Assembly: GCA_034521595.1 (NCBI GenBank)
Contig: JAXHMG010000002.1
Span: 96,001-160,000, forward strand
DNA from: Gemmatimonadota bacterium
Lineage (GTDB): Bacteria; Gemmatimonadota; Gemmatimonadetes; Longimicrobiales; Gaopeijiaceae
Direction: 5' to 3'
Length of the DNA: 64,000 bases
Below are positions 1-64,000 of the stretch, piece after piece (within the stretch, counting starts at the first letter, position 1; each line of letters starts with the position of its first letter). The notes below the pieces were generated by a model. It had not been told where the DNA came from, ran no database searches, and saw nothing but the letters and a program-made list of their open reading frames with translations. The position numbers and the translations under genes are program-made.

Positions 1-2
1 TC

Positions 3-1187
3 GGTCACTCCAAGAATCTTTCGGTCGAGGAAACCGTGGACCGGATTCCGACGATCGAGACCGACGGGCTACGCGGAGGCGTCGTCTACCACGACGGTCA
101 GTTCGACGACGCGAGGCTCCTCGTGCATCTGGCGATGACCGCCTCCGAGCAGGGTGCCACGTTGCTCAACTACACGCCCGTCACCGGCATCCTCAAGGAC
201 GAGCAAGGATTCACGAGCGGTGTCAGGGCACGGGACCTCGAGTCGGACACCGAGCTCGAGATTCCCGGCAAGGCCGTCGTGAACGCCACGGGGGCTTTCT
301 CCGACGCGGTCCGCGGCATGGACGACCCGTCCGCCCAGCCCATGATTCGGCCGAGCCAGGGCGTGCACATCGTCCTCGATCGGGGGTTCCTCCCCGGTGA
401 CGCCGCGATCATGGTACCACAGACGGACGACGGGCGCGTGCTGTTCGCGATTCCCTGGTGGAACCGGGTCATCGTGGGCACGACCGACACCAGCGTGAGC
501 GAGGTCGCCCTGGAGCCCCGTCCGCTTCGCGAGGAGGTCGACTTCCTCCTCTCCCACGCCGCGCACTACCTCACGCGCGACCCCGAGATGGACGATGTGC
601 GCAGCATCTTCGTCGGCATCCGCCCTCTGGTGGCCAAAACAGAAGCCGACGACACGTCCGAGATCTCCCGCGAGCACGCGCTCCGGGTGAGCAACTCCGG
701 TCTGCTCACGATCGCCGGCGGGAAGTGGACGACCTACCGGAAGATGGCCGAAGACGCCGTGGACGCCGCGGAGACCCTGGGCGACCTCGATCCCGCGCGG
801 TGCGTGACGGAGGAGCTCAACATCCACGGGTACCACCAGCACGCGGAGCGGTACGGCGCCTTGAGCGTCTACGGCTCGGACGCGCCGGCCATCCTGGAGC
901 TCTCCGAAGCCCGACCGGAGCTCGGTGAGCCCCTTCATGAGCATCTCGAGATCACCGGGGCGGAGGTCGTCTGGGCGTGCCGGGAAGAGATGGCGCGGAC
1001 GGTCGACGACATCCTCTCCCGGCGCACTCGATCCCTGATCTTCGACGCCCGTGCGGCAGTCGAGGCGGCGCCGTCGGTCGCGGCGCTTCTCGCGGAGGAG
1101 CTCGGACGGGACGACGCCTGGATCGACGCACAGGTCGAGGCGTTCCGGCAGATCGCCGAAGGGTATCTGCCGGAGGCGCTCGGCTAA
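3..1187 (+). CDS. glpD: FAD-dependent glycerol-3-phosphate dehydrogenase/oxidase (5' partial)
   Basis: Motifs DGQFDDARL, VVNATG, RPSQGVH, GGKWTTYRKMAE and LSRRTR; frame stays open to the window edge (GHSKNLSVEETV...). Confidence 0.9.
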   Translation, partial: GHSKNLSVEETVDRIPTIETDGLRGGVVYHDGQFDDARLLVHLAMTASEQGATLLNYTPVTGILKDEQGFTSGVRARDLESDTELEIPGKAVVNATGAFSDAVRGMDDPSAQPMIRPSQGVHIVLDRGFLPGDAAIMVPQTDDGRVLFAIPWWNRVIVGTTDTSVSEVALEPRPLREEVDFLLSHAAHYLTRDPEMDDVRSIFVGIRPLVAKTEADDTSEISREHALRVSNSGLLTIAGGKWTTYRKMAEDAVDAAETLGDLDPARCVTEELNIHGYHQHAERYGALSVYGSDAPAILELSEARPELGEPLHEHLEITGAEVVWACREEMARTVDDILSRRTRSLIFDARAAVEAAPSVAALLAEELGRDDAWIDAQVEAFRQIAEGYLPEALG

Positions 1188-1204
1188 AACTACCTCACCC
1201 CCCA

Positions 1205-1233
1205 TTGACGGAAAGCCCGATTTCCACGATGCT
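1205..1233 (+). promoter_or_regulatory. Putative sigma70 promoter of the csp gene (long 5' UTR)
   Basis: TTGACG-17 nt-GATGCT about 190 nt upstream of the csp start; long UTRs are typical of csp genes. Confidence 0.35.
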
Positions 1234-1423
1234 CAGGCATTGCTCCGGTGAACAGCGGAGCACGAATCTTGATTGAGGGCGGTAGTCTTCTTCGGGAGAT
1301 TGGCGTCTATTTTTTTTGTGACCAGGCAGGTCACGCACCGCGCGGGGACTTTCCGCGCACAGATGTAGTCGGGAAGTACGTATCATCGTTACTCCGACCA
1401 TCGACAATCCGAGGAGACGCTTG

Positions 1424-1630
1424 ATGCGTACCAAGGGCACCGTAAAGTGGTTCAACGATCAGAAGGGCTTCGGCTTCATCACGCCGGAGGACGGTAGCAA
1501 GGATTGCTTCGTCCATCACAACTCGATCCAGGCCGACGGCTTCAGGTCCCTCGCCGAGGGCGCCACGGTCGAATTCGACGTGGTCGAGAACGAGAAGGGG
1601 CCGGCGGCGGAGAACGTCGTCCAGATCTGA
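1424..1630 (+). CDS. csp: Cold-shock protein (CSD)
   Basis: GTVKWFN, KGFGFI (RNP1), FVH (RNP2), [17 protein letters not shown]. Confidence 0.97.
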
Positions 1631-1657
1631 GCCTTCGACGATTTCGTTGAACGGCCG

Positions 1658-1695
1658 AAGGGGCCGCCCGGTCACTGACCGGGCGGCCCCTTTTT
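1658..1695 (+). terminator. Intrinsic terminator
   Basis: Perfect inverted repeat AAGGGGCCGCCCGGTCA-C-TGACCGGGCGGCCCCTT running into a T-tract. Confidence 0.9.
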
Positions 1696-1802
1696 CGTGC
1701 CCGCCGGTGCGGGCGTCCACTCCAAATACGAAACCCCCTCACCGGCCGGGCCCGCGCCGATGAGGGGGTCACGTGCCGAACGGCACGCGGCAGTGAAGGC
1801 CG

Positions 1803-4505
1803 TTACCGCCGTTCAGTAACCCCGTTCAACGCCCCGTAGTAGATCCCGTTGAACAGGAACCCGAAGGTTCCATGGGACTGCGAGCGGAACGTGATCTTCG
1901 GTCCGAAGACGAAGATCTGTCCGTCTCCGTAGTCAGCCTCGAACGCTCCGACACCGTTCTCGAGGTATTCCTGACCCCACGCCCAGCCACTCTTCAGCGG
2001 GGTCGGCGTGTCGTACCACCCGATGCGGCGCACCTCCTCCGCTCCGGCCTCGATAGAGAAGGTCGGGCTGTGGCTGAACAGCACGTTCACGCGCTCCCCG
2101 TATCCGTGCGTCACGGGGCTGGTGTGATCCACCCGCATGTCGAGGATCGAGCCGGGTGTGAAATACTCCTCACGCGTGAGCGGCTCACCGTCCCGCACGA
2201 GGTGGTTCTCGACGGGAAGCCCGGCGTGGTAGGCGAGGTTCGCCGAGGAGCCGATCGCGATGGCCGCACCACCCTCCCGGACGAAGTCCAGGATGCGCGG
2301 CACGGTGGTCTCCACCGTCAAGCGACCGATCCGGTCCCGGTATTCCTCGGGTATCGACTCCGGATCGATGCCGCCTAGATCGCCGTTGCGGTCTTCGGCC
2401 GGGATGGCTCCGTCCTCGAAGAGCAGCACGTCGTATTCCGACAGGTCGTCCTCGTCGAGATCCGGCGGATAGAGCACGTCGAAATCGAACTCGAAGTCCT
2501 CCAAGATCATGCGCGTCCAGCCGGAAGGCATGGAGCCGCCGTACCGGTCCCACAGCCCGATCTTCACGGGTCCGAGCTCGACGGCCGGACCGGCCGGCCG
2601 GCCGCTGACTCCCACGAAGTCCAAGCCTTTTTCCTCGGCCAGCCGCTCCACCGTGGCGCGGTCCGTGTCGAGGTAGAACGCGCCGACGTCGAACGTGGTC
2701 CCTTCCGCGCGGACCTCGTCCGTGTACCACCACGCCGAGCCGTCCGAGCCGAGCACCCGGTTCACCGCGGTAAACGCGTCGTTGATGTGAGCCACGAGGT
2801 AGCCGCTCGCATCGGTCGGACCGGCGATGGTGCCCGCCGGCGGGGTGTCGATGACGTCCGGAATCAGTTCGAACGGCCCGTCGAAGCCTTCGAGCACGCG
2901 ATCGAATTCGATGCCCATCTGCCAAGCGAGGGTCCATCCCGTGTTGTCGTACGGCGCGGTGGGTGGGGCCCCCGGGTAGGCGAAGTCGTTCGGGTGCTGC
3001 TGCTCCTCGAACATGTCCAGCACGTGCGGGCGGAACGCCTGATCCGCCTTCACGATGTACGAGCCCGCCGGATACCGCTGTCCCTGCACCGTGAAGGCCT
3101 CGGCCGCCCGATGGACGTCCACGCCGTTGTACAGCAACGAGTTGACGAACTTCGTCGCCGTCGGGAAGTCGACCTGGCTCGACGGGATGATGAAGCCGCG
3201 CGGTTCCCGGTCCTCCGGATCACGCAGGTAGCGCGCCCAGTCGGCCCGGGTGCCACGATCCATCTCCTCGGCCGCTTCGTCGATCTCGAACGGAAGCGTG
3301 GTCCAGGAGTCACGGCTGCCGCGTTCGACCGAGTTCTTCCCCATCCGCCAGATGTTGAAGAGCAGGAGATCCGAATTGCGTGACGCGTAGTCCAGAACCG
3401 CCCAGTTCGCGGTCTGTGAATACTCCACGGACTGGCGGAAATGCCACGGCCCCGGCTCGACCGGCAGGGGATAGTCGGCCGACGGAAGCTGGGTCCTGGG
3501 CACGAACGGAATGTCGATCGGAGTCGGATGCCCGATGGTCTCCGTGAGCAATCCGATCATGTTCTTGAAGTACGGCGTCGTGCGCAGCCCGCCGTTCCAC
3601 CACGTCGAATACGGCGCGCCCGACCGCATGGTGGTGCCGCCCTTGTCCTCCCGCACGAAGCGGTGGTGCATGGCCGAGCCCACCTGATCCAGGCTGGTGA
3701 GGATCATGCCGTCGAGGTAGTGGTTCGGCGGATCACGGAACGGCGGCGCGAACATCACCGTGCCCGCCGGTCCGGTCTGGTGGTGGTTGTAGACGATCTG
3801 GGGGAACCACTCGCGATACATCGAGCGGTTCATGTTCCGCGTCTCCTCCAGGGCCGCCATGTAGAAGTCACGGTTGTTGTCGTGACCGGCGTACTTCTGA
3901 TAGAGGACGGGAACGCCGGACGTGGTCCGCTCGAGCGGATCGTCGTGCCGCATGTACCAGTTGGCGTACAAGTCGTGACCGTCCGGGTTCGCGTGGGTCG
4001 CGAGGATGATCACGTCGTCGAGGATGCGGAGCGTCTCGTCGTCGGTGTAGTCGTTCAGCCGGTACACCATCTCGGCGAGCTGCTGTGCCCCGAGGACCTC
4101 GCTCGCGTGCAGGCCCCCGTCGATCCAGACGACGGCCTTCCCTTCCTCGGCGAGCCCGCGAGCATCTTCCTCGGTCAGATCGCCGACCTTGGCGAGCCGT
4201 CGCGCGATGTCCCGGTAGCGATCGATGTTCGCGTGATTCTCGGGCGAGGTGATGATCGCCTGGATTTGCGGACGCCCCTCCTCGGTCGTGCCGATGGTGT
4301 CGAGCACCATGCGGTCGGACTGGCCGGCCAGCGTGATCCAGTAGTCGTGCAGCTCCTGGTAATTGACCAGCTCGTAGTCGGCTCCGAGCTGGTGTCCGAA
4401 CCGCTCCTCCGGTGTCGTGACCCGGTCCTGCGCCAACGCCGGAACGGCCAGCGTCAGGACGAGGAGAAGGGTCGACCAGGCCGGACGTGATAGTCGTCTG
4501 CCCAT
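1803..4505 (-). CDS. Secreted M14 zinc carboxypeptidase-family protein
   Basis: Signal peptide; GLHASE (HxxE), NPDG, DNNRD, HHQ zinc motifs; C-terminal GATase-like domain. Confidence 0.85.
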   Translation of the reverse strand: MGRRLSRPAWSTLLLVLTLAVPALAQDRVTTPEERFGHQLGADYELVNYQELHDYWITLAGQSDRMVLDTIGTTEEGRPQIQAIITSPENHANIDRYRDIARRLAKVGDLTEEDARGLAEEGKAVVWIDGGLHASEVLGAQQLAEMVYRLNDYTDDETLRILDDVIILATHANPDGHDLYANWYMRHDDPLERTTSGVPVLYQKYAGHDNNRDFYMAALEETRNMNRSMYREWFPQIVYNHHQTGPAGTVMFAPPFRDPPNHYLDGMILTSLDQVGSAMHHRFVREDKGGTTMRSGAPYSTWWNGGLRTTPYFKNMIGLLTETIGHPTPIDIPFVPRTQLPSADYPLPVEPGPWHFRQSVEYSQTANWAVLDYASRNSDLLLFNIWRMGKNSVERGSRDSWTTLPFEIDEAAEEMDRGTRADWARYLRDPEDREPRGFIIPSSQVDFPTATKFVNSLLYNGVDVHRAAEAFTVQGQRYPAGSYIVKADQAFRPHVLDMFEEQQHPNDFAYPGAPPTAPYDNTGWTLAWQMGIEFDRVLEGFDGPFELIPDVIDTPPAGTIAGPTDASGYLVAHINDAFTAVNRVLGSDGSAWWYTDEVRAEGTTFDVGAFYLDTDRATVERLAEEKGLDFVGVSGRPAGPAVELGPVKIGLWDRYGGSMPSGWTRMILEDFEFDFDVLYPPDLDEDDLSEYDVLLFEDGAIPAEDRNGDLGGIDPESIPEEYRDRIGRLTVETTVPRILDFVREGGAAIAIGSSANLAYHAGLPVENHLVRDGEPLTREEYFTPGSILDMRVDHTSPVTHGYGERVNVLFSHSPTFSIEAGAEEVRRIGWYDTPTPLKSGWAWGQEYLENGVGAFEADYGDGQIFVFGPKITFRSQSHGTFGFLFNGIYYGALNGVTERR

Positions 4506-4629
4506 GTCTCGTGGCGCTCCCTGTATCATGTATGGATCGAATGCGGAATGCATCCAAACGCGGCGGGATGGTATCTACCTTTATTCACCGCAACGGCGAC
4601 CACGTTCCCGCAGCAACCCACCAGGCAGG

Positions 4630-5289
4630 TCAGCTATCCCCCCCCGAGCCCCCGACGAGCGGCACGAATTGAACTCGTCCGAGCGAGGTACGCTCGAAGG
4701 TGCCACGCTCGCTACGCTCCATCCGTACGAGCTCCTGTCCGCCCGTCCCCTCACCCACCGGGATCACCAAGCGCCCGCCTTCCGCGAGTTGATCGAACAG
4801 GGCCGGCGGAACCTCGCGTCCACCAGCCGACACCAGAATCGCGTCGAACGGAGCCTCGTCCGGCAGGCCGAGCGTTCCGTCGCCGGCGATCACGTCTACG
4901 TTGTCGTAATCGAGATCCGCCACGCGCGCGGCGGCCATCCGGGCCAGGGGCTCGTGCCGCTCGATGGCGAACACCTCCCGCGCGATCCGCCCGAGCACGG
5001 CGGCGGCGTACCCCGACCCCGCGCCGACCTCGAGGACCCGGTCGTCCGGCCCCAGCGAGAGCGCTTCGGCCATGAGCGCGACGATGTACGGCTGGGAGAT
5101 CGTCTGCCCCTCACCGATGGGCAGGGGCCGGTCCTCGTATGCCTCGGCCCGGACCGTCTCGGGCACGAAGCGCTCCCTGGGGACGGTGCGCATGGCATCC
5201 AGCACCAACGGATCGCGGACGCCCCTACGCATGATTTGCCGCCGCACCATCCTTTCCCGAGCGTCGGCGAGTGAAGCGTCTCCGGACAT
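4630..5289 (-). CDS. pcm: Protein-L-isoaspartate O-methyltransferase
   Basis: GQTISQPY, VLEVGAGSGY, APFDAI, FVPL motifs. Confidence 0.95.
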   Translation of the reverse strand: MSGDASLADARERMVRRQIMRRGVRDPLVLDAMRTVPRERFVPETVRAEAYEDRPLPIGEGQTISQPYIVALMAEALSLGPDDRVLEVGAGSGYAAAVLGRIAREVFAIERHEPLARMAAARVADLDYDNVDVIAGDGTLGLPDEAPFDAILVSAGGREVPPALFDQLAEGGRLVIPVGEGTGGQELVRMERSERGTFERTSLGRVQFVPLVGGSGGDS

Positions 5290-5295
5290 CCCGCC

Positions 5296-7905
5296 CTACC
5301 GGCCGGGTCCCAGCAACACCGCGTTCATGAACAGGAGCATCGTCGCCTCGGCGTACGCGCGGTAGTTCGGGTCCTCGGCGAACGCCACCACCTGTCCGCT
5401 CCCCGACGGCTCGTGCAGCAGAAAGCCCTTGTTCGCAAGCTGCGGACGACCTTCCTCCCAGACGATCCCGCTGAGCACCAGGTCGTCCAGGCTCCCGTAG
5501 CGCCCCACGTTCGTCCCGTCGTCCAGGGTCAGGGGCGTGAAGACGCGCGAGCCCTCGACCAGCGCTCCGATCTCGCCGTCCGTTCCGGCGGCGAGCCAGT
5601 GCTCGGTATCGAGGACGACGCTCAGGATCGCGCCCGGCACCGAAGCCGGCGCTTCGTCTTCCGGCACGATCGCCTCGAGATAGTCGATGGGCTGCTCCGG
5701 AGTGCCTTCGGCCGGCGGCTCCTCGTCCGGCGCCCGTCCCCCGCGTCGCTCGGCGTGGGTGGAGAGCAAGCCGGCGCGCGTGGCCCATGCCGTGGAGCCG
5801 GCCATGGTGATCAGCGTGCCACCCTCGGAGACCCAGTCCCGGAGGTCGTCCACGAGGCCGTCGGACACCGCGCCGGAATAGTTGCCGCTCGGGAAGACGA
5901 TGACGTCGTACTCGGGGAGCGGCGCCTGAGCGAGCGCGGAGGTCCGCACGGCCGTCGTCCGCTGGCCGTAGCGCCGTTCGAGAACGTAGCGCGCCCACCC
6001 CACCGAGTAGGTCGAGCCGGGCCGGTCGTAGACCAGCAGCACCTTCGGCTCACGGAGCGCGCGAGCACTCGCGCTGCCCAGAGAGACGCCCTCGGTCACG
6101 TACGAGTCGTCGATGGGGACGACCTCGGCGCCGTGGCGTCCCGCGATGCGGCCCAGGCGCTCCGGCAGGTCGTCGTCGTTCTCGGCGACCCGCACGATCG
6201 CCGTGCCGACCCCGTACGACCGCCCGTCCAGCTCGAACGCGCCGCCCGCCGCGCGGATCCGGATCCCCTCGCGCAACGCCTCCGTCACGGCGGCCGCGGT
6301 CGTCGTGCTCCACGGCATCAGGTAGCCGACGGTCGCCTCCGGGAGCGGAGTCGCTCTCTCGGGCCGCTCCGCCTCGAGCGCCGGGCCGGCGACGCCCGTA
6401 GCGTCCACCGATTCGAGCACTTCGACATCCCACAAGAGTGACTGGCTCCAGGCGGTGAGGTCGTAGATCTCGTCGCTCTCCCGGCGGGCGCGTCGCTCGA
6501 TCTGCCGCTCGACGAACTCCGGGTCCATCGGCACGTGACGGTCGAGCAGATTGCGCGCGAGCCGGCTCGCGGGCTGGGCCAGGGGAAGGATGTAGGTGCC
6601 ACGTGCGGGAAGCGTGCGGTCACCCACAGAAACGGAGCCGGTGGCCTCCCGGACCTCGATCCCGTTGCGCACCATGAGCCGGGCCAGCCGCTCCGCCGCA
6701 CCCGGGTCGTGCGCGGAATGGAGCACCAACTCGGCCGTGCCTTCGCGTCCCATCTCGATCCCGTCCCGCCGGTAGGCGAGATAGTCGCGCAGGATGCGCT
6801 CGCGGTTGCGCGCCGCGGTCTCGGCCGTCGTGAGCGCGGCCGTGAAGTGGTGAAGGACGCCGTCCCCGTACGTCAGCAGATCCCCGTCGTCGCGCTCGAG
6901 GACGAGCGCACGGGCCGAGGCCTGCTCGTAGGTCATGCCCAGCGCGCCGTGCCCCGTCGGCCAACCGTCCACGTACCCCGGGTAGAAGAGGTCGTAGACG
7001 TTGCGGTTGAAGTAGGAGAATCCTCTTTCGTCGAACGCCGCGGCGTTGGCCCGGCCGAACACGTCCATGAGCGCCAGCTGCCGCTCCCCGTACCAGGGGT
7101 TCGTGGGCTCGGCCGTGGGCGGGAAAAAGTACGTCGAGTTCCCGCTCATCTCGTGCAGGTCGACGACGATGTGCGGCCAGAAGTCGAGGAAGAGCTCCGT
7201 GCGCCCCCGGGTCTCGGGCTGGCTCTGGATGAACATGTCCCGGTTCAGGTCGAACAAGTAGTGGTTCACCCGTCCCCCGGGCCACGGCTCGTCGTGCTCG
7301 GCCGAATAGCTCTCCGGGCTGGGCCACCGCGCACGCGCTTGGAGGTCCTCGTGCACGAAGCGCGCACGCCCGTCGGGGTTCTCGGAGGGGTCGACGAGGA
7401 CGAGCGACTCCTCGAGCACGAGGTCCACGACGGGATCGTCCTCGGCCGCCAGGAGGTGATAAGCCTCCGCCATGGCCGCGCCGGTCGAGCTGATCTCGTT
7501 CCCGTGGATCCCGTGCATCAGCGCGGTGACGACCGGCGTGCGAGCGATGAGCGCCTCCGCGTCGCTCTCGCTCAAGCCCTCGGGATGGGCCAGCCGCTCC
7601 AGGTCGGCCCGAACCTCGTCGAGACGCGCGATCCGCTCCGCGGCTCCGATGACGAGCACGAGGAGCGGACGTCCTTCCCAGCTCTCGGCGTACTGGAGCA
7701 GACGCGTGCGGTCCGGCGCGGCCTCCGCGAGCGCTTCCATGTACCGAACGACGTCGTTCGGAGTCGTGATCTCCTCGTGGACCTCGTGACCCACCACCTC
7801 TTCGAGGGTCGGAATCGACGCGTCGTATGTGGTCCCCGGCGCCAACGCCTGGGGCGGAGCCGGGACCTGCAGCAGCGCGAAGAGGGCGAGCGTTCCGATC
7901 GTCAT
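5296..7905 (-). CDS. Secreted M14 zinc carboxypeptidase-family protein
   Basis: IHGNE, NPDGR, FDLNRD, DLHEM motifs; start chosen at MTIG after a GAGG RBS. Confidence 0.85.
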   Translation of the reverse strand: MTIGTLALFALLQVPAPPQALAPGTTYDASIPTLEEVVGHEVHEEITTPNDVVRYMEALAEAAPDRTRLLQYAESWEGRPLLVLVIGAAERIARLDEVRADLERLAHPEGLSESDAEALIARTPVVTALMHGIHGNEISSTGAAMAEAYHLLAAEDDPVVDLVLEESLVLVDPSENPDGRARFVHEDLQARARWPSPESYSAEHDEPWPGGRVNHYLFDLNRDMFIQSQPETRGRTELFLDFWPHIVVDLHEMSGNSTYFFPPTAEPTNPWYGERQLALMDVFGRANAAAFDERGFSYFNRNVYDLFYPGYVDGWPTGHGALGMTYEQASARALVLERDDGDLLTYGDGVLHHFTAALTTAETAARNRERILRDYLAYRRDGIEMGREGTAELVLHSAHDPGAAERLARLMVRNGIEVREATGSVSVGDRTLPARGTYILPLAQPASRLARNLLDRHVPMDPEFVERQIERRARRESDEIYDLTAWSQSLLWDVEVLESVDATGVAGPALEAERPERATPLPEATVGYLMPWSTTTAAAVTEALREGIRIRAAGGAFELDGRSYGVGTAIVRVAENDDDLPERLGRIAGRHGAEVVPIDDSYVTEGVSLGSASARALREPKVLLVYDRPGSTYSVGWARYVLERRYGQRTTAVRTSALAQAPLPEYDVIVFPSGNYSGAVSDGLVDDLRDWVSEGGTLITMAGSTAWATRAGLLSTHAERRGGRAPDEEPPAEGTPEQPIDYLEAIVPEDEAPASVPGAILSVVLDTEHWLAAGTDGEIGALVEGSRVFTPLTLDDGTNVGRYGSLDDLVLSGIVWEEGRPQLANKGFLLHEPSGSGQVVAFAEDPNYRAYAEATMLLFMNAVLLGPGR

Positions 7906-7978
7906 GTCGTCCACCTCGATGTCGGAGGTGCCGGGCCGGAGCGGCGCGCCCGGCGCCCGCACCCGGACGGCGTCGGTG

Positions 7979-8170
7979 TCACACGGCGCAGGTCATGTCC
8001 TGCGCACAGCACATGGGCGATTTGATCATCCCGTGGCCCTCGGGGCACTTGGAAACCGCGATGCTGCTGCCGTCATCCTTGGTCAACGTGTCGTGAACCA
8101 ACTCGCTGTCGCACTTGGCGCAGGTCATGTTCACGCTCATTCCGCACTGGTCGCATGTGTAGGTCGCCAT
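7979..8170 (-). CDS. Small Cys-rich metal-binding protein (63 aa)
   Basis: 8 Cys arranged CxxC, CxxC, CxxxH, CC; GGAG RBS; GC3-rich codons. Confidence 0.75.
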   Translation of the reverse strand: MATYTCDQCGMSVNMTCAKCDSELVHDTLTKDDGSSIAVSKCPEGHGMIKSPMCCAQDMTCAV

Positions 8171-8243
8171 GGTGTGCTCCTGGTCCGGGTGGTATGAGGG
8201 TCTCGCTCACTCAGCCTGATATGAACGCGTCGGCAGCCTGCGT

Positions 8244-9866
8244 TCAAGGGCGTCCGTCCGGGGAACCGCTCGCACGGCCGAGCGCTGCGGCCGCGCGCAA
8301 CACCCCTCCGTCGTCCCACGGCCGGCCCGCGAGCTGCGTGCCGAGCGGAAGCCCGTTGGCGCCGGAACCGAACGGGACGCTGACCGTCGGCCATCCGAGC
8401 GCGTTGAAGGGATTCGTGAAGCGCGTCGAGGCCGCCACGCCCAGCTCCGGCGCGACGTCGGGCTGACAGGGCGTGCTCAGCACGTCGACCCGCTCCCACA
8501 ACCGCCGCCATCGTTCCCGGATCGCACGGCGCACCGTCTGGGCGCGCAGCATGTCGTCGAATCCGTACGCGAAGGCTCCCACGAGCCGGCCCCGGCAGAA
8601 GCGGCCGTACTTCCCGTAGTGGCGACGCAGCCCTTCCGCGTGATACGCGGCGGCCTCGACCGCGAGCATCTGGGCCGAGACCCGCCAGAGCAGGTGCATG
8701 TCCGAAAGATCGACCTCGACCAGTCGCGCGCCCATGTCTTCGAGCGCCCGGTTGGAGGCCCGCCAAGCGGAGACCGCATCCGCCGATCCCAGGTCCTGCC
8801 CCGAACCGTCCGTCCCCATGACTCCCACGCGGAGCCCGGCGAGATCCGGCGCCCCGGTGCCGACGCCGACGCCCTCGGCCCGAAAGTCGCTGCCCGACCG
8901 GGTCCTGGCGTCCCGGCCGTCGGGACCGGCGAGCGCTTCGAGCACCAGCGCCGCGTCTTCGGCCGAGCGGGCAAGCGGTCCCAGATGGTCGAGCGACCAG
9001 GCGAGGGGAACGCAGCCGAACAGGCTCACGCGGCCGAAGGTCGGCTTGTGTCCCACCACCCCGCAGAGCGCCGCGGGTATGCGCACGGAGCCACCGGTGT
9101 CCGTTCCGAGAGCAGCGTATACGCATTCGGTGGCAACGGCCGCGGCCGATCCGCTGCTCGAGCCGCCGGCGTCGCGCTCCGGGTCACGTGGGTTACGGGT
9201 CGGGCCGAAGTGCGGGTTGGTCGATCCCGGCCAGTACGCGAACTCGGAGAGCCGGGTCTTTCCCACGATCACCGCCCCGGCGGCCGCGAAGCGCTCCACC
9301 GCGGCCGCGTCGACCGTGCTCGCGTGGCCCGTCCGCACCTCCGAGCCCGCCGTCGTCGGTGTGCCCCGCATCTCCAGGAGGTCCTTGATCGCGACCGGGA
9401 CGCCGTGGAGCGGACCCCGGTAGTCCCCGCGACCGATCTCTTCCTCGGCCCGTCGGGCCGCCTCCATGGCGGAATCGGTCAACAGGGTCTGAAACAGATT
9501 CAGTTCCCGGTCCCGCGCATCGATCCGGTCGAGCGCCCGCTTGGTGAGCTCCACCGGGGATACCACCCTCCGGCGAACGAGCTCGGCCACGCCCGTGAGC
9601 GTGCTCGGAATCCCGTCGCTCTCGCCCCGCGATTCCTGGGACGATCCCGCGAGGCCGGAGCCCGACGCAGCCCGGTCATCCGGCTCCCACGATCCCAGGA
9701 AATCCGGCTCCCCGGCGGCTTCGGCATGTCGGAGCGTCTCCACGGTCTCGACGACGCGCTCGAGGTAGCCGTCCGCCTCGATCCGCTCCAGATCCTCTTC
9801 CGTCACGGGGATCTGCGCGGCGGCGAGATTCGCCCGCAGGCGGTCCATCGCCGAGCCCTTCCGCAT
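8244..9866 (-). CDS. Amidase-signature family protein (GatA-like)
   Basis: GPLHGVPVAIKD, GGSSSGS, GTDTGGSVRIPA. Confidence 0.9.
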   Translation of the reverse strand: MRKGSAMDRLRANLAAAQIPVTEEDLERIEADGYLERVVETVETLRHAEAAGEPDFLGSWEPDDRAASGSGLAGSSQESRGESDGIPSTLTGVAELVRRRVVSPVELTKRALDRIDARDRELNLFQTLLTDSAMEAARRAEEEIGRGDYRGPLHGVPVAIKDLLEMRGTPTTAGSEVRTGHASTVDAAAVERFAAAGAVIVGKTRLSEFAYWPGSTNPHFGPTRNPRDPERDAGGSSSGSAAAVATECVYAALGTDTGGSVRIPAALCGVVGHKPTFGRVSLFGCVPLAWSLDHLGPLARSAEDAALVLEALAGPDGRDARTRSGSDFRAEGVGVGTGAPDLAGLRVGVMGTDGSGQDLGSADAVSAWRASNRALEDMGARLVEVDLSDMHLLWRVSAQMLAVEAAAYHAEGLRRHYGKYGRFCRGRLVGAFAYGFDDMLRAQTVRRAIRERWRRLWERVDVLSTPCQPDVAPELGVAASTRFTNPFNALGWPTVSVPFGSGANGLPLGTQLAGRPWDDGGVLRAAAALGRASGSPDGRP

Positions 9867-9951
9867 GGATCCCTCCCCGGTCACGAGTCCCACCCCCGAT
9901 CCTCCGCCAGCGTCCACGAGGCGGGGAGCACGACCTCACTCCGGCCCAGCA

Positions 9952-10815
9952 TCACTGCACTCCCAGCCCGAGCGTCTGGAGGCCTCCCTCGGCGAGCCAC
10001 TCGTCGTAGCGCATGCGAAGGGTCTCCACCGGGTTCGGGCTCTCGTCCATGGCCGTGTTCTCGTCGTCCACGTCGATGAAGAGCGTGTAGTCGCCATCCG
10101 AGTGGCCCTCCCCGATCGGGTCCTCCGGCCGCGCCGCGGCGATGTAGGCGACGTGCGCCGTGCGGTGGTCGCAGTCGATCTCGGTCTCGGGCACGGGATC
10201 CGCGCGGCACGAGCAGCGGCTGTCTCCACCCATGTAGTCGGCCGCTTCCATCGCGGCCATGACACGGTCGACCACGGTGCCCTCGTCCGCGAGGAATGCG
10301 TCCACGGCCGCCGTCACGACCCGATCGGACTCGAGAATGTTGCCCTGCACCGCGAAGTAGATGCCCTCGTCCTTGACCTCACTCTGGACCGCGAGCGCGG
10401 CGTAGCTGTTGCCCGTTCCCGAAAATCCGGCCATCCGGCCCTGGAGGTCGACGATGCCGAACTGCCGGCGCTGATAGTCCTCGTCCGCCGAGAGCATCTG
10501 CAAGATGACGTCGGGGTCGGTGCCCTCCCGCATCTCCTCGAAGATGAGCATCTGGTTTTCCCGCGTCCGGTCGACGCCCGCCTGCGCGGCGGCCACGCCC
10601 ACGCCGGGCACCACGACGGCCTGGATGCTCTTGAGCCCTCCGCGCGTCCGGAGGCCTTCGGCGGAGACGCACGTCGCCGAAGCGATGACCACGACGCCGG
10701 TCTCCGAGTCGACGGCGATGATGGACCAGGTGGCTTCGGCCCGGGTCGGGAAAACGGTCAGCGCAAGCACGGCGAGGGCGCCGAGCAAAGAGGTCCTGAA
10801 GAACGAGCGGCTCAT
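9952..10815 (-). CDS. DUF1028 family (Ntn-hydrolase-like) secreted protein
   Basis: Signal peptide then TWSIIAVD; RQFGIVD, QGNIL, GGDSR. Confidence 0.8.
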   Translation of the reverse strand: MSRSFFRTSLLGALAVLALTVFPTRAEATWSIIAVDSETGVVVIASATCVSAEGLRTRGGLKSIQAVVVPGVGVAAAQAGVDRTRENQMLIFEEMREGTDPDVILQMLSADEDYQRRQFGIVDLQGRMAGFSGTGNSYAALAVQSEVKDEGIYFAVQGNILESDRVVTAAVDAFLADEGTVVDRVMAAMEAADYMGGDSRCSCRADPVPETEIDCDHRTAHVAYIAAARPEDPIGEGHSDGDYTLFIDVDDENTAMDESPNPVETLRMRYDEWLAEGGLQTLGLGVQ

Positions 10816-11014
10816 GCGTCTCTCCTTGGGAGGGGCCGCGTGGGCGGATGCCCGCGGCTACGGATGATTCAGGCTTTCCAATCGCGCGAAGCGAACTCCG
10901 GTCCCATTATATGGGTCGGACGACGACTTCGCCCCCCATGGATCCGTGCAAAGGGGCGCTCCGTGTCAGCCACCGCAATCACCGAGCCCACTCCCCAACT
11001 TCGACCACACGCCC

Positions 11015-12052
11015 ATGACTTCACGCCGACCCCTCGAGCTCGGCATCGTCGACCAGTCCCCCGTACCCAACGGCCGGACGGCCTCCGAAGCCGTGCAAGC
11101 CACCCTCGAGTTGGCGCGGCTCTCCGAGCGGCTGGGCTACTCCCGGTACTGGCTCGCCGAGCACCACAGCACGAACTCCTTCGCCGGCTCCGCGCCCGAG
11201 GTGCTGATTCCCCGGGTCGCGTCGGTCACGGAGCGTATCCGGGTCGGCTCCGGAGGGGTGATGCTCCCGCACTACTCGCCCTACAAGGTCGCCGAGCAGT
11301 TCAGGATGCTGCAGACCCTCTTCCCCGGCCGCATCGACCTCGGTGTCGGCCGCGCGCCGGCCGGCACCGGAGAGGCGGCCGCGGCGCTCCGCTACGGGCG
11401 AGAGCCGATTCCAGTGGAGCGCTTCCCGGCACAGATCGAGGACCTCATGGGGTGGATCGGCGAGTCGCTCGCCGATGACCACCCGCTAGCCCGCGTCCGT
11501 GCCACTCCGCGCGGCACGGACCTGCCCGAGATGTGGATGCTCGGCTCCGGGGGATCGACGGCGGAGGTCGCAGCCCGGCTCGGGGTCGGCTACTCGTTCG
11601 CGCAGTTCATCAGCGGAGTCGACGGCAGCGCATCCGTGCGCGGCTACCGGGAGCGGTTCCAGCCCTCCGGCGCGGCCGCCGAGCCGCGAGCGAACGTGGG
11701 TGTCGGGGTGCTCTGCGCCGAGAGTCGGCAGGAGGCCGAGCGGCTCGCTCTGAGCCTCCATCTCTGGAGGATGCGGATCATGCGTCGGGTGGACCGGGGC
11801 ATCCCCTCGCCGGAACAGGCGGAGGAGGAGTTCCAAGCGTGGGGAGTCTCGCCCGAGCAACTCCTCCGCGAGGACACCCGCGTGATCGTGGGAGACCCGG
11901 AACAGGTCCGGGACGGCCTCGTCGAGCTGGCCGCCCGGTACGGGGTGGACGAAATCATGACCGTGACGGTCACCCACGACTTCGAGGCGCGGCGGCGCTC
12001 GTACGAGCTACTCGCGGAGGTGATGGGGTTGAAAGAAGCACAGGCGGCATAA
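11015..12052 (+). CDS. Luciferase-like (LLM) flavin-dependent oxidoreductase
   Basis: YWLAEHH, RVGSGGVMLPHYSPYKVAEQF, GRIDLGVGRAP. Confidence 0.92.
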   Translation: MTSRRPLELGIVDQSPVPNGRTASEAVQATLELARLSERLGYSRYWLAEHHSTNSFAGSAPEVLIPRVASVTERIRVGSGGVMLPHYSPYKVAEQFRMLQTLFPGRIDLGVGRAPAGTGEAAAALRYGREPIPVERFPAQIEDLMGWIGESLADDHPLARVRATPRGTDLPEMWMLGSGGSTAEVAARLGVGYSFAQFISGVDGSASVRGYRERFQPSGAAAEPRANVGVGVLCAESRQEAERLALSLHLWRMRIMRRVDRGIPSPEQAEEEFQAWGVSPEQLLREDTRVIVGDPEQVRDGLVELAARYGVDEIMTVTVTHDFEARRRSYELLAEVMGLKEAQAA

Positions 12053-12057
12053 CGAGC

Positions 12058-12088
12058 CCTGGGCGCCTCTCGTCGAGAGACGCCCAGG
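12058..12088. terminator. Hairpin between convergent genes (possible terminator)
   Basis: CCTGGGCG-CCTCTC-GTC-GAGAG-A-CGCCCAGG stem-loop; no strong T-tract. Confidence 0.45.
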
Positions 12089-12115
12089 CACCCGTGGCCT
12101 CCGTGTGCAACCCAC

Positions 12116-12385
12116 TCAGCTCTTGTCTTCTTCTTCGGATCCTTCCGCGTTCTTGCCCTTCCGCAGCGCGAGTGGAACCGCCACGGCGGTCGCGGCCACG
12201 GCGGCCGTCACGGCCGCACTCTTCCTGGTCACGAGCGACCGCGCGCCGCGCAGAGCCAGGAGGTTCCGCGTGCCCGTGAACGGGTGGCGTAGCAGGTACT
12301 TGAGAGTCTTGATGCGGGCGAATCGCTTTACGGCGTTCTGGTTCTTTCCAGCATCCTGCTTCTTGTCAGCGTTCTGCTTCTCCAC
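12116..12385 (-). CDS. Small basic hypothetical protein with C-terminal hydrophobic segment
   Basis: GTG start after GAAGGA; Lys-rich N-terminus and AVTAAVAATAVAVPLAL segment. Confidence 0.6.
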   Translation of the reverse strand: MEKQNADKKQDAGKNQNAVKRFARIKTLKYLLRHPFTGTRNLLALRGARSLVTRKSAAVTAAVAATAVAVPLALRKGKNAEGSEEEDKS

Positions 12386-12776
12386 GGTCGATCCTTCGTC
12401 GAAGGTGAGCAGCACGGGAAGCTCGATGGCGAGGGCCGTAGAACGGCTGCTCGGCCACGATCCCGCAAGGGCATAAGCATGCCCTATGCCCGCACTTACA
12501 CTTATGTGCAGTCCTGGTTCCACACACGGCTCCCTTTCCGCGGCGGTGCTCACTCGATAGTATGGATCTCAGAGGGGTCGGACGCGCCCACGGCGTGACC
12601 CGACCCACCTCGGGTGGCGGCTGCCTGGGGCCCGGATTCCCGGGTTCCCATCCCACGCCCGAGGGCCGGCATCGCACGAACGGGGCTCTTCGACGAGGAG
12701 CCCGTGAAGGATCTGCCTCGAGCGACCCTTCCGGAGACCCGGAAGGGACGGGGCTTCTCCATGCCGGAGGCGTGCG

Positions 12777-13274
12777 ATGGAATCGGAAGGGACCGTCCGA
12801 CTGGCCCGGGCTTTCTGCTCGGCTCGCGACCGGAACGTGCCCGTTCTTCGCCGGGAGCATGTCGCTCGCGCGGAGGACGCAGAGGAGCAGGAAGCGTCGG
12901 GCTCGGCCGCGTCACAGTCCGAGCCTGGCGGGACCGAAGACCGCCACGTCCCCGACGCCGCCACCTCGGACGAGGTGCCCGAGTTCGTGGCCTGCCTCGA
13001 CTACGGCGTGCGCTGCACGGGCTGGCTCTGCCCGCTCTTCACCCTTCCCACGCTCCCCCCCGAGGACCTCCTCGCCGAGGCGGTGGAGGCCGAGCGCACC
13101 CGGAAGGAGCAGTCGGTGGCCGACGGACGGGCCATTCTCGAACGCGCGGTCCGGGAAGGCGTGAGCCACCGGGAGCGCGCCGCCCGCCAAACCACCGGAC
13201 GAGCCCGATCGCCTGACCAGGGGGCCGACGTCCCGGAATCCGATTCCCCGTCCGATCCCCCACCGGCTCCCTGA
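12777..13274 (+). CDS. Hypothetical protein with 4 Cys (FCSA...CLDYGVRCTGWLCP)
   Basis: GGAGG RBS before ATG; coding-like composition. Confidence 0.55.
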   Translation: MESEGTVRLARAFCSARDRNVPVLRREHVARAEDAEEQEASGSAASQSEPGGTEDRHVPDAATSDEVPEFVACLDYGVRCTGWLCPLFTLPTLPPEDLLAEAVEAERTRKEQSVADGRAILERAVREGVSHRERAARQTTGRARSPDQGADVPESDSPSDPPPAP

Positions 13275-13339
13275 CCAGCCCCGACCCCTTCGACGCCCCG
13301 ATCCGGACGACCCCACGGCCTGAGCCCCGGAGCTTCGCC

Positions 13340-15160
13340 ATGCGCCCCACCGACGTCTCCGACCCGCACTACTACCACCGCGTGGTCGACTGCCAATGGG
13401 CCTGTCCGGCCCACACGAACGTGCCGGAGTACATCCGCCTGATCGCGCAGGGACGCTACACCGACGCCTACATGCTCAATCGGGAGTCGAACGTCTTCCC
13501 GGGGATCCTCGGCCGCACGTGCGACCGGCCGTGCGAGCCGGCGTGCCGGCGTACTCGCCTGGACGAAGAGCCGGTCGCCATCTGTCGGTTGAAGCGAGTC
13601 GCCGCCGACCTCCGCGAGGACATCTCGGAGCGCCTTCCCCGCGTCCCCGAAGAGAAGAACGGCCGGCACGTGTTGCTCATCGGCGCGGGCCCGGCCTCCC
13701 TCACCGTCGCGAACGACCTGATGCCGCTCGGCTACGAGGTCACGATCTACGAGAAGCTCGGGCGCGCGGGCGGGCTCATGTGGAACAACATCCCGCAGTT
13801 CCGTCTGCCGCCGCGCGTCCTCGACGAGGAGATCGACATGATCCTCGACATGGGCGTGGACCTGCGGTGCGACCACTCGGTGGAGAGCATGGCCGCCGTG
13901 CTCGAGGAAGGGTGGGACGCGGTCTTCATCGGGACGGGCGCCCCCCGGGGCAAGGAGCTGGAGCTTCCGGGTCGCTGGGAGGCGCCGGACCAGGTCCACA
14001 TCGGCATCGACTGGCTCCAGTCGATCGCGTTCGGCCACATCGACACCATCGGGAAGCGCGTGCTCGTGATCGGCGCGGGGAACACGGCCATGGACTGCTG
14101 CCGGAGCGCGAAGCGAATGGGCGGCGAGGACGTGAAGGTGATGGCGCGCAAGCCCCGGCCGCTGTTCAAGGCGAGCCCGTGGGAGCTCGAGGACGCCGAG
14201 GGCGAGGAGATCGAGATCCTCGAGAACCACTCGCCTAGCCGCTTCGTGCTCGAGGACGGCAAGCTCGTCGGCATGGAGTTCGAGGTCGTCCGTTGGCACG
14301 AGCCCGAGGGCGGCGGACGGCTACGGAAGGAAGTGCTCGACACCATCACGCTCCCGTGTGACGAGGTGATCCTCGCGATCGGCCAGGAGGCGGCCTTCCC
14401 GTGGATCGAGCGCGACATCGGGATCGCGTTCAACGACTGGGACATGCCCGTGGTCGACCAGGAAACGTTCCAGACCACGCTGCCCGGCGTGTTCTGCGGC
14501 GGCGACGCGGCGTGGGGACCGGAGAACATCATCTGGGCGGTGGAGCACGGGCATCAGGCCGCGATCTCCATCCACCAGCACTGCCGACAGCTTCCGGTCG
14601 AGGAGCGTCCGCCGTACGGCCAGAACCTGGTGAGCGTGAAGATGGGCCTCCACGAGTGGAGCTACTCGAACGACTACGACGAAGCGCACCGCCAGGAGAT
14701 GAGCTACGCCGACCTGAAGGAGCGGTTGGCCTCGATGGAGGTGGAAGCCGAGCTCGGGTTCGACCTCGAGCGCACGTGCCAGGAGGCGGAGCGCTGCCTG
14801 AACTGCGACGTGCAGACGCACTTCACGGAGGACCTCTGCATCGAGTGTGACGCCTGCATCGACGTGTGTCCGCTCGACTGCCTGACGATCACGACCAACG
14901 GCGACGAGCCGGAGATCCGGGCCCACCTCACCGCACCGGCGGAGAACCCCGATCAGCCGCTCTTCGCATCGGGTCCCCTTCCCCAAACCGAGAGGATCAT
15001 GTTCAAGGACGAGAACCTCTGCATCCACTGCGGGCTGTGCGCCGAGCGGTGCCCGACCGCGGCCTGGGACATGCGGAAATCCGAGCTGCTCAAGCCTTAC
15101 GCCGGCCTCGCGGCAGGGGAACGACATCCCACCCGCGTGCCCGTGGAGGTCGGACCATGA
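13340..15160 (+). CDS. GltD-like FAD/NAD(P)-dependent oxidoreductase with 4Fe-4S clusters
   Basis: CQWACP, GRTCDRPCE, GAGPAS, GAGNTAMD, two CxxCxxCxxxCP ferredoxin motifs. Confidence 0.9.
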   Translation: MRPTDVSDPHYYHRVVDCQWACPAHTNVPEYIRLIAQGRYTDAYMLNRESNVFPGILGRTCDRPCEPACRRTRLDEEPVAICRLKRVAADLREDISERLPRVPEEKNGRHVLLIGAGPASLTVANDLMPLGYEVTIYEKLGRAGGLMWNNIPQFRLPPRVLDEEIDMILDMGVDLRCDHSVESMAAVLEEGWDAVFIGTGAPRGKELELPGRWEAPDQVHIGIDWLQSIAFGHIDTIGKRVLVIGAGNTAMDCCRSAKRMGGEDVKVMARKPRPLFKASPWELEDAEGEEIEILENHSPSRFVLEDGKLVGMEFEVVRWHEPEGGGRLRKEVLDTITLPCDEVILAIGQEAAFPWIERDIGIAFNDWDMPVVDQETFQTTLPGVFCGGDAAWGPENIIWAVEHGHQAAISIHQHCRQLPVEERPPYGQNLVSVKMGLHEWSYSNDYDEAHRQEMSYADLKERLASMEVEAELGFDLERTCQEAERCLNCDVQTHFTEDLCIECDACIDVCPLDCLTITTNGDEPEIRAHLTAPAENPDQPLFASGPLPQTERIMFKDENLCIHCGLCAERCPTAAWDMRKSELLKPYAGLAAGERHPTRVPVEVGP

Positions 15161-17139
15161 GCCCCACGGCGAGAACGACCGGGCAGCAAGCCGCACCGGA
15201 AGGCGAAGCGCGCGCGGGCCCCGTACCCCACGCCAACGACTTCGCGCTGAAGATCGCCACGGCCAATGGGACCGGCTCGGCGAGTGCCAACGGGCTCCTC
15301 ATGAAGACGATCTTCCGCATGGGGATCCCCGTGTCGGGTAAGAACCTCTTTCCGTCCAACATCCAGGGGCTCCCCACCTGGTACGAGATCCGGGTGAGTG
15401 GCGAAGGACACACGGCGCGCCGGGCCGAGTTCGACCTGATGGTGGCGATGAACCCGGCCACGTACGAGCGGGACGTCCGGGAGGTGCGTCCCGGGGGATG
15501 GGTGCTCCACGACTCGAGCTGGCCGCTGCCGGAGGAGTTTCAGCGCAACGACGTGACCTTCCTCGGGGTCCCGTTGGCCCGGACGTGCAACGAGCGGTTC
15601 GAGGGCGCACGCGCACGCATCCTGCTCAAGAACATCGCCTACGCCGGAGTGCTCGCCGCGCTCCTCGACATGGATCTCGCGGTGATCGACACCCTTCTGG
15701 AAGAGACGTACGGCCGCAAAAAAGCGCTGCTCGACTCCAACTTCGCGGCGGTCCGCATCGGTCACGACTACGCTCAGGAACACTTCGACTGCCCCCTTCC
15801 GTTCCGCCTCGAGCCGAAGGAGGCGACGAAGGGACACATCCTCATCGACGGCAACACAGCCGCCGGGCTCGGGTGCGTGTACGCCGGGGCGACGGTCGCC
15901 GGCTGGTACCCCATCACGCCCTCGACCTCGCTCGTGGACGCGTTCACGGACTTCTGCGACGAGCTCCGCAAGGACCCGGACACAGGGAAGAATCGGGTCG
16001 CGATCGTCCAGGCCGAGGACGAGCTCGCCGCGATCGGCATGGTGGTCGGGGCCTCATGGATGGGCGCGCGGGCCTTCACGGCCACGAGCGGGCCGGGCAT
16101 CTCGCTCATGAGCGAGTTCATCGGGCTCGCCTACTACGCCGAGATCCCCGCGGTCATCTTCGACATCCAGCGGACGGGGCCCTCCACCGGGATGCCGACC
16201 AGGACGCAGCAGGGCGACCTCATGACGGTCGCGTACGCCTCGCACGGCGACACCCGACATATCGCGCTCTTCCCCGCGCACCCCGGTGAGTGCTTCGACA
16301 TGGCCGTGGAGTCGTTCGACCTGGCCGAGCGCTATCAGACCCCCGTGTTCGTCGTGTCGGATCTGGACATCGGGATGAACGACTGGGTCGTTCCGGAGAT
16401 CCGGTGGGACGACGCCTACCGGCCCGACCGGGGCAAGGTCCTGGGCGCCGAGGAGCTCGAGAAGATCGAGAAGTTCCACCGGTACCTGGACGTGGACGGC
16501 GACGGCATCGCCGCGCGCACCCTACCGGGCGTGCACCCGAAGGGCGCGTTCTTCACGCGCGGCTCGGGACACGATCGCTATGGAGGCTACACCGAGGACG
16601 CGGACGCCTACACGGACGTCGTGGACCGGCTCGACCGGAAGATCGCCGGGTCGGTGGCGCGCACGCCCAAGCCCGAGGTCCACGCCCGAAGCACCGGACC
16701 CGACGGCCGCATCGACGACCCGGCGCCCATCGGGCTCGTGACGCTCGGCGGCTGTCGCGCCGCCGTCCTGGAGGCCCGCGCACGACTGGCCGAGCGCGGC
16801 CTCGAGGCCGACGCCCTGCGCATCCGCGCTTTTCCCTTCGCTCCGGAGATCGGGCGTTTTCTCGAGAGCCACGAAGAGGTGTTCGTCATCGAGCAGAACC
16901 GCGACGCGCAGCTCCGATCGCTCCTGGCGCTCGAGACCGAGTTTCCACTCACGCGGATGACGTCGGTGCGTTCATACGGCGGGTTGCCGCTCAGCGCGAA
17001 GGAGGTGATCGAAGCCGTGGCGAACGCGGTCGAGAAAGGTGGAGCGGCTTCGACCGGGGAGGCGGAGCAGGTCGACTCGGGAGACATCGCCGCCACCGGC
17101 GCTCCCACAGCGGAATCCCGTAGGAGGAAGCGCGCATGA
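15157..17139 (+). CDS. korA: 2-oxoacid:acceptor oxidoreductase alpha subunit
   Basis: YPITPST, QAEDELAA, ATSGPGISLM, RTGPSTGMPT; ATGA overlap with the upstream gene; substrate uncertain. Confidence 0.9.
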   Translation: MSPTARTTGQQAAPEGEARAGPVPHANDFALKIATANGTGSASANGLLMKTIFRMGIPVSGKNLFPSNIQGLPTWYEIRVSGEGHTARRAEFDLMVAMNPATYERDVREVRPGGWVLHDSSWPLPEEFQRNDVTFLGVPLARTCNERFEGARARILLKNIAYAGVLAALLDMDLAVIDTLLEETYGRKKALLDSNFAAVRIGHDYAQEHFDCPLPFRLEPKEATKGHILIDGNTAAGLGCVYAGATVAGWYPITPSTSLVDAFTDFCDELRKDPDTGKNRVAIVQAEDELAAIGMVVGASWMGARAFTATSGPGISLMSEFIGLAYYAEIPAVIFDIQRTGPSTGMPTRTQQGDLMTVAYASHGDTRHIALFPAHPGECFDMAVESFDLAERYQTPVFVVSDLDIGMNDWVVPEIRWDDAYRPDRGKVLGAEELEKIEKFHRYLDVDGDGIAARTLPGVHPKGAFFTRGSGHDRYGGYTEDADAYTDVVDRLDRKIAGSVARTPKPEVHARSTGPDGRIDDPAPIGLVTLGGCRAAVLEARARLAERGLEADALRIRAFPFAPEIGRFLESHEEVFVIEQNRDAQLRSLLALETEFPLTRMTSVRSYGGLPLSAKEVIEAVANAVEKGGAASTGEAEQVDSGDIAATGAPTAESRRRKRA

Positions 17140-18191
17140 CGCATATCGCCAAGCCCAGGGTCCGGCACCCCGGCCTCCCCACCAACGAGCTCGGGCTCAC
17201 CCGCCGCGACTATGAAGGCTCCATGTCCACCCTGTGCGCCGGGTGCGGCCACGACTCCATCACGGCCGCGGTCATCCAGGCCGCCTGGAGCATGAGCCTC
17301 GAGCCGCACCGGGTCGCCAAGCTGAGCGGCATCGGCTGCTCGTCCAAGACGCCCACCTACTTCATCGGGGAGGCGCACGGGTTCAACGCGGTGCATGGCC
17401 GCATGCCCTCGATCGCGACCGGCGCCCAGGCGGTCCGGCCCGACCTGACCTACATCGGCGTCTCCGGTGACGGCGACTCGCTCGCCATCGGGATCGGTCA
17501 GCTCTGCCACGCCATCCGGCGGAACGTGGACATGCTCTACCTCCTCGAGAACAACGGGGTCTACGGGCTCACGAAGGGTCAGTTCTCGGCATCGGCGGAC
17601 GTGGGCTCGAAGGCCAAGAAGGGGCGGGTGAACCGGCAACCGCCCATCGATCCGCTCCTGCTCGCGCTCGGGCTCGGAGCGACGTTCGTGGCGCGTGGCT
17701 TCTCCGGGGACAAGGCCCAGCTCGTGCCGATCATCGAGGCCGGCATCCGCCACGAGGGGTTCGCGTTCGTCGACGTCGTCTCCCCGTGCGTGGCGTTCAA
17801 CGACCACGAGGGCTCGACCAAGAGCTACCGGTACACGCGCGAGCATCTCGAAGCGGCCGTGGAAGCCGACCTCGTGCTCCCGATGGCCGAGATCACGACC
17901 TCGTACGATCCGGGCACGGCCCGGGAGGTCCCCCTCCCCGACGGGAGCTCCGTCCTCTTCCGGAAGGTGCCCGAGGACTACGACCCGGAGGACCGCGACC
18001 AGGTCGACCGCTACATCCGGGCCCGGCAAGCCGAAGGCGAGATCCCGACCGGGCTGCTGTACGTGGATCCGGATGCCCCGGACCACAGCGAAACGATGGA
18101 GCTGGACGACCGGGCGCTCGCGGACGTGCCGTGGGAGGAGTTGTGCCCAGGAAGTGGGCGGTTGGAGGAGGTCCTGGCGGGGTTCAGGTAG
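17136..18191 (+). CDS. korB: 2-oxoacid:ferredoxin oxidoreductase beta subunit
   Basis: LCAGCGH, SGIGCSS, HGR, GDGD...NNGVYGLTKGQ TPP-binding motif. Confidence 0.92.
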   Translation: MTHIAKPRVRHPGLPTNELGLTRRDYEGSMSTLCAGCGHDSITAAVIQAAWSMSLEPHRVAKLSGIGCSSKTPTYFIGEAHGFNAVHGRMPSIATGAQAVRPDLTYIGVSGDGDSLAIGIGQLCHAIRRNVDMLYLLENNGVYGLTKGQFSASADVGSKAKKGRVNRQPPIDPLLLALGLGATFVARGFSGDKAQLVPIIEAGIRHEGFAFVDVVSPCVAFNDHEGSTKSYRYTREHLEAAVEADLVLPMAEITTSYDPGTAREVPLPDGSSVLFRKVPEDYDPEDRDQVDRYIRARQAEGEIPTGLLYVDPDAPDHSETMELDDRALADVPWEELCPGSGRLEEVLAGFR

Positions 18192-18292
18192 AATGGAGAG
18201 ATTGGGATGATGGACAAGCGTGAGCCCACCCGCGGCCGTTGTTGCGAGGCGAGCGACGAGGCCCCCACGCGCCCCTCCAAAACGAGAACAAG

Positions 18293-18508
18293 ATGAAGAA
18301 AAACATGGGCACTGCCGACCGGGCAGTCCGGCTCGTCATCGCGTTGGGTATCGGCGCTGCGTACGTCACCGGAGTGATCAGCGGTACGCTGGCAACGGTT
18401 CTCGCCGTGGTCGCCGTCGCCTTCTTCGTCACGAGCGCGGTCGCTACATGCCCGGGATATCTTCCTTTCGGCCTCTCGACCCGAAAGCAGCCCCCCGGAT
18501 CGTCGTAG
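18293..18508 (+). CDS. DUF2892 (YgaP-like) membrane protein
   Basis: MKKNMGTADRAVR...CPGYLPFGLST pattern. Confidence 0.85.
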   Translation: MKKNMGTADRAVRLVIALGIGAAYVTGVISGTLATVLAVVAVAFFVTSAVATCPGYLPFGLSTRKQPPGSS

Positions 18509-18528
18509 CCTAAGGCGGCCACCACCCC

Positions 18529-19368
18529 ATGCGACCGTACCGACCCGCGAACCCGTCGGACCCGCGACGTCGACGCCTACCCAGCGCGCATACCGTTCTC
18601 CTGGCGCTCGGCGCCCTCGTGCTCGCCCCGGTGGCGTGCGGCGACGACCCCACGGGTCCCAATGGCACGACCGACCCCGATTCCGACGGCGATGAGCCGT
18701 ACGCGCACGATCTGGCGCCCGGTGCCTCGGCCCACGACCTCCTCGCCGACGACACCTTCGAGCACCTGATCGTACAGATCCAGTACATCGAAGGCGCCGA
18801 GCCCACGGACGAAGGACTCACGCACCTCGAAGAGTTCCTCGAGGCTCGCCTGAACAAGCCGGGCGGAATCGAGCTCCGCAAGGACGACGCCCCGATCGCT
18901 TCCGGGTCGGGTCCGACGTACGGGGCCGCCGACGTGCGCGACCTGGAGGAGGAGCATCGGACGGTCTACACGTCGGGGGACACGCTCGCCGCCTACCTCG
19001 TCTTCCTGGACGGTGAGCACGAGCAGGAAAACGTCCTCGGCATCGCGTACAACAACACCTCGACCGCGATCTTCGGGGAAAAGATCCGTGAGCACACGGG
19101 GGGAACGTTCGAGCCCGACCGGTCCATGGTCGAAGGCACGGTCGCCAACCACGAGTTCGGCCACATCATGGGACTCGTGAACAACGGCACCGAGATGCAG
19201 GAGCCGCACCAGGACGAGGACAACGGCCACCACTGCGACGTGGACAGCTGTCTGATGTACTTCTCGGTCCGGACCACGGACTTCCTGGACAACCTCGTGG
19301 GCAGCGACGAGCCCCCGGACCTCGACCGGAGCTGCCTCGACGACCTGGCGGCGAACGGCGGGAAGTAG
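18529..19368 (+). CDS. Lipoprotein zinc metalloprotease (zincin)
   Basis: Lipobox PVAC; HEFGHIMGL; HC..SCLMY Met-turn-like region. Confidence 0.75.
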   Translation: MRPYRPANPSDPRRRRLPSAHTVLLALGALVLAPVACGDDPTGPNGTTDPDSDGDEPYAHDLAPGASAHDLLADDTFEHLIVQIQYIEGAEPTDEGLTHLEEFLEARLNKPGGIELRKDDAPIASGSGPTYGAADVRDLEEEHRTVYTSGDTLAAYLVFLDGEHEQENVLGIAYNNTSTAIFGEKIREHTGGTFEPDRSMVEGTVANHEFGHIMGLVNNGTEMQEPHQDEDNGHHCDVDSCLMYFSVRTTDFLDNLVGSDEPPDLDRSCLDDLAANGGK

Positions 19369-19476
19369 GCTTCGCCCGCGGCTGGACTTCCCCGCCCGCC
19401 CGCGGCAGACTAAGGCGTTCGGTGCCGACCGCCACCCCAGAGCGCCCATGCCGCCCAGCCCCGCGAAAGCCACGCG

Positions 19477-21258
19477 ATGACCACACCCGAGTGGATCCTC
19501 GTCGGGGTGTTCGTCGGGACCATAGGCCTCATGTTCGGGACCCGGCTGAGGCCCGACGTGGTGGCGATCCTGGCGGCCTTGTCCCTGGGTCTGCTCGACA
19601 TCATCCCCGACGGCGGGGTGTTTCAGGGACTCAGCAGCACCGTCGTGCTCACGCTGATCGGTCTCTTCATCCTGGCCGAGGGACTCGAGGACACGGGCGT
19701 CATCCGGTGGGCCGCGCAGCGCCTGTCCACGCTCGGCGAAGGCGGCGACCGGCGGCTCCTGCTCACCTTGATGGGCACGGCCGCGCTCCTGTCGCTGGGG
19801 ATGAACAACGTGGCGGTCGGCGCCCTCTTCCTACCCGCCTCCATCCGTATCGCGCGATCCTCGGGGATGCCGGCCTCGAGCCTCCTCATGCCCGTCTCCT
19901 ACGCGACGCTGCTCGGAGGCATGGCCACGATCTTCACGAGCGCCAACATCATCATGAGCGACCTGCTGCTGCAGCAGGGATCCGAGCCGCTGGGAATGAT
20001 GGACTTCGTGGTTACCGGAGGCCTCGTCGCGGTCGCGGGCATCGCCTACATGCTGACGTTCGGCTACCGGCTCCTGCCCGAGCGCGAAAAGGAGATCGAG
20101 GATCCCTACGGGGACTTCTTCGGGCTGTACAAGCTCGGTGAGCGGTTCTGGGAGTTCGAAGTGCAGCAAGGCTCTCGACTGGACGGCAAGACGATCGAGG
20201 AGATCGGGTTCCGGGAGCACTTCGGCCTTTCGGTCCTGGCGATCCGGCGCCGGGCGCGAACCTTCCTGGTGCCCGGCCCGGGAATCGCGATCGTGCCGGG
20301 TGACCGCGTCGTGGTGCTGGGGCACAAGGACCGCGTCCGGGAGCTGGTCCCGTGGGGCGTGGAGCTGCGCACGGGCATCTCTCCGGGAGACCTGCAGGAA
20401 GAGCTCGAGCTCACGGAGATCGTGGTGCCCCCACGCTCACGCGCGACCGGCCGTACGCTCACCGAGCTGGAGCTGCGCACGAAATACGGGCTGACCGTGC
20501 TCGCGCTCTGGAGGGAGGGGCGCATCATCCGGACGGACGTGGGCAAGACACCGCTCGAGATCGGCGACGGGCTCCTGGTCGTGAACCTACCCCAGCGGCT
20601 GGACGCGCTCACCCGCGGAGGGGACTTCCTGCTCGTCGGCAGCTCCGGGGCCGCGCCCGAACGGCCCGAGCGCGCGCCGCTCGCCGTGGCGATCTTCGGC
20701 CTCGTGGTCGCCGTCGCGTTCACCGGCCTCCTCCCGATCGGCGAGACGGTGCTCGCCGGCGCGATGGCCATGATCCTGACGCGCTGCGTCACGATGGAGC
20801 AGGCGTACCGGTCCGTGGAGTGGCACGTGATCTTTCTGGTCGCGGGCCTGCTTCCGCTGGGCTTCGCGATGATCGATACCGGCCTGGCCGACAGGATCGC
20901 CGGAGCGTTGGGCGACTTCCTGGGGACCGGCCGGCCGCTGCTCGCCGTGGCCACGATGTTCGCCGTGAGCGCGGGAGCCACCCAGGTCATCGGCGGTCAG
21001 GTGAGCGCCCTCCTCGTGGGGCCGGTCGCGCTGGCGGTCGCGACGACCTCGGGCGTCCCGCCACAACCGATGGCCGTCGCGGTCGCGATCGGAGCATCCA
21101 CCGCCTTCATGACGCCCATGGCCCACCCCGTGAACGCCATGATGATGGGAACCGGCGGCTACCGCTCGCGTGACTTCGCCCGCGTCGGGGCGGGGATGAC
21201 CCTGGTCACGCTGGTCACGCTGCTCGCGGGCATGTGGCTCTTCTGGGGCCTGCGGTAG
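19477..21258 (+). CDS. SLC13/CitMHS-type permease with TrkA-C domains
   Basis: Many TM segments; MNNVA, FMTPMAHPVNAMMMGTGGY; two internal soluble TrkA-C-like repeats. Confidence 0.88.
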   Translation: MTTPEWILVGVFVGTIGLMFGTRLRPDVVAILAALSLGLLDIIPDGGVFQGLSSTVVLTLIGLFILAEGLEDTGVIRWAAQRLSTLGEGGDRRLLLTLMGTAALLSLGMNNVAVGALFLPASIRIARSSGMPASSLLMPVSYATLLGGMATIFTSANIIMSDLLLQQGSEPLGMMDFVVTGGLVAVAGIAYMLTFGYRLLPEREKEIEDPYGDFFGLYKLGERFWEFEVQQGSRLDGKTIEEIGFREHFGLSVLAIRRRARTFLVPGPGIAIVPGDRVVVLGHKDRVRELVPWGVELRTGISPGDLQEELELTEIVVPPRSRATGRTLTELELRTKYGLTVLALWREGRIIRTDVGKTPLEIGDGLLVVNLPQRLDALTRGGDFLLVGSSGAAPERPERAPLAVAIFGLVVAVAFTGLLPIGETVLAGAMAMILTRCVTMEQAYRSVEWHVIFLVAGLLPLGFAMIDTGLADRIAGALGDFLGTGRPLLAVATMFAVSAGATQVIGGQVSALLVGPVALAVATTSGVPPQPMAVAVAIGASTAFMTPMAHPVNAMMMGTGGYRSRDFARVGAGMTLVTLVTLLAGMWLFWGLR

Positions 21259-21261
21259 AGG

Positions 21262-21792
21262 CTACCCGCCCAGGATGTCGACGAGGAAGCGCACGCTGAG
21301 GGAGAGCGCGGCGTGCCCGTGCCACGCGCCGTCCCCGTGTAGCGCCCCGACCTGGAGGGCCGCCACGTCGGCCGCCTCCAGGAGCGCAGCGGGTCCGATG
21401 ACACCGACCGGCACGTAGGACGCGGCGAGGAGCCCGACGTAGCCCGGCACGGTCCGTCCCGTCCGGTAGAGCAGGCCCCCGTGCACGTACACCAGGGGCT
21501 CGAGGCTCCGGTCGGAGTCGGCGGGCGGAGCTCCGTTCACTCCGGCTGCGAGCATACCCGACAGGTGCCAGGCGCGGGTCGGTGCCTCGACTGGACCACC
21601 CCCGGGGCGACCCGGCAGCGGCAACGGCGGGGCGGCACCGAGGGGCCGGCGGACCTCCGCTCCGAACACGCCGCCTCCCACCTGCCCCGCCACCCAAGCC
21701 GCCTGGGCACGCCAGGACTGGGCCTCGGAAGCGGTCGGCGCCGCGAGCGTCGTGGCCACGACGGCCACCCCGAGGACGAGGCGCGTGTTCAC
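21262..21792 (-). CDS. Hypothetical secreted protein
   Basis: GTG start overlaps the upstream stop (GTGA); signal peptide ending ASEA-Q; beta-strand-like pattern. Confidence 0.6.
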   Translation of the reverse strand: MNTRLVLGVAVVATTLAAPTASEAQSWRAQAAWVAGQVGGGVFGAEVRRPLGAAPPLPLPGRPGGGPVEAPTRAWHLSGMLAAGVNGAPPADSDRSLEPLVYVHGGLLYRTGRTVPGYVGLLAASYVPVGVIGPAALLEAADVAALQVGALHGDGAWHGHAALSLSVRFLVDILGG

Positions 21793-23000
21793 GTGACGTC
21801 TCCCGCATCGACGGAGGGTGGATCCACCGAAGGCCGGGCCACCGACGGCGGTTCCACGGCGGGCGGCCCCACCTCGGGCACGCTCGGCACCTCCCCGTGG
21901 AACGAAGAGTCCGGCGGCCGGACGGGTGGCGCCGTGGGCGGCGGCGGTGCATCGGCGCGCAGGAAGCGCCGGGTGGCGTCGAGCACCTCCGGATCGTTGC
22001 AGAGGAATGCGTGCGCTTCGGGGCTTCCCGTCAGCTTCACGACGCGGTCGCCGTACGGCGGGCCACCCCATTCGAGGGTCGCACGATACGGTACGAGATT
22101 GTCCCCCTGCTCCCGTCGGGCGTACTCCTGCTCGGGCGGAAGCGCGTCTCCTTCACGCCTCACCTCGACCGGCGTGAGCTGCCGCTTACCCAACAGAGCC
22201 ATGGCCATGGTTCCCGAGCCCATTCGGGCGAACGGGCCACTCAGGAGGGTGGCCGCCTCTCGCGCGCGAAGCAGCAGGTCGCTCTGGATGCCCTGGCCGA
22301 ACCGACCCGGCCACCCCCCGTCGTGCATCAGCTGCTGCTCGTCCGAGGCCGGCTCGGCGTCCGGCCCGACCACCGCCTTCCACGCCGGTAACATCTGGTA
22401 GAGGGCGGGCCAGGTCAGCGCCATGCCGCGGGCGGCCACCCGATGTTCGGACCCCAACCCCTCACTCCCCCAAAGAAGCGCCTCGGCCGCGCGCAGGGCG
22501 CCGGCGAGCGGCGCACCCACGAGCACGACCCGAGCGACGAGCCGCGAGAACTCGTTGATATCGAAGGTGAGCTTGCTCGCCAGGATGATGACCAGGCCGC
22601 CTTGAGAGTGGCCGATCAGGTTGAACCGTCCGTCCCGGGGCTTGTTCGCCCGCATGTGCTCGAGAAGGAGCTGCGCGTTGTAGCGCACATCCATCCGCCA
22701 GTCGTAGGGCCACGGCTCGGCGAAGGAGAGCATGCGCTCGTACGGAGTGCCCACGACCGACTTCGTCGTCACCTCGGTACCGGGCTCGAGCGAGGTGCGG
22801 GTGGGCTTCCAGGAGTCCGGGCGCTGCTCGAGCGAAAGGAGTCGCTCCCACTCCTCGGGCGGTCGCCCTCCCATCTCGTCGCCGTGAAGTCCCAGACTCA
22901 CGCGCACCGCGTTGTAGACGACCGTTTCGTGTTGGTCCCAGAGCGAGGTCGCCTGGGTCCCGGGGACGAGCAGCGTGTGATCAGGCACGATGGCCTCCAA
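21789..23000 (-). CDS. Alpha/beta hydrolase (lipase/LCAT-like)
   Basis: LVPG, YDWR, GHSQGG nucleophile elbow, GDNLVP, catalytic His; Pro-rich C-terminal tail. Confidence 0.8.
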   Translation of the reverse strand: MEAIVPDHTLLVPGTQATSLWDQHETVVYNAVRVSLGLHGDEMGGRPPEEWERLLSLEQRPDSWKPTRTSLEPGTEVTTKSVVGTPYERMLSFAEPWPYDWRMDVRYNAQLLLEHMRANKPRDGRFNLIGHSQGGLVIILASKLTFDINEFSRLVARVVLVGAPLAGALRAAEALLWGSEGLGSEHRVAARGMALTWPALYQMLPAWKAVVGPDAEPASDEQQLMHDGGWPGRFGQGIQSDLLLRAREAATLLSGPFARMGSGTMAMALLGKRQLTPVEVRREGDALPPEQEYARREQGDNLVPYRATLEWGGPPYGDRVVKLTGSPEAHAFLCNDPEVLDATRRFLRADAPPPPTAPPVRPPDSSFHGEVPSVPEVGPPAVEPPSVARPSVDPPSVDAGDVT

Positions 23001-23042
23001 CGGAGGGAGTATCTCGCCGGGCGCCTCCGGGACGGACCCGGT

Positions 23043-24530
23043 TCACCGTACGCCCACCCACCCCTTCACCGAAGCGAACAATTCTTCCGCAGAGTAGCCC
23101 ACGCCGTCCTTGAAGACCAGCCGCGTGCCGCGGAACGCCGCCAGGTCCTCTGTCGGATCACCCACGAGCAGCACGAGGTCTGCACGCTTGCCGGCCTCCA
23201 CCGTTCCGATCTCGTCTTCCTGCTCCAGGTAGATGGCGCCGTTCCGTGTCGCGACCTCCACGGCCTCCTCGACCGTGAGACCCATCTCGACGAGGAGCTG
23301 GAGCGCCCGCTGGTTCGCGTACCCGGGCACCACGTCGCCCCCGCCCGTGGGATCCGTGCCCACGACCAGGTGCCCCCCGGCGTCGTAGAAGGCCTTCTCC
23401 ATGGCCATGTACCGCTCGAGCAGCGCGCCCGCCTGGTTGTCGGGCTCGTCCGCGCGCTCGAGCCGGGCCTCGACCCGCTCCCGGAGCTGCGGGAGCATGG
23501 CCTCCAATGCCCCTTCCGGCGGCGGAGGCCGGTCCGGCGCGCGCCGCTCCACCACGTTGAGCGTCGACGTGATCGCGACGTCGTGGTCGATCAGGTGATC
23601 GATCACGTCCGTGAACTCCGGACTCGCCAGGTCCAGATCGAGGTAGCTCTGACTCGCGCCACGCGGGCATTCATCGGGCTGCTTGTCCGCCACCCAATCC
23701 GTGGCCGCGAAGAAGCCGTGCTCCAGGTTGTCGATGCCGAGGTCGGCCGCCTCACGGTAGGTGATCGAGCAGAGGTGCCCCGTCACCTTGATGCCCCGGG
23801 CGTGCGCGGCCTCGATCGCGGCTCCGAGGGTGGCCCGGTCGATGAGGTTGTACGCCTTGAACGAGGTAACGCCCCGGTCGGCCCAGAAGTCCACGTGGTC
23901 GCGGGCCTCCTCGGGTGTCGACAGGGAAGGGAACGCCCAGATGAAGCCCCCCGGCCCTTCCAGGTAGGGGCCGGTCACGTCCATGTGTGGCCCCGGGATC
24001 CGGCCCGCTTCGATCTCCCGCCGGATGGACAGGTCGGTGTACGGATCGAGGCTCCCACCCGTGCGGATCGTGGTCGCGCCGCCGGCCAGATACAGCGGTG
24101 GAAACGACACCTGGTTCGTGTTGTACCGGGTCTCGCCGGACGGATAGAACATGTGCTCGTGGAGCATCACCAGGCCCGGCATCAAGGTGTGCCCCTCACC
24201 TTCGATGACCTCCGCGCCCGAGACCGAGTCCAGCTCGGCCGTCGGCGCGACACGCGCGATGCGCCCGTCACGGATCTCGACGGACATGCTCGAGCGTGCC
24301 GGCCCGCCCGTTCCGTCGATCAGCCGAACGTCGCGAATGAGCACGTGCGATGCCGAGATGGACACGAACTCCCGGACGTCCTCGGCAAGCGCCTCGTAAG
24401 GCTGAGCCGCCGTGGGTGCCGCCGTCACGGCCCAAGCGGCCACGGTCACGACCGAAATGGCCACCGCGCCGAGGGCGCCATCCCACGACGCTCTGAACCG
24501 ACCCTCCGATTTGCCGCTCATGCGCATCAC
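23043..24530 (-). CDS. Metal-dependent amidohydrolase (secreted)
   Basis: PGLVMLHEH, GHL, LEHG, GTD, GKRADLVL; start codon uncertain. Confidence 0.88.
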   Translation of the reverse strand: MMRMSGKSEGRFRASWDGALGAVAISVVTVAAWAVTAAPTAAQPYEALAEDVREFVSISASHVLIRDVRLIDGTGGPARSSMSVEIRDGRIARVAPTAELDSVSGAEVIEGEGHTLMPGLVMLHEHMFYPSGETRYNTNQVSFPPLYLAGGATTIRTGGSLDPYTDLSIRREIEAGRIPGPHMDVTGPYLEGPGGFIWAFPSLSTPEEARDHVDFWADRGVTSFKAYNLIDRATLGAAIEAAHARGIKVTGHLCSITYREAADLGIDNLEHGFFAATDWVADKQPDECPRGASQSYLDLDLASPEFTDVIDHLIDHDVAITSTLNVVERRAPDRPPPPEGALEAMLPQLRERVEARLERADEPDNQAGALLERYMAMEKAFYDAGGHLVVGTDPTGGGDVVPGYANQRALQLLVEMGLTVEEAVEVATRNGAIYLEQEDEIGTVEAGKRADLVLLVGDPTEDLAAFRGTRLVFKDGVGYSAEELFASVKGWVGVR

Positions 24531-24534
24531 ACCC

Positions 24535-24999
24535 TCAGCGCTCCGAGAACTGGAGCTCCGTCGTTACATCGATCGCCTCGTGGATGCTCAGATATACGGG
24601 ACACTTCTCCTTGTGGAAACCGTGCACGCGCTCCGCCGTCTCACGATCCTGCTCGCCCGCCTGGAGCTCGTATACGACGTGGATGCGGCGGACCACCATC
24701 ACGCCACCCTCCTTCTCCACTTCGCCACGCGCCCGAGCCTTCAACGTGCCCTCACTCGCCTTGATCCCGCGCGCCTCCAGCGCGCCTCCGAAGGTTCCGG
24801 CCAGTCAGCCGCCGGCCGCGGCGATGAGGTAATCGATCGTTGTGGTGGTCTCCTTCTCCGGCGTCACTCCGTAGTGCTCGGCGATGGCGCCATGCACCCC
24901 GAACTCCACCGGCCCGTCGTGGGCCGGCAGCCAAGCGTGACGGTAGGGGCCCGCGATGCGCTCGATCGGGATGTCTGTGCGATAGACGACTTCGGACAT
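24535..24999 (-). CDS. OsmC-family protein, probable selenoprotein (UGA=Sec at 24805-24807)
   Basis: Two same-frame ORFs joined by one TGA: YLIAAAGG-U-LAGTFGGALEARGI...HKEKCPVY; GAGGAG RBS; 154 aa when read through. Confidence 0.8.
24769..24804 (-). promoter_or_regulatory. Candidate bacterial SECIS element
   Basis: GCGCGC-UGGAG-GCGCGC hairpin whose loop begins 25 nt after the UGA, with G in loop position 2. Confidence 0.55.
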
Positions 25000-25153
25000 G
25001 ATCGGCTCCTCGTTCAAGGGCGGGCGTCCGGATCTTGCCGAGCGCCCATGGGGAAAGGGTCAGAGGCGATGGGCGACCGCGCAAGGTGACCGATCGAACC
25101 CTCGCCCGCCTCGCGAGTATCCATATTCCCGTCACACCGCTCAGGCAGAGCCC

Positions 25154-25813
25154 ATGAACGACCAAACGCGCATTTCCGAGACTCCATCCGAAGACCGCAC
25201 CCCGCCTCGGGTCGTGTTCCTCCTGGCACTGATGTTCGCGCTCGCCCCGCTCGCCGCTCCCGTTCACGCCCAGGGCGTCGACGCTGGCGACATCGACACG
25301 GGGGAGATCGAGCGGCGGATCGAGCTCATCGACCCGAAGAGCGGGCCTCCCGGAACGGTCGTGCGAGTGAACACCGAGGACATGCCCGTCATCACGCCCG
25401 TCCGGGTCGGTATGGGCGCGGCGCAAGCGGGGTTCGAGGCGTTCCAGGAGTTGCTGACCGGGCAGGAAGGCGAGTTCGACGTGACCGTGGAGGTGCCGGA
25501 TTGGGCGACGAGGGACCGGGTGCACGTCTTCATCGTGTTCGACATCTACTTCCGCCCTATCGCGCTGTCCGACGCGTTCCACGTCACGGACGAGCGAGGC
25601 TTGGTGCGACGCACGGGGCGGGTCGAGCGGCAGGACTCCGAGTGCACGCTCATGCGGGACATCGACGGCGTGGAGTATGCGCTCGTCGAAGGGGACGGCC
25701 CGGCGGCGAACCTGGAGATGGACACGACCCTCACCCTCGAGGGCCGCGTCCAAGACCGGGAGGTCTGCGGCCTCCGGAACGTGCTCGAGGTGGTGAGCGT
25801 CCAGGGGTCCTGA
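25154..25813 (+). CDS. Hypothetical secreted protein
   Basis: Signal peptide (VHA-Q); C-terminal Cys pair; coding-like codon use. Confidence 0.65.
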   Translation: MNDQTRISETPSEDRTPPRVVFLLALMFALAPLAAPVHAQGVDAGDIDTGEIERRIELIDPKSGPPGTVVRVNTEDMPVITPVRVGMGAAQAGFEAFQELLTGQEGEFDVTVEVPDWATRDRVHVFIVFDIYFRPIALSDAFHVTDERGLVRRTGRVERQDSECTLMRDIDGVEYALVEGDGPAANLEMDTTLTLEGRVQDREVCGLRNVLEVVSVQGS

Positions 25814-25828
25814 ACCGAGCCCACCCCT

Positions 25829-27541
25829 CTACAGGCTCGGCGTCCTCATGTGGAAGTCGGTCGCGTCCTGGTACGCCTTCGCGAGGCGCAGCATCTCGGC
25901 TTCCCCGTAGACCTTGCCTACGAACATGATGCCGGTCGGCGTACCGTCGGGCGCGAAGCCGTTCGGTACCGTCACGGCCGGGTGCCCGGTGAGGTTGGTG
26001 GCCCCGTTGTTGGGGCTTCCGCCGTGCGGCGCGACGTAGACGTCGAGATCGGCCATGGCCTCGGCCATGTTCTGCATGAGCAGGGTGCGCCGCCGGTTCA
26101 TCTGCACGTACTCGACGGCCGGCAGCAGGCGCGCGACCCGCATCAGCATGTCCTCGGGCTCGTTCCGGTCCTGGATGAGCAGGTCGACCCGCCCGCTCTG
26201 GATGAGCTCGTCGAACGCCGCGGCCTCGTCCACCAGGAGCATCTGGAGGGCGTCCATGTCCGCGTGCTCGGGGAGCTCGAACGGGTGGAGCTCGACGCCC
26301 AACCTTCGGAGCACGTCCAGGGTCGCGAGGTCGTTCGCACGCGCCGCGTCTCCGTCGTCACCTCCGCGGGACGTCTCGAACGCTTCGGCCAGGTATCCCG
26401 CGCGGATCCCGGCCAGCGGCAGGTCCGCGTCCCAGTTGAAGGGCCGGTCGGCCACGGCGAGGTCGCGGAGATCCGGGCCGCGAATGGCCTCGAACACCAG
26501 CGCGCAATCTTCCACGGACCGGCACAGCGGGCCGACCTTGTCGAGGCTCCAGCTGACCGGCATGACGCCGTGACGGCTCACCCGGCCGAAGGTGGGCCGC
26601 AGTCCCGTCACACCGCACGTCCGGGCGGGTCCCACGATGGACCCGAGGGTCTCGGTCCCGATCGAGAAGCCGACGAGCCCGGCCGCCGTGGCCGCGGCCG
26701 GACCGGCGGACGATCCCCCCGAGCCCTGCTCCGGGTCCCACGGATTGCGGGTCCGACCGCCGAACCAGCGGTCCCCGCGGGCGATCTCGCCGGTCGCGAG
26801 CTTCGCGACGAGGACGGCGCCGGCATCGGCCAACCGCCCGACGACGGTGGCGTCGTAGTCGAGGACCTGGTCGCGGTAGGCTTCCGAGCCCCACGTGGTG
26901 CGGTAGCCCCGCTTGGCCAGAATGTCCTTCGCACCCCAGGGGATCCCGTGAAGCGGCCCGCGGTAACGACCGGCCGCGAGCTCACGGTCCGCCCGCTCCG
27001 CTTCCTCCATCGCCAACTCGTCCGTGAACGAGACGACGCATTCGAGCACGCGGTCGTACCGCCGGAGCCGGTCGAGATACATCCGGGTCAGCTCGACGGA
27101 CGTGACCTCGCCCCGGGAGACGAGGGCCGCGAGGTGGGTGATCGGCCAGAACGCCACCTCCTCCAGATCCGCCGGGCGCCGGACGGACGGCGGAGGCGAG
27201 GGACGGAAGGGCCGGCGCTCCTCGTCGAGCCGCTGGCCGGCGACCACCGGGCTGAAGAGCAGCGGCGGCGCCACGTTCTGGTCGATCGGCACCTCACGGA
27301 GCTCCCGGTAGAGCTCGAGGTTCCCCTGCAACGCCTCGACCATCTCCTCGCGGTCCTCCAGGGAAAACTCGAGCCCCGCGAGGCTCGCGGCGTGCTCCAC
27401 CATCTCGGGGGTGATCGCCTCCTGCCCGCCGTCCGACTCGGCCCACAGCACGCCGGGGAAGAGCGTGGAACCGAGACCGAGGCTCCCGCAGTAGGCGAGG
27501 AAGGCACGACGGTGGAGGGGTTCGGACGTCGGAGAGGACAC
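25829..27541 (-). CDS. TAT-exported amidase
   Basis: RRAFL TAT motif; GPLHGIPWGAKD, GSGGSSAG, GTETLGSI; GTG start after AGGAG. Confidence 0.9.
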   Translation of the reverse strand: MSSPTSEPLHRRAFLAYCGSLGLGSTLFPGVLWAESDGGQEAITPEMVEHAASLAGLEFSLEDREEMVEALQGNLELYRELREVPIDQNVAPPLLFSPVVAGQRLDEERRPFRPSPPPSVRRPADLEEVAFWPITHLAALVSRGEVTSVELTRMYLDRLRRYDRVLECVVSFTDELAMEEAERADRELAAGRYRGPLHGIPWGAKDILAKRGYRTTWGSEAYRDQVLDYDATVVGRLADAGAVLVAKLATGEIARGDRWFGGRTRNPWDPEQGSGGSSAGPAAATAAGLVGFSIGTETLGSIVGPARTCGVTGLRPTFGRVSRHGVMPVSWSLDKVGPLCRSVEDCALVFEAIRGPDLRDLAVADRPFNWDADLPLAGIRAGYLAEAFETSRGGDDGDAARANDLATLDVLRRLGVELHPFELPEHADMDALQMLLVDEAAAFDELIQSGRVDLLIQDRNEPEDMLMRVARLLPAVEYVQMNRRRTLLMQNMAEAMADLDVYVAPHGGSPNNGATNLTGHPAVTVPNGFAPDGTPTGIMFVGKVYGEAEMLRLAKAYQDATDFHMRTPSL

Positions 27542-27625
27542 GAGCGGGCTCCTGGTGGGGATGGACGCGGCCAACGTGGGATGGTGTGAGACACGGAACA
27601 AGAGCGCGTGGGAAGACGACGGCCC

Positions 27626-27644
27626 GCAGCCCGTGGTAGATTGG
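27626..27644 (+). repeat. Copy of MITE-end motif (left orientation)
   Basis: GCAGCCCGTGGTAGATTGG; first 14 nt are the exact reverse complement of 30565-30578. Confidence 0.6.
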
Positions 27645-27691
27645 AAGAGGACGCATCGTCTCGCACATCTTCGCGCAGGGAGCTCGACCCG

Positions 27692-28018
27692 ATGGACCAC
27701 CCCACCCCCTTTCGTCCGGAGCAGCACGCCGTGTTCGACCCGGAGCGCATGGGCAAGAGCACGCTCTTCCGATCCGAGCGCGTCCTCGTGGGGCTGAACG
27801 CATTCGAGCCGGGTCAGGAGCACCGACTTCACGCCCACGAGGGCATGGACAAGGTCTACCACGTGCTCGAGGGCTCGGGCGCCTTTCTGCTCGCGGACCG
27901 CGAGGAACCGATGGACGCGGGTACCATGCTGGTCGCACCGGAGGGCGTCGCCCACGGCATACGGAATACCGGCGAGGATCGCCTCGTCGTGCTCGCGGTG
28001 TTGGCTCCCGCACCGTGA
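27692..28018 (+). CDS. Cupin domain protein
   Basis: HAHEGMDKVYHVLEG and PEGVAHGIRN cupin motifs. Confidence 0.9.
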   Translation: MDHPTPFRPEQHAVFDPERMGKSTLFRSERVLVGLNAFEPGQEHRLHAHEGMDKVYHVLEGSGAFLLADREEPMDAGTMLVAPEGVAHGIRNTGEDRLVVLAVLAPAP

Positions 28019-28064
28019 CCCTCGGACCCGAGCCCCGTCTCGACGCCATCCGAAGGAGACTCGC

Positions 28065-29588
28065 ATGATGGACCGCAGGCACTTCCTCTCCCTCGCCGCC
28101 ACGGCGGGATCCGCGCTCGGCCTTCCCCGAGCCCTGCGGGGGGCGCCCCCTTTCCGAACGGCCGAATCCCTGGCGGGGCTCGCTCCGGTGGGCGGACAGG
28201 AACGCCGCTATCCGCTCCGCCGAATGCCCGACGTGCGAGGCGAGCGGCTCACGCTCACCGCGGGCACGTCGGACGCGGACCTCGGTCCGGGCACATCGGC
28301 GGCCTGGACGCTCAACGGACGGCACCCCGCTCCCACCATCCACCTGAGCCGGGGAGCAAACGCCCAAATCGTTCTCGAGAACGAGCTTCCGGAGCCCACG
28401 ATCCTGCACTGGCACGGCCTCGACGTGCCCGAGGCCGCGGACGGGCACCCTCGGCTCGCCATCGGCCCGGGAGAGAGCTACCACTACGACTTCACGGTGC
28501 GAGACAGGGCGGGGCTCTACTGGTACCATCCGCACACGCACGAGCGGACGGCCCCGCAGACCTACCAGGGGATGGCGGGCCTCCTCGTGGTGGAAGACGA
28601 AGAGGAGGCCTCGCTCGGCCTCCCGGACGGCGAGCACGAGCTGCCGCTCATCCTTCAGGACAAGCGCCTCGGCGACGGAACGTCGCTGGCATACCGACCG
28701 TCGATGGGTCCGGACCGGATGCTGGGCTATCTCGGCGACACCCCGGTCGCGAACGGGATCGCGCACGCGACCACGACCGTGCGACGGGGCCGCTACCGGC
28801 TCCGGCTCCTGAACGCGTCCAACGCGCGGATCTTCAACCTGGGGCTGAGCTCCGGCGCTCCACTCACCCTGGTGGGCACCGACGGCGGGTTGCTCGAGCG
28901 TCCGATCGGGGTCGACCGGATCCTGCTGGGCACGGGTGAGCGGGCGGACGTCCTGGTCGATTTTTCCCACCTCGAGCCCGGAGAGCGGGTCTTTCTCCGT
29001 TCGTTCGAGTTCCGCGTTCCGGGGATGATGGGGATGGGACGTGGCATGATGGGGGGAAGAGGGATGGGCCCCGGCGGCCGTGGCCGGAGCGTCCCTCCTC
29101 AGGGCGCGGCGATGGATCTCCTCGAGCTCGTGGCTTCCGACGCCCCCGTGGAAGCCCCGCCTGAGCCGCTTCCGGAGCGGCTCTCCACCATCGCTCCGCC
29201 GAACGTCGACGGGAGCACCCCTCGCCGCACCTTTCGCTTCGACAGCCGAATGATGCGCCATACGATCAACGGCCGAAGCTTCGGGATGGAGCGCGTCGAT
29301 CTGCGCATCCCGCGCGGGCGAACCGAGATCTGGGCCATCGAGAACGGGAGCGCCCTCCCTCACCCCGTGCACATCCACGTGGGCCAGTTCCACGTCCTCT
29401 CCCGCTCCGGGGGCCGCGCACGGATCATGCCGTGGGAAACCGGGTTGAAGGATACGGTGCTCGTGTTCCCGAGCGAACGGGTGGAAGTCGCCGTACGCTT
29501 CGAGGAGCATCCCGGACTCTTCCTCATGCACTGCCACAACTTGGAGCACGAAGACATGGGGATGATGCTCAACTTCGAGGTGGAATGA
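28065..29588 (+). CDS. TAT-exported multicopper oxidase (CueO/CotA-like)
   Basis: RRHFL TAT motif; HWHG, WYHPH, HPVHIH, HCHNLEHEDMGMM copper motifs; Met/Gly-rich loop. Confidence 0.95.
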   Translation: MMDRRHFLSLAATAGSALGLPRALRGAPPFRTAESLAGLAPVGGQERRYPLRRMPDVRGERLTLTAGTSDADLGPGTSAAWTLNGRHPAPTIHLSRGANAQIVLENELPEPTILHWHGLDVPEAADGHPRLAIGPGESYHYDFTVRDRAGLYWYHPHTHERTAPQTYQGMAGLLVVEDEEEASLGLPDGEHELPLILQDKRLGDGTSLAYRPSMGPDRMLGYLGDTPVANGIAHATTTVRRGRYRLRLLNASNARIFNLGLSSGAPLTLVGTDGGLLERPIGVDRILLGTGERADVLVDFSHLEPGERVFLRSFEFRVPGMMGMGRGMMGGRGMGPGGRGRSVPPQGAAMDLLELVASDAPVEAPPEPLPERLSTIAPPNVDGSTPRRTFRFDSRMMRHTINGRSFGMERVDLRIPRGRTEIWAIENGSALPHPVHIHVGQFHVLSRSGGRARIMPWETGLKDTVLVFPSERVEVAVRFEEHPGLFLMHCHNLEHEDMGMMLNFEVE

Positions 29589-29592
29589 AGGC

Positions 29593-30540
29593 ATGCGGAC
29601 ATCTCTGACGACGAAGCGGACCCGGGTCGCGATTTTTGCCGGAGCGACCTCGGCGACGGTGCTACTCGCGGTCTCGACGCCCGCGGAGTCTCCCGCGCGC
29701 GACGCGGAGATGCCCTTGCCGGCGCCCGAGATCTCGTGGGAGCCGTCGACCCCCGCCCAGGGTCAGATCTTCCTCTTGCGGGTCCACGACACGGCGGGCG
29801 GAGCCATCGGCGCGGTCGAGGGACGGGCAGCGGGAGAGACGCTGCACTTCTCCGCCACGACCGACGGGGGGAGCTTCGAGAGTCTCGTGCCGATTCCGAT
29901 CGAGCAGGAGAACGCGCTCGAGCTCACGCTCACGGTGGTGTACGAGGACGGACGCTCGGTCGAGCTTCCGCGGGCCGTCCCCGTGGCGCCCGGAGCCTAC
30001 GAGCACGAGCGCCTCACCGTGGCGCCCCGGTACGGCACTCCGCCGGATTCGGCCGACCAGGCACGGCTCGCGCGTGACCGCGCCCGGGCGCGCGAAGTTT
30101 CCGAAGCAGCCCATGGGACGCCCCGCATGTGGACCCGGGCCATGGTCCTCCCGCGCGAGGACCGCGTGACGAGCGGCTTCGGGAACGGGCGGGAGTTCAA
30201 CGGCCAGATCATGAGCCGACACATGGGCCTCGACCTCGACGGCGAGACGGGAGACACGGTCTACGCGGCCACCCGCGGAGTCGTGGAGCTCGTCGACGAG
30301 TTCCTCCTGGCCGGAAACATCGTCTACTTGAACCATGGCGCCGGGCTCGTGACCGGCTACTTCCACCTCAGCGAGCAGCTCGTCGCGCCGGGGGATACGG
30401 TGGCGGCCGGCGACCCCGTCGGACGGGTGGGCGCGACCGGCCGGGTCACCGGCCCACATCTGCACTGGGTCGTCCGCTACGGACACACCAGCGTGGACCC
30501 GCGCAGCCTGCTCACCGTGATGGGGGCTCCCGCGCCGTAA
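29593..30540 (+). CDS. M23 family metallopeptidase
   Basis: HMGLD, YFHL, GATGRVTGPHLHW. Confidence 0.92.
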   Translation: MRTSLTTKRTRVAIFAGATSATVLLAVSTPAESPARDAEMPLPAPEISWEPSTPAQGQIFLLRVHDTAGGAIGAVEGRAAGETLHFSATTDGGSFESLVPIPIEQENALELTLTVVYEDGRSVELPRAVPVAPGAYEHERLTVAPRYGTPPDSADQARLARDRARAREVSEAAHGTPRMWTRAMVLPREDRVTSGFGNGREFNGQIMSRHMGLDLDGETGDTVYAATRGVVELVDEFLLAGNIVYLNHGAGLVTGYFHLSEQLVAPGDTVAAGDPVGRVGATGRVTGPHLHWVVRYGHTSVDPRSLLTVMGAPAP

Positions 30541-30564
30541 CAAGCGGCTCCGCGACCGGCCGCC

Positions 30565-30581
30565 CTACCACGGGCTGCTAG
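30565..30581 (-). repeat. Copy of MITE-end motif (right orientation)
   Basis: CTACCACGGGCTGCTAG; its CTAG abuts the IS left end. Confidence 0.7.
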
Positions 30582-31341
30582 GGCCTGTTCACACTAACGG
30601 GTGTGACGTATTTTGAGGGATGGTTATCACTGAAGAGCAGTATCGACGCATCGAGGGGTGTTTCCCGACTCATCGGGGAAACGTCAAAGTCAGCAACCTG
30701 GACGTGTTGAACGCCATTTTGTACGTGGCGGAGAACGGCTGCAAATGGCGCAGTTTGCCGAAGCGATTCGGGAGATGGCATACGGTCTATAGCCGAATGA
30801 ATCGGTGGGCGAAGGCAGGGGTGTTGGATGAGGTGTTCACGGCCCTGCAGGAAGAGGAAATCATCCGGATCAAGGTGGAGTCCCTGTCGGTGGACAGCAC
30901 GATCGTCCAAGTGCACCCGGATGGAACCGGGGCGGAAAAAAAAACGGACCGCAGTCCATCGGGCGTTCCCGAGGCGGGTGGAGCACCAAAATTCATATGG
31001 TTGCCGCGGATGATCGGAGAGCTGTGAGCTTCTCACTGACGCCGGGCCAGTGGGGCGACGGGCCAGCCGGGCGGGAGCTTCTGCGCGGCCTGCCTCAACC
31101 CGAGGAGCAGGTGTCTCTCATCATGGATCGAGCCTATGAGGGCGACGCGACTCGACAGTTGGCTCTGGATCTTGGCTTCACCCCCGTCGTGCCGCCGAAA
31201 AGACATCGACGACACCCCTGGTCTTTCAACGAGCAACTCTACCGCCGACGCAACGAGATCGAGCGCCTGTTCCGGCGACTCAAGGGCTTTCGCAGGCTCT
31301 TCTCTCGATTCGATAAGCTAGATGTGATGTTTACCGCCTTC
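30581..31341 (+). mobile_element. IS5-family (IS427-group-like) insertion sequence, right end missing
   Basis: Left end (CTA)GGGCCTGTTCACACTA; lower GC; two overlapping transposase ORFs; no matching right inverted repeat found. Confidence 0.85.
30620..31341 (+). pseudogene. IS5-family transposase (orfA/orfB joined by -1 frameshift at A9 30936-30944), 3'-truncated
   Basis: GCKWRSLP..FGRWHTVYSR, DST, then NGPQSIGRSRGGWSTKIH, DRAY, RNEIERLFRRLK, RFDKL; similarity stops at DVMFTAF. Confidence 0.85.
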
Positions 31342-32765
31342 CACCACCGCACGCGAATACGGTACTCGACCGTCGCCTCCCCCCGTGCCTCGATCCGCGG
31401 ATCGAAGGTGAAGGTGCCCGCATCGACACGCGTGGCCGGATGGGTGGACGAGAGGATGTCCCAGTCGCCGCCGACCGGCTCCACGAGCTGGACCGTCACG
31501 TCCTCGTCCTTGTGGTTGCGGACGTCGATCCGCCAGCTGCTCTCCGAGACGCACCGCGACACGGCGGTGTAGTCCATCTGTCGCCGGTCGGCGACGACGT
31601 CGAACGCCTCCCCCATCTTGATGCGGATCTCCTCGTCCCGCGGCGTGTGATCGATCCGGTCCTCGCCGATGAACTGTTGCGCCTCCGAGCCGTCCCGCTT
31701 GTAGACACGCACGATGCCCCTCGGAAGCGGCATCCCCAGCCCCGCCTCCTCGCTGTTCTCGAAGTCCAGGTACACGCCCACCTTCTGGTTCGCGGAGACC
31801 TGGTCGTATTGGCTCCGGTAGTACTGATTCCGACCGCGAAAGATGAGCTTCTTGTCGACCTCGAAGTCGGCGGCCTCGAGCAGAACCACCTGCTTCTGCT
31901 CGTTGTTCACCACGTCGGCGGGACGCTGCAGCGTGTAGAGGTGGTACTCGAAGAACGACTCCTCCGTGAAGCCCGCGGCGGCCGCTTCCATGGCCACGTC
32001 GGCCATCGTCCGCGCGCGCATCGCGTCGGGGTCGTTGCCCGAGACCCGCTGCACGTCTCCGGCCACGAGCTTGAGGTTGGCGCCCTGGTACGTGGCCCCG
32101 CTCTCGTTCTCCAGAGTCACCCACCCGGTGAGGTCACCGGCCGTATCGTCTTCGTTGAGCACCATCACGTAATCGGCGGACCAGCTCAGATTCCGGGTCA
32201 GGTACGACACCTCCACCCGTTGATCGCCTCCCGCGGCATCGAGTCGCCAGAGGAGGGTCGGCTCGGCGATGAGGTTGTCCGGAAGCTCCGGAAAGCCGAA
32301 ACGGCCGGGATAGTCGAAGGTGATCTCACCGTCGATGCGGAGAATCGGTCCCCCGTTCACGGAGAGAACCTCGGCCTGGCGCGGCACGTCGACCCCGTCC
32401 TCGTTCGTCCGGTACACGGTGACCGTCCGGCCCACGTACTTCTCGAGCAGCTTGTCCGGATTGAGCAGGTCGTACTGGTAGTTCTGCTCGAGCACTCGCA
32501 TTCCCCCGCCTCCGAGCGGCCGAATGTGCACCGTCTCCGGCTGGATGCCCGACGCCACGTCCGCGAACTCGAGGTCCACCCGACCGTCGGCGAGGTCGAG
32601 CGTGCGGACCTCGCGGACCAGCCCGAAGTTCTGGTTGTAGACGGTGATCGCGACCGACTCGCGCTCGTCGGCCGAGGAGTGGCGCACTTCCTGACCCGCC
32701 ACCGGCACGGGAAGAGGGGTCGTGAGCGCGACCACCGCGATGGCCGCGGCTACGAAGTTACGCAT
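31239..32765 (-). CDS. DUF4139 domain secreted protein (C-terminus extended into the IS)
   Basis: ITVYNQNFGLVRE, LEQNYQYDL, SWSADY, GMPLPRG, IDHTP, GEAFDV; GGAGG RBS; native-like end at VEYRIRVRW (~31342). Confidence 0.85.
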   Translation of the reverse strand: MRNFVAAAIAVVALTTPLPVPVAGQEVRHSSADERESVAITVYNQNFGLVREVRTLDLADGRVDLEFADVASGIQPETVHIRPLGGGGMRVLEQNYQYDLLNPDKLLEKYVGRTVTVYRTNEDGVDVPRQAEVLSVNGGPILRIDGEITFDYPGRFGFPELPDNLIAEPTLLWRLDAAGGDQRVEVSYLTRNLSWSADYVMVLNEDDTAGDLTGWVTLENESGATYQGANLKLVAGDVQRVSGNDPDAMRARTMADVAMEAAAAGFTEESFFEYHLYTLQRPADVVNNEQKQVVLLEAADFEVDKKLIFRGRNQYYRSQYDQVSANQKVGVYLDFENSEEAGLGMPLPRGIVRVYKRDGSEAQQFIGEDRIDHTPRDEEIRIKMGEAFDVVADRRQMDYTAVSRCVSESSWRIDVRNHKDEDVTVQLVEPVGGDWDILSSTHPATRVDAGTFTFDPRIEARGEATVEYRIRVRWWKAVNITSSLSNREKSLRKPLSRRNRRSISLRRR

Positions 32766-32952
32766 GGTGAACCTCCGAAGGGGTCGGAACAGGGCGATTC
32801 CACGATGTCCGAAGCGCTCGGACGACGCGGTCTTCACAGGGTCTTGACGTTTCATTCGCTGCTTCGTGCACACGGCCGGGCACCCGGACCGCGCGGTTGA
32901 ACACGCGGCTCGGCGCCGACATAGTGGACGGGTGTTCGATCCGCTTGGAGCC

Positions 32953-34257
32953 ATGACGCGACGAAGACGCCCGCCGGGCTTCCGCCCGACGGCGTGGGTC
33001 GTCGCGTGCGTGGCCGTCGCGGCCTGTGGCGGCGCTGAGGGCGGTGACACGGACGGTGCGGTCGAGCTCGAGGTGTGGTACCACGCCGGACAACCCGGAG
33101 AGCGCACCGCCCTCGAGGCGCAGGCGGCACGTTTCAACGCGCTTCAGGACTCCATCCGGGTCTCGCTCACGTTCCTGCCCGAAGGGTCCTATAACGCGCA
33201 GGTCCAGGCGTCGGCCGTCGCGGACCGACTCCCCGACCTCCTCGATCTCGACGGACCATACATCGCCACGTACGCGTGGCAAGGGCATATCCGCGCCCTC
33301 GACGATCTGCTCCCCGACTCGGTTCGGCGGGAGCTCCTCCCGTCCATCGTCGCCCAGGGAGAATGGCGCGGTTCGCTCTACGGCGTGGGCACCTTCGACT
33401 CGGGCCTCGCGCTCTACGCGGACGCCCGGGCGCTCGCGGCGGTCGAGGCCCGCATCCCTCGGAGTCCCGGTGAGGCGTGGAGCCGTGCCGAGCTCGACGA
33501 TCTCCTCGAGCGGCTCGCGGCAAGGGATCCCGACGGCGCCGTCCTGGACCTCAAGCTGAACTACGACGGGGAATGGTTCACCTACGCGTTCCAGCCCGCG
33601 CTTCGGTCCGCGGGCGGAGGGCTCCTCGACACCACGGGAGAGCGACCGGCGGCGAGCGGGATCTTGAACGGACCCGGATCGGTGTCGGCGGTCGGCGCGC
33701 TCCGGTCCTGGATGATGGACGGCCTGGTGGACCCCAACCTGGACGACGCGGCGTTCGTCAGGGGGCGTGTCGCCCTCTCGTGGAGCGGCCACTGGGACCA
33801 TCCCCGGTACCGCGAAGCGCTGGGCGACGACCTGTTGGTGCTCCCGCTCCCGGACTTCGGACGAGGAACCCGAACCGGACAGGGCTCCTGGGTCTGGACG
33901 ATTCCCGGAAGCACCGAGCATCCGGAAGCGGCCGCCGCGTTCCTCTCGTACCTGCTCGAGCCGGAGCAGGTTCTGGAGATGACCGACGCCAACGGAGCCG
34001 TGCCGGGAACCCGAGCCGCCGCCGCGGCCAGCACCGCCTACCGAGAGGGAGGCCCGCTCCACCTGCTGCTCCGACAGCTCGAGGAGGGGTGGTCGGTGCC
34101 CCGGCCGCAGACGCCGGCGTACCCGTTCGCTTCCTCGATCTTCCAGGACGCCTTCGAAGCGGTGCGGAACGGTGAGGACGTCACGGCGGTGCTCGACGAG
34201 GCGGCCCGAACCATCGACCGCGAGATCGACGACAACCACGGCTTCCTGGCTCCATGA
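32953..34257 (+). CDS. Sugar ABC transporter substrate-binding lipoprotein
   Basis: Lipobox VAAC; LPDLLDLDGP; first gene of an ABC operon. Confidence 0.9.
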   Translation: MTRRRRPPGFRPTAWVVACVAVAACGGAEGGDTDGAVELEVWYHAGQPGERTALEAQAARFNALQDSIRVSLTFLPEGSYNAQVQASAVADRLPDLLDLDGPYIATYAWQGHIRALDDLLPDSVRRELLPSIVAQGEWRGSLYGVGTFDSGLALYADARALAAVEARIPRSPGEAWSRAELDDLLERLAARDPDGAVLDLKLNYDGEWFTYAFQPALRSAGGGLLDTTGERPAASGILNGPGSVSAVGALRSWMMDGLVDPNLDDAAFVRGRVALSWSGHWDHPRYREALGDDLLVLPLPDFGRGTRTGQGSWVWTIPGSTEHPEAAAAFLSYLLEPEQVLEMTDANGAVPGTRAAAAASTAYREGGPLHLLLRQLEEGWSVPRPQTPAYPFASSIFQDAFEAVRNGEDVTAVLDEAARTIDREIDDNHGFLAP

Positions 34258-35195
34258 GCACGGGACGCTCGCCCCGCGGAGCCGACATCCATCCGTGGAG
34301 CACTTCGCTCCGACTCGCGTCCACCCTGGCCGGACCGGCCTTCGTGGGGCTCGGCCTCTTCGTGGCGGCCCCCTTCCTGCTCGCGGTCGTCCTGTCCTTC
34401 ACCGACCTGCGGCTGGGCTCTCCCCTCCCGATCGAGTGGGTCGGGCTCGAGCAGTACCGCAGGGTGCTCACCTCCCCGACCTTCCGGCGCGCGTTCTTCA
34501 ACAACGTGTACTTCACCGCCGTCGTCGTGCCGGTTCAGACCGCCCTGGCCCTGGCCGCCGCGCTCCTGCTCGACCGGGGCGTGCGCGGCACCGCGCTCGC
34601 CCGCGTGGCTCTGCTCCTGCCGGTGGTCTTTCCCATGGCCCTCATCGCCGTGGTCTGGGAGCTTCTCTACGCCGCGGGCCCCGACGGCCCGCTCAACGCG
34701 CTCCTCGGAAGCCTGACCCTCGGGCTCTGGACGCCTCGTGACTTCCTGCGCGATCCCGCCCTGGCCATGCCCGCGATCATGGTCCTTTCGATCTGGCAGG
34801 GGATGGGCTTCCAGATGGTCATCCTCTCGGCGGGCCTCCAGGCGATCCCGGACCACCTCCACGAAGCGGCCGCGCTCGACGGCGCGGGACCGTGGGGCCG
34901 CTTCCGCCACGTCACGCTCCCGGGCCTGAAGCGTCCTCTCGTTCTGGTCGGGGTGGTAACGGCGATCCTCTCCTTCCGGCTCTTCGACCAGGTGCGCATC
35001 CTCACGCGCGGCGGGCCGGAGGAGCGCACCACCACGGTCATGTACGAAGCGGTCACGGCGGCGTTCGACCGCCAGCAGGTCGCGCTCTCGGCCGCGATGA
35101 GCGTGATCTTCTTCCTCGTCGTCCTCTCGATCTCGCTGGTCGGGAGTCGCGCCGGCGACTCGCACGCCCCGGCACGCACGGCGGAGGGCACGTGA
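34254..35195 (+). CDS. Sugar ABC transporter permease
   Basis: EAA loop (LHEAAALDGA), VGLEQY, TM segments. Confidence 0.93.
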   Translation: MSTGRSPRGADIHPWSTSLRLASTLAGPAFVGLGLFVAAPFLLAVVLSFTDLRLGSPLPIEWVGLEQYRRVLTSPTFRRAFFNNVYFTAVVVPVQTALALAAALLLDRGVRGTALARVALLLPVVFPMALIAVVWELLYAAGPDGPLNALLGSLTLGLWTPRDFLRDPALAMPAIMVLSIWQGMGFQMVILSAGLQAIPDHLHEAAALDGAGPWGRFRHVTLPGLKRPLVLVGVVTAILSFRLFDQVRILTRGGPEERTTTVMYEAVTAAFDRQQVALSAAMSVIFFLVVLSISLVGSRAGDSHAPARTAEGT

Positions 35196-36067
35196 GCGCG
35201 GGCGTGCCGCCGAACACCGCACCGAGCGGGTGGCGGGCGGGATCGGGCCGGGGGCGGCTCCTCACCGGCATGGCGCTCGGCGTGGCCGGTCTCGTATGGC
35301 TGGCACCGGTCCTGGTGATGGTCACGGCCAGCTTGCGTCCCGAGTCGCGAGTCCTCACCGAAGCCGGCACGCTCCGAGGCCTCGTCCCCGACGATCCCAC
35401 GCTCCAGAACTACCGGGACGTCTTCGACCGGGTCGCCTTCGCGCGGATCCTCTGGAACACCTTCGTCATCAACGCGTCGATCGTGGTGGGTGGGCTGGCG
35501 GTCAACTCCACCGCCGCGTACGCCCTCGCCCGTCTGGAGTGGCCCGGGCGCCGGCTGACGCTCGCGTTCGTCCTCGCGCTTCTGGTCGTGCCGTTCGAAG
35601 CGATCGCCGTGCCGCTCTTCTACGCGACGACCGTCCTGGGATGGCGGGACACGTATCTGGTCCAGATCCTCCCGTTCGTCGCCAACGCGCTCTCCATCTA
35701 CATCTTCTACACGTTCTTCCGCGGGCTCCCCCGCGAGGTGGAAGACGCGGCTCGGGTCGACGGCGCCGGACCGTGGCGCATCTTCCTGGAGGTCGTGGTG
35801 CCCTCGTCCCGGACGGTCTTCGCCACCGTGGCCATCGTCACCTTCGTGCTCCACTGGGGCCTGTACCTGTGGCCTCTCCTGGTCACCAGCCGCGTCGACG
35901 TGCGTCCGCTGCCCCTCGGGATCGCCACGTTTCGCACGCTGCCCCCGATCCAGTGGGGAGACGTCATGGCGTTCGCGGTGATGATGGTGGCGCCGGTCGC
36001 GCTCATCTTCACGATCCTCCAGAGGTGGTTCACGCGGAGCATCGCGGCCACGGGACTCAAGGGCTGA
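35192..36067 (+). CDS. Sugar ABC transporter permease
   Basis: EDAARVDGA loop, TLQNY, TGLKG C-terminus; GTGA overlap. Confidence 0.93.
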   Translation: MSAGVPPNTAPSGWRAGSGRGRLLTGMALGVAGLVWLAPVLVMVTASLRPESRVLTEAGTLRGLVPDDPTLQNYRDVFDRVAFARILWNTFVINASIVVGGLAVNSTAAYALARLEWPGRRLTLAFVLALLVVPFEAIAVPLFYATTVLGWRDTYLVQILPFVANALSIYIFYTFFRGLPREVEDAARVDGAGPWRIFLEVVVPSSRTVFATVAIVTFVLHWGLYLWPLLVTSRVDVRPLPLGIATFRTLPPIQWGDVMAFAVMMVAPVALIFTILQRWFTRSIAATGLKG

Positions 36068-36068
36068 C

Positions 36069-37295
36069 ATGGCGGATATCCGGCTGACGAGCGTCGACAA
36101 GGTCTACCCTGGCGGCGTGCATGCGGTGCGTAAGCTCGACCTCGCCATCGAGGACGGGGAGCTCGTCGTCCTTCTGGGGCCGTCGGGGTGCGGGAAGTCC
36201 ACGGTGCTTCGCTTGGTGGCGGGGCTGGAGTCGCTGAGCGGGGGGGAGATACACATCGCCGGACGACGGGTGGACTCGGATCCACCGGACCGCCGGGACG
36301 TGGCCATGGTCTTTCAGAGCTACGCGCTGTACGGCCACATGACCGTACAGGAGAATCTCGAGTTCCCCCTGCGCATGCGTGGCGTCCCCGCGGCCGAGCG
36401 CCGTTCGCGCGCCGTGGAAACCGCCACGTTGCTCGAGCTGACCGACCTCCTCGATCAGCGCCCCGGAGCTCTTTCCGGGGGACAGCAGCAGCGGGTCGCC
36501 ATGGGGCGAGCGCTGGTACGGCAACCCGCCGCCTTCCTGCTGGACGAGCCCCTCTCGAACCTCGACGCCCGCCTGCGCGTGCACGTTCGCGAAGAGATCC
36601 GGAGCATCCAACGCAAGCTCGGCGTAACCACGCTGCACGTCACGCACGACCAGGTCGAAGCGCTGAGCCTCGGCGACCGCATCGCGGTGCTTCGCGACGG
36701 ACGCCTCCAACAGGTCGGGCCCGGCCAGGAGCTCTACGACCACCCCCGCAACACGTTCGTGGCGGCTTTCCTCGGACAGCCCGGAATGAATCTCCTCGAG
36801 GGCCGGCTCGCCCCGGAGCCTTCCGAACCGAATGGCGAGCCCACCGCGGAACGGCGGTCCGCACCTGCCGGAGCGTCCCCGCCCTCCGAGACCGCGGGCT
36901 CGTGGCGAGTCACGTTGACGGGCATGGAGGGCCGGCTCCCCGTGCCCGCATATCCGGCGGAGCTCGGCCGTTCCGCCACGTCGGGGCCACCGGACTCGGT
37001 GATCGTCGGCATCCGCCCGGAAGACGTGGACGTGGTCGGAGCCGAAAGCGGGCTGCTCCAGGGCACCGTGGAGACGGTCGAGGAGTTGGGAAGCGAGCGC
37101 GTTCTTCACGTGGAGCTACCGGCGCCAACCATGGACGCCACTCGCGAGGGAGGGACCCCCGCCCGGACGCTGTTCGCCGTGAGAACTCCGCGCACCCGAA
37201 CGTCCCCGGGGCCGGGGGAACGCATCCACCTGCACCCCCGTATTGAGAAGATCAGGGTATTCGACGCGCACGGCACCGCGATCGACATGGACTAG
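36069..37295 (+). CDS. Sugar ABC transporter ATP-binding protein (MalK-like)
   Basis: GPSGCGKS, VFQSYALY, LSGGQQQR, LLDEPLSNLDA. Confidence 0.95.
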   Translation: MADIRLTSVDKVYPGGVHAVRKLDLAIEDGELVVLLGPSGCGKSTVLRLVAGLESLSGGEIHIAGRRVDSDPPDRRDVAMVFQSYALYGHMTVQENLEFPLRMRGVPAAERRSRAVETATLLELTDLLDQRPGALSGGQQQRVAMGRALVRQPAAFLLDEPLSNLDARLRVHVREEIRSIQRKLGVTTLHVTHDQVEALSLGDRIAVLRDGRLQQVGPGQELYDHPRNTFVAAFLGQPGMNLLEGRLAPEPSEPNGEPTAERRSAPAGASPPSETAGSWRVTLTGMEGRLPVPAYPAELGRSATSGPPDSVIVGIRPEDVDVVGAESGLLQGTVETVEELGSERVLHVELPAPTMDATREGGTPARTLFAVRTPRTRTSPGPGERIHLHPRIEKIRVFDAHGTAIDMD

Positions 37296-37303
37296 AGGGG
37301 CAT

Positions 37304-37543
37304 ATGTCATCCACGGATGCGACGGGCTACCGGCCCATCGACTGCAGCGTTCACGACCGCCTGGAAGCCTTCGCGGTGTCACGGACCGATTGCCGCGTCA
37401 CCTACACGGACCCGGCCACGGAGGAGCGTACGATCACCGGACGCATCGTCGACGTGTTCACCCGGGATGGCGCCGAGTTTCTGCGGATGGACGAGGGATC
37501 CGAGATCCGACTCGACCGCCTTCGCTCCTGCGAGCGCGTCTGA
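37304..37543 (+). CDS. rof: Rho-binding antiterminator (Rof/YaeO family)
   Basis: YRPIDCSVHDRLE N-terminus and EFL...IRLDRL C-terminus resemble Rof. Confidence 0.75.
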   Translation: MSSTDATGYRPIDCSVHDRLEAFAVSRTDCRVTYTDPATEERTITGRIVDVFTRDGAEFLRMDEGSEIRLDRLRSCERV

Positions 37544-37583
37544 TTATCTTCCGCGCCCTCGCGAACCGACACCCGGACATGCC

Positions 37584-38084
37584 ATGCCCAAGAACCAGTC
37601 CTTCGACATCTCCACGTCCGTAGACCTCCAGGAAGTCGACAACGCCGTCAATCAGGTGAACAAGGAGATCGCGACGCGTTACGACTTCCGGGGCACCAGT
37701 TGCACCGTGGAGCTCGACCGGGAAGCGGGCGTGGTGAAGCTGGACGCCGACGACGAGTACCGCCTCCAGGCCGTGCTCGGCGTGCTGCGAGAGAAGCTCA
37801 GTCGCCGCGGGGTTCCGCTGAAGAACGTGGACCTCGGCGAGGTCGAGGTCGGCACGATGGGGCGGGCCCGGCAGAGCGTGACGCTCAAGCAGGGCATCGA
37901 CCAGGAAACGGCCAAGCGGATCTCCAAAGACATCAAGGACGCGGGACTGAAGAAGGTCCAGGTCCAAATTCAAGGGGAGGAGGTCCGGGTGACCTCTCCG
38001 TCGCGTGACACCCTGCAGGAAGTCATCGCACTCGTGAAGGGAGGCGACTACGGCATGGAGTTGATGTTCGGCAACTTCCGCTGA
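37584..38084 (+). CDS. yajQ: YajQ family nucleotide/c-di-GMP-binding protein
   Basis: SFDI..VDLQEVDNAVNQ, TRYDFRG, QIQGEEVRV, NFR C-terminus. Confidence 0.95.
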   Translation: MPKNQSFDISTSVDLQEVDNAVNQVNKEIATRYDFRGTSCTVELDREAGVVKLDADDEYRLQAVLGVLREKLSRRGVPLKNVDLGEVEVGTMGRARQSVTLKQGIDQETAKRISKDIKDAGLKKVQVQIQGEEVRVTSPSRDTLQEVIALVKGGDYGMELMFGNFR

Positions 38085-38160
38085 GCACCCGTAGGAACCC
38101 GCACCTTCCCACGGGCGCGGGCCCTCACGGCCCCGTCCCTCCGCCGTCGATCACATCGTA

Positions 38161-40119
38161 ATGGATCTCCATCCGCTCTGGCTCCAGGAGCACAGCGCAT
38201 CGTCGCTCGGGCGCCTCATGCCCCGCATCGAAGCCCGCTTCGCCGGCGAGGCCGACCCCGCCGAATGGGAGGCGTACGTCGAGCGGCTCCGGCGGCACTT
38301 TCCACGTCTCTTCGCCCAGCTCCACGCCCTCTACGGCCACCACTACGACTTTTTCTACCACCTCGAGAGCATCCTCACTTCCGCGACGGAGATGTGGCTC
38401 GCGCGGCCGGGGGAGTTGAAGGCGCTCGACGGGGTGCGGACCGCCGATCCGCACTGGTACCAGTCGAACCAGATGGTCGGCGCCTCCTGCTATGTCGACC
38501 GGTTCGCCGGGGATCTGGACGGCCTCCGAGAGCGGGTCCCGTACCTCTCCGAGCTCGGGGTCACGTGCCTCCACCTCATGCCGCTGTTCGAGGGGCCGGA
38601 AGGCGACGACGACGGGGGTTACGCGGTGAGCAGCTACCGACGGGTGGACCCGGAGCTCGGGACCATGGAGGAGCTGAGCGAGCTCGCGACCGAGCTCCGG
38701 CACCGCGGCATCTCCCTCGTCCTGGATTTCGTGTTCAACCACACGTCCGACGAGCACGAGTGGGCCCAGCGCGCCCTGGCCGGCGAGCCGGAGTACCGGG
38801 CGTTCTACCGCATGTACCCGGACCGCGAGATGCCGAACGCCTTCGAGCAGAGCATGCCGGAGGTCTTCACCGACGACCATCCGGGCGCGTTCACGTACCG
38901 CTCGGAGATCCGGAGGTGGGTGTGGACGACGTTCCATACGTACCAGTGGGACCTCAACTACGAGAACCCGGTCGTCTTCAACCGGATGCTCGAGGAGATG
39001 CTCTTCCTGGCCAATCAGGGCGTCGAAGTCCTCCGGCTCGACGCCGTGGCCTTCCTCTGGAAGCGGCTCGGCACGAACAGCCAGAATCTTCCCGAAGCCC
39101 ACCGCATCATTCGGGCGTTCAACGCGGTCGTCGCCATGGCCGCCCCCGCCACCGTGCTCCTCTCCGAAGCGATCGTCCACCCCGACGAAGTGCGGAAATA
39201 CGTGAGCGTCGAGGAGTGCCCCCTCTCATACAACCCCCAGCTCATGGCCCTCCTCTGGGAGGCCATGGCCACCCGCGACGTCCGCGTGCTGAGAACGTCC
39301 ATGGAGCGTCGGCTCGCCCTTCCCGAAGGGTGTAGCTGGATCAACTACGTGCGCTGCCACGATGATATCGGGTGGGCCTTCGCCGACGAAGAAGTCCGTG
39401 AATGCGGGTTCGATCCGGCCGCGCACAGGAAGTTTCTGACGGCGTTCTACACGGGTGCGTTCGACGGCAGCTTCGCGCGGGGAGAGCCCTTCCAGCCCGA
39501 TCCGGTCACCGGCCTCGCGCGGGTGTCCGGGACGGCGGCATCACTCGGCGGCGTCGAAGCGGCGCTCGAGGAGGAGGACGACGAGGAGCTCGAGCTCGCG
39601 ATCCGGCGGGTGCTGCTCCTGCACGGCATCGCGATCACCGTCGGGGGCATCCCCTTGATCTACCTCGGTGACGAAGTCGCCGCGCTCAACGACTACGGCT
39701 ACCACGACGATCCGGAGATGGCGGGGGACACGCGGTGGCTTCACCGGGCCGTGTTCGATCCCGAGCGAGCCGAGCTCCGCCATGACCCCGAGTCCGTCCC
39801 CGGACGGGTGTACCACGGGCTCTTGCGGCTGCTCCATCTGCGAAAGAGCAACCTGGCCTTCGGCGAGGCGACCACGGAGATCACGGACATGGGCAATCCG
39901 CACGTGTTCGGGTTCATCCGGAGCCGGGGCGACCGGATGGCTTTCGTGATCGCGAACTTCACCGAGCGTGCACAGTCGGTGGAAGCACGTCGCCTCCGTC
40001 AGATGGGGCTACGCAAGACCGCCGTGGACCTCTACGCGGGACGGACCGTGACGGCCACGCGCGAGCTGCGCCTCGAGCCGTATCAGCTCATGGTCCTCAG
40101 TCGGGGCCGCGCGGGCTGA
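38161..40119 (+). CDS. GH13 amylosucrase-like glycosyl hydrolase
   Basis: DGGYAVS, DFVFNHTS, QWDLNY, RLDAVAF, EAIVHP, RCHDDIGW. Confidence 0.9.
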   Translation: MDLHPLWLQEHSASSLGRLMPRIEARFAGEADPAEWEAYVERLRRHFPRLFAQLHALYGHHYDFFYHLESILTSATEMWLARPGELKALDGVRTADPHWYQSNQMVGASCYVDRFAGDLDGLRERVPYLSELGVTCLHLMPLFEGPEGDDDGGYAVSSYRRVDPELGTMEELSELATELRHRGISLVLDFVFNHTSDEHEWAQRALAGEPEYRAFYRMYPDREMPNAFEQSMPEVFTDDHPGAFTYRSEIRRWVWTTFHTYQWDLNYENPVVFNRMLEEMLFLANQGVEVLRLDAVAFLWKRLGTNSQNLPEAHRIIRAFNAVVAMAAPATVLLSEAIVHPDEVRKYVSVEECPLSYNPQLMALLWEAMATRDVRVLRTSMERRLALPEGCSWINYVRCHDDIGWAFADEEVRECGFDPAAHRKFLTAFYTGAFDGSFARGEPFQPDPVTGLARVSGTAASLGGVEAALEEEDDEELELAIRRVLLLHGIAITVGGIPLIYLGDEVAALNDYGYHDDPEMAGDTRWLHRAVFDPERAELRHDPESVPGRVYHGLLRLLHLRKSNLAFGEATTEITDMGNPHVFGFIRSRGDRMAFVIANFTERAQSVEARRLRQMGLRKTAVDLYAGRTVTATRELRLEPYQLMVLSRGRAG

Positions 40120-41086
40120 CGTCGTCCGGGGCCTTCGGCGGGTCGTGCTCCGACGGCGGTGCCGCCGTCGTCTCGGAGGACCCGTCGGGAGTGGTGCGTC
40201 CACCGTTCGTCATTCGCACGGGAAAGTCGTCGGTCGCGCTTCCGACGTAGAGTGTCCGGTGCGGGAAGGGGATCTCCACCCCTTCGGCGTCGAAGCGCGC
40301 CTTGATGTCGAGCTGGATGCTCGTCTTCAGGCGCAGAAAGTTCTCCCGGGTCGTCCATACGCCGAACAGGAAGTCGATGGACGAGTCCCCGAACCCCTCG
40401 AAGATGACGATGGGGGGCGGCTCCATGAGACAGGTGGGGTTCTGCTTGGCGACGTCGAGAAGGATGTCCCGCACGCGAGCCGCGTCCTCCTTGTAGGCTA
40501 CACGGATGCGCACGTCCACCCGGCGGATCGGGAACCGGGTGACGTTGATCATCTGGCTCTTCACGAGCGTCTCGTTGGGAATCCGCACCATCCGGTTGTC
40601 CAACGTCCGGAGCTGCACGCTGAGCGTGTCGATCGAGACGACCCTCCCGCGCACGTCCCCTACCTCGATCAGGTCCTCGACCACGAAGGGACGCTCGGCG
40701 ATCAGGAAGAGCCCGCTGATGACGTTGGATACGCTGGTTTGCGACGCGAAGCCCAGGGCGATGCCGAGGACGCCCGCCGCCCCGAGCAGGGGCGCCAAGC
40801 TGAAGCCGAGCTCCCGCATGGTGGAGATCACGACCACGGTGAGGCCACCGTACAGCACGAGCTTGCCGGCCACCAGACCGGCCTGCGCGTGCATCCGGTT
40901 GGTCATCCACGCTCTGGCGGCGCGCGCCGCCAGGAGGACGAGCGGCACCCCGAGCAGGACCATGACCAACGCGCGCAGCGTCGTGCCCACCGGGACCGCT
41001 TCGACGAGGCGCGTCCATAGCGGAATGCCGGATCCTTCGGCTTCTTGGAACGCCAGCACGAGGGGGAGCGCACGCACAGGGCTCAC
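40097..41086 (-). CDS. Small-conductance mechanosensitive channel (MscS family)
   Basis: LGAAGVLGIALGFASQ, RPF, IPN, IPFP; GTG start overlaps the upstream stop. Confidence 0.9.
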   Translation of the reverse strand: MSPVRALPLVLAFQEAEGSGIPLWTRLVEAVPVGTTLRALVMVLLGVPLVLLAARAARAWMTNRMHAQAGLVAGKLVLYGGLTVVVISTMRELGFSLAPLLGAAGVLGIALGFASQTSVSNVISGLFLIAERPFVVEDLIEVGDVRGRVVSIDTLSVQLRTLDNRMVRIPNETLVKSQMINVTRFPIRRVDVRIRVAYKEDAARVRDILLDVAKQNPTCLMEPPPIVIFEGFGDSSIDFLFGVWTTRENFLRLKTSIQLDIKARFDAEGVEIPFPHRTLYVGSATDDFPVRMTNGGRTTPDGSSETTAAPPSEHDPPKAPDDVSPRGPD

Positions 41087-41850
41087 CCTCCGAGCATCGT
41101 GAAGGTGCGGAGCCGGTCGAAGGTGCGCGCCTGCAACCCCCGCCGTATTCCGATCCGGGGCTCGGAGACGGGGACCGCGTCCGGTGCTTCGGCGGGTGGG
41201 CTCCCGCCGAACTCGATCTCGCTTCCCTCCGCGGCGGCCAGATACCGGACGCCGACCTCGTCCGTCCAGATCCTGGAACCGCTCCTGAACAGGGACAGGT
41301 GGAGCGCGCGCACGGCGAACCGGTCGACCGGAAGCGCTTCGTTGGACTCGTTCTCCAGCCGGACCGGACACATGGCCATATGGGGAACGAATAGCTCGTC
41401 CGAAACTTCCGCCCGGGCCTTGGTCGTGAGCCAGTAAGCCAGCTCCCCTTCCTGGATGGTGCCCCACCAGGTATCGGAGAGCACCACGCTGGGCGCATCC
41501 AGCACCAGGAGGTCATCGAGCTCGGCGCTCACCACGACACCTTGGACGAACACAGGAAGACGCACGAACACCCGTGCGTCCCGGCGACCCGGAAGATGGA
41601 AAGGATATTCGTGCGAAACGACGAGGAGTCGGTCGGGCGCCGCCGGCCGGAGGTGGAGGCGAGCGTCCTCCGGAACCGCCCAGCGCTCCCAGTCCGCATC
41701 GGCTTCTTCGTCCCAATCGACGTCCCGTCCCACGCGCAACCGGATCTCGGTGTCCTGACGCCGCACGACGATGCGGAGCGTGCCGATCGTGAGCTCGGTG
41801 GAGTCACCGGGCGCGAGGTCGAGCGTGCCCCAGGGCGGTGAGTGGGTCAT
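41083..41850 (-). CDS. Conserved hypothetical protein (DUF432-like)
   Basis: LSDTWWG..EGELAY motif; translationally coupled to the MscS gene; family assignment tentative. Confidence 0.6.
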   Translation of the reverse strand: MTHSPPWGTLDLAPGDSTELTIGTLRIVVRRQDTEIRLRVGRDVDWDEEADADWERWAVPEDARLHLRPAAPDRLLVVSHEYPFHLPGRRDARVFVRLPVFVQGVVVSAELDDLLVLDAPSVVLSDTWWGTIQEGELAYWLTTKARAEVSDELFVPHMAMCPVRLENESNEALPVDRFAVRALHLSLFRSGSRIWTDEVGVRYLAAAEGSEIEFGGSPPAEAPDAVPVSEPRIGIRRGLQARTFDRLRTFTMLGG

Positions 41851-41902
41851 AATGGACTCTTCGCCATCCGGAGCGACCCCGTCAAGACACCCACCCACAC
41901 GA

Positions 41903-41938
41903 AACGGGCGGGCCGGCTCGTGGCCGGGCCCGCCCGTT
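41903..41938 (-). terminator. Intrinsic terminator after the PPIase gene
   Basis: AACGGGCGGGCC...GGCCCGCCCGTT stem with a short T-run on the minus strand. Confidence 0.65.
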
Positions 41939-41962
41939 CGTGCCGGCTGTCCTCCGATCCAC

Positions 41963-42391
41963 TCAGGCGATCTTGACCAGGAGGAGATCGAAGGTCAGCT
42001 CTTCGCCCGCCAACGGATGGTTGGCGTCGATCTTGATCTCCTCTTCGGTGGTGTCCGCGACGACGACCGGCACGGCCTGGCCGTCCGGGGTCTGCATGCG
42101 GAGCTGCTCACCCGGCTTGGGATCGAGCCCTTCCGGAAGCTGCGTGCGCGGCACGTCCATGACGAGCTCGTCACGACGCGGCCCGTAGGCTTCTTCCACG
42201 GGAACCTCAGCCGTCTTCTGGTCGCCGACGGACATCCCCTGGACGGCTTTCTCGAAGCCGGGGATCACGGCGCCCTCACCGATCGTGATCTCGAGAGGGT
42301 CACGATCCTGAGAACTATCGAACGTGGTTCCGTCCTGGAGGCGTCCGGTATAGTGAACATGAACGGTGTCGCCTTGCTTCGCCTCGGCCAT
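41963..42391 (-). CDS. slyD: FKBP-type peptidyl-prolyl isomerase (SlyD/FkpB-like)
   Basis: VHYTG, FDSS, VIPGFE, AYG, DANHPLAG; lacks the His-rich tail. Confidence 0.9.
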   Translation of the reverse strand: MAEAKQGDTVHVHYTGRLQDGTTFDSSQDRDPLEITIGEGAVIPGFEKAVQGMSVGDQKTAEVPVEEAYGPRRDELVMDVPRTQLPEGLDPKPGEQLRMQTPDGQAVPVVVADTTEEEIKIDANHPLAGEELTFDLLLVKIA

Positions 42392-42546
42392 GGGCGGGGT
42401 CTCCTGTCTCTTCTCTTGAATGCTACTTTAGAATGGCGGTAGGAACAGTACCACCCCGAAGACACTAGAATGTTCACGGGCACTCGGGAAGGGCTCCCTG
42501 CCTCCCACGAACACTCGAGAAAGATTTCCCCGATCCAACAGTCTTC

Positions 42547-44160
42547 ATGAGCACATCCCTCGCCGACGAGATCGCTCGGCGACGCACCTTCGCGATCATC
42601 AGTCACCCGGACGCGGGTAAGACGACGCTCACGGAAAAGCTCCTCCTGTACGGGGGCGCGATCCACAAGGCGGGCTCCGTGAAGAGCCGGCGCGCCTCTC
42701 GGCACGCCACGTCGGACTGGCTCGACATGGAGCAGGAGCGCGGCATCTCCATCACCGCGAGCGTGCTGCACTTCGACTACCAGGGCTTCCGCATCAACCT
42801 GCTCGATACCCCGGGCCACCAGGACTTCTCGGAAGATACGTACCGAGCGCTCATGGCGGCGGACAGCGCGATCATGCTGCTCGACAACCGGAAGGGGGTC
42901 GAGGCACAGACGGAGAAGCTGTTCAGCGTGTGCAAGCGCCGCCGGCTGCCGATCTTCACGTTCGTGAACAAGTGCGACCGCGTAGGAGAAGATCCGCTCG
43001 GCCTCATCGACGACGTCGAAACGGAGCTCGGGATTCGCTGTTTCGTCGCGACCTGGCCGGTCCGCAAGGACGGCCGGCTCATCGGCGTCTACGACCGGTC
43101 CCGAGGGAACGTGCTCCTCTACGCCAAGGAGGCGGACCACGGAGCGTCGATGCCGGAGGCCCACGCGGTCCCGCTGGACGACCCCGAGCTCGAAGCCGAG
43201 CTGGGCGCGGACGGAGTGGCCCGCCTGGAGGAGGAGATCGAGCTGATCGAGGTAGCCGGGGCCCCGATGGATTTCGACGCCGTGGCCACGGGGGAGGCGA
43301 CGCCCGTGTACTTCGGCAGCGCGTTGACCAACTACGGGGTGGACGTGTTCCTGGAACGGTTCCTCGCGTCGGCGCCTCCGCCGCCCGCTCGCGAGAGTGT
43401 CGACGGACCCGTGGACCCGGTCACGCGGCCGTTCTCCGGCTTCGTCTTCAAGGTTCAGGCGAACATGGACCTCCGCCACCGCGACCGAATCGCCTTCGTG
43501 CGCATCTGCTCGGGACGCTTCGAATCAGGCGCGGAGGCACGGGTCGCGCGAACGGACAAGACGCTGCGGCTCGCCCAACCCCAGGAGTTCATGGCACGGG
43601 AGCGCAGCCACGGCGAAGACGCGGTGGCGGGAGACGTAGTGGGACTCCACGACCGGGGCAACCTGAGGGTGGGCGATACCGTCGCGGTCGGAGAGGCGAT
43701 CGAATATCCCGGCGTGCCCCGCTTCTCGCCGGAGCTCTTCGCTCAGGTACGGATGGACGACGCGCTCCGCCGCAAGCACCTCGACCGCGGACTCAAGCAC
43801 TTCGCCGAGGAGGGCACGATCTTGCTCCTGTTCGCTCCCTCGATCACGGGACACGTCCCGATCGTCGGGGCCGTGGGGCAACTCCAGTTCGACGTGCTCG
43901 TCGACCGGCTCGAACGGGAGTACAACGTGAACGTCCGACTCGAGCCGCTCCCGTTCCACTGCGCCCGCTGGGTGGTCGGCCCCGAGCAAACGATCGACAA
44001 GGTCGCGTCGCTCTATGGACGCCGGCAGGTCGAGGACGCCGACGGCAATCCCCTGATCCTGTTCGACACCGAATGGGCGCTCAAGCGCACCATCGAGCAG
44101 GAGAAAGATCTCGTGTTTCACGACGTGCAGCCGCGCCAAAAGAAGAAAGCGGAGGTCTGA
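42547..44160 (+). CDS. prfC: Peptide chain release factor 3
   Basis: RRRTFAIISHPDAGKTT, DTPGHQDFSEDTYR, HRDRIAF, GAVGQLQF. Confidence 0.97.
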   Translation: MSTSLADEIARRRTFAIISHPDAGKTTLTEKLLLYGGAIHKAGSVKSRRASRHATSDWLDMEQERGISITASVLHFDYQGFRINLLDTPGHQDFSEDTYRALMAADSAIMLLDNRKGVEAQTEKLFSVCKRRRLPIFTFVNKCDRVGEDPLGLIDDVETELGIRCFVATWPVRKDGRLIGVYDRSRGNVLLYAKEADHGASMPEAHAVPLDDPELEAELGADGVARLEEEIELIEVAGAPMDFDAVATGEATPVYFGSALTNYGVDVFLERFLASAPPPPARESVDGPVDPVTRPFSGFVFKVQANMDLRHRDRIAFVRICSGRFESGAEARVARTDKTLRLAQPQEFMARERSHGEDAVAGDVVGLHDRGNLRVGDTVAVGEAIEYPGVPRFSPELFAQVRMDDALRRKHLDRGLKHFAEEGTILLLFAPSITGHVPIVGAVGQLQFDVLVDRLEREYNVNVRLEPLPFHCARWVVGPEQTIDKVASLYGRRQVEDADGNPLILFDTEWALKRTIEQEKDLVFHDVQPRQKKKAEV

Positions 44161-44229
44161 GCGGAGGAGTCACGCGCCTTCCGAGCCGCCGTGGTCGAAG
44201 GTGAAGGACGGCTTCACCCCATCGCGCCC

Positions 44230-44745
44230 TCAGGGATCGAACTCGAGGTTGGTCATCGGGGGAGCGGTCGGACGGACGATGCGCAAAGCCTCTCGCTCGG
44301 ACGCGATGTGACAGCTGTTGCAAGCCTGCGTGAGCTGGTCGAACGCGCGGACGAACCCGTCCCGGTCGCTCCCGTCCACCGTCGCCTCGAGCTCCGCCAG
44401 GGCGGGCGCCGTGGTTTCGTCGAGCAGCTCGGCCACGGGAATCTCGTCGTACACGGGATGCAGAGTCTCGATGTCCTCGATCAGCTCCTCGAGCTCGTGA
44501 AGCTGATAGTCGGCGAGCGACCAGTTCTCGGCGTCACCGGCAAACCACAGGGCAGCGTGCCGCTCGCCAACCTCCCCCATCAGCGTGTGGAGTCCAGGGG
44601 TAAACCGCTCCTCGATCGCGGCGAGCCTGGCCTCCACGGCCGCCGTGTCGACCCGGTCGCCCGCCGGTTCGGCGCATGCTCCGACGACGAGCGCGCCCAG
44701 CGCCCAAGCTGCCGTAGACCCGAGCTGCACGGCCCGATGCGTCAT
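44230..44745 (-). CDS. Lipoprotein c-type cytochrome (helical, C-terminal heme motif)
   Basis: Lipobox VGAC; CNSCH near the C-terminus. Confidence 0.7.
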   Translation of the reverse strand: MTHRAVQLGSTAAWALGALVVGACAEPAGDRVDTAAVEARLAAIEERFTPGLHTLMGEVGERHAALWFAGDAENWSLADYQLHELEELIEDIETLHPVYDEIPVAELLDETTAPALAELEATVDGSDRDGFVRAFDQLTQACNSCHIASEREALRIVRPTAPPMTNLEFDP

Positions 44746-44746
44746 G

Positions 44747-46570
44747 TCACCCTCCTACTGCCACGCGGTTGTTCGACGGGTCCGAATCCAACAGCACGAC
44801 GTCGGGATCGACCACGACCGCCTCGGGACGCTGCTCGGTCACGACCTCCACGGTCTGTTCCCGCTCCCGTCCCTCCAGGAGGATCCGCTCCGCCCCCACC
44901 CCCACCGTCACCGGCATCCAGGCTTCACCCCGGCGGGTGACGGTCGCGGTCGTGCGCCATCCGCCAGCGGTTTCTTCAGTCCGCACGTCCGAGACGCCGT
45001 AGTCGAGCGTGGCCGTGGTGTGGAGCCATTGCTCGAAGAACCATTCGAGGTCCCGGCCCGACGCGTCCTCGATCGCCCTCCGGAGATCGTCCTCGACCAC
45101 GTGCTCGAACGCCTTGCGCTCGTAATAGAGCGCGAGCCCCTCCCGCATCGTGTCCGCACCGACCAACTCGCGGAGCATGCGCAGAACGATCGCCGGCTTC
45201 GTGTACGAGAGCAGTCCGTAGACGTCATAGCTCGGCATCTCGTGGCTCGGCGTCGCCACCGGCACGGGAAGCCCGCGCGCCTCCATCTGTCCGACACCGC
45301 GCACCGCGCGAGACCAGGGGTCGATTCCTCCCACTTCCTCCATGAACCAGTTCCCGAGGAAGCTCGCCATGCCCTCGTCCATCCAGGCATCCTTCCACTC
45401 GTTGCTCCCGAAGATCCCCATCGCGTACTGGTGCGCGAACTCGTGCACGATGAGCCCCTGCCCGGGGCTCCCGTCCATGACGAGCATCGGGAACTCGGTC
45501 CCGCCGGACTCCAGGCGGTGGAGGTTCGTGATCTGGGGGTAGGGATACGGTCCGAAGATCGTCTCCAACCATTCCAGCGCCCGGATCGAACGGTTCACCG
45601 CCGCACCGAGGTCCCAGTCCACGTCTCCGGGACGATAGAGAACATGCACCGCCACGTCGCCGTGCCGCCCCGCCTCGTATCGGTACTCGGGGCTGGTGCT
45701 CCACGCGAAGTGGTGGATGTCCTCGCCGTAGAACCGCACGCGCTTGCGTCCTTCGGTGACGGAGGACGACAGGAAGCCGGGCGAGACGGGCTCCCGGGGG
45801 CGCACGTACCATGAGGACTGCTTACGCACGACGTCGACGGGACTCGTGGGCTCGAGCTTCCACCCGGGGTCGCCCTCCAACACCGCGCCGGTCGCGCCGA
45901 CGACCTGGTCTTCGGCGAGATCGAGCGTCACGTCGAAGATTCCATACTCTCCGTAGAACTCACCCTGCGGATGGAGCGGGTGGCCTTGCCACCCGTCCTC
46001 GTCGTACACCGCGATGCGCGGGTACCACTGCGCGAAGTCCCAACTCCGGCCCTCACGGCACTGTCGGCGACACAACGTCGCCGGACGCGCCCGCCACTCG
46101 AACGTGAACGTGCGCATCTCGCCCGGCTCGATCGGCTCCGGAAGGCTGAAGCGAACGACGGTCGAGTCCGGCGCGAACGGGTACTCGGGCGTGAGCGTCT
46201 CGCCCTCCATGCGCATGGAGCGGAGCCGCTCGTATCCGTAATCCGGATCCTCCAGCGACTGGAAGTCGTACTCCTCGCGCTCCTCCACCTCGGCCCAGCG
46301 GCTGTTCGGGCGAAAGGCGTTCAGGTAGAGGTGAAAGTAGACCTCGTCGAGCACGTCCGGCGACCGGTTGTGGTAGACGAGGCTGCCGGCGCCCTCGAGC
46401 CGCTCGGCCGCTTCGTTCAGCGACGCTTCGATCGTGTAGTGCGCCTCCTGCTGCCAGTAGTCGGCGGCTCCCCCGGCCTCCGCTTGCGCCGTCAGGCCGA
46501 CCGGCACCACTCCGAGAAAGGCCAGGACACTCGCGAGCCCGCTGGTCCTCCACCTCGTCGGCCGTCTCAT
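44747..46570 (-). CDS. M1 family aminopeptidase (secreted)
   Basis: GGTEFP, HEFAH...WMDEG, Y.KP motifs; YWQQ N-terminus. Confidence 0.9.
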   Translation of the reverse strand: MRRPTRWRTSGLASVLAFLGVVPVGLTAQAEAGGAADYWQQEAHYTIEASLNEAAERLEGAGSLVYHNRSPDVLDEVYFHLYLNAFRPNSRWAEVEEREEYDFQSLEDPDYGYERLRSMRMEGETLTPEYPFAPDSTVVRFSLPEPIEPGEMRTFTFEWRARPATLCRRQCREGRSWDFAQWYPRIAVYDEDGWQGHPLHPQGEFYGEYGIFDVTLDLAEDQVVGATGAVLEGDPGWKLEPTSPVDVVRKQSSWYVRPREPVSPGFLSSSVTEGRKRVRFYGEDIHHFAWSTSPEYRYEAGRHGDVAVHVLYRPGDVDWDLGAAVNRSIRALEWLETIFGPYPYPQITNLHRLESGGTEFPMLVMDGSPGQGLIVHEFAHQYAMGIFGSNEWKDAWMDEGMASFLGNWFMEEVGGIDPWSRAVRGVGQMEARGLPVPVATPSHEMPSYDVYGLLSYTKPAIVLRMLRELVGADTMREGLALYYERKAFEHVVEDDLRRAIEDASGRDLEWFFEQWLHTTATLDYGVSDVRTEETAGGWRTTATVTRRGEAWMPVTVGVGAERILLEGREREQTVEVVTEQRPEAVVVDPDVVLLDSDPSNNRVAVGG

Positions 46571-47709
46571 TCGCCCGGGGCCCTTCCCATTCCCGTCACG
46601 TTGCGGCCGAGCTCCAGGACCTCGATCGCTTCGAACGATCGCGTGTCGATGACGGTCACATTCCCCACGCCTGCACCGTCTTCACGGCCTCCGGAGCCGG
46701 TCATGCCCTCCATGGACCCTCCCGTCCCGTTGTTCGAGACGAACGCCCGGGTCCCGTCCGGTGAGAAGACGACCTGATGCGGTTGCCGGAAGCTCTCGGC
46801 CGTGATGCGGCGCTCGACCGTCCAATCCGCCGTTCGGACGACCGCGATCTCGTTCTCCCCCTTCACCGGCACCCAGACGCTCGATCCGTCGGGCGTGAAG
46901 ATCGGGTCGAAGGCCATCGGACCGAGTCCGACGGAGGCCACCTGGCGGGGGTGCGCAGGGTCCTCGAGGTCGAAGGCGAGCAACCGACCGGACACCTCGG
47001 TCGAGCCCACGAGCCAACGGCCGTCGGCGGATACCGCGAACTGCACGAGCGCGTGCGGGGGACCGTCGAGGTCGGTGAGCGTCACCTCCTCGGTCTCGAG
47101 GTCGATCGCCGCGATTTGATTCACGCCCAGGCTCCCGGTATACGCCCAGCGCCCGTCGGGTGTGAGCGTCATCGGGTGCGGGCGTGGAAAGAACACGTCG
47201 ATCTCATCGCCGTCCATGGTCCGAGTGTCGATCCACCCCACCCGCGTCGGCGGGTTGGTCGCACTCATCGACCGACTGGCCAGGAGCCGGCCCGTGCCCG
47301 GCTCGAAGCTGAGCATTCCGGGCGTCGACATCTCGAACGTCCCCTGGAGCTCACCGCCCCGGTCGAAGCGAGCTACAAGGTCCTCGCCGATGAGCGACAC
47401 GTACCAGCGCTCACCGCCCGGCTCGACCGCGACGTGATGGGGCTTGGCATTGGAGGAGAAGCCGAGCGTGGTCAGATCGATCGTCCGCGCGACCTCCAGG
47501 CCGTCCATGTCGATCACCGCGATGCGTGCATCGTCCTGCACGCAGGCGTACAGATACTCGGGCGCAGCCTCGTCGCCGGTGTTGCCCGGGCTCACGGCTT
47601 GGGCGTCGGAGGAAGTGGCGGGCGCCGCGCACGCCAGCAGGGGAAGCAGCGCCAGCGCCTCGAAGAACGAGCGCCGGCGGGGAGAACGTACCGTCACGGT
47701 TCTGGTCAT
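46567..47709 (-). CDS. YncE/YVTN-like beta-propeller lipoprotein
   Basis: Lipobox LLAC; repeated PH..(T/S)PDG..YV blades. Confidence 0.8.
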   Translation of the reverse strand: MTRTVTVRSPRRRSFFEALALLPLLACAAPATSSDAQAVSPGNTGDEAAPEYLYACVQDDARIAVIDMDGLEVARTIDLTTLGFSSNAKPHHVAVEPGGERWYVSLIGEDLVARFDRGGELQGTFEMSTPGMLSFEPGTGRLLASRSMSATNPPTRVGWIDTRTMDGDEIDVFFPRPHPMTLTPDGRWAYTGSLGVNQIAAIDLETEEVTLTDLDGPPHALVQFAVSADGRWLVGSTEVSGRLLAFDLEDPAHPRQVASVGLGPMAFDPIFTPDGSSVWVPVKGENEIAVVRTADWTVERRITAESFRQPHQVVFSPDGTRAFVSNNGTGGSMEGMTGSGGREDGAGVGNVTVIDTRSFEAIEVLELGRNVTGMGRAPGE

Positions 47710-47740
47710 GAGTTCCTGTCCGGATCGGGTTGCTGGAGGA

Positions 47741-48202
47741 CTACGCGCTGGCCCCTGCAGCGGCCGAGCCGTCCGACTCGACCTGCTCGCGGATCTGGCG
47801 CTTCAGCCGGTTCAAAATCGCGCTCATTCCCCGTAGCCGCAGGGGAGACACCACCTCACCCAGCCCCATTTCGGAGTAGAAGTCCGACGGGACCTCGAGC
47901 ACCTCCTGCCACCCGGCTCCTTCCAAACCTTCCCTGAGGATGCCCGCGAAGCCACGCACGGTCGGACTCTCCGCGGGCGCATCGAAGAAGAGGTGAACCG
48001 CTCCGTCGTCGTCGACCCGCGTGGCGAGGAAAAAGGGCGTCTGGCATTCGTGCACCTGTTCGAGCGACGAACGGTCATCGGCGAACTCGGCCGGAAGCTC
48101 CGGCACCTTGTTCGCGAACTGCAGGAGTGCCTGGACCCTCAGGTCCTTGGGCGCGCTTCCGAACCGATCCACGATCTTGGACAATGCGGGTGGGATGCTC
48201 AT
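47741..48202 (-). CDS. sufE: SufE family sulfur-acceptor protein
   Basis: VHECQTP, ESPTVRGFA, SPLRLRG. Confidence 0.9.
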   Translation of the reverse strand: MSIPPALSKIVDRFGSAPKDLRVQALLQFANKVPELPAEFADDRSSLEQVHECQTPFFLATRVDDDGAVHLFFDAPAESPTVRGFAGILREGLEGAGWQEVLEVPSDFYSEMGLGEVVSPLRLRGMSAILNRLKRQIREQVESDGSAAAGASA

Positions 48203-48403
48203 GTGTCCGGGCTACCGCACGAACGGCTCCGGGTTCCGTCGCGGGCACCGTAGCGGACCGAGCTCCGGAAACGTCGTCCGGGTGAACTCGCGACTCGGAT
48301 CGGGGTTACGTTCATGCTCGGGCACGGACCGGACCGGGTGCCCCGCACCCACGCGTGCCGCACGAAAGAGGAACGACAATGCGACTGCCCACCTGGAGGA
48401 CCC

Positions 48404-49279
48404 ATGCCAGCTCCCAACGACTCCGATCCCCGGTTCGAGCGCTACGCCCATCCGGATAAGCTCGTCTCCACGGACTGGCTCGCCGAGCACCTCGACGACT
48501 CCGACGTAGCCATCGTGGAGTCCGACGAGGACGTGCTCCTCTACGACACCGGCCACATCCCGGGCGCGATCAAGATCGACTGGCACATGGATCTGAACGA
48601 CCCGGTGACCCGGGATTACCTGGACGGGAAGAAGTTCGCCGAGCTCATGTCGTCGAAGGGCATCGACCGCGACACGACCGTCGTCTTCTACGGCGACAAC
48701 TTCAACTGGTGGGCCGCGTACGCGCTTTGGGTGTTCACCCTCTTCGGCCATCCGGACGTACGGTTGCTCGACGGTGGCCGCAAGAAGTGGATCGACGAAG
48801 ACCGGCCGCTCACGACGGACGTGCCCGAGCGCCCCCGCACGGAATACCCGGTCGTCGAACGGAACGACACGGAGATCCGGGCGTTCCGCGACGAAGTGCT
48901 CGAGCACATGAGCGCGGGCGGCAAGCTGGTCGACGTCCGGTCACCTCAGGAGTACAGCGGCGAGCTGCTGCACATGCCGGACTACCCGCAGGAGGGCTCG
49001 TTGCGAGGCGGCCACATCCCGGGGGCCGCGAACGTCCCGTGGAAGCGGGCCGCCAACGACGACGGCACGTTCAAGGACGTCGACGAGTTGAAGAAGATCT
49101 ACGAGCAGGAGCAGGGCCTCTCCCCCGATGCGGACGTCGTCGCCTACTGCCGGATCGGCGAGCGCTCGAGCCACACTTGGTTCGTGCTGCAGCACCTGCT
49201 CGGGTACCCGAAGGTCCGGAACTACGACGGTTCCTGGACGGAATGGGGGAACATGGTCCGCGCGCCGATCGAGCGCTGA
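48404..49279 (+). CDS. sseA: Two-domain rhodanese sulfurtransferase (SseA/CysA-like)
   Basis: GHIPGA twice, YCRIGERS active-site loop, YDGSWTEWG. Confidence 0.93.
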
Positions 49280-49322
49280 GCGACGCCGTGGACGCGGGGC
49301 GGGTCGGCGTCAGGCGGAAGCC

Positions 49323-49335
49323 CTAGCAGCCCGTG
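49323..49335 (+). repeat. Partial copy of MITE-end motif (left orientation)
   Basis: CTAGCAGCCCGTG identical to 57007-57019. Confidence 0.55.
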
Positions 49336-50639
49336 CTGGAGGCGTCGAGCGGGTTCTTGCGGATGATCGAGCGAGCCATGTTGAAGTGGCGGAGCCCGGC
49401 TTTCGGATCGTAGACCACGAACATGGCGCCGTGCTGGTCGTACCCCTCCGGGTTCACACCCGAGTAGTCCATCAGGGTCCGGGCGAACTCGGCCGTCATC
49501 TTGTTCCCGAGCTCGTCCTCACCCAACGGGCTGCGGAACAGGGCATCCATCGGGAGGTTCAGCTCCGAGCCCTTGTGTAGCGCGATCAGCACCTTCGCGA
49601 TCAGGGCGTTGTGCGGAAAGTTGAAGTGCAGGTCCAGGGGCGAATACCGGTCCGGGCGGGGCCGGTGCCGCTCGAGGTCCTCGAGGATGGCCTCCTGGTG
49701 TCGCCCGAAGAGCCGTTTGAACTCCGTGAGCTCGTTCCGGTACCCGTCGAGGGCGGCCGGCGGCCGCTCGAAGAACGCCCAGGGGTCGGGCGTGAGTCCG
49801 TTGATCATGCCCTCTACCACCGGATCACGCTCGTCCTCCGACGCGCCCCGCTCGACGAGGCGGTCGTATGCCCGCACCAGCTCGAGCACGGCGGTGAGCA
49901 GCCACGGGTAATCGCCCACGTTGTCGTCCCGCATGCGGCCCACGTCCCGGCGGTACATGACACCGAACCCCCAGCGCAGGTGTCCGGCGAGGACGGCCGT
50001 TCCCAGCCTCGCGAAGCGGACGCGGCGCTCCTCGACTCCGAGCCTCCAGACTTTCTCGACCAGGCGGTCGTAGGCGGCCTCCTCGGGATGGAACTGCGAC
50101 ATCCCCAGAATGAGCAACGTCTCGGCATGCTCGACGAAGAGGTGGCCGCTGCCATCGCGGCCCTGTAGCCGCTCGATCAGCGCATCGACCCGATCCATGT
50201 ACGCCGCCGGATCCTCGGCGTCCCACGCGCGCATGGTCAACAGGATCAGAAGGTGGAAGAAGTAGTAGTCCAGCAATATGGCCAACACTTCGCGCTCGGT
50301 GCCCTCGACCATCCCGATGTCGGAGAAGTAGTCGAGAAGGATGACCGGCGTGTTCTCCCGGCTGAACTCCAGAGCACGGAAGTTCCAACTGTGGAGGACT
50401 CGGAAGCCCTCGCTCCGGGTGCGGTGGTCCAGCCGATCCACGACGTCGCGAAGCTCGTGTCGCGTCGACTCGGTCTCGAACGTGTGCGCTTGCATGGCGC
50501 CCCGGATATGCTTCAAGGCACGCCCCATCGAACCCTGCGCGAGCGCTTCGTCCACCAACTCACCGCGGAACGGCCCTTCGAGCATCGCTTCGAGGCGTTC
50601 CGCCGCGACCTCGCAGAGGATCTCGGTTGTCTCGGACAT
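49323..50639 (-). CDS. Hypothetical protein (438 aa)
   Basis: Long ORF with strong GC3 bias; GGAAGG RBS; no recognised motif; stop codon lies inside a repeat-end motif. Confidence 0.75.
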   Translation of the reverse strand: MSETTEILCEVAAERLEAMLEGPFRGELVDEALAQGSMGRALKHIRGAMQAHTFETESTRHELRDVVDRLDHRTRSEGFRVLHSWNFRALEFSRENTPVILLDYFSDIGMVEGTEREVLAILLDYYFFHLLILLTMRAWDAEDPAAYMDRVDALIERLQGRDGSGHLFVEHAETLLILGMSQFHPEEAAYDRLVEKVWRLGVEERRVRFARLGTAVLAGHLRWGFGVMYRRDVGRMRDDNVGDYPWLLTAVLELVRAYDRLVERGASEDERDPVVEGMINGLTPDPWAFFERPPAALDGYRNELTEFKRLFGRHQEAILEDLERHRPRPDRYSPLDLHFNFPHNALIAKVLIALHKGSELNLPMDALFRSPLGEDELGNKMTAEFARTLMDYSGVNPEGYDQHGAMFVVYDPKAGLRHFNMARSIIRKNPLDASSTGC

Positions 50640-50663
50640 CGACCTTCCCTGAAAAATCAGATT

Positions 50664-50695
50664 CGGCCCGGCCAACTTCTGCCACGGGCTGTTAG
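50664..50695 (-). repeat. Near-complete copy of the MITE terminal repeat (right orientation)
   Basis: CGGCCCGGCCAACTTCTGCCACGGGCTG-TTAG; 26/28 identical to 57325-57352. Confidence 0.85.
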
Positions 50696-50743
50696 GAGCG
50701 CGCTACAGCCGGAGGGACACGCCTCCGCCGCTCGGCGTTGCGA

Positions 50744-51514
50744 TCAGCGTTGCAGGTTGATCGGGATGAGCGCGACCGCCCGGTGGGCCATGCGCTCCAT
50801 GAACTGGTGCGTGTAGGCCCGGATCTCGAGCCCCCGGCCATACACCTCCACGAGGTAGAGGTCGTAGGGTTGGTAGGTCGCGAGCTGATCCAGCCCCCCG
50901 ATCACCGGCATCTCGTCCACGTACACCCGGGGCTGCTCGAGGCGCCCGCGCCGCTGGATGCACAGCGTCCCGAAGGCTCGGGTGCCACACGACCGGGGGT
51001 GGAGCGCCGCTTCCATTCGCAGGAAGTCCAGGAAATCGCGGGCGGCGGACTGCACCAGACGCTCCTGGTCGAACGCGCGGACCGACGTGGCCGTCGCGTT
51101 CCGGCGGCGGCGCAACCGCTGGTCCATCAGCTCCAGCCGGTCGGTGACCACGTTCAAGCCGTCCAGCAAGACGGCCTCCGGCGGCAAGGGGATCCGGACC
51201 TCGAGCGCCCCTTCGGTCGGAACGACGGCCTCCATGCCGGTCGTTTGGTACCCGTAGCGGCGGACGGTCACCCCGAGGGAACCGCTCGAGAGCTCCCCGA
51301 GGTCGAACAGGCCCGCGGAATCGGTGAGCACGGCATACCGCTCGTCGTCCACGACCACCAGCGCGTCGGCGATCGGAAGGCCCGTGACCTCATCGACGAC
51401 GAGGCCGGAGACCCGGGCATGGTTCGGACGCGTCTCCGGCTCCTGGGCGGCGGAAGGGCGTGCCCAGCCCGCGACCGCCATCACGGCCACCCCTGCGAGC
51501 ACGATCTTCCTCAT
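50744..51514 (-). CDS. Secreted protein with carboxypeptidase-regulatory-like and plug-like domains
   Basis: Signal peptide; VSGLVVDEVTGLPIADA, TDSAG.F, RRYGY; VYVDE...VEVY. Confidence 0.7.
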   Translation of the reverse strand: MRKIVLAGVAVMAVAGWARPSAAQEPETRPNHARVSGLVVDEVTGLPIADALVVVDDERYAVLTDSAGLFDLGELSSGSLGVTVRRYGYQTTGMEAVVPTEGALEVRIPLPPEAVLLDGLNVVTDRLELMDQRLRRRRNATATSVRAFDQERLVQSAARDFLDFLRMEAALHPRSCGTRAFGTLCIQRRGRLEQPRVYVDEMPVIGGLDQLATYQPYDLYLVEVYGRGLEIRAYTHQFMERMAHRAVALIPINLQR

Positions 51515-51586
51515 GTGCGCCTCCCGTGAGCGCGGTTCCCTGGAGCACTCGAACCGTAAGCGGGCCGAGGGGCCCCGGCAAGCGGC

Positions 51587-53233
51587 TCAACCCCCGATGC
51601 GCTCACCCTCCAATGGCGGCGTATGGACCGGGCTCCGGCGGGCTCGGGTGAGTTGCTCGAACGCATATCCCAACGCCAACAGCCGGGGCTCGCTGAACGC
51701 CGTTCCGAAGAAGGAGATCCCGACCGGCAGGCGGTCGCTCGTGAATCCGGCCGGCACGATCAGATCCGGAAAGCCGGTGAGGTTCGCGATGTTCGTCGGG
51801 GACGGCCCACCGCCCCCACCACCACCCGACACGAGCCCCGGCCGGGTCGGCGAAGTCGGATACACGATGGCGTCGAGCTCGTGGCCGGCGAAAAGGCCCT
51901 CCACGATCCCCCGCACGAGCGGGAGGCCGTGCTCACGCATGGTCACGTAGTCCGGGTCGTCGGTGGTGCCGCTCCGCTCCTCGTTCTCGAGCAGGGTCCA
52001 ACGCGTCGGATTCGGGCCGCCGTGGTCGGAGGTGAGGGAGGTGATCTCGCGGCTCCGCTCGACCATCTCCGCGAGGGATTTCGGGTACTCGGGGTCGAGG
52101 GTGGCCAAGTAGTCGGGGATCTGGGCGCGGAAATCGGGCCAACGGATGGTCGTGTACCATTCACCTTTGACGTCGAGCAGCCACTGCGGGTACCGCACCT
52201 CCACGATCGTCGCACCGGCGTCGCGCATGGTGTGAAGCGCCGACTCGACGATCCAATCGACCTCCGAGTCCTGACCCATGAAGTCGCGGGCGATGCCGAT
52301 ACGGGCCCCATCGAGCGCTTCCGCGTCGAGGGATGCCGTGTAGTCGTCCGCCCGGCGCTCGTCGGCGTCGCTCGTGGCTTCATCGGCGGCGTCGCTCCCG
52401 GCGATCGCGTTCAACGTGTGCGCGATATCCGAGACGTGTCGCGCCATCGGGCCGGGCACGTCGAAGGTCAGCGAAAGCGGAATGATCCCGTCCCGGCTCA
52501 CGAGACCGTGGGTGGGCTTCAGACCGACGATCCCGTTCGAGGTCGACGGCCCCCGCACCGAGCCACCGGTATCCGTCCCGAAGCCGACCTCGGCATACCA
52601 CGCCGCGATCGCGGCCCCGGTGCCACCCGACGAGCCCGAGGGGCTGCGCTCGAGATCGTGCGGATTTCGGATGTACCCGCCCACGGAGCTCATCGTCACG
52701 CCGGAGGCGAGCTCGCTCATGTTGAGCTTGGCCAGGATGATCGCGCCGGCCTCGCGCAGGCGCGCCACGAGGTGCGCGTCGTCGGGCGGGATCGAGCCTT
52801 CCAGGAGGAGTGAGCCCCCGGTGGTGGGCATGTCGTGCGTGTCGAAGTTGTCCTTGAGCACGACGGGGATGCCGTGGAGCGCCGACCGGGGCCCCTGCTC
52901 CTCGCGTTCCCGATCGAGAGCGCGCGCCGTCTCGAGCGCCTCGGAGTTCACGTGGAGCACCGCGTTGAGGCCGGGACCTCGCTGGTCGTAGGCCTCGATG
53001 CGGGCGAGATGCATCTCCAAGAGCCGTTCGGCCGTGAGCGTGCCCTCCGCGAAGGCGCGCCCGAGCTCCTCGATGGTGGCGTGGGCGAGAGAAAGCTCCT
53101 GCGCGGCCGCCGAGTCGGGCACCCCGACGACGAGGGCACCGACCGCGGCGCACGCCAGACGGACCCGCCTCCGGCCACGGACGGGGGAGCGCGAAGACCG
53201 GAGAATGGAACGACGGCGGCACGGACTCGGCAT
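51587..53233 (-). CDS. Secreted amidase-signature protein
   Basis: LHGIPVVLKDN, GSSGGT, GTDTGGSVRGP. Confidence 0.9.
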   Translation of the reverse strand: MPSPCRRRSILRSSRSPVRGRRRVRLACAAVGALVVGVPDSAAAQELSLAHATIEELGRAFAEGTLTAERLLEMHLARIEAYDQRGPGLNAVLHVNSEALETARALDREREEQGPRSALHGIPVVLKDNFDTHDMPTTGGSLLLEGSIPPDDAHLVARLREAGAIILAKLNMSELASGVTMSSVGGYIRNPHDLERSPSGSSGGTGAAIAAWYAEVGFGTDTGGSVRGPSTSNGIVGLKPTHGLVSRDGIIPLSLTFDVPGPMARHVSDIAHTLNAIAGSDAADEATSDADERRADDYTASLDAEALDGARIGIARDFMGQDSEVDWIVESALHTMRDAGATIVEVRYPQWLLDVKGEWYTTIRWPDFRAQIPDYLATLDPEYPKSLAEMVERSREITSLTSDHGGPNPTRWTLLENEERSGTTDDPDYVTMREHGLPLVRGIVEGLFAGHELDAIVYPTSPTRPGLVSGGGGGGGPSPTNIANLTGFPDLIVPAGFTSDRLPVGISFFGTAFSEPRLLALGYAFEQLTRARRSPVHTPPLEGERIGG

Positions 53234-53381
53234 ATGTACTCTCCACGGAAGTTACGGTAGGGAGAGCGAACGTACTTCCCGACCCGAGGTGGCAACAGGA
53301 CGAGGCGGCCGGGCACGGGTGCCCGGAGCACCGGTCTTGGTATTTCCCGAACCGTTCGCCCAGGGGGCGAGGAGACCTTCC

Positions 53382-53967
53382 ATGGCATCGCTCTTCCGTC
53401 GTTCCACACGTCCGGCCTTGGTCGCGGTCTCGGGCCTCCTGATGCTCGGACCGGTGACCGCCCCCCTCACGGCCCAAGCGCACGACGCCCCCCGCCCCAT
53501 CGCCGGCACCAACACCGTGTGGCTCGAGGAGATGACTTGGATGGAGGTTCGCGACGCGCTCGCCGAGGGCAGCACGACGATCATCGTGGGAACGGGCGGG
53601 ATCGAGCAGAACGGTCCGTACGTGGCGAGCGGAAAGCACAACTTCGTCCTCACCGCCACGACCGAGGCCATCGCGCGGGAGCTCGGGAACGCCCTGGTCG
53701 CGCCGATCGTGAAGTTCGTGCCCGAAGGAGACGTTCGAGGCGCTGCTCACGGATATCGCCTCCAGCTTCGCCGCACACGGTTTCACCGACATCGTCCTCA
53801 TCGGCGACAGCGGCGGCAATCGCCGGCGGATGGACGCGGGCCTCTTCAGCATCAACGGCGTGGACCTGGCGCCCCTCTCGCGCACCATCGCCAACGGCCG
53901 GAGGCTGGTGCGGTACCGGGCCGAGCTAACCGCACGGGCCATCCGGGAGGCGATCGCGGGAGGGTGA
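53382..53967 (+). pseudogene. Creatininase-family amidohydrolase pseudogene (frameshift plus internal deletions)
   Basis: WLEEMTW, GGIEQNGP..GKHN, VPEG in one frame; ETFEALLTDIA..GFTDIVLIGDSGGN..SINGV in the +1 frame from 53728. Confidence 0.8.
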
Positions 53968-53985
53968 CATTGGCTGTTAAAGCGG

Positions 53986-54014
53986 TTGATCGTGCGCCGG
54001 AACCCACATATGCT
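53986..54014 (+). promoter_or_regulatory. Sigma70-type promoter of the attenuated operon
   Basis: TTGATC-17 nt-TATGCT. Confidence 0.6.
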
Positions 54015-54036
54015 TAGTCGCTACGCACAAGCTTCA

Positions 54037-54162
54037 ATGATCCCCACCGCCACAGCCATGCGCCCCGAACTCCGTCCCCGAACTCCGACCGCGACCATGA
54101 CCTGTCGCTGTTGTTGTCCGGCTCTCCCGCCGGGAGAGGCCGAGGGGCGCCCGTACATGTGA
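54037..54162 (+). CDS. Cys-rich leader peptide (alternative in-frame starts at 54058 and 54097)
   Basis: MIPTATAMRPELRPRTPTATMTCRCCCPALPPGEAEGRPYM*; four TGT codons at 54103-54117. Confidence 0.7.
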   Translation: MIPTATAMRPELRPRTPTATMTCRCCCPALPPGEAEGRPYM

Positions 54163-54234
54163 CGGACGCGTGAACGACCACCGGGCTCAGCCCGGATCCC
54201 CGGCCCCTCTCCCCGCGAGAGGGGCCGTTTTTTT
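54103..54234 (+). promoter_or_regulatory. Ribosome-dependent transcription attenuator (cysteine-sensing)
   Basis: Mutually exclusive 1:2 (54122-54138), 2:3 (54132-54147 with 54198-54213) and 3:4 (54201-54227) pairings. Confidence 0.75.
54201..54234 (+). terminator. Intrinsic terminator of the attenuator
   Basis: CGGCCCCTCTC-CCCGC-GAGAGGGGCCG-TTTTTTT, ending 26 nt before the next start codon. Confidence 0.9.
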
Positions 54235-54260
54235 GTCCCGTTCCACACCGACCGAGACCC

Positions 54261-55277
54261 ATGACTCGTTCCGATATCCCCGGTGCCGCCAGCGGCGCCA
54301 TCGCCATCTATCACGAGCACCCGGACTGGTTCCGGCCGCTGTTCGACGAGCTCGACGCCCGCGGCGTGCCCTACGTCCGACTCGATGCGGCCGACCACGT
54401 GTTCGACCCGGCGGCCGAGGATCCCGACTACGCACTCGTCTTCAACCGGATGAGCCCCTCGGCGTTCCTGCGCGGCCGGGCGTCGGCGGTCTTCTACACG
54501 TCGCAGTACCTCGCCGACCTCGAGCGGCGCGGCATCCGGGTCATCAACGGGTGGAAGGCCTGGCAGACCGAGATCTCCAAAGCCGCCCAATTGTCGCTCC
54601 TGGCCGAGCTCGGCCTCCCCGCGCCCCGAGCACGCGTCATTCACCGGGCGGAGCAAGCTCCGGCCGCGGCCGAAGGCCTTCGCTTTCCCGTGGTCGTGAA
54701 GCCGAACATCGGTGGAAGCGGCGCGGGCGTGCGGCGTTTCGACAGGCCGGAGACTCTCGCCACGGCGACGAACGAACTCGATCTCGGCATCGACTCCACC
54801 GCCCTCGTGCAGGAGTTCGTGCCGGCAGAATCGGGACGGATCGTGCGCGTGGAGGTGCTCGACGGGAAGTTCCTCTACGCGATCCGGGTCTACACCGACG
54901 GGTCGGACTTCAACCTCTGCCCGGCCGACGCCTGCCAGAGCGTGGACGGCGCCGAGCTGGAGCGCGCCGCCTGCGCGGTGGACGCCCCCAAGAACGGCAT
55001 GCGGGTGGAAGGCTACGAGCCTCCCTCCGATGTCGTGGAGGACGTGGAGCGGATCATGGCCGCGGCCGGCATCGAGATCGGGGGCGTCGAGTACATGATC
55101 GACGAGCGTGACGGCCGACGGTACTACTACGACGTGAACGCGCTCTCCAACTTCGTGGCCGACGCGCCCAACGTGGTGGGGCTCGACGCCTTCGCGCGGC
55201 TGGCCGACTGGCTCCAGCGGGAGGCCGGCCTGACCCCGGCCCACGCGGAAGCCGCGATCCAAGGAGGTGCGGCATGA
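54261..55277 (+). CDS. ATP-grasp ligase (RimK/glutathione synthetase-like)
   Basis: FPVVVKPNIGGSGAGV, LVQEFV, YYDVN. Confidence 0.85.
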   Translation: MTRSDIPGAASGAIAIYHEHPDWFRPLFDELDARGVPYVRLDAADHVFDPAAEDPDYALVFNRMSPSAFLRGRASAVFYTSQYLADLERRGIRVINGWKAWQTEISKAAQLSLLAELGLPAPRARVIHRAEQAPAAAEGLRFPVVVKPNIGGSGAGVRRFDRPETLATATNELDLGIDSTALVQEFVPAESGRIVRVEVLDGKFLYAIRVYTDGSDFNLCPADACQSVDGAELERAACAVDAPKNGMRVEGYEPPSDVVEDVERIMAAAGIEIGGVEYMIDERDGRRYYYDVNALSNFVADAPNVVGLDAFARLADWLQREAGLTPAHAEAAIQGGAA

Positions 55278-56326
55278 GGTTCGGTTACTGGCTCCCCGTC
55301 TTCGGCGGCTGGCTTCGCAACGTCGAGGACGAAGGGATGGAAGCTTCGTGGGAATACGTCAGCCGCCTGGCCCGCCGCAGCGAGGAGATCGGCTTCGATC
55401 TGTCGCTCGTCGCCGAGCTCAACCTGAACGACATCAAGGGCATGGACGCGCCTTCGCTCGACGCTTGGAGCACCGCCGCCGCCCTCGCCGCCGTCACCGA
55501 GAAGCTCGAGCTCATGGTGGCGGTACGCCCGACCTTTCACGCTCCGGCGCTCCTGGCGAAACAAGCGGCGAACATCGACCGGATCAGCGGAGGCCGCCTC
55601 TCGCTCAACGTCGTGTCGTCGTGGTGGGCGACCGAGGCGAAGAAGTATGGCGTGCAGTTCGACGAGCACGACGACCGCTACGCCCGCACGGCGGAGTGGC
55701 TCGAGATCGTCGACGGGATGTGGAAGCAGCCGGAGTTCTCGTTCAAGGGACGGTACTACGAGGTCGAGGACGCGATCCTCGAGCCGAAGCCCGTGCGCCG
55801 GCCGCGGCCTACCGTGTACGCAGGCGGCGAGTCAGCCGCCGCCAAGGAGCTGATCTCGACCAAGTGCGACGCGTGGCTGACCCACGGTGACCCACCCGAC
55901 GTCATCCGCCCCAAGGTCGACGACATGCGGGAACGACGGGCGCGGACCGGTCTCGAACCCATGTCGTTCGGTGCCGCCGGCTACGCCGTGGTCCGGCCCA
56001 CGGAGCGCGAGGTCCGGCAGGAGCTCGAGCGCATCACGAACGTGCGCGAGAACGCACGCGGCTATGCGAATTACCAGGACTGGATCAACAACACCGAGCT
56101 CGAGCGGCAGGTGAGCATCGAGGACTACTCGGTCTCCAACCGGGGGCTCCGCAGCGGGCTCACGGGAACGCCCGAGCAAGTGGCCGAGCGGATCTTGGAG
56201 TTCGAGCGGGCGGGCCTGGACCTACTGCTGCTCCAGTTCTCCCCACAGCTCGAGGAGATGGAGCGGTTCGCCGAGGAGGTCATTCCGCTCGTGCGGGAGG
56301 AGTCGGAGGCGAGTCGGGTGGCGTAG
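55274..56326 (+). CDS. LLM-class flavin monooxygenase, SsuD/SfnG-like (organosulfur utilisation)
   Basis: MRFGYWLPVFGGW, LMVAVRP, IDRISGGRLSLNVV, YAGGES, GTPEQVAERI; ATGA overlap with the ATP-grasp gene. Confidence 0.85.
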   Translation: MRFGYWLPVFGGWLRNVEDEGMEASWEYVSRLARRSEEIGFDLSLVAELNLNDIKGMDAPSLDAWSTAAALAAVTEKLELMVAVRPTFHAPALLAKQAANIDRISGGRLSLNVVSSWWATEAKKYGVQFDEHDDRYARTAEWLEIVDGMWKQPEFSFKGRYYEVEDAILEPKPVRRPRPTVYAGGESAAAKELISTKCDAWLTHGDPPDVIRPKVDDMRERRARTGLEPMSFGAAGYAVVRPTEREVRQELERITNVRENARGYANYQDWINNTELERQVSIEDYSVSNRGLRSGLTGTPEQVAERILEFERAGLDLLLLQFSPQLEEMERFAEEVIPLVREESEASRVA

Positions 56327-56329
56327 CTG

Positions 56330-57007
56330 CTAGGATCCGTCCGAAGTCGAATCGGTCACGCTGGACCGGATCTGGTCCGCCCCCGTCACCATGCGATGGA
56401 AGTTCCCCTCCCAGGACTGCCAGGCGAGCACCAACGCGGCGACCACCAGCATCACGGAGGCTCCCTTCATCATGCGCTGCTGCCATGCGCGTGTGAGCCG
56501 CCGGTGCCCGTACGCCGCGAGCCCGGCGACGACCGACCGGACAGCGAGCAACTGGAGGATGAACGCACCCGCGAACGCACCGCCGAGCTCCCAGGAGACG
56601 CGCCAGAAACCCACGAACAGGGGCGCGCCCACCAACATCCAGAAGACCCAAGGAGTCGGTGAGACGAGCGCCAGCAATGCGGCTTCCAGGCTCCGGCGTG
56701 ACGCCTCGTCGGGGACGTGCGCCACCGGATCTTCCTGGGCCCGCTTCCAGGTGCCGCGGGCGAGATAGAGGATCAGGACGCCTCCGACGATCCCCATCCA
56801 CCGGAGCAAGCCGTCCGGAAGCTGCGCGACCACCAGAGCCGCGGTCGTCAGCACCACCAGCTCCGAAAGAAGCGGCACGACCGCCACCCGAAATCCCGCC
56901 CGGAAGCCGGATTTCAGGGAGGTCGCCGCCACGAGCGCGGAGAAGGGGCCGGGAATCGCGCCGGCGACGAGTCCCAGCACGAATCCCAGGAAAAGAGGTT
57001 CCGACAC
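56330..57007 (-). CDS. LysE/RhtB family exporter
   Basis: IPGP motif, GFRAG, LVSP..WVFW, about 6 TM segments; GTG start overlaps the MITE flank. Confidence 0.85.
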   Translation of the reverse strand: MSEPLFLGFVLGLVAGAIPGPFSALVAATSLKSGFRAGFRVAVVPLLSELVVLTTAALVVAQLPDGLLRWMGIVGGVLILYLARGTWKRAQEDPVAHVPDEASRRSLEAALLALVSPTPWVFWMLVGAPLFVGFWRVSWELGGAFAGAFILQLLAVRSVVAGLAAYGHRRLTRAWQQRMMKGASVMLVVAALVLAWQSWEGNFHRMVTGADQIRSSVTDSTSDGS

Positions 57008-57008
57008 T

Positions 57009-57354
57009 AGCAGCCCGTGGCAGAAGTTGGGTGGGCCGGACCCGGGCTGCGCCCGGGTGCCCCGGGAGCGCCACGGCCCCAGATCCTAGGCGCCACGACG
57101 AAGGCATAGCCTTGAGCTACGTCGAGGAGTGGCAACGACGGAGATGGGGCCGTGCCGCCCCGGGCACCGCCGCGCCAGCGGTGGTCCGAAGGGCACAAGG
57201 GACCAACGCTATCGCGTCGGTGCCCGCGGCATCATACTGCGTCATAGCTCCTCCCCGATGCTTTGGCATCGCATTCGTCGCTCTTCCTTGTCTGATATCC
57301 GCAAGACCCCTGCGCGCGTGTGCGCGGCCCACCCAACTTCTGCCACGGGCTGCT
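57009..57354. mobile_element. MITE-like non-autonomous element (346 bp)
   Basis: Perfect 30-bp terminal inverted repeats 57009-57038 and 57325-57354; CTAG/CTCG flanks around a 28-bp core; structured non-coding interior. Confidence 0.85.
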
Positions 57355-57387
57355 CGCTCTCCAAATCTCCTTCATTCAGTCGACGGC

Positions 57388-57404
57388 GTAGCAGCCCGTG
57401 GCAG
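57388..57404 (+). repeat. Copy of MITE-end motif (left orientation, no partner seen)
   Basis: GTAGCAGCCCGTGGCAG; 16 nt identical to 57008-57023. Confidence 0.7.
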
Positions 57405-57628
57405 GCCAGGGCCTGACGCTCGGGACCGAGACGCGGAAGACCTCGACCTCGGGCGGGGAAACCGGAAAGCTGGGACGGGATCCGCGGCCCGTCGAGGCCA
57501 CGGAAGACCGGCGGGCCCCTCCGAGTGCCTCGTCCAGCTTCTCCCCGAACGGCTCCCGAGGTACTTGTCGAACCCTCGTGCGGTGCGCACTCTGTGCACG
57601 TCTCGGTTCCCTTCCCGGAGGTGCGCTC

Positions 57629-60088
57629 ATGGACCGCTCCCGCCAGCCGATCCCCCGCCAGCCCGACGACGCCGCCGCGGCCGGTCGCCCACGCCCGAGC
57701 GCTCGGAAGCTCCGCCGTTTCGGTCTGGCCGTTGCGCTCCTCGCGCTTCCGCTGCCCGCCGCCGCACAGCAGCTCTACGACTTCGGCACGGCGTTCGGAC
57801 GGGCGGCCGCCGTAGCGGACGGCGAGGTGCTGGTCGCCGAGCCGCAGAACGTGATCCGGCCCGGGCGGGTGTACGTCTTCCGGCCGGCGACGACGTCGGA
57901 GCGGACGACCCAGGTGCTCACCGCCTCGGACGGAATCCGCTCGGACGGATTCGGGCGGGCGCTCGCCGCGCATGGCGAGGCCGTGTTGGTCGGCGCTCCC
58001 AACGCGGCGGAGGGCGCGGGTGCCGGGTATCTGTTCGTGCGTAGCGACGAGGGTTGGCGGGAGGCCGCGCGGTTGGACGCCCCCGACGGCACGGAAGCCG
58101 TGGGCTCGGCCGTAGCGCTTTCGGAACGGGTCGCGGCGGTCGTGGAGCAGAGCGGCGAGCGTGAGCGCGTGAGACTCTACCGACGCACCGGAAGCGCCCT
58201 CGCGGAAGAAGCGCTGCTCGAACCTCGGTCGGGCGACCGACGCTTCGGCGCGGCGCTGGCGGTTCTCGGAGACGACGGCCTCGTGGTCTGCGGATCCGAC
58301 GAGGCGGGGATGCTCTTCCTGGACCACTTCCGCAGGGGAACGAGCGGTGAATGGCGTCGCGTGAGTCGAGTCGAAAGCGGCGAGCCGCTCTCCAACCAAG
58401 GCGGCCTGCTCTCACAGGACCCGTACAAGGAGTGCAGCCTCGCGACGGACGGAGACGGCGTTGCCGTGGGCATGCCCCTCGCGGGAGCCGGCGAAGGTCG
58501 GGTCGCTCTGTACCGAACCGAGGACCCGGACGGCACGCTCGTCGCGGACACCACGCTGGACGCACCCGACGATGCTACACCGGGCTTCGGAACGACCGTC
58601 GCGGTGAGTGGTGGAAGCCTCTGGGTGGGTGCGCCCGAGGCGCGCTCACGGCTCGGCGCGGTGGCCCGGTTCCAGCGAGCGGAGGGCCGGTGGGGCGATC
58701 CCGAGATCCTCACCGGGCCGGGAACGAACTTCATGCCCGTGTTCGGGCTGGCCCTCGCGGCCGGTCCCGAGCTCGCGGTCGTCGGCTCGCCGGGCGACGC
58801 GTACGGCGCCGGTACGGCCGTCGCCTATCGGAGAACCGAGGCCGTGGGGGCCACATGGACCGAGGGCACTACCCTCGCCGGAGAAGCCGAAGGATACGAG
58901 GCCGTGCGCGGCGAGCGGGTGGATTGCGCGGACGGCGAGGCCGCCATCTTCACCTGTGAGCAGATGGATCTGGTCGCGCTTCTCCCCGTCGAGGAGATGG
59001 GGGCGTCGCGGGGCGCGATGGTCAACGACGTCTGGGGTTGGACCGACCCGGAAACCGGGCGCGAGTATGCCGTGGTGGGCCGCTCCGACGGCACCTCGTT
59101 CGTCGACGTCACCGAACCGACCCGTCCCATCTATCTGGGTCAGCTTCCCAAGACCCCGGGGAGCCGCGGGCAGGCGTGGCGGGACGTGAAGGTGCTGAGG
59201 AACCATGCACTCGTGGTGGCCGACAACGCGGGCGAGCACGGCATGCAGGTCTTCGACCTCACCCGTCTGCGCGACGTCGATCCGGCCGACCCACCCACCT
59301 TCGAAGTGGACGCCCTCTACACCGACATCGCCAGCGCGCACAACCTGGCGGTGAACGAGGAGACCGGCTTTGCCTACACGGTCGGCAACTCCGGAGGGGG
59401 GCGGGGCTGCGGCTCGATCCACATGATCGACCTGAACGACCCCGACAACCCGACCTTCGCCGGCTGCTACACGGACCCCTCGGTCGGCCTCGGCGCTGCG
59501 GGCCAGACGCACGACGCGCAATGCGTCGTCTACCGAGGGCCCGACGACGCCTACCAGGGACGCGAGATCTGCATCGGGTTCAGTGAGACCGCCATCACCA
59601 TCGGAGACGTGACGGACAAGGAAGATCCGGTGGTCGTGACCCAGGCGACCATGCCGAACACGGCCTATATCCACCAGGGTTGGCTCACCGAGGATCAGCG
59701 CTACCTGTTCGTGAACGACGAGCTCGACGAGATGAACGGTCTCACCGAACGGACCCGCACGATGATCTGGGACGTGGCCGAGCTCGACGATCCCGTGCTC
59801 GCCGGGACGTATCTCGCGGAAAGCAACGCGACCGACCACAACCTCTACGTCACCGGGAACCTCATGTATCAGTCGAACTACGCGGCCGGGCTCAGGGTCC
59901 TCGACGTAACCGATCCGGAGCAGCCCCGTGAAGTCGGGTTCTTCGACACGGCACCGTTCGCCGAGGATGTCCCGGGGTTCTTCGACGGCTCTTGGAGCAA
60001 TTACCCGTTCTTCGAGAGCGGAAACGTCCTGGTGACGAGCCACAAGCAGGGGCTTTTCGTGCTCCGAAGGAGCGTGCCCTTGAGCTGA
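57629..60088 (+). CDS. Choice-of-anchor B family secreted protein with FG-GAP-like repeats
   Basis: FG.A.A...VGAP repeats; NDVWGWTDPETGREYA, WRDVKV, HQGWLT, HNLY, WSNYPFF. Confidence 0.85.
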   Translation: MDRSRQPIPRQPDDAAAAGRPRPSARKLRRFGLAVALLALPLPAAAQQLYDFGTAFGRAAAVADGEVLVAEPQNVIRPGRVYVFRPATTSERTTQVLTASDGIRSDGFGRALAAHGEAVLVGAPNAAEGAGAGYLFVRSDEGWREAARLDAPDGTEAVGSAVALSERVAAVVEQSGERERVRLYRRTGSALAEEALLEPRSGDRRFGAALAVLGDDGLVVCGSDEAGMLFLDHFRRGTSGEWRRVSRVESGEPLSNQGGLLSQDPYKECSLATDGDGVAVGMPLAGAGEGRVALYRTEDPDGTLVADTTLDAPDDATPGFGTTVAVSGGSLWVGAPEARSRLGAVARFQRAEGRWGDPEILTGPGTNFMPVFGLALAAGPELAVVGSPGDAYGAGTAVAYRRTEAVGATWTEGTTLAGEAEGYEAVRGERVDCADGEAAIFTCEQMDLVALLPVEEMGASRGAMVNDVWGWTDPETGREYAVVGRSDGTSFVDVTEPTRPIYLGQLPKTPGSRGQAWRDVKVLRNHALVVADNAGEHGMQVFDLTRLRDVDPADPPTFEVDALYTDIASAHNLAVNEETGFAYTVGNSGGGRGCGSIHMIDLNDPDNPTFAGCYTDPSVGLGAAGQTHDAQCVVYRGPDDAYQGREICIGFSETAITIGDVTDKEDPVVVTQATMPNTAYIHQGWLTEDQRYLFVNDELDEMNGLTERTRTMIWDVAELDDPVLAGTYLAESNATDHNLYVTGNLMYQSNYAAGLRVLDVTDPEQPREVGFFDTAPFAEDVPGFFDGSWSNYPFFESGNVLVTSHKQGLFVLRRSVPLS

Positions 60089-60192
60089 GTGGACGGGTTG
60101 CAGCATCCGGCCGCTTGCGAACGAGCGGCCCACACCTACGTTCGACGCAGGTGCCGCGCAGGCACCTCGCCACTTCACGCACGATCCGCTTC

Positions 60193-60603
60193 ATGCCCAC
60201 AGGCTATTCGGGGACCCCGCTCGTGAGAAAGCTCGGCCTCAAGCCGGGCATGCGGTGCCGTGCGATCGAGCCTCCGGAGGACTACGCCGAGCTCCTCGGC
60301 GACCTTCCCGATGGCGTGCGCTTTCTCGAGCGTTCCTCCGACGCCCTCCACTTCGTGCACCTGTTCGTGCGCGAAGCCGCCGGCCTGCAACGCCAGCTCC
60401 GAGAGCTCCGCGGCAGCATCGCGCCCAACGGCATGATCTGGGTTTCCTGGCCCAAGAAGGCCTCGGGCGTCGAGACCGACGTCAACGGGAACGTGGTCCG
60501 TGATGCCGGCCTCGGCGCGGGTCTCGTCGACATCAAGATCTGCGCGGTCGACGACACCTGGTCGGGGCTCAAGTTCGTGATTCCGCGGATAAGGCGTGAG
60601 TGA
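60193..60603 (+). CDS. DUF3052 family protein
   Basis: GYSGTPL..KLG, IWVSWPKK, GLVDIKICAVD..WSGLKFV. Confidence 0.85.
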   Translation: MPTGYSGTPLVRKLGLKPGMRCRAIEPPEDYAELLGDLPDGVRFLERSSDALHFVHLFVREAAGLQRQLRELRGSIAPNGMIWVSWPKKASGVETDVNGNVVRDAGLGAGLVDIKICAVDDTWSGLKFVIPRIRRE

Positions 60604-61743
60604 TCACCGCCTCACCCATGTCAGCTCCCGGATCAGTTGGCGCATCTCCTCCGCGCGTCCCGCGGCCTCCAACTCACGCCACATGAGCTCGACCGCGGCT
60701 TCGTCCACCAGCCCGGGAGGGCTCCCGCCGGAGTCCGGGTGGGAGAGGCCCTGATCGCTCCGGAAGGCGTCGACCGCGGCGGCGATCTCGTCCCCGTACA
60801 CCCGCCATCCATCCTCGCGCTCGAGCGTGTCCACGTCCTCCCGGTAGTAGCCGAGCGCGTGCATGATCAGCTTGACCTGCCAGACGTCCGACCCGGCCTG
60901 CTGCTGTAGGGTACGGAAGCCCAGCTTCCCGGAGATGGTGTCGTAGATCCGGCGCATCTCACCCACGGGCTCCGGATGCTCGCACACGTTCACGTGCACC
61001 GTCTGCCCGTCGTCCCTCCGGGCCATGCCCTCGCGGGGATCCGCGACCATGACGGCCGCCGACTGAATGCGCCCCCGGCGTCGGTCACCCCCGGCCGCCT
61101 GACCCGCTTCCATCGCGGCGATGAGCCGGTCGGCGAGGTGCAGGTGCGATCCCTCCGTCGCTTCGAACGACGTCGCCACCGCCTCGAGCACTTCCGGGCC
61201 CACGAGCACGTTCCCCTGCGTGGCGTAGTTGAGCCCGGCCCGCTGCCCGGCCCACGCGCCCGGATTGCTTCCCGTGTGCTGGGCGCTCCGTCCGTCGAGC
61301 GCGATCACACCGATCTGTCGGCTCTCGGCCCGCTCGTCCGGCGCCAACGCCTCGGCGAGCGCGTCCTCCGGGCTCATGCCCGACTCGATGAGATCGAGGA
61401 GCTCCTCGCCGTACTGGGTCCGCGTCGAGGCCTGGGTGGCGACCGCCCCGACGCCCACCCGGACCCACGGGACGCCGTTTCCGACGCACGCGTTGCGCGT
61501 CGTGACCGCGGCGCCGACCTCCCCGGTCTCCGGGTCCACTCCGACGATCGAGAAGGTGTGGAACTCGAGATCGGGACCCCATTGCACGGGCTCCTGGGCG
61601 CTAGCGCCCGGTGCGCGCAGAAGGGAAGGGAGAGCGAGCACGAACACGGCCAGCACGGCGACTCGCGCCGCGGGAAACGTCGTGCCGCGGACATGGAACC
61701 ACCGCGGCTTCGGGATCACGGAGATCGGGGAACAGTCTTTCAT
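60604..61743 (-). CDS. DUF1028 family protein with C-terminal peptidoglycan-binding-like domain
   Basis: TFSIVGVD, GAVATQA, QGNVL, GGDRR..QSAA; start codon uncertain. Confidence 0.85.
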   Translation of the reverse strand: MKDCSPISVIPKPRWFHVRGTTFPAARVAVLAVFVLALPSLLRAPGASAQEPVQWGPDLEFHTFSIVGVDPETGEVGAAVTTRNACVGNGVPWVRVGVGAVATQASTRTQYGEELLDLIESGMSPEDALAEALAPDERAESRQIGVIALDGRSAQHTGSNPGAWAGQRAGLNYATQGNVLVGPEVLEAVATSFEATEGSHLHLADRLIAAMEAGQAAGGDRRRGRIQSAAVMVADPREGMARRDDGQTVHVNVCEHPEPVGEMRRIYDTISGKLGFRTLQQQAGSDVWQVKLIMHALGYYREDVDTLEREDGWRVYGDEIAAAVDAFRSDQGLSHPDSGGSPPGLVDEAAVELMWRELEAAGRAEEMRQLIRELTWVRR

Positions 61744-61929
61744 GGGACTTCTCGCCGTCGCTGAAGGAACGATTCGGCGAAAGTAGGGCGGCGGACGGGG
61801 CGACGGGAAGAGCCAAGGCGGCGCGGCGCCCCATCCGGAACGCGAGCGGCCCTCGCCCGAATTCGGACGAGGGCCGCTTTACCATGCGTCGCCGGGATCG
61901 ATCCGGTCGGCGCTGCTGTCGGTCCTACC

Positions 61930-62544
61930 TCAGGCGCTGAACGACACGGAGTCGGAGAAGCTGACACCGCAGACGCTCCCGGACATCGTAACCGACCCGC
62001 TCTGGCCCGCCTGGCTGACCTCGGCCGTGAAGGTGACGTCGACGCTGCAAGTCCCCTGCTTGTCATCCGTCGACCAGTCGACGCTACCCGCGTAGCCACC
62101 GTCGAGCGTCACGAGGTCCTCACCGGCTTCCACCGTGAAGTTCGCCGTGACGTCCGGCGCACCGTCCAGCGTGAAGCGAACGCCGTCCTCGGACTCGCCG
62201 ACACAGCTCTGGTGCACCTGGGTCACCGTGTAATCGATGGTGACGTCCTCGCTGGTCTCGCTGGTCTCCATGACCACGTCCCCGGACACGGAAACGGATC
62301 CGCTAAGCTCACAGCTCGCCTCGAGCTGCACGCTCCGCTCGAACGTCGCGAGGGACGGCGCCATGGCCGCCTGGCCTTGATCCTGCTGCCAGGTCGCGAA
62401 GACGTTCTCCGACATCACTTCGGCCAACGCGGCGGCTTCGGCTTCGCTCAGCTCGTCGGTAACGACGTCCGTCGCGCTATCGCCGCACGCGCCCACGGCC
62501 ACGAGTAGCGCGAGTCCCACGCCTCGAACATGCATCCGGTTCAT
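61930..62544 (-). CDS. Hypothetical lipoprotein
   Basis: Lipobox VGAC; acidic, beta-rich, paired Cys. Confidence 0.7.
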   Translation of the reverse strand: MNRMHVRGVGLALLVAVGACGDSATDVVTDELSEAEAAALAEVMSENVFATWQQDQGQAAMAPSLATFERSVQLEASCELSGSVSVSGDVVMETSETSEDVTIDYTVTQVHQSCVGESEDGVRFTLDGAPDVTANFTVEAGEDLVTLDGGYAGSVDWSTDDKQGTCSVDVTFTAEVSQAGQSGSVTMSGSVCGVSFSDSVSFSA

Positions 62545-62721
62545 CGATCAGATCCTGGTTGGGTTGACGGTCCTTTGGAATGCCTCGGTTGCACGCAAGA
62601 CCCGGGCCAGGGATCCGAAGCCACGGTCCGGCGCTCCGTGGCGCGGTCCAGGAACCCGAAAGCCGCATTCATCTCCGGCGATCTACGAGCGCTTCCCGCA
62701 ACATGCGGCGCGGACCGACGC

Positions 62722-64000
62722 TCATTCCAGGTAGGTGTACCCTCGCAGCCCCTGGTCCAGAAACCGGCGCAGGCTCACGGTTTCCTTCAGAGTCAGCCGG
62801 CCCGCGGCGAGGGACTCCTCCGCGTCTTTCCGGAGCTCCTCTCGCATGTGGTCGGCGTCATACTGCACGTAGTCGAGCACCTCGCGGACGGTGTCGCCTT
62901 CCACGACTTCGTCGATGCGCCAGCGGCCGCGCTCGTCCAAGGTGACATGCACGGCGTGGGTGTCACCGAACAGGTTGTGAACGTTACCCAACGTTTCCTG
63001 GTACGCACCGGTCAGGAACACCCCGAGGTAATACGGTTCGAACTCCTGGTCGGGATCGTCCGGGGCCGGGATCAACTCGTGGAGGTCGAGCGTGCCCCGC
63101 GGGCCGTCCTCGGAGGGAAACTGCTCGATACGCCCATCCGAGTCGCACGAGATATCGACCAGGACGCCCGAGCGGGTCGGCCGTTCGTTCAGCCGGTGGA
63201 TCGGCATGATGGGAAAGAGTTGGTCGATCGCCCACGAGTCGAGCAAGGACTGGAAGACGCTCATGTTCACGAAATAGAGGTCGGCGAACGTCGCCGTGAG
63301 ATCGGCGAGCTCCTCGGGCACCTCCCCGTCCAGCATCTCCAGGACTCGCCGGCCGACGCACCAGTAGAGCTCCTCGGTCACGGCCCGCGACGTGACGTCC
63401 ATGTACCCCAGGTTGAAGAGGCTCATGGCCTCCTCGAATGCGTGGGCCGCGTCGTTGAGCAGCTCGAGGGGATCGGCCTCCGCGGCACCCTCGGCGTCCA
63501 TTCGCTCGTAAGCCTCCAGGATGTCACGCAGGGGTTGGGGGACGGAGTCGGACGCCATGGCCCGCGCGATGAGTGCCTCGTTCGGCGTCTCCAGCAATTG
63601 ACGGCTCGCCACCGCTTCACACACCAGCGCCGTACAGTGGCTCACGAGCGCCCGACCCGACTCGGAAAAGATGTGCGGCGGAGCGATCTCGGCGTCGTCG
63701 CAGATCGACTTGATGCGATGCACGACGTCCAGCGCGTATTGCTCCACCGTGTAGTTGGACGATGCCGGGCTCGCCGTCTGCGTACCGTCGTAGTCCACAC
63801 CGAGCCCGCCCCCCAGGTCGAGCATTCCCATGGGCGCGCCGTGCTGCACCAACTCGGCGTAGAGGTGCGTCACTTCGCTCACGGCGTACTTGACCGTCCG
63901 GATGTCGTAGATCTGCGAGCCGATATGGCAGTGGAGAAACTGCAGGGAATCCAGCAGATCCCGCTCCTTCAGATAGTCGACGGCCTGGAGCACCTCGCTC
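62722..64000 (-). CDS. speA: Biosynthetic arginine decarboxylase (5' partial)
   Basis: HCHIGSQI, DLGGGLGVDYDG, ESGRA, SCDSDG, GAYQE.LG..HNLFG, YTYLE. Confidence 0.95.
   Translation of the reverse strand, partial: SEVLQAVDYLKERDLLDSLQFLHCHIGSQIYDIRTVKYAVSEVTHLYAELVQHGAPMGMLDLGGGLGVDYDGTQTASPASSNYTVEQYALDVVHRIKSICDDAEIAPPHIFSESGRALVSHCTALVCEAVASRQLLETPNEALIARAMASDSVPQPLRDILEAYERMDAEGAAEADPLELLNDAAHAFEEAMSLFNLGYMDVTSRAVTEELYWCVGRRVLEMLDGEVPEELADLTATFADLYFVNMSVFQSLLDSWAIDQLFPIMPIHRLNERPTRSGVLVDISCDSDGRIEQFPSEDGPRGTLDLHELIPAPDDPDQEFEPYYLGVFLTGAYQETLGNVHNLFGDTHAVHVTLDERGRWRIDEVVEGDTVREVLDYVQYDADHMREELRKDAEESLAAGRLTLKETVSLRRFLDQGLRGYTYLE

Follow-up and report, generated by a model that had tools for sequence, protein, structure and literature searches.

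Why should a short run of cysteine codons followed by a transcription terminator stand directly in front of an operon for two poorly understood enzymes? The window analysed here, a 64,000-nt stretch of a Gemmatimonadota genome, carries such an arrangement ahead of a RimK-like ATP-grasp gene and a luciferase-like monooxygenase (LLM) gene (Table 1). Very probably this is a transcription attenuator coupled to the ribosome and sensing the charging of Cys-tRNA; the operon behind it is more likely one for salvage of cysteine or methionine than for sulfonate scavenging. The core of this prediction, a trp-like attenuator built on Cys codons, is well supported by conservation, by the tracking of its position, by frame bias and by masked folding, and the genes are most likely switched on when cysteine is short.

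Table 1. Features of the leader and operon, in window coordinates
Feature	Position	Strand	Basis
-35-like hexamer TTGATC	53986..53991	+	sequence; TTGATC at the equivalent place in related loci L003, L004 and L110
-10-like hexamer TATGCT	54009..54014	+	sequence; 17-nt spacer from -35 box
Leader ORF, 34 aa	54058..54162	+	most likely start 54058; in-frame ATGs also at 54037, 54097
Sensing codons M-T-C-R-C-C-C	54097..54117	+	TGT at 54103, 54109, 54112, 54115; Cys runs before orthologues
Segment 1 (putative anti-antiterminator), pairs with segment 2	54119..54128	+	folds
Segment 2 (putative antiterminator strand)	54132..54146	+	masked folds; 14 bp with 54198-54213
Segment 3, terminator 5' arm and flanks, target of segment 2	54198..54213	+	sequence and folds
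Intrinsic terminator, 11-bp stem 54201-54227 and T7 54228-54234	54201..54234	+	folds
RimK-like ATP-grasp protein, 338 aa	54261..55277	+	PF08443 32 bits (passes); TIGR00768 67 bits against cut-off 143
LLM, 350 aa, uncharacterised 3RAO/8VW6 subgroup	55274..56326	+	PF00296

The sequence-only reading had described a promoter-like TTGATC-17-TATGCT, a leader ORF with C-R-C-C-C whose four Cys codons are all TGT, a pairing of CTCTCCC (54122-28) with GGGAGAG (54132-38), an alternative pairing of the second segment with the terminator arm, and an 11-bp terminator with a T7 tail before the ATP-grasp gene, and all of these are there. The promoter scores 8 of 12 consensus matches, one below the scan threshold of 9, so the scan does not list it; transcription would start near 54021. 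The start codon of the leader is uncertain (ATG 54037, 54058 or 54097). ATG 54058 lies 43 nt past the -10 box, and the first in-frame ATG in L003 and L004 lies 42 nt past it. Two further candidates, TTG 53986 and ATG 54010, were rejected, as the one sits in the -35 box and the other in a promoter box. The window leader has no clear Shine-Dalgarno sequence and is not leaderless either, and its ORF stops at TGA 54160-62. An Rfam scan of the leader gave no family match. TGT accounts for 24.4% of Cys codons in the 1849 confidently called genes of this genome, which puts the nominal probability of four out of four at 0.004. Across 76 distinct units in relatives, however, the Cys codons are 156 TGT and 152 TGC, about twice the TGT share of the window genome, and 11 of the 76 are all-TGT, which rules out exclusive TGT usage as a required feature.

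Conservation was scored at 157 orthologous loci, left from 188 ATP-grasp loci once 13 duplicates, loci missing the gene 5' end, loci with less than 450 nt upstream and 2 with N had been removed. In 58 of the 157 the ATP-grasp gene has a Cys-rich short ORF and a terminator in front of it, against none when the reverse strand is scored; these counts overstate independence because the loci are related. The same test with nine other amino acids gives 0-3 of 157 loci, and with Met 13. A hairpin with a U-rich tail is present in 58 of 65 Cys leaders, the U tract being poor in a few relatives (L023 among them). Within the order of the window genome, 20 of the 24 scored genomes carry the unit, the window genome included; it was found in none of 23 scored Planctomycetota loci, and no convincing leader plus terminator lies upstream of distant Deinococcus, Bacillus, Pediococcus and Spirosoma homologues. 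In the remaining 99 loci the unit is missing from the position just ahead of the ATP-grasp gene, and some of them have it before an FMN reductase (PF03358). Where that gene stands ahead of the ATP-grasp gene, the unit moves before it, in 20 of 21 such loci.

Could the terminator simply be the ordinary, unregulated stop of the upstream gene, with the Cys ORF incidental? A creatininase-like frame on the same strand ends at 53967, and no other clear terminator lies between it and the leader. Many short ORFs are also expected in GC-rich DNA, and a genome-wide scan of 211 terminators returned four matches to a Cys ORF plus hairpin, two convincing and two that look spurious. In relatives, however, the flanking and upstream genes differ, whereas the leader with its terminator keeps its place ahead of whichever gene comes first in the operon, and the reverse-strand control is empty. 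A promoter layout (TTG hexamer, 16-18 nt, TAnnnT) ending up no more than 150 nt ahead of the Cys run is found for 51 of 76 units, compared with 7 of 76 on the reverse strand. From the -10 box of these 51 to the Cys run, 46 have an ATG in frame and 4 have one out of frame. In 30 of the 51 an in-frame ATG or GTG lies 4-10 nt past the -10 box, a stretch with no out-of-frame ATG. An unregulated stop is therefore a very improbable account of the locus.

Nor do the leaders look like genes for a conserved peptide. Motifs such as CxCCC and CMCMC could bind metals, and one might suppose that the Cys-rich peptide is itself the functional product, in metal or redox binding, or that its nascent chain stalls the ribosome in response to a metal or oxidant and not to Cys-tRNA. 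Against this, only the Cys/Met run is kept among leaders, with length, spacing and flanking residues varying freely, and what lies downstream is either a cystine transporter or genes that SAM-II riboswitches precede as well; the peptide as product or as metal sensor has very little probability left. The Cys codons themselves are the better candidate for the sensor. In 60 of 76 units a Met codon also falls between -3 and +7, counted in codons from the first Cys, and in many relatives Met-tRNA is probably sensed too.

How would the codons be coupled to the terminator? In the window the 1:2 hairpin is worth -17.0 kcal/mol, the 2:3 duplex -27.6 kcal/mol and the terminator stem -23.4 kcal/mol, and the real sequence of 54020-54240 outdoes 199 of 200 shuffles in folding (z -2.95). 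The switch was measured as the energy cost of freeing the terminator arm, with a ribosome mask at the Cys codons (stall), at the stop codon, or with the leader untranslated. Over the 76 units the mean cost is 16.3 kcal/mol for stall, 6.6 for stop and 6.9 for untranslated, compared with 8.6, 6.6 and 6.8 kcal/mol in shuffled controls, and stall exceeds stop by more than 3 kcal/mol in 70 of 76 real units against 25 of 76 shuffled. Each antiterminator also prefers its own terminator arm to dissimilar arms (centred -3.5 vs +0.7, 76 units); this preference falls in the top 10% for 44 of the 76 and holds across distinct terminator sequence families. The predicted antiterminator starts at a median of 15 nt past the last Cys codon, and about 15 nt past the stalled codon is roughly where the 3' edge of a ribosome lies. 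This energy-cost measure replaced a cruder one, the arm-paired probability (real 0.75-0.79 vs shuffled 0.64), after the latter had failed to separate real from shuffled units; under it, a strict switch rule picks out none of the 76.

Masked folding of the window leader bears out part of the proposed switch: the stall mask raises the arm-freeing cost to 16.0 kcal/mol, from 1.5 at the stop and 7.2 untranslated, but at equilibrium the full terminator still wins under every mask (P about 0.99). Because of this, and because only 4 of 76 units have a stall cost as high as the energy of the terminator, the switch would have to be kinetic. A purely local mask, spanning 18 nt upstream and 12 nt downstream of the A-site codon, narrows the margin of the window leader, since its 5' part is another possible pairing partner for segment 2: Cys 2-4 give 6-7 kcal/mol and Cys 1 gives 2.7, most codons on the way to the stop give 2-2.7, and codons upstream of 54085 give 7-9. 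Among orthologues the Cys ORF and terminator recur as described above; column-wise covariation for 2:3 is not above shuffles in a 17-sequence MAFFT alignment with register slips in G/C runs. In the same alignment 1:2 covariation is marginal, and the segment 1/2 stem pairs in 83.5% of cells across the 17 leaders, compared with 51-65% when slid.

Another conceivable route keeps the Cys leader as the regulator but has the stalled ribosome work by pausing, by Rho or by blocking the downstream start, the last being the model of mycobacterial Ms5788A; 2:3 would then be a by-product of G/C-rich repeats. Segments 1/3 and 2/4 are near-repeats, so that 2:3 follows from 1:2 and 3:4, and the equilibrium dominance of the terminator, the covariation result and the occasional poor U tract lean the same way. 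However, the terminator ends 26 nt 5' of the first gene and leaves the start codon outside, the stall-specific cost and own-arm preference stand above their controls, and most Cys leaders have a hairpin with a U-rich tail beside them, all of which leaves this route unlikely. The terminator-based attenuator is the preferred reading. In it, transcription would begin near the promoter-like boxes and a ribosome would translate the short ORF; when Cys-tRNA is scarce, the ribosome would pause on the second to fourth Cys codon and cover segment 1, freeing segment 2 to capture the nascent terminator 5' arm, and RNA polymerase would continue through both genes of the operon. Abundant cysteine, or an untranslated leader, would let 1:2 form, and transcription would end at the 3:4 terminator and its U tract. 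The trp-like mechanism originally proposed keeps its stall half; a ribosome at the stop codon, which was to mask segment 2, covers only its 3' part, and the folds suggest that termination comes mainly through 1:2 re-forming behind the ribosome.

What does the operon do? Assignment of the ATP-grasp protein to the RimK family alpha-L-glutamate ligases (TIGR00768) was rejected on its score (Table 1). The LLM is far closer to the uncharacterised structure 3RAO (E 3e-132, 445 bits) than to SfnG (8T0U; E 1e-53, 186 bits), the dimethylsulfone monooxygenase with which it has the class C flavin monooxygenase family in common and, in some relatives, an FMN reductase partner (PMC11588060). The original proposal was organosulfur scavenging by an SsuD/SfnG-type enzyme. 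An LLM of that type would act on sulfonates or sulfones and make their sulfur available for assimilation as sulfite or methanesulfinate. SfnG and SsuD are indeed the best named families, and an FMN reductase (PF03358) heads the operon in 24 loci. However, the LLM falls below the cut-offs of both SfnG (TIGR04021, 260 bits against 383) and SsuD (TIGR03565, 188 against 518), and when the DMSO2-binding residues of SfnG (W11, Q53, R55, Y60, W121, F267, W285, Y296, N297) are compared by eye in the alignment, W11, W121 and N297 are kept, Q53, R55, Y60, W285 and Y296 are not, and F267 is not resolved. The sulfite-reductase family PF01077 has no match in the window genome (93% complete), which makes sulfonate scavenging doubtful and cysteine/methionine salvage likelier; among genomes that have the ATP-grasp gene it matches 1 of 27, among those that lack it 11 of 34 (Fisher p 0.008, kin not independent), and some of the matches look like nitrite or dissimilatory reductases. 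Membership of the LLM in the SfnG and SsuD families is rejected, and an SsuD/SfnG-like role is possible but the weaker option. Rather than sulfite from sulfonates, the operon most likely recovers reduced sulfur in the form of cysteine or methionine; its substrate would be of amino-acid type, either S-modified or oxidised. Bacillus subtilis CmoO/CmoJ, flavin monooxygenases that recover cysteine from S-alkyl-cysteines after amino-group acylation, may offer a functional analogy for the ligase and LLM pair, although as far as the available text of PMC10863075 goes that route uses acetylation in place of an ATP-grasp ligase and an LLM subgroup different from this one. The leader thereby serves as a label: it ties to cysteine/methionine supply a widespread pair of uncharacterised genes, for which a solved but unassigned structure, 3RAO, exists, in genomes where sulfite reductase is mostly not found, and this narrows the search for the substrate.

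The closest known systems are the classical leader-peptide attenuators, Escherichia coli trpL and Salmonella hisL (bioRxiv 10.1101/834739, PMC4007540). As those sources present them in the text available, they have in common with the window element a one-amino-acid codon run, mutually exclusive 1:2, 2:3 and 3:4 pairings and a terminator before the first gene; unlike them, the window type, predicted from sequence, would sense Cys, often with Met, its targets in the window genome are uptake and an uncharacterised enzyme pair and not biosynthesis, and many of the leaders in relatives look leaderless. Was an intrinsic-terminator version undescribed in this lineage, as the first reading thought possible? 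The literature search found no paper on terminator-type Cys attenuators in this lineage, but uORFC-8-2 of Rhodobacterales had been predicted as a ribosome-mediated attenuator that combines Cys codons with an intrinsic terminator (PMC8632094). In the available text, uORFC-8-2 has two Cys codons with UGC dominant and occurs only before cysS in Alphaproteobacteria, whereas the window type has 3-7 Cys codons, other genes and other phyla, and the units of the window genome precede ATP-grasp/LLM and TcyP-like genes, not cysS. The cysS leader of Deinococcus deserti, 10 aa with two Cys, is predicted to work by transcription attenuation and has the leaderless start that 30 of 51 units here also show, and the available part of PMC4007540 contains no antiterminator analysis of the kind given for the window type. 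Poly-Cys short ORFs also precede sulfur genes in actinobacteria (PMC1262725), among them the leaderless mycobacterial Ms5788A, where control is translational through Shine-Dalgarno occlusion (bioRxiv 10.1101/834739). The window type resembles these in its ORF, its position before sulfur genes and its predicted Cys-tRNA sensing; for them the accessible text reports no conserved terminator, whereas here terminator and antiterminator are conserved, and our folds ran to 54240, short of the start codon. In the literature found, as far as its available text goes, mycobacteria are the only group in which a leader ORF was put to the test as a cysteine sensor, and terminator-type cases are cysS predictions. 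The window element would then belong to an already known class of switch, here predicted for a lineage and for genes beyond the tested cases, and it offers a complete, compact and testable transcriptional version with dozens of natural variants.

Is the switch confined to this operon? In the window genome, no Cys leader lies in the 450 nt upstream of cysS, two cysK-family genes, a PF01507 gene and a PF03358 gene, more distant operon heads of these genes being covered by the genome-wide terminator scan and not one by one. The second convincing unit, with a promoter-like site and a downstream gene of its own, precedes a transporter 58.8% identical to the E. coli protein annotated TcyP, and Cys leaders stand before 10 of 10 matches of this transporter, the window genome included. 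The gene behind this second unit would itself supply the sensed amino acid; for the ATP-grasp operon such a link is indirect and comes from the SAM-II riboswitches found before its orthologues. A tentative wider view is that Gemmatimonadota and some Acidobacteriota may use modular terminator-type Cys/Met attenuators, stacked in tandem or with SAM-II, as a main sulfur-amino-acid sensor, the leader marking the ATP-grasp and 3RAO-type pair as an undescribed cysteine/methionine salvage that bypasses sulfite, perhaps by amino-group acylation before oxidative C-S cleavage. Stacking itself is seen in relatives: putative tandem attenuators, two in series, precede the cystine transporter, a SAM-II riboswitch (RF00521) precedes the same ATP-grasp gene in four loci, and leaders combining SAM-II with an attenuator occur. 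Both arrangements are additions to the known Cys attenuators and would be natural two-step gates.

The Cys-rich short leader ORF and the intrinsic terminator that precede the ATP-grasp gene form an element that is real and well conserved. The sequence-only reading had described a promoter-like site, a Cys ORF, two alternative pairings (segments 1:2 and 2:3) and an 11-bp terminator (3:4), and all are present in the sequence, although the promoter-like site agrees with the consensus at only 8 of 12 positions and a promoter scan did not list it. By folding, the 1:2 hairpin reaches -17.0 kcal/mol and the 2:3 duplex -27.6 kcal/mol; the leader region has a folding z of -2.95, and an Rfam scan of it returned no family match. 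A creatininase-family gene (PF02633, 53384-53967, + strand) has a frame shift near 53740 and appears shortened, and looks like a pseudogene or an assembly error.

Features of the leader, its surroundings and related loci (window coordinates unless a locus or genome is named)
Feature	Position	Strand	Basis
Promoter-like TTGATC-17-TATGCT	53986-54014	+	sequence reading
TGT Cys codons of leader ORF	54103, 54109, 54112, 54115	+	sequence reading
Leader ORF stop TGA	54160-62	+	sequence reading
Intrinsic terminator, 11-bp, -23.4 kcal/mol, then seven T	54201-54227	+	sequence and folding
SufE-family gene	47741-48202	-	profile match
Two-domain rhodanese	48314-49279	+	profile match
LysE-type translocator, convergent with LLM gene	56330-57007	-	profile match
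Second Cys leader (C1, this genome; L189, L200)	~84130-84360, terminator 84171-84192	-	genome scan
SAM-II riboswitch (RF00521), relative loci	L005 1085-1156; L020 1178-1254; L030 541-616; L106 4840-4914		Rfam scan

Upstream regions of ATP-grasp relatives were compared at 157 of 188 collected loci, leaving out 13 duplicates, genes lacking their 5' end or 450 nt of upstream DNA, and 2 loci with N in the scored stretch. Because these loci are kin and were picked for their similarity, the counts should not be read as independent trials. Of the 157, 65 have a short ORF with three or more Cys among 7 codons and 79 a hairpin with a U-rich tail; both occur in the correct order at 58 of 157, against 0 of 157 on the reverse strand. 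The equal rule applied to H, Y, F, N, K, Q, W, D or E codons finds 0-3 loci, and 13 with Met. The unit is present in 20 of the 24 scored loci of the window's order, window counted; in two of the four misses the leader is there but no terminator was scored, and in the other two the terminator goes with a Cys or Met/Cys leader that is weaker. By phylum, named genome loci carry it in 18/22 Gemmatimonadota, 7/19 Acidobacteriota, 0/23 Planctomycetota and 2/13 others, the closest being a Gemmatimonadota genome with an ATP-grasp protein 85% identical to the window's. An FMN reductase lies upstream of the ATP-grasp gene in 24 loci, and where it comes first the unit precedes the reductase in 20 of the 21 with sufficient DNA. 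L013, L016, L117 and L145 share the terminator design with leaders of one or two Cys, some Met-adjacent (e.g. M-C-M), which may reflect tuned sensitivity or a shift towards methionine. L074 (Rufibacter) has, about 300 nt upstream of the ATP-grasp gene, a short ORF ending R-C-C-C-stop; no terminator was scored there, and the arrangement is similar to the actinobacterial type.

Is the leader translated? A promoter-like site lies at most 150 nt 5' of the Cys run in 51 of 76 distinct units (7/76 on the reverse strand), and an ATG between the two is in frame in 46 of the 51 and out of frame in 4. In 30 of the 51, an in-frame ATG or GTG falls 4-10 nt past the -10 box, a spacing that suggests leaderless translation in those units; the window is not among them, and its candidate start with the best agreement with close relatives is ATG 54058. 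The all-TGT Cys run stressed in the sequence-only reading does not generalize: the 76 units hold 156 TGT and 152 TGC codons, with both used in 60, a mixture consistent with selection for the amino acid rather than for a DNA motif. The genome has one tRNA-Cys, with anticodon GCA. A Met codon lies near the Cys run in 60 of 76 units.

The proposal that a ribosome stalled on the Cys codons favors antitermination finds support in computed folding. In window transcripts ending at 54213-54221, a 14-bp antiterminator (2:3) forms with the second to fourth Cys codon masked but not with the first, and masking the stop codon gives mostly 1:2; the complete terminator, however, wins under every mask. Across 76 units (75 from this operon, one from a transporter), with everything 5' of the stalled ribosome masked, the mean energy to free the terminator arm is 16.3 kcal/mol for stalling, 6.6 at the stop and 6.9 untranslated, versus 8.6, 6.6 and 6.8 kcal/mol when the middle is shuffled (five shuffles per unit). 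Stall exceeds stop by more than 3 in 70/76 real but 25/76 shuffled units. A local mask on the window brings the margin down to about 6-7 versus 2-2.7 kcal/mol (upstream codons, 7-9). Leaders favor their own terminator arm over dissimilar arms (centred energy -3.5 vs +0.7). Judged by pairing probability, real leaders could not be told from shuffled ones, and in a 17-sequence alignment column-wise covariation was not above shuffles for 2:3 and marginal for 1:2. Since the full terminator always wins, and the stall cost is as large as the energy of the terminator in just 4 of the 76 units, the predicted switch is supported as a kinetic one. We consider it very probable that the element is a cysteine-sensing transcription attenuator.

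The element would work like trpL and hisL, showing the three attenuator features that sequence can test, and differs from the mycobacterial translational type described in bioRxiv 10.1101/834739 and PMC1262725. Attenuation is a textbook principle and has already been predicted for cysteine elsewhere: a Cys attenuator with an intrinsic terminator is predicted at Rhodobacterales cysS (PMC8632094) and a leaderless Cys leader at D. deserti cysS (PMC4007540). Of the attenuators predicted in Acidobacteria, almost none have functions according to PMC2965389. Supplements of these three papers may list further Cys leaders. No report of Cys leader attenuators in this lineage was found in the open-access article texts searched. 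The prediction is directly testable thanks to the complete four-segment design, its spread, the stacked leaders and the link to a pair of enzymes of unassigned role.

What would such a switch control? The organosulfur scavenging of SsuD/SfnG type first proposed is doubtful: the luciferase-like monooxygenase (LLM) scores below both family cut-offs, lies nearest to the uncharacterised structure 3RAO and to 8VW6, and, of the SfnG substrate residues listed in PMC11588060, retains only three. PF01077 (sulfite/nitrite reductase) had no match in this genome (93% complete), nor was cysE found above cut-off; among 61 genomes of the order, PF01077 matches 1/27 with the ATP-grasp gene versus 11/34 without. 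Sulfite release is of little use to a cell unable to reduce it, so sulfonate or sulfone desulfonation by the LLM seems a rather doubtful role, and the favored role is to recover cysteine or methionine from some S-modified amino acid, with about an even chance of being right. The ATP-grasp and LLM genes occur together in Bacillus sp. N5-665 and lie near amino-acid permeases in Spirosoma, and in Deinococcus deserti a related LLM follows D-cysteine desulfhydrase, racemase and ligase. Divergent SufE-family and rhodanese genes lie outside the operon, about 5 kb upstream.

A genome-wide scan found four Cys-ORF-plus-terminator matches among 211 terminators: the window unit, one at C1 and two apparently spurious ones. 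The C1 unit has four Cys codons, a promoter-like site, an in-frame ATG 6 nt past a -10-like box, and a terminator with antiterminator; the gene behind it encodes a transporter that shares 58.8% identity with an E. coli protein annotated as TcyP. A Cys leader precedes 10/10 matches to this TcyP-like cystine transporter among 61 genomes, this one counted. In this genome, the 450 nt upstream of the cysK-family genes, of cysS and of the PF01507 gene (the last split over two frames) showed no Cys leader. A Thr-rich short ORF 5' of a strong hairpin (C3, minus strand, near 282366-282408) is possibly chance. Of 20 loci scanned, four of them preselected by motif search, 4 have a SAM-II riboswitch above the Rfam cut-off upstream of the ATP-grasp gene; each riboswitch is followed by a GC-rich hairpin, and three lie upstream of a Cys unit (L106 has none). 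At L207, L208 and L209, two Cys-leader-plus-terminator units stand in series about 560 nt upstream of a TcyP-like gene; a pattern search finds one promoter-like site before the first unit and none between them. In L207 and L209 the first terminator folds at -13.7 kcal/mol, slightly short of the cut-off used, and in L208 the U tail of the second terminator is weak.
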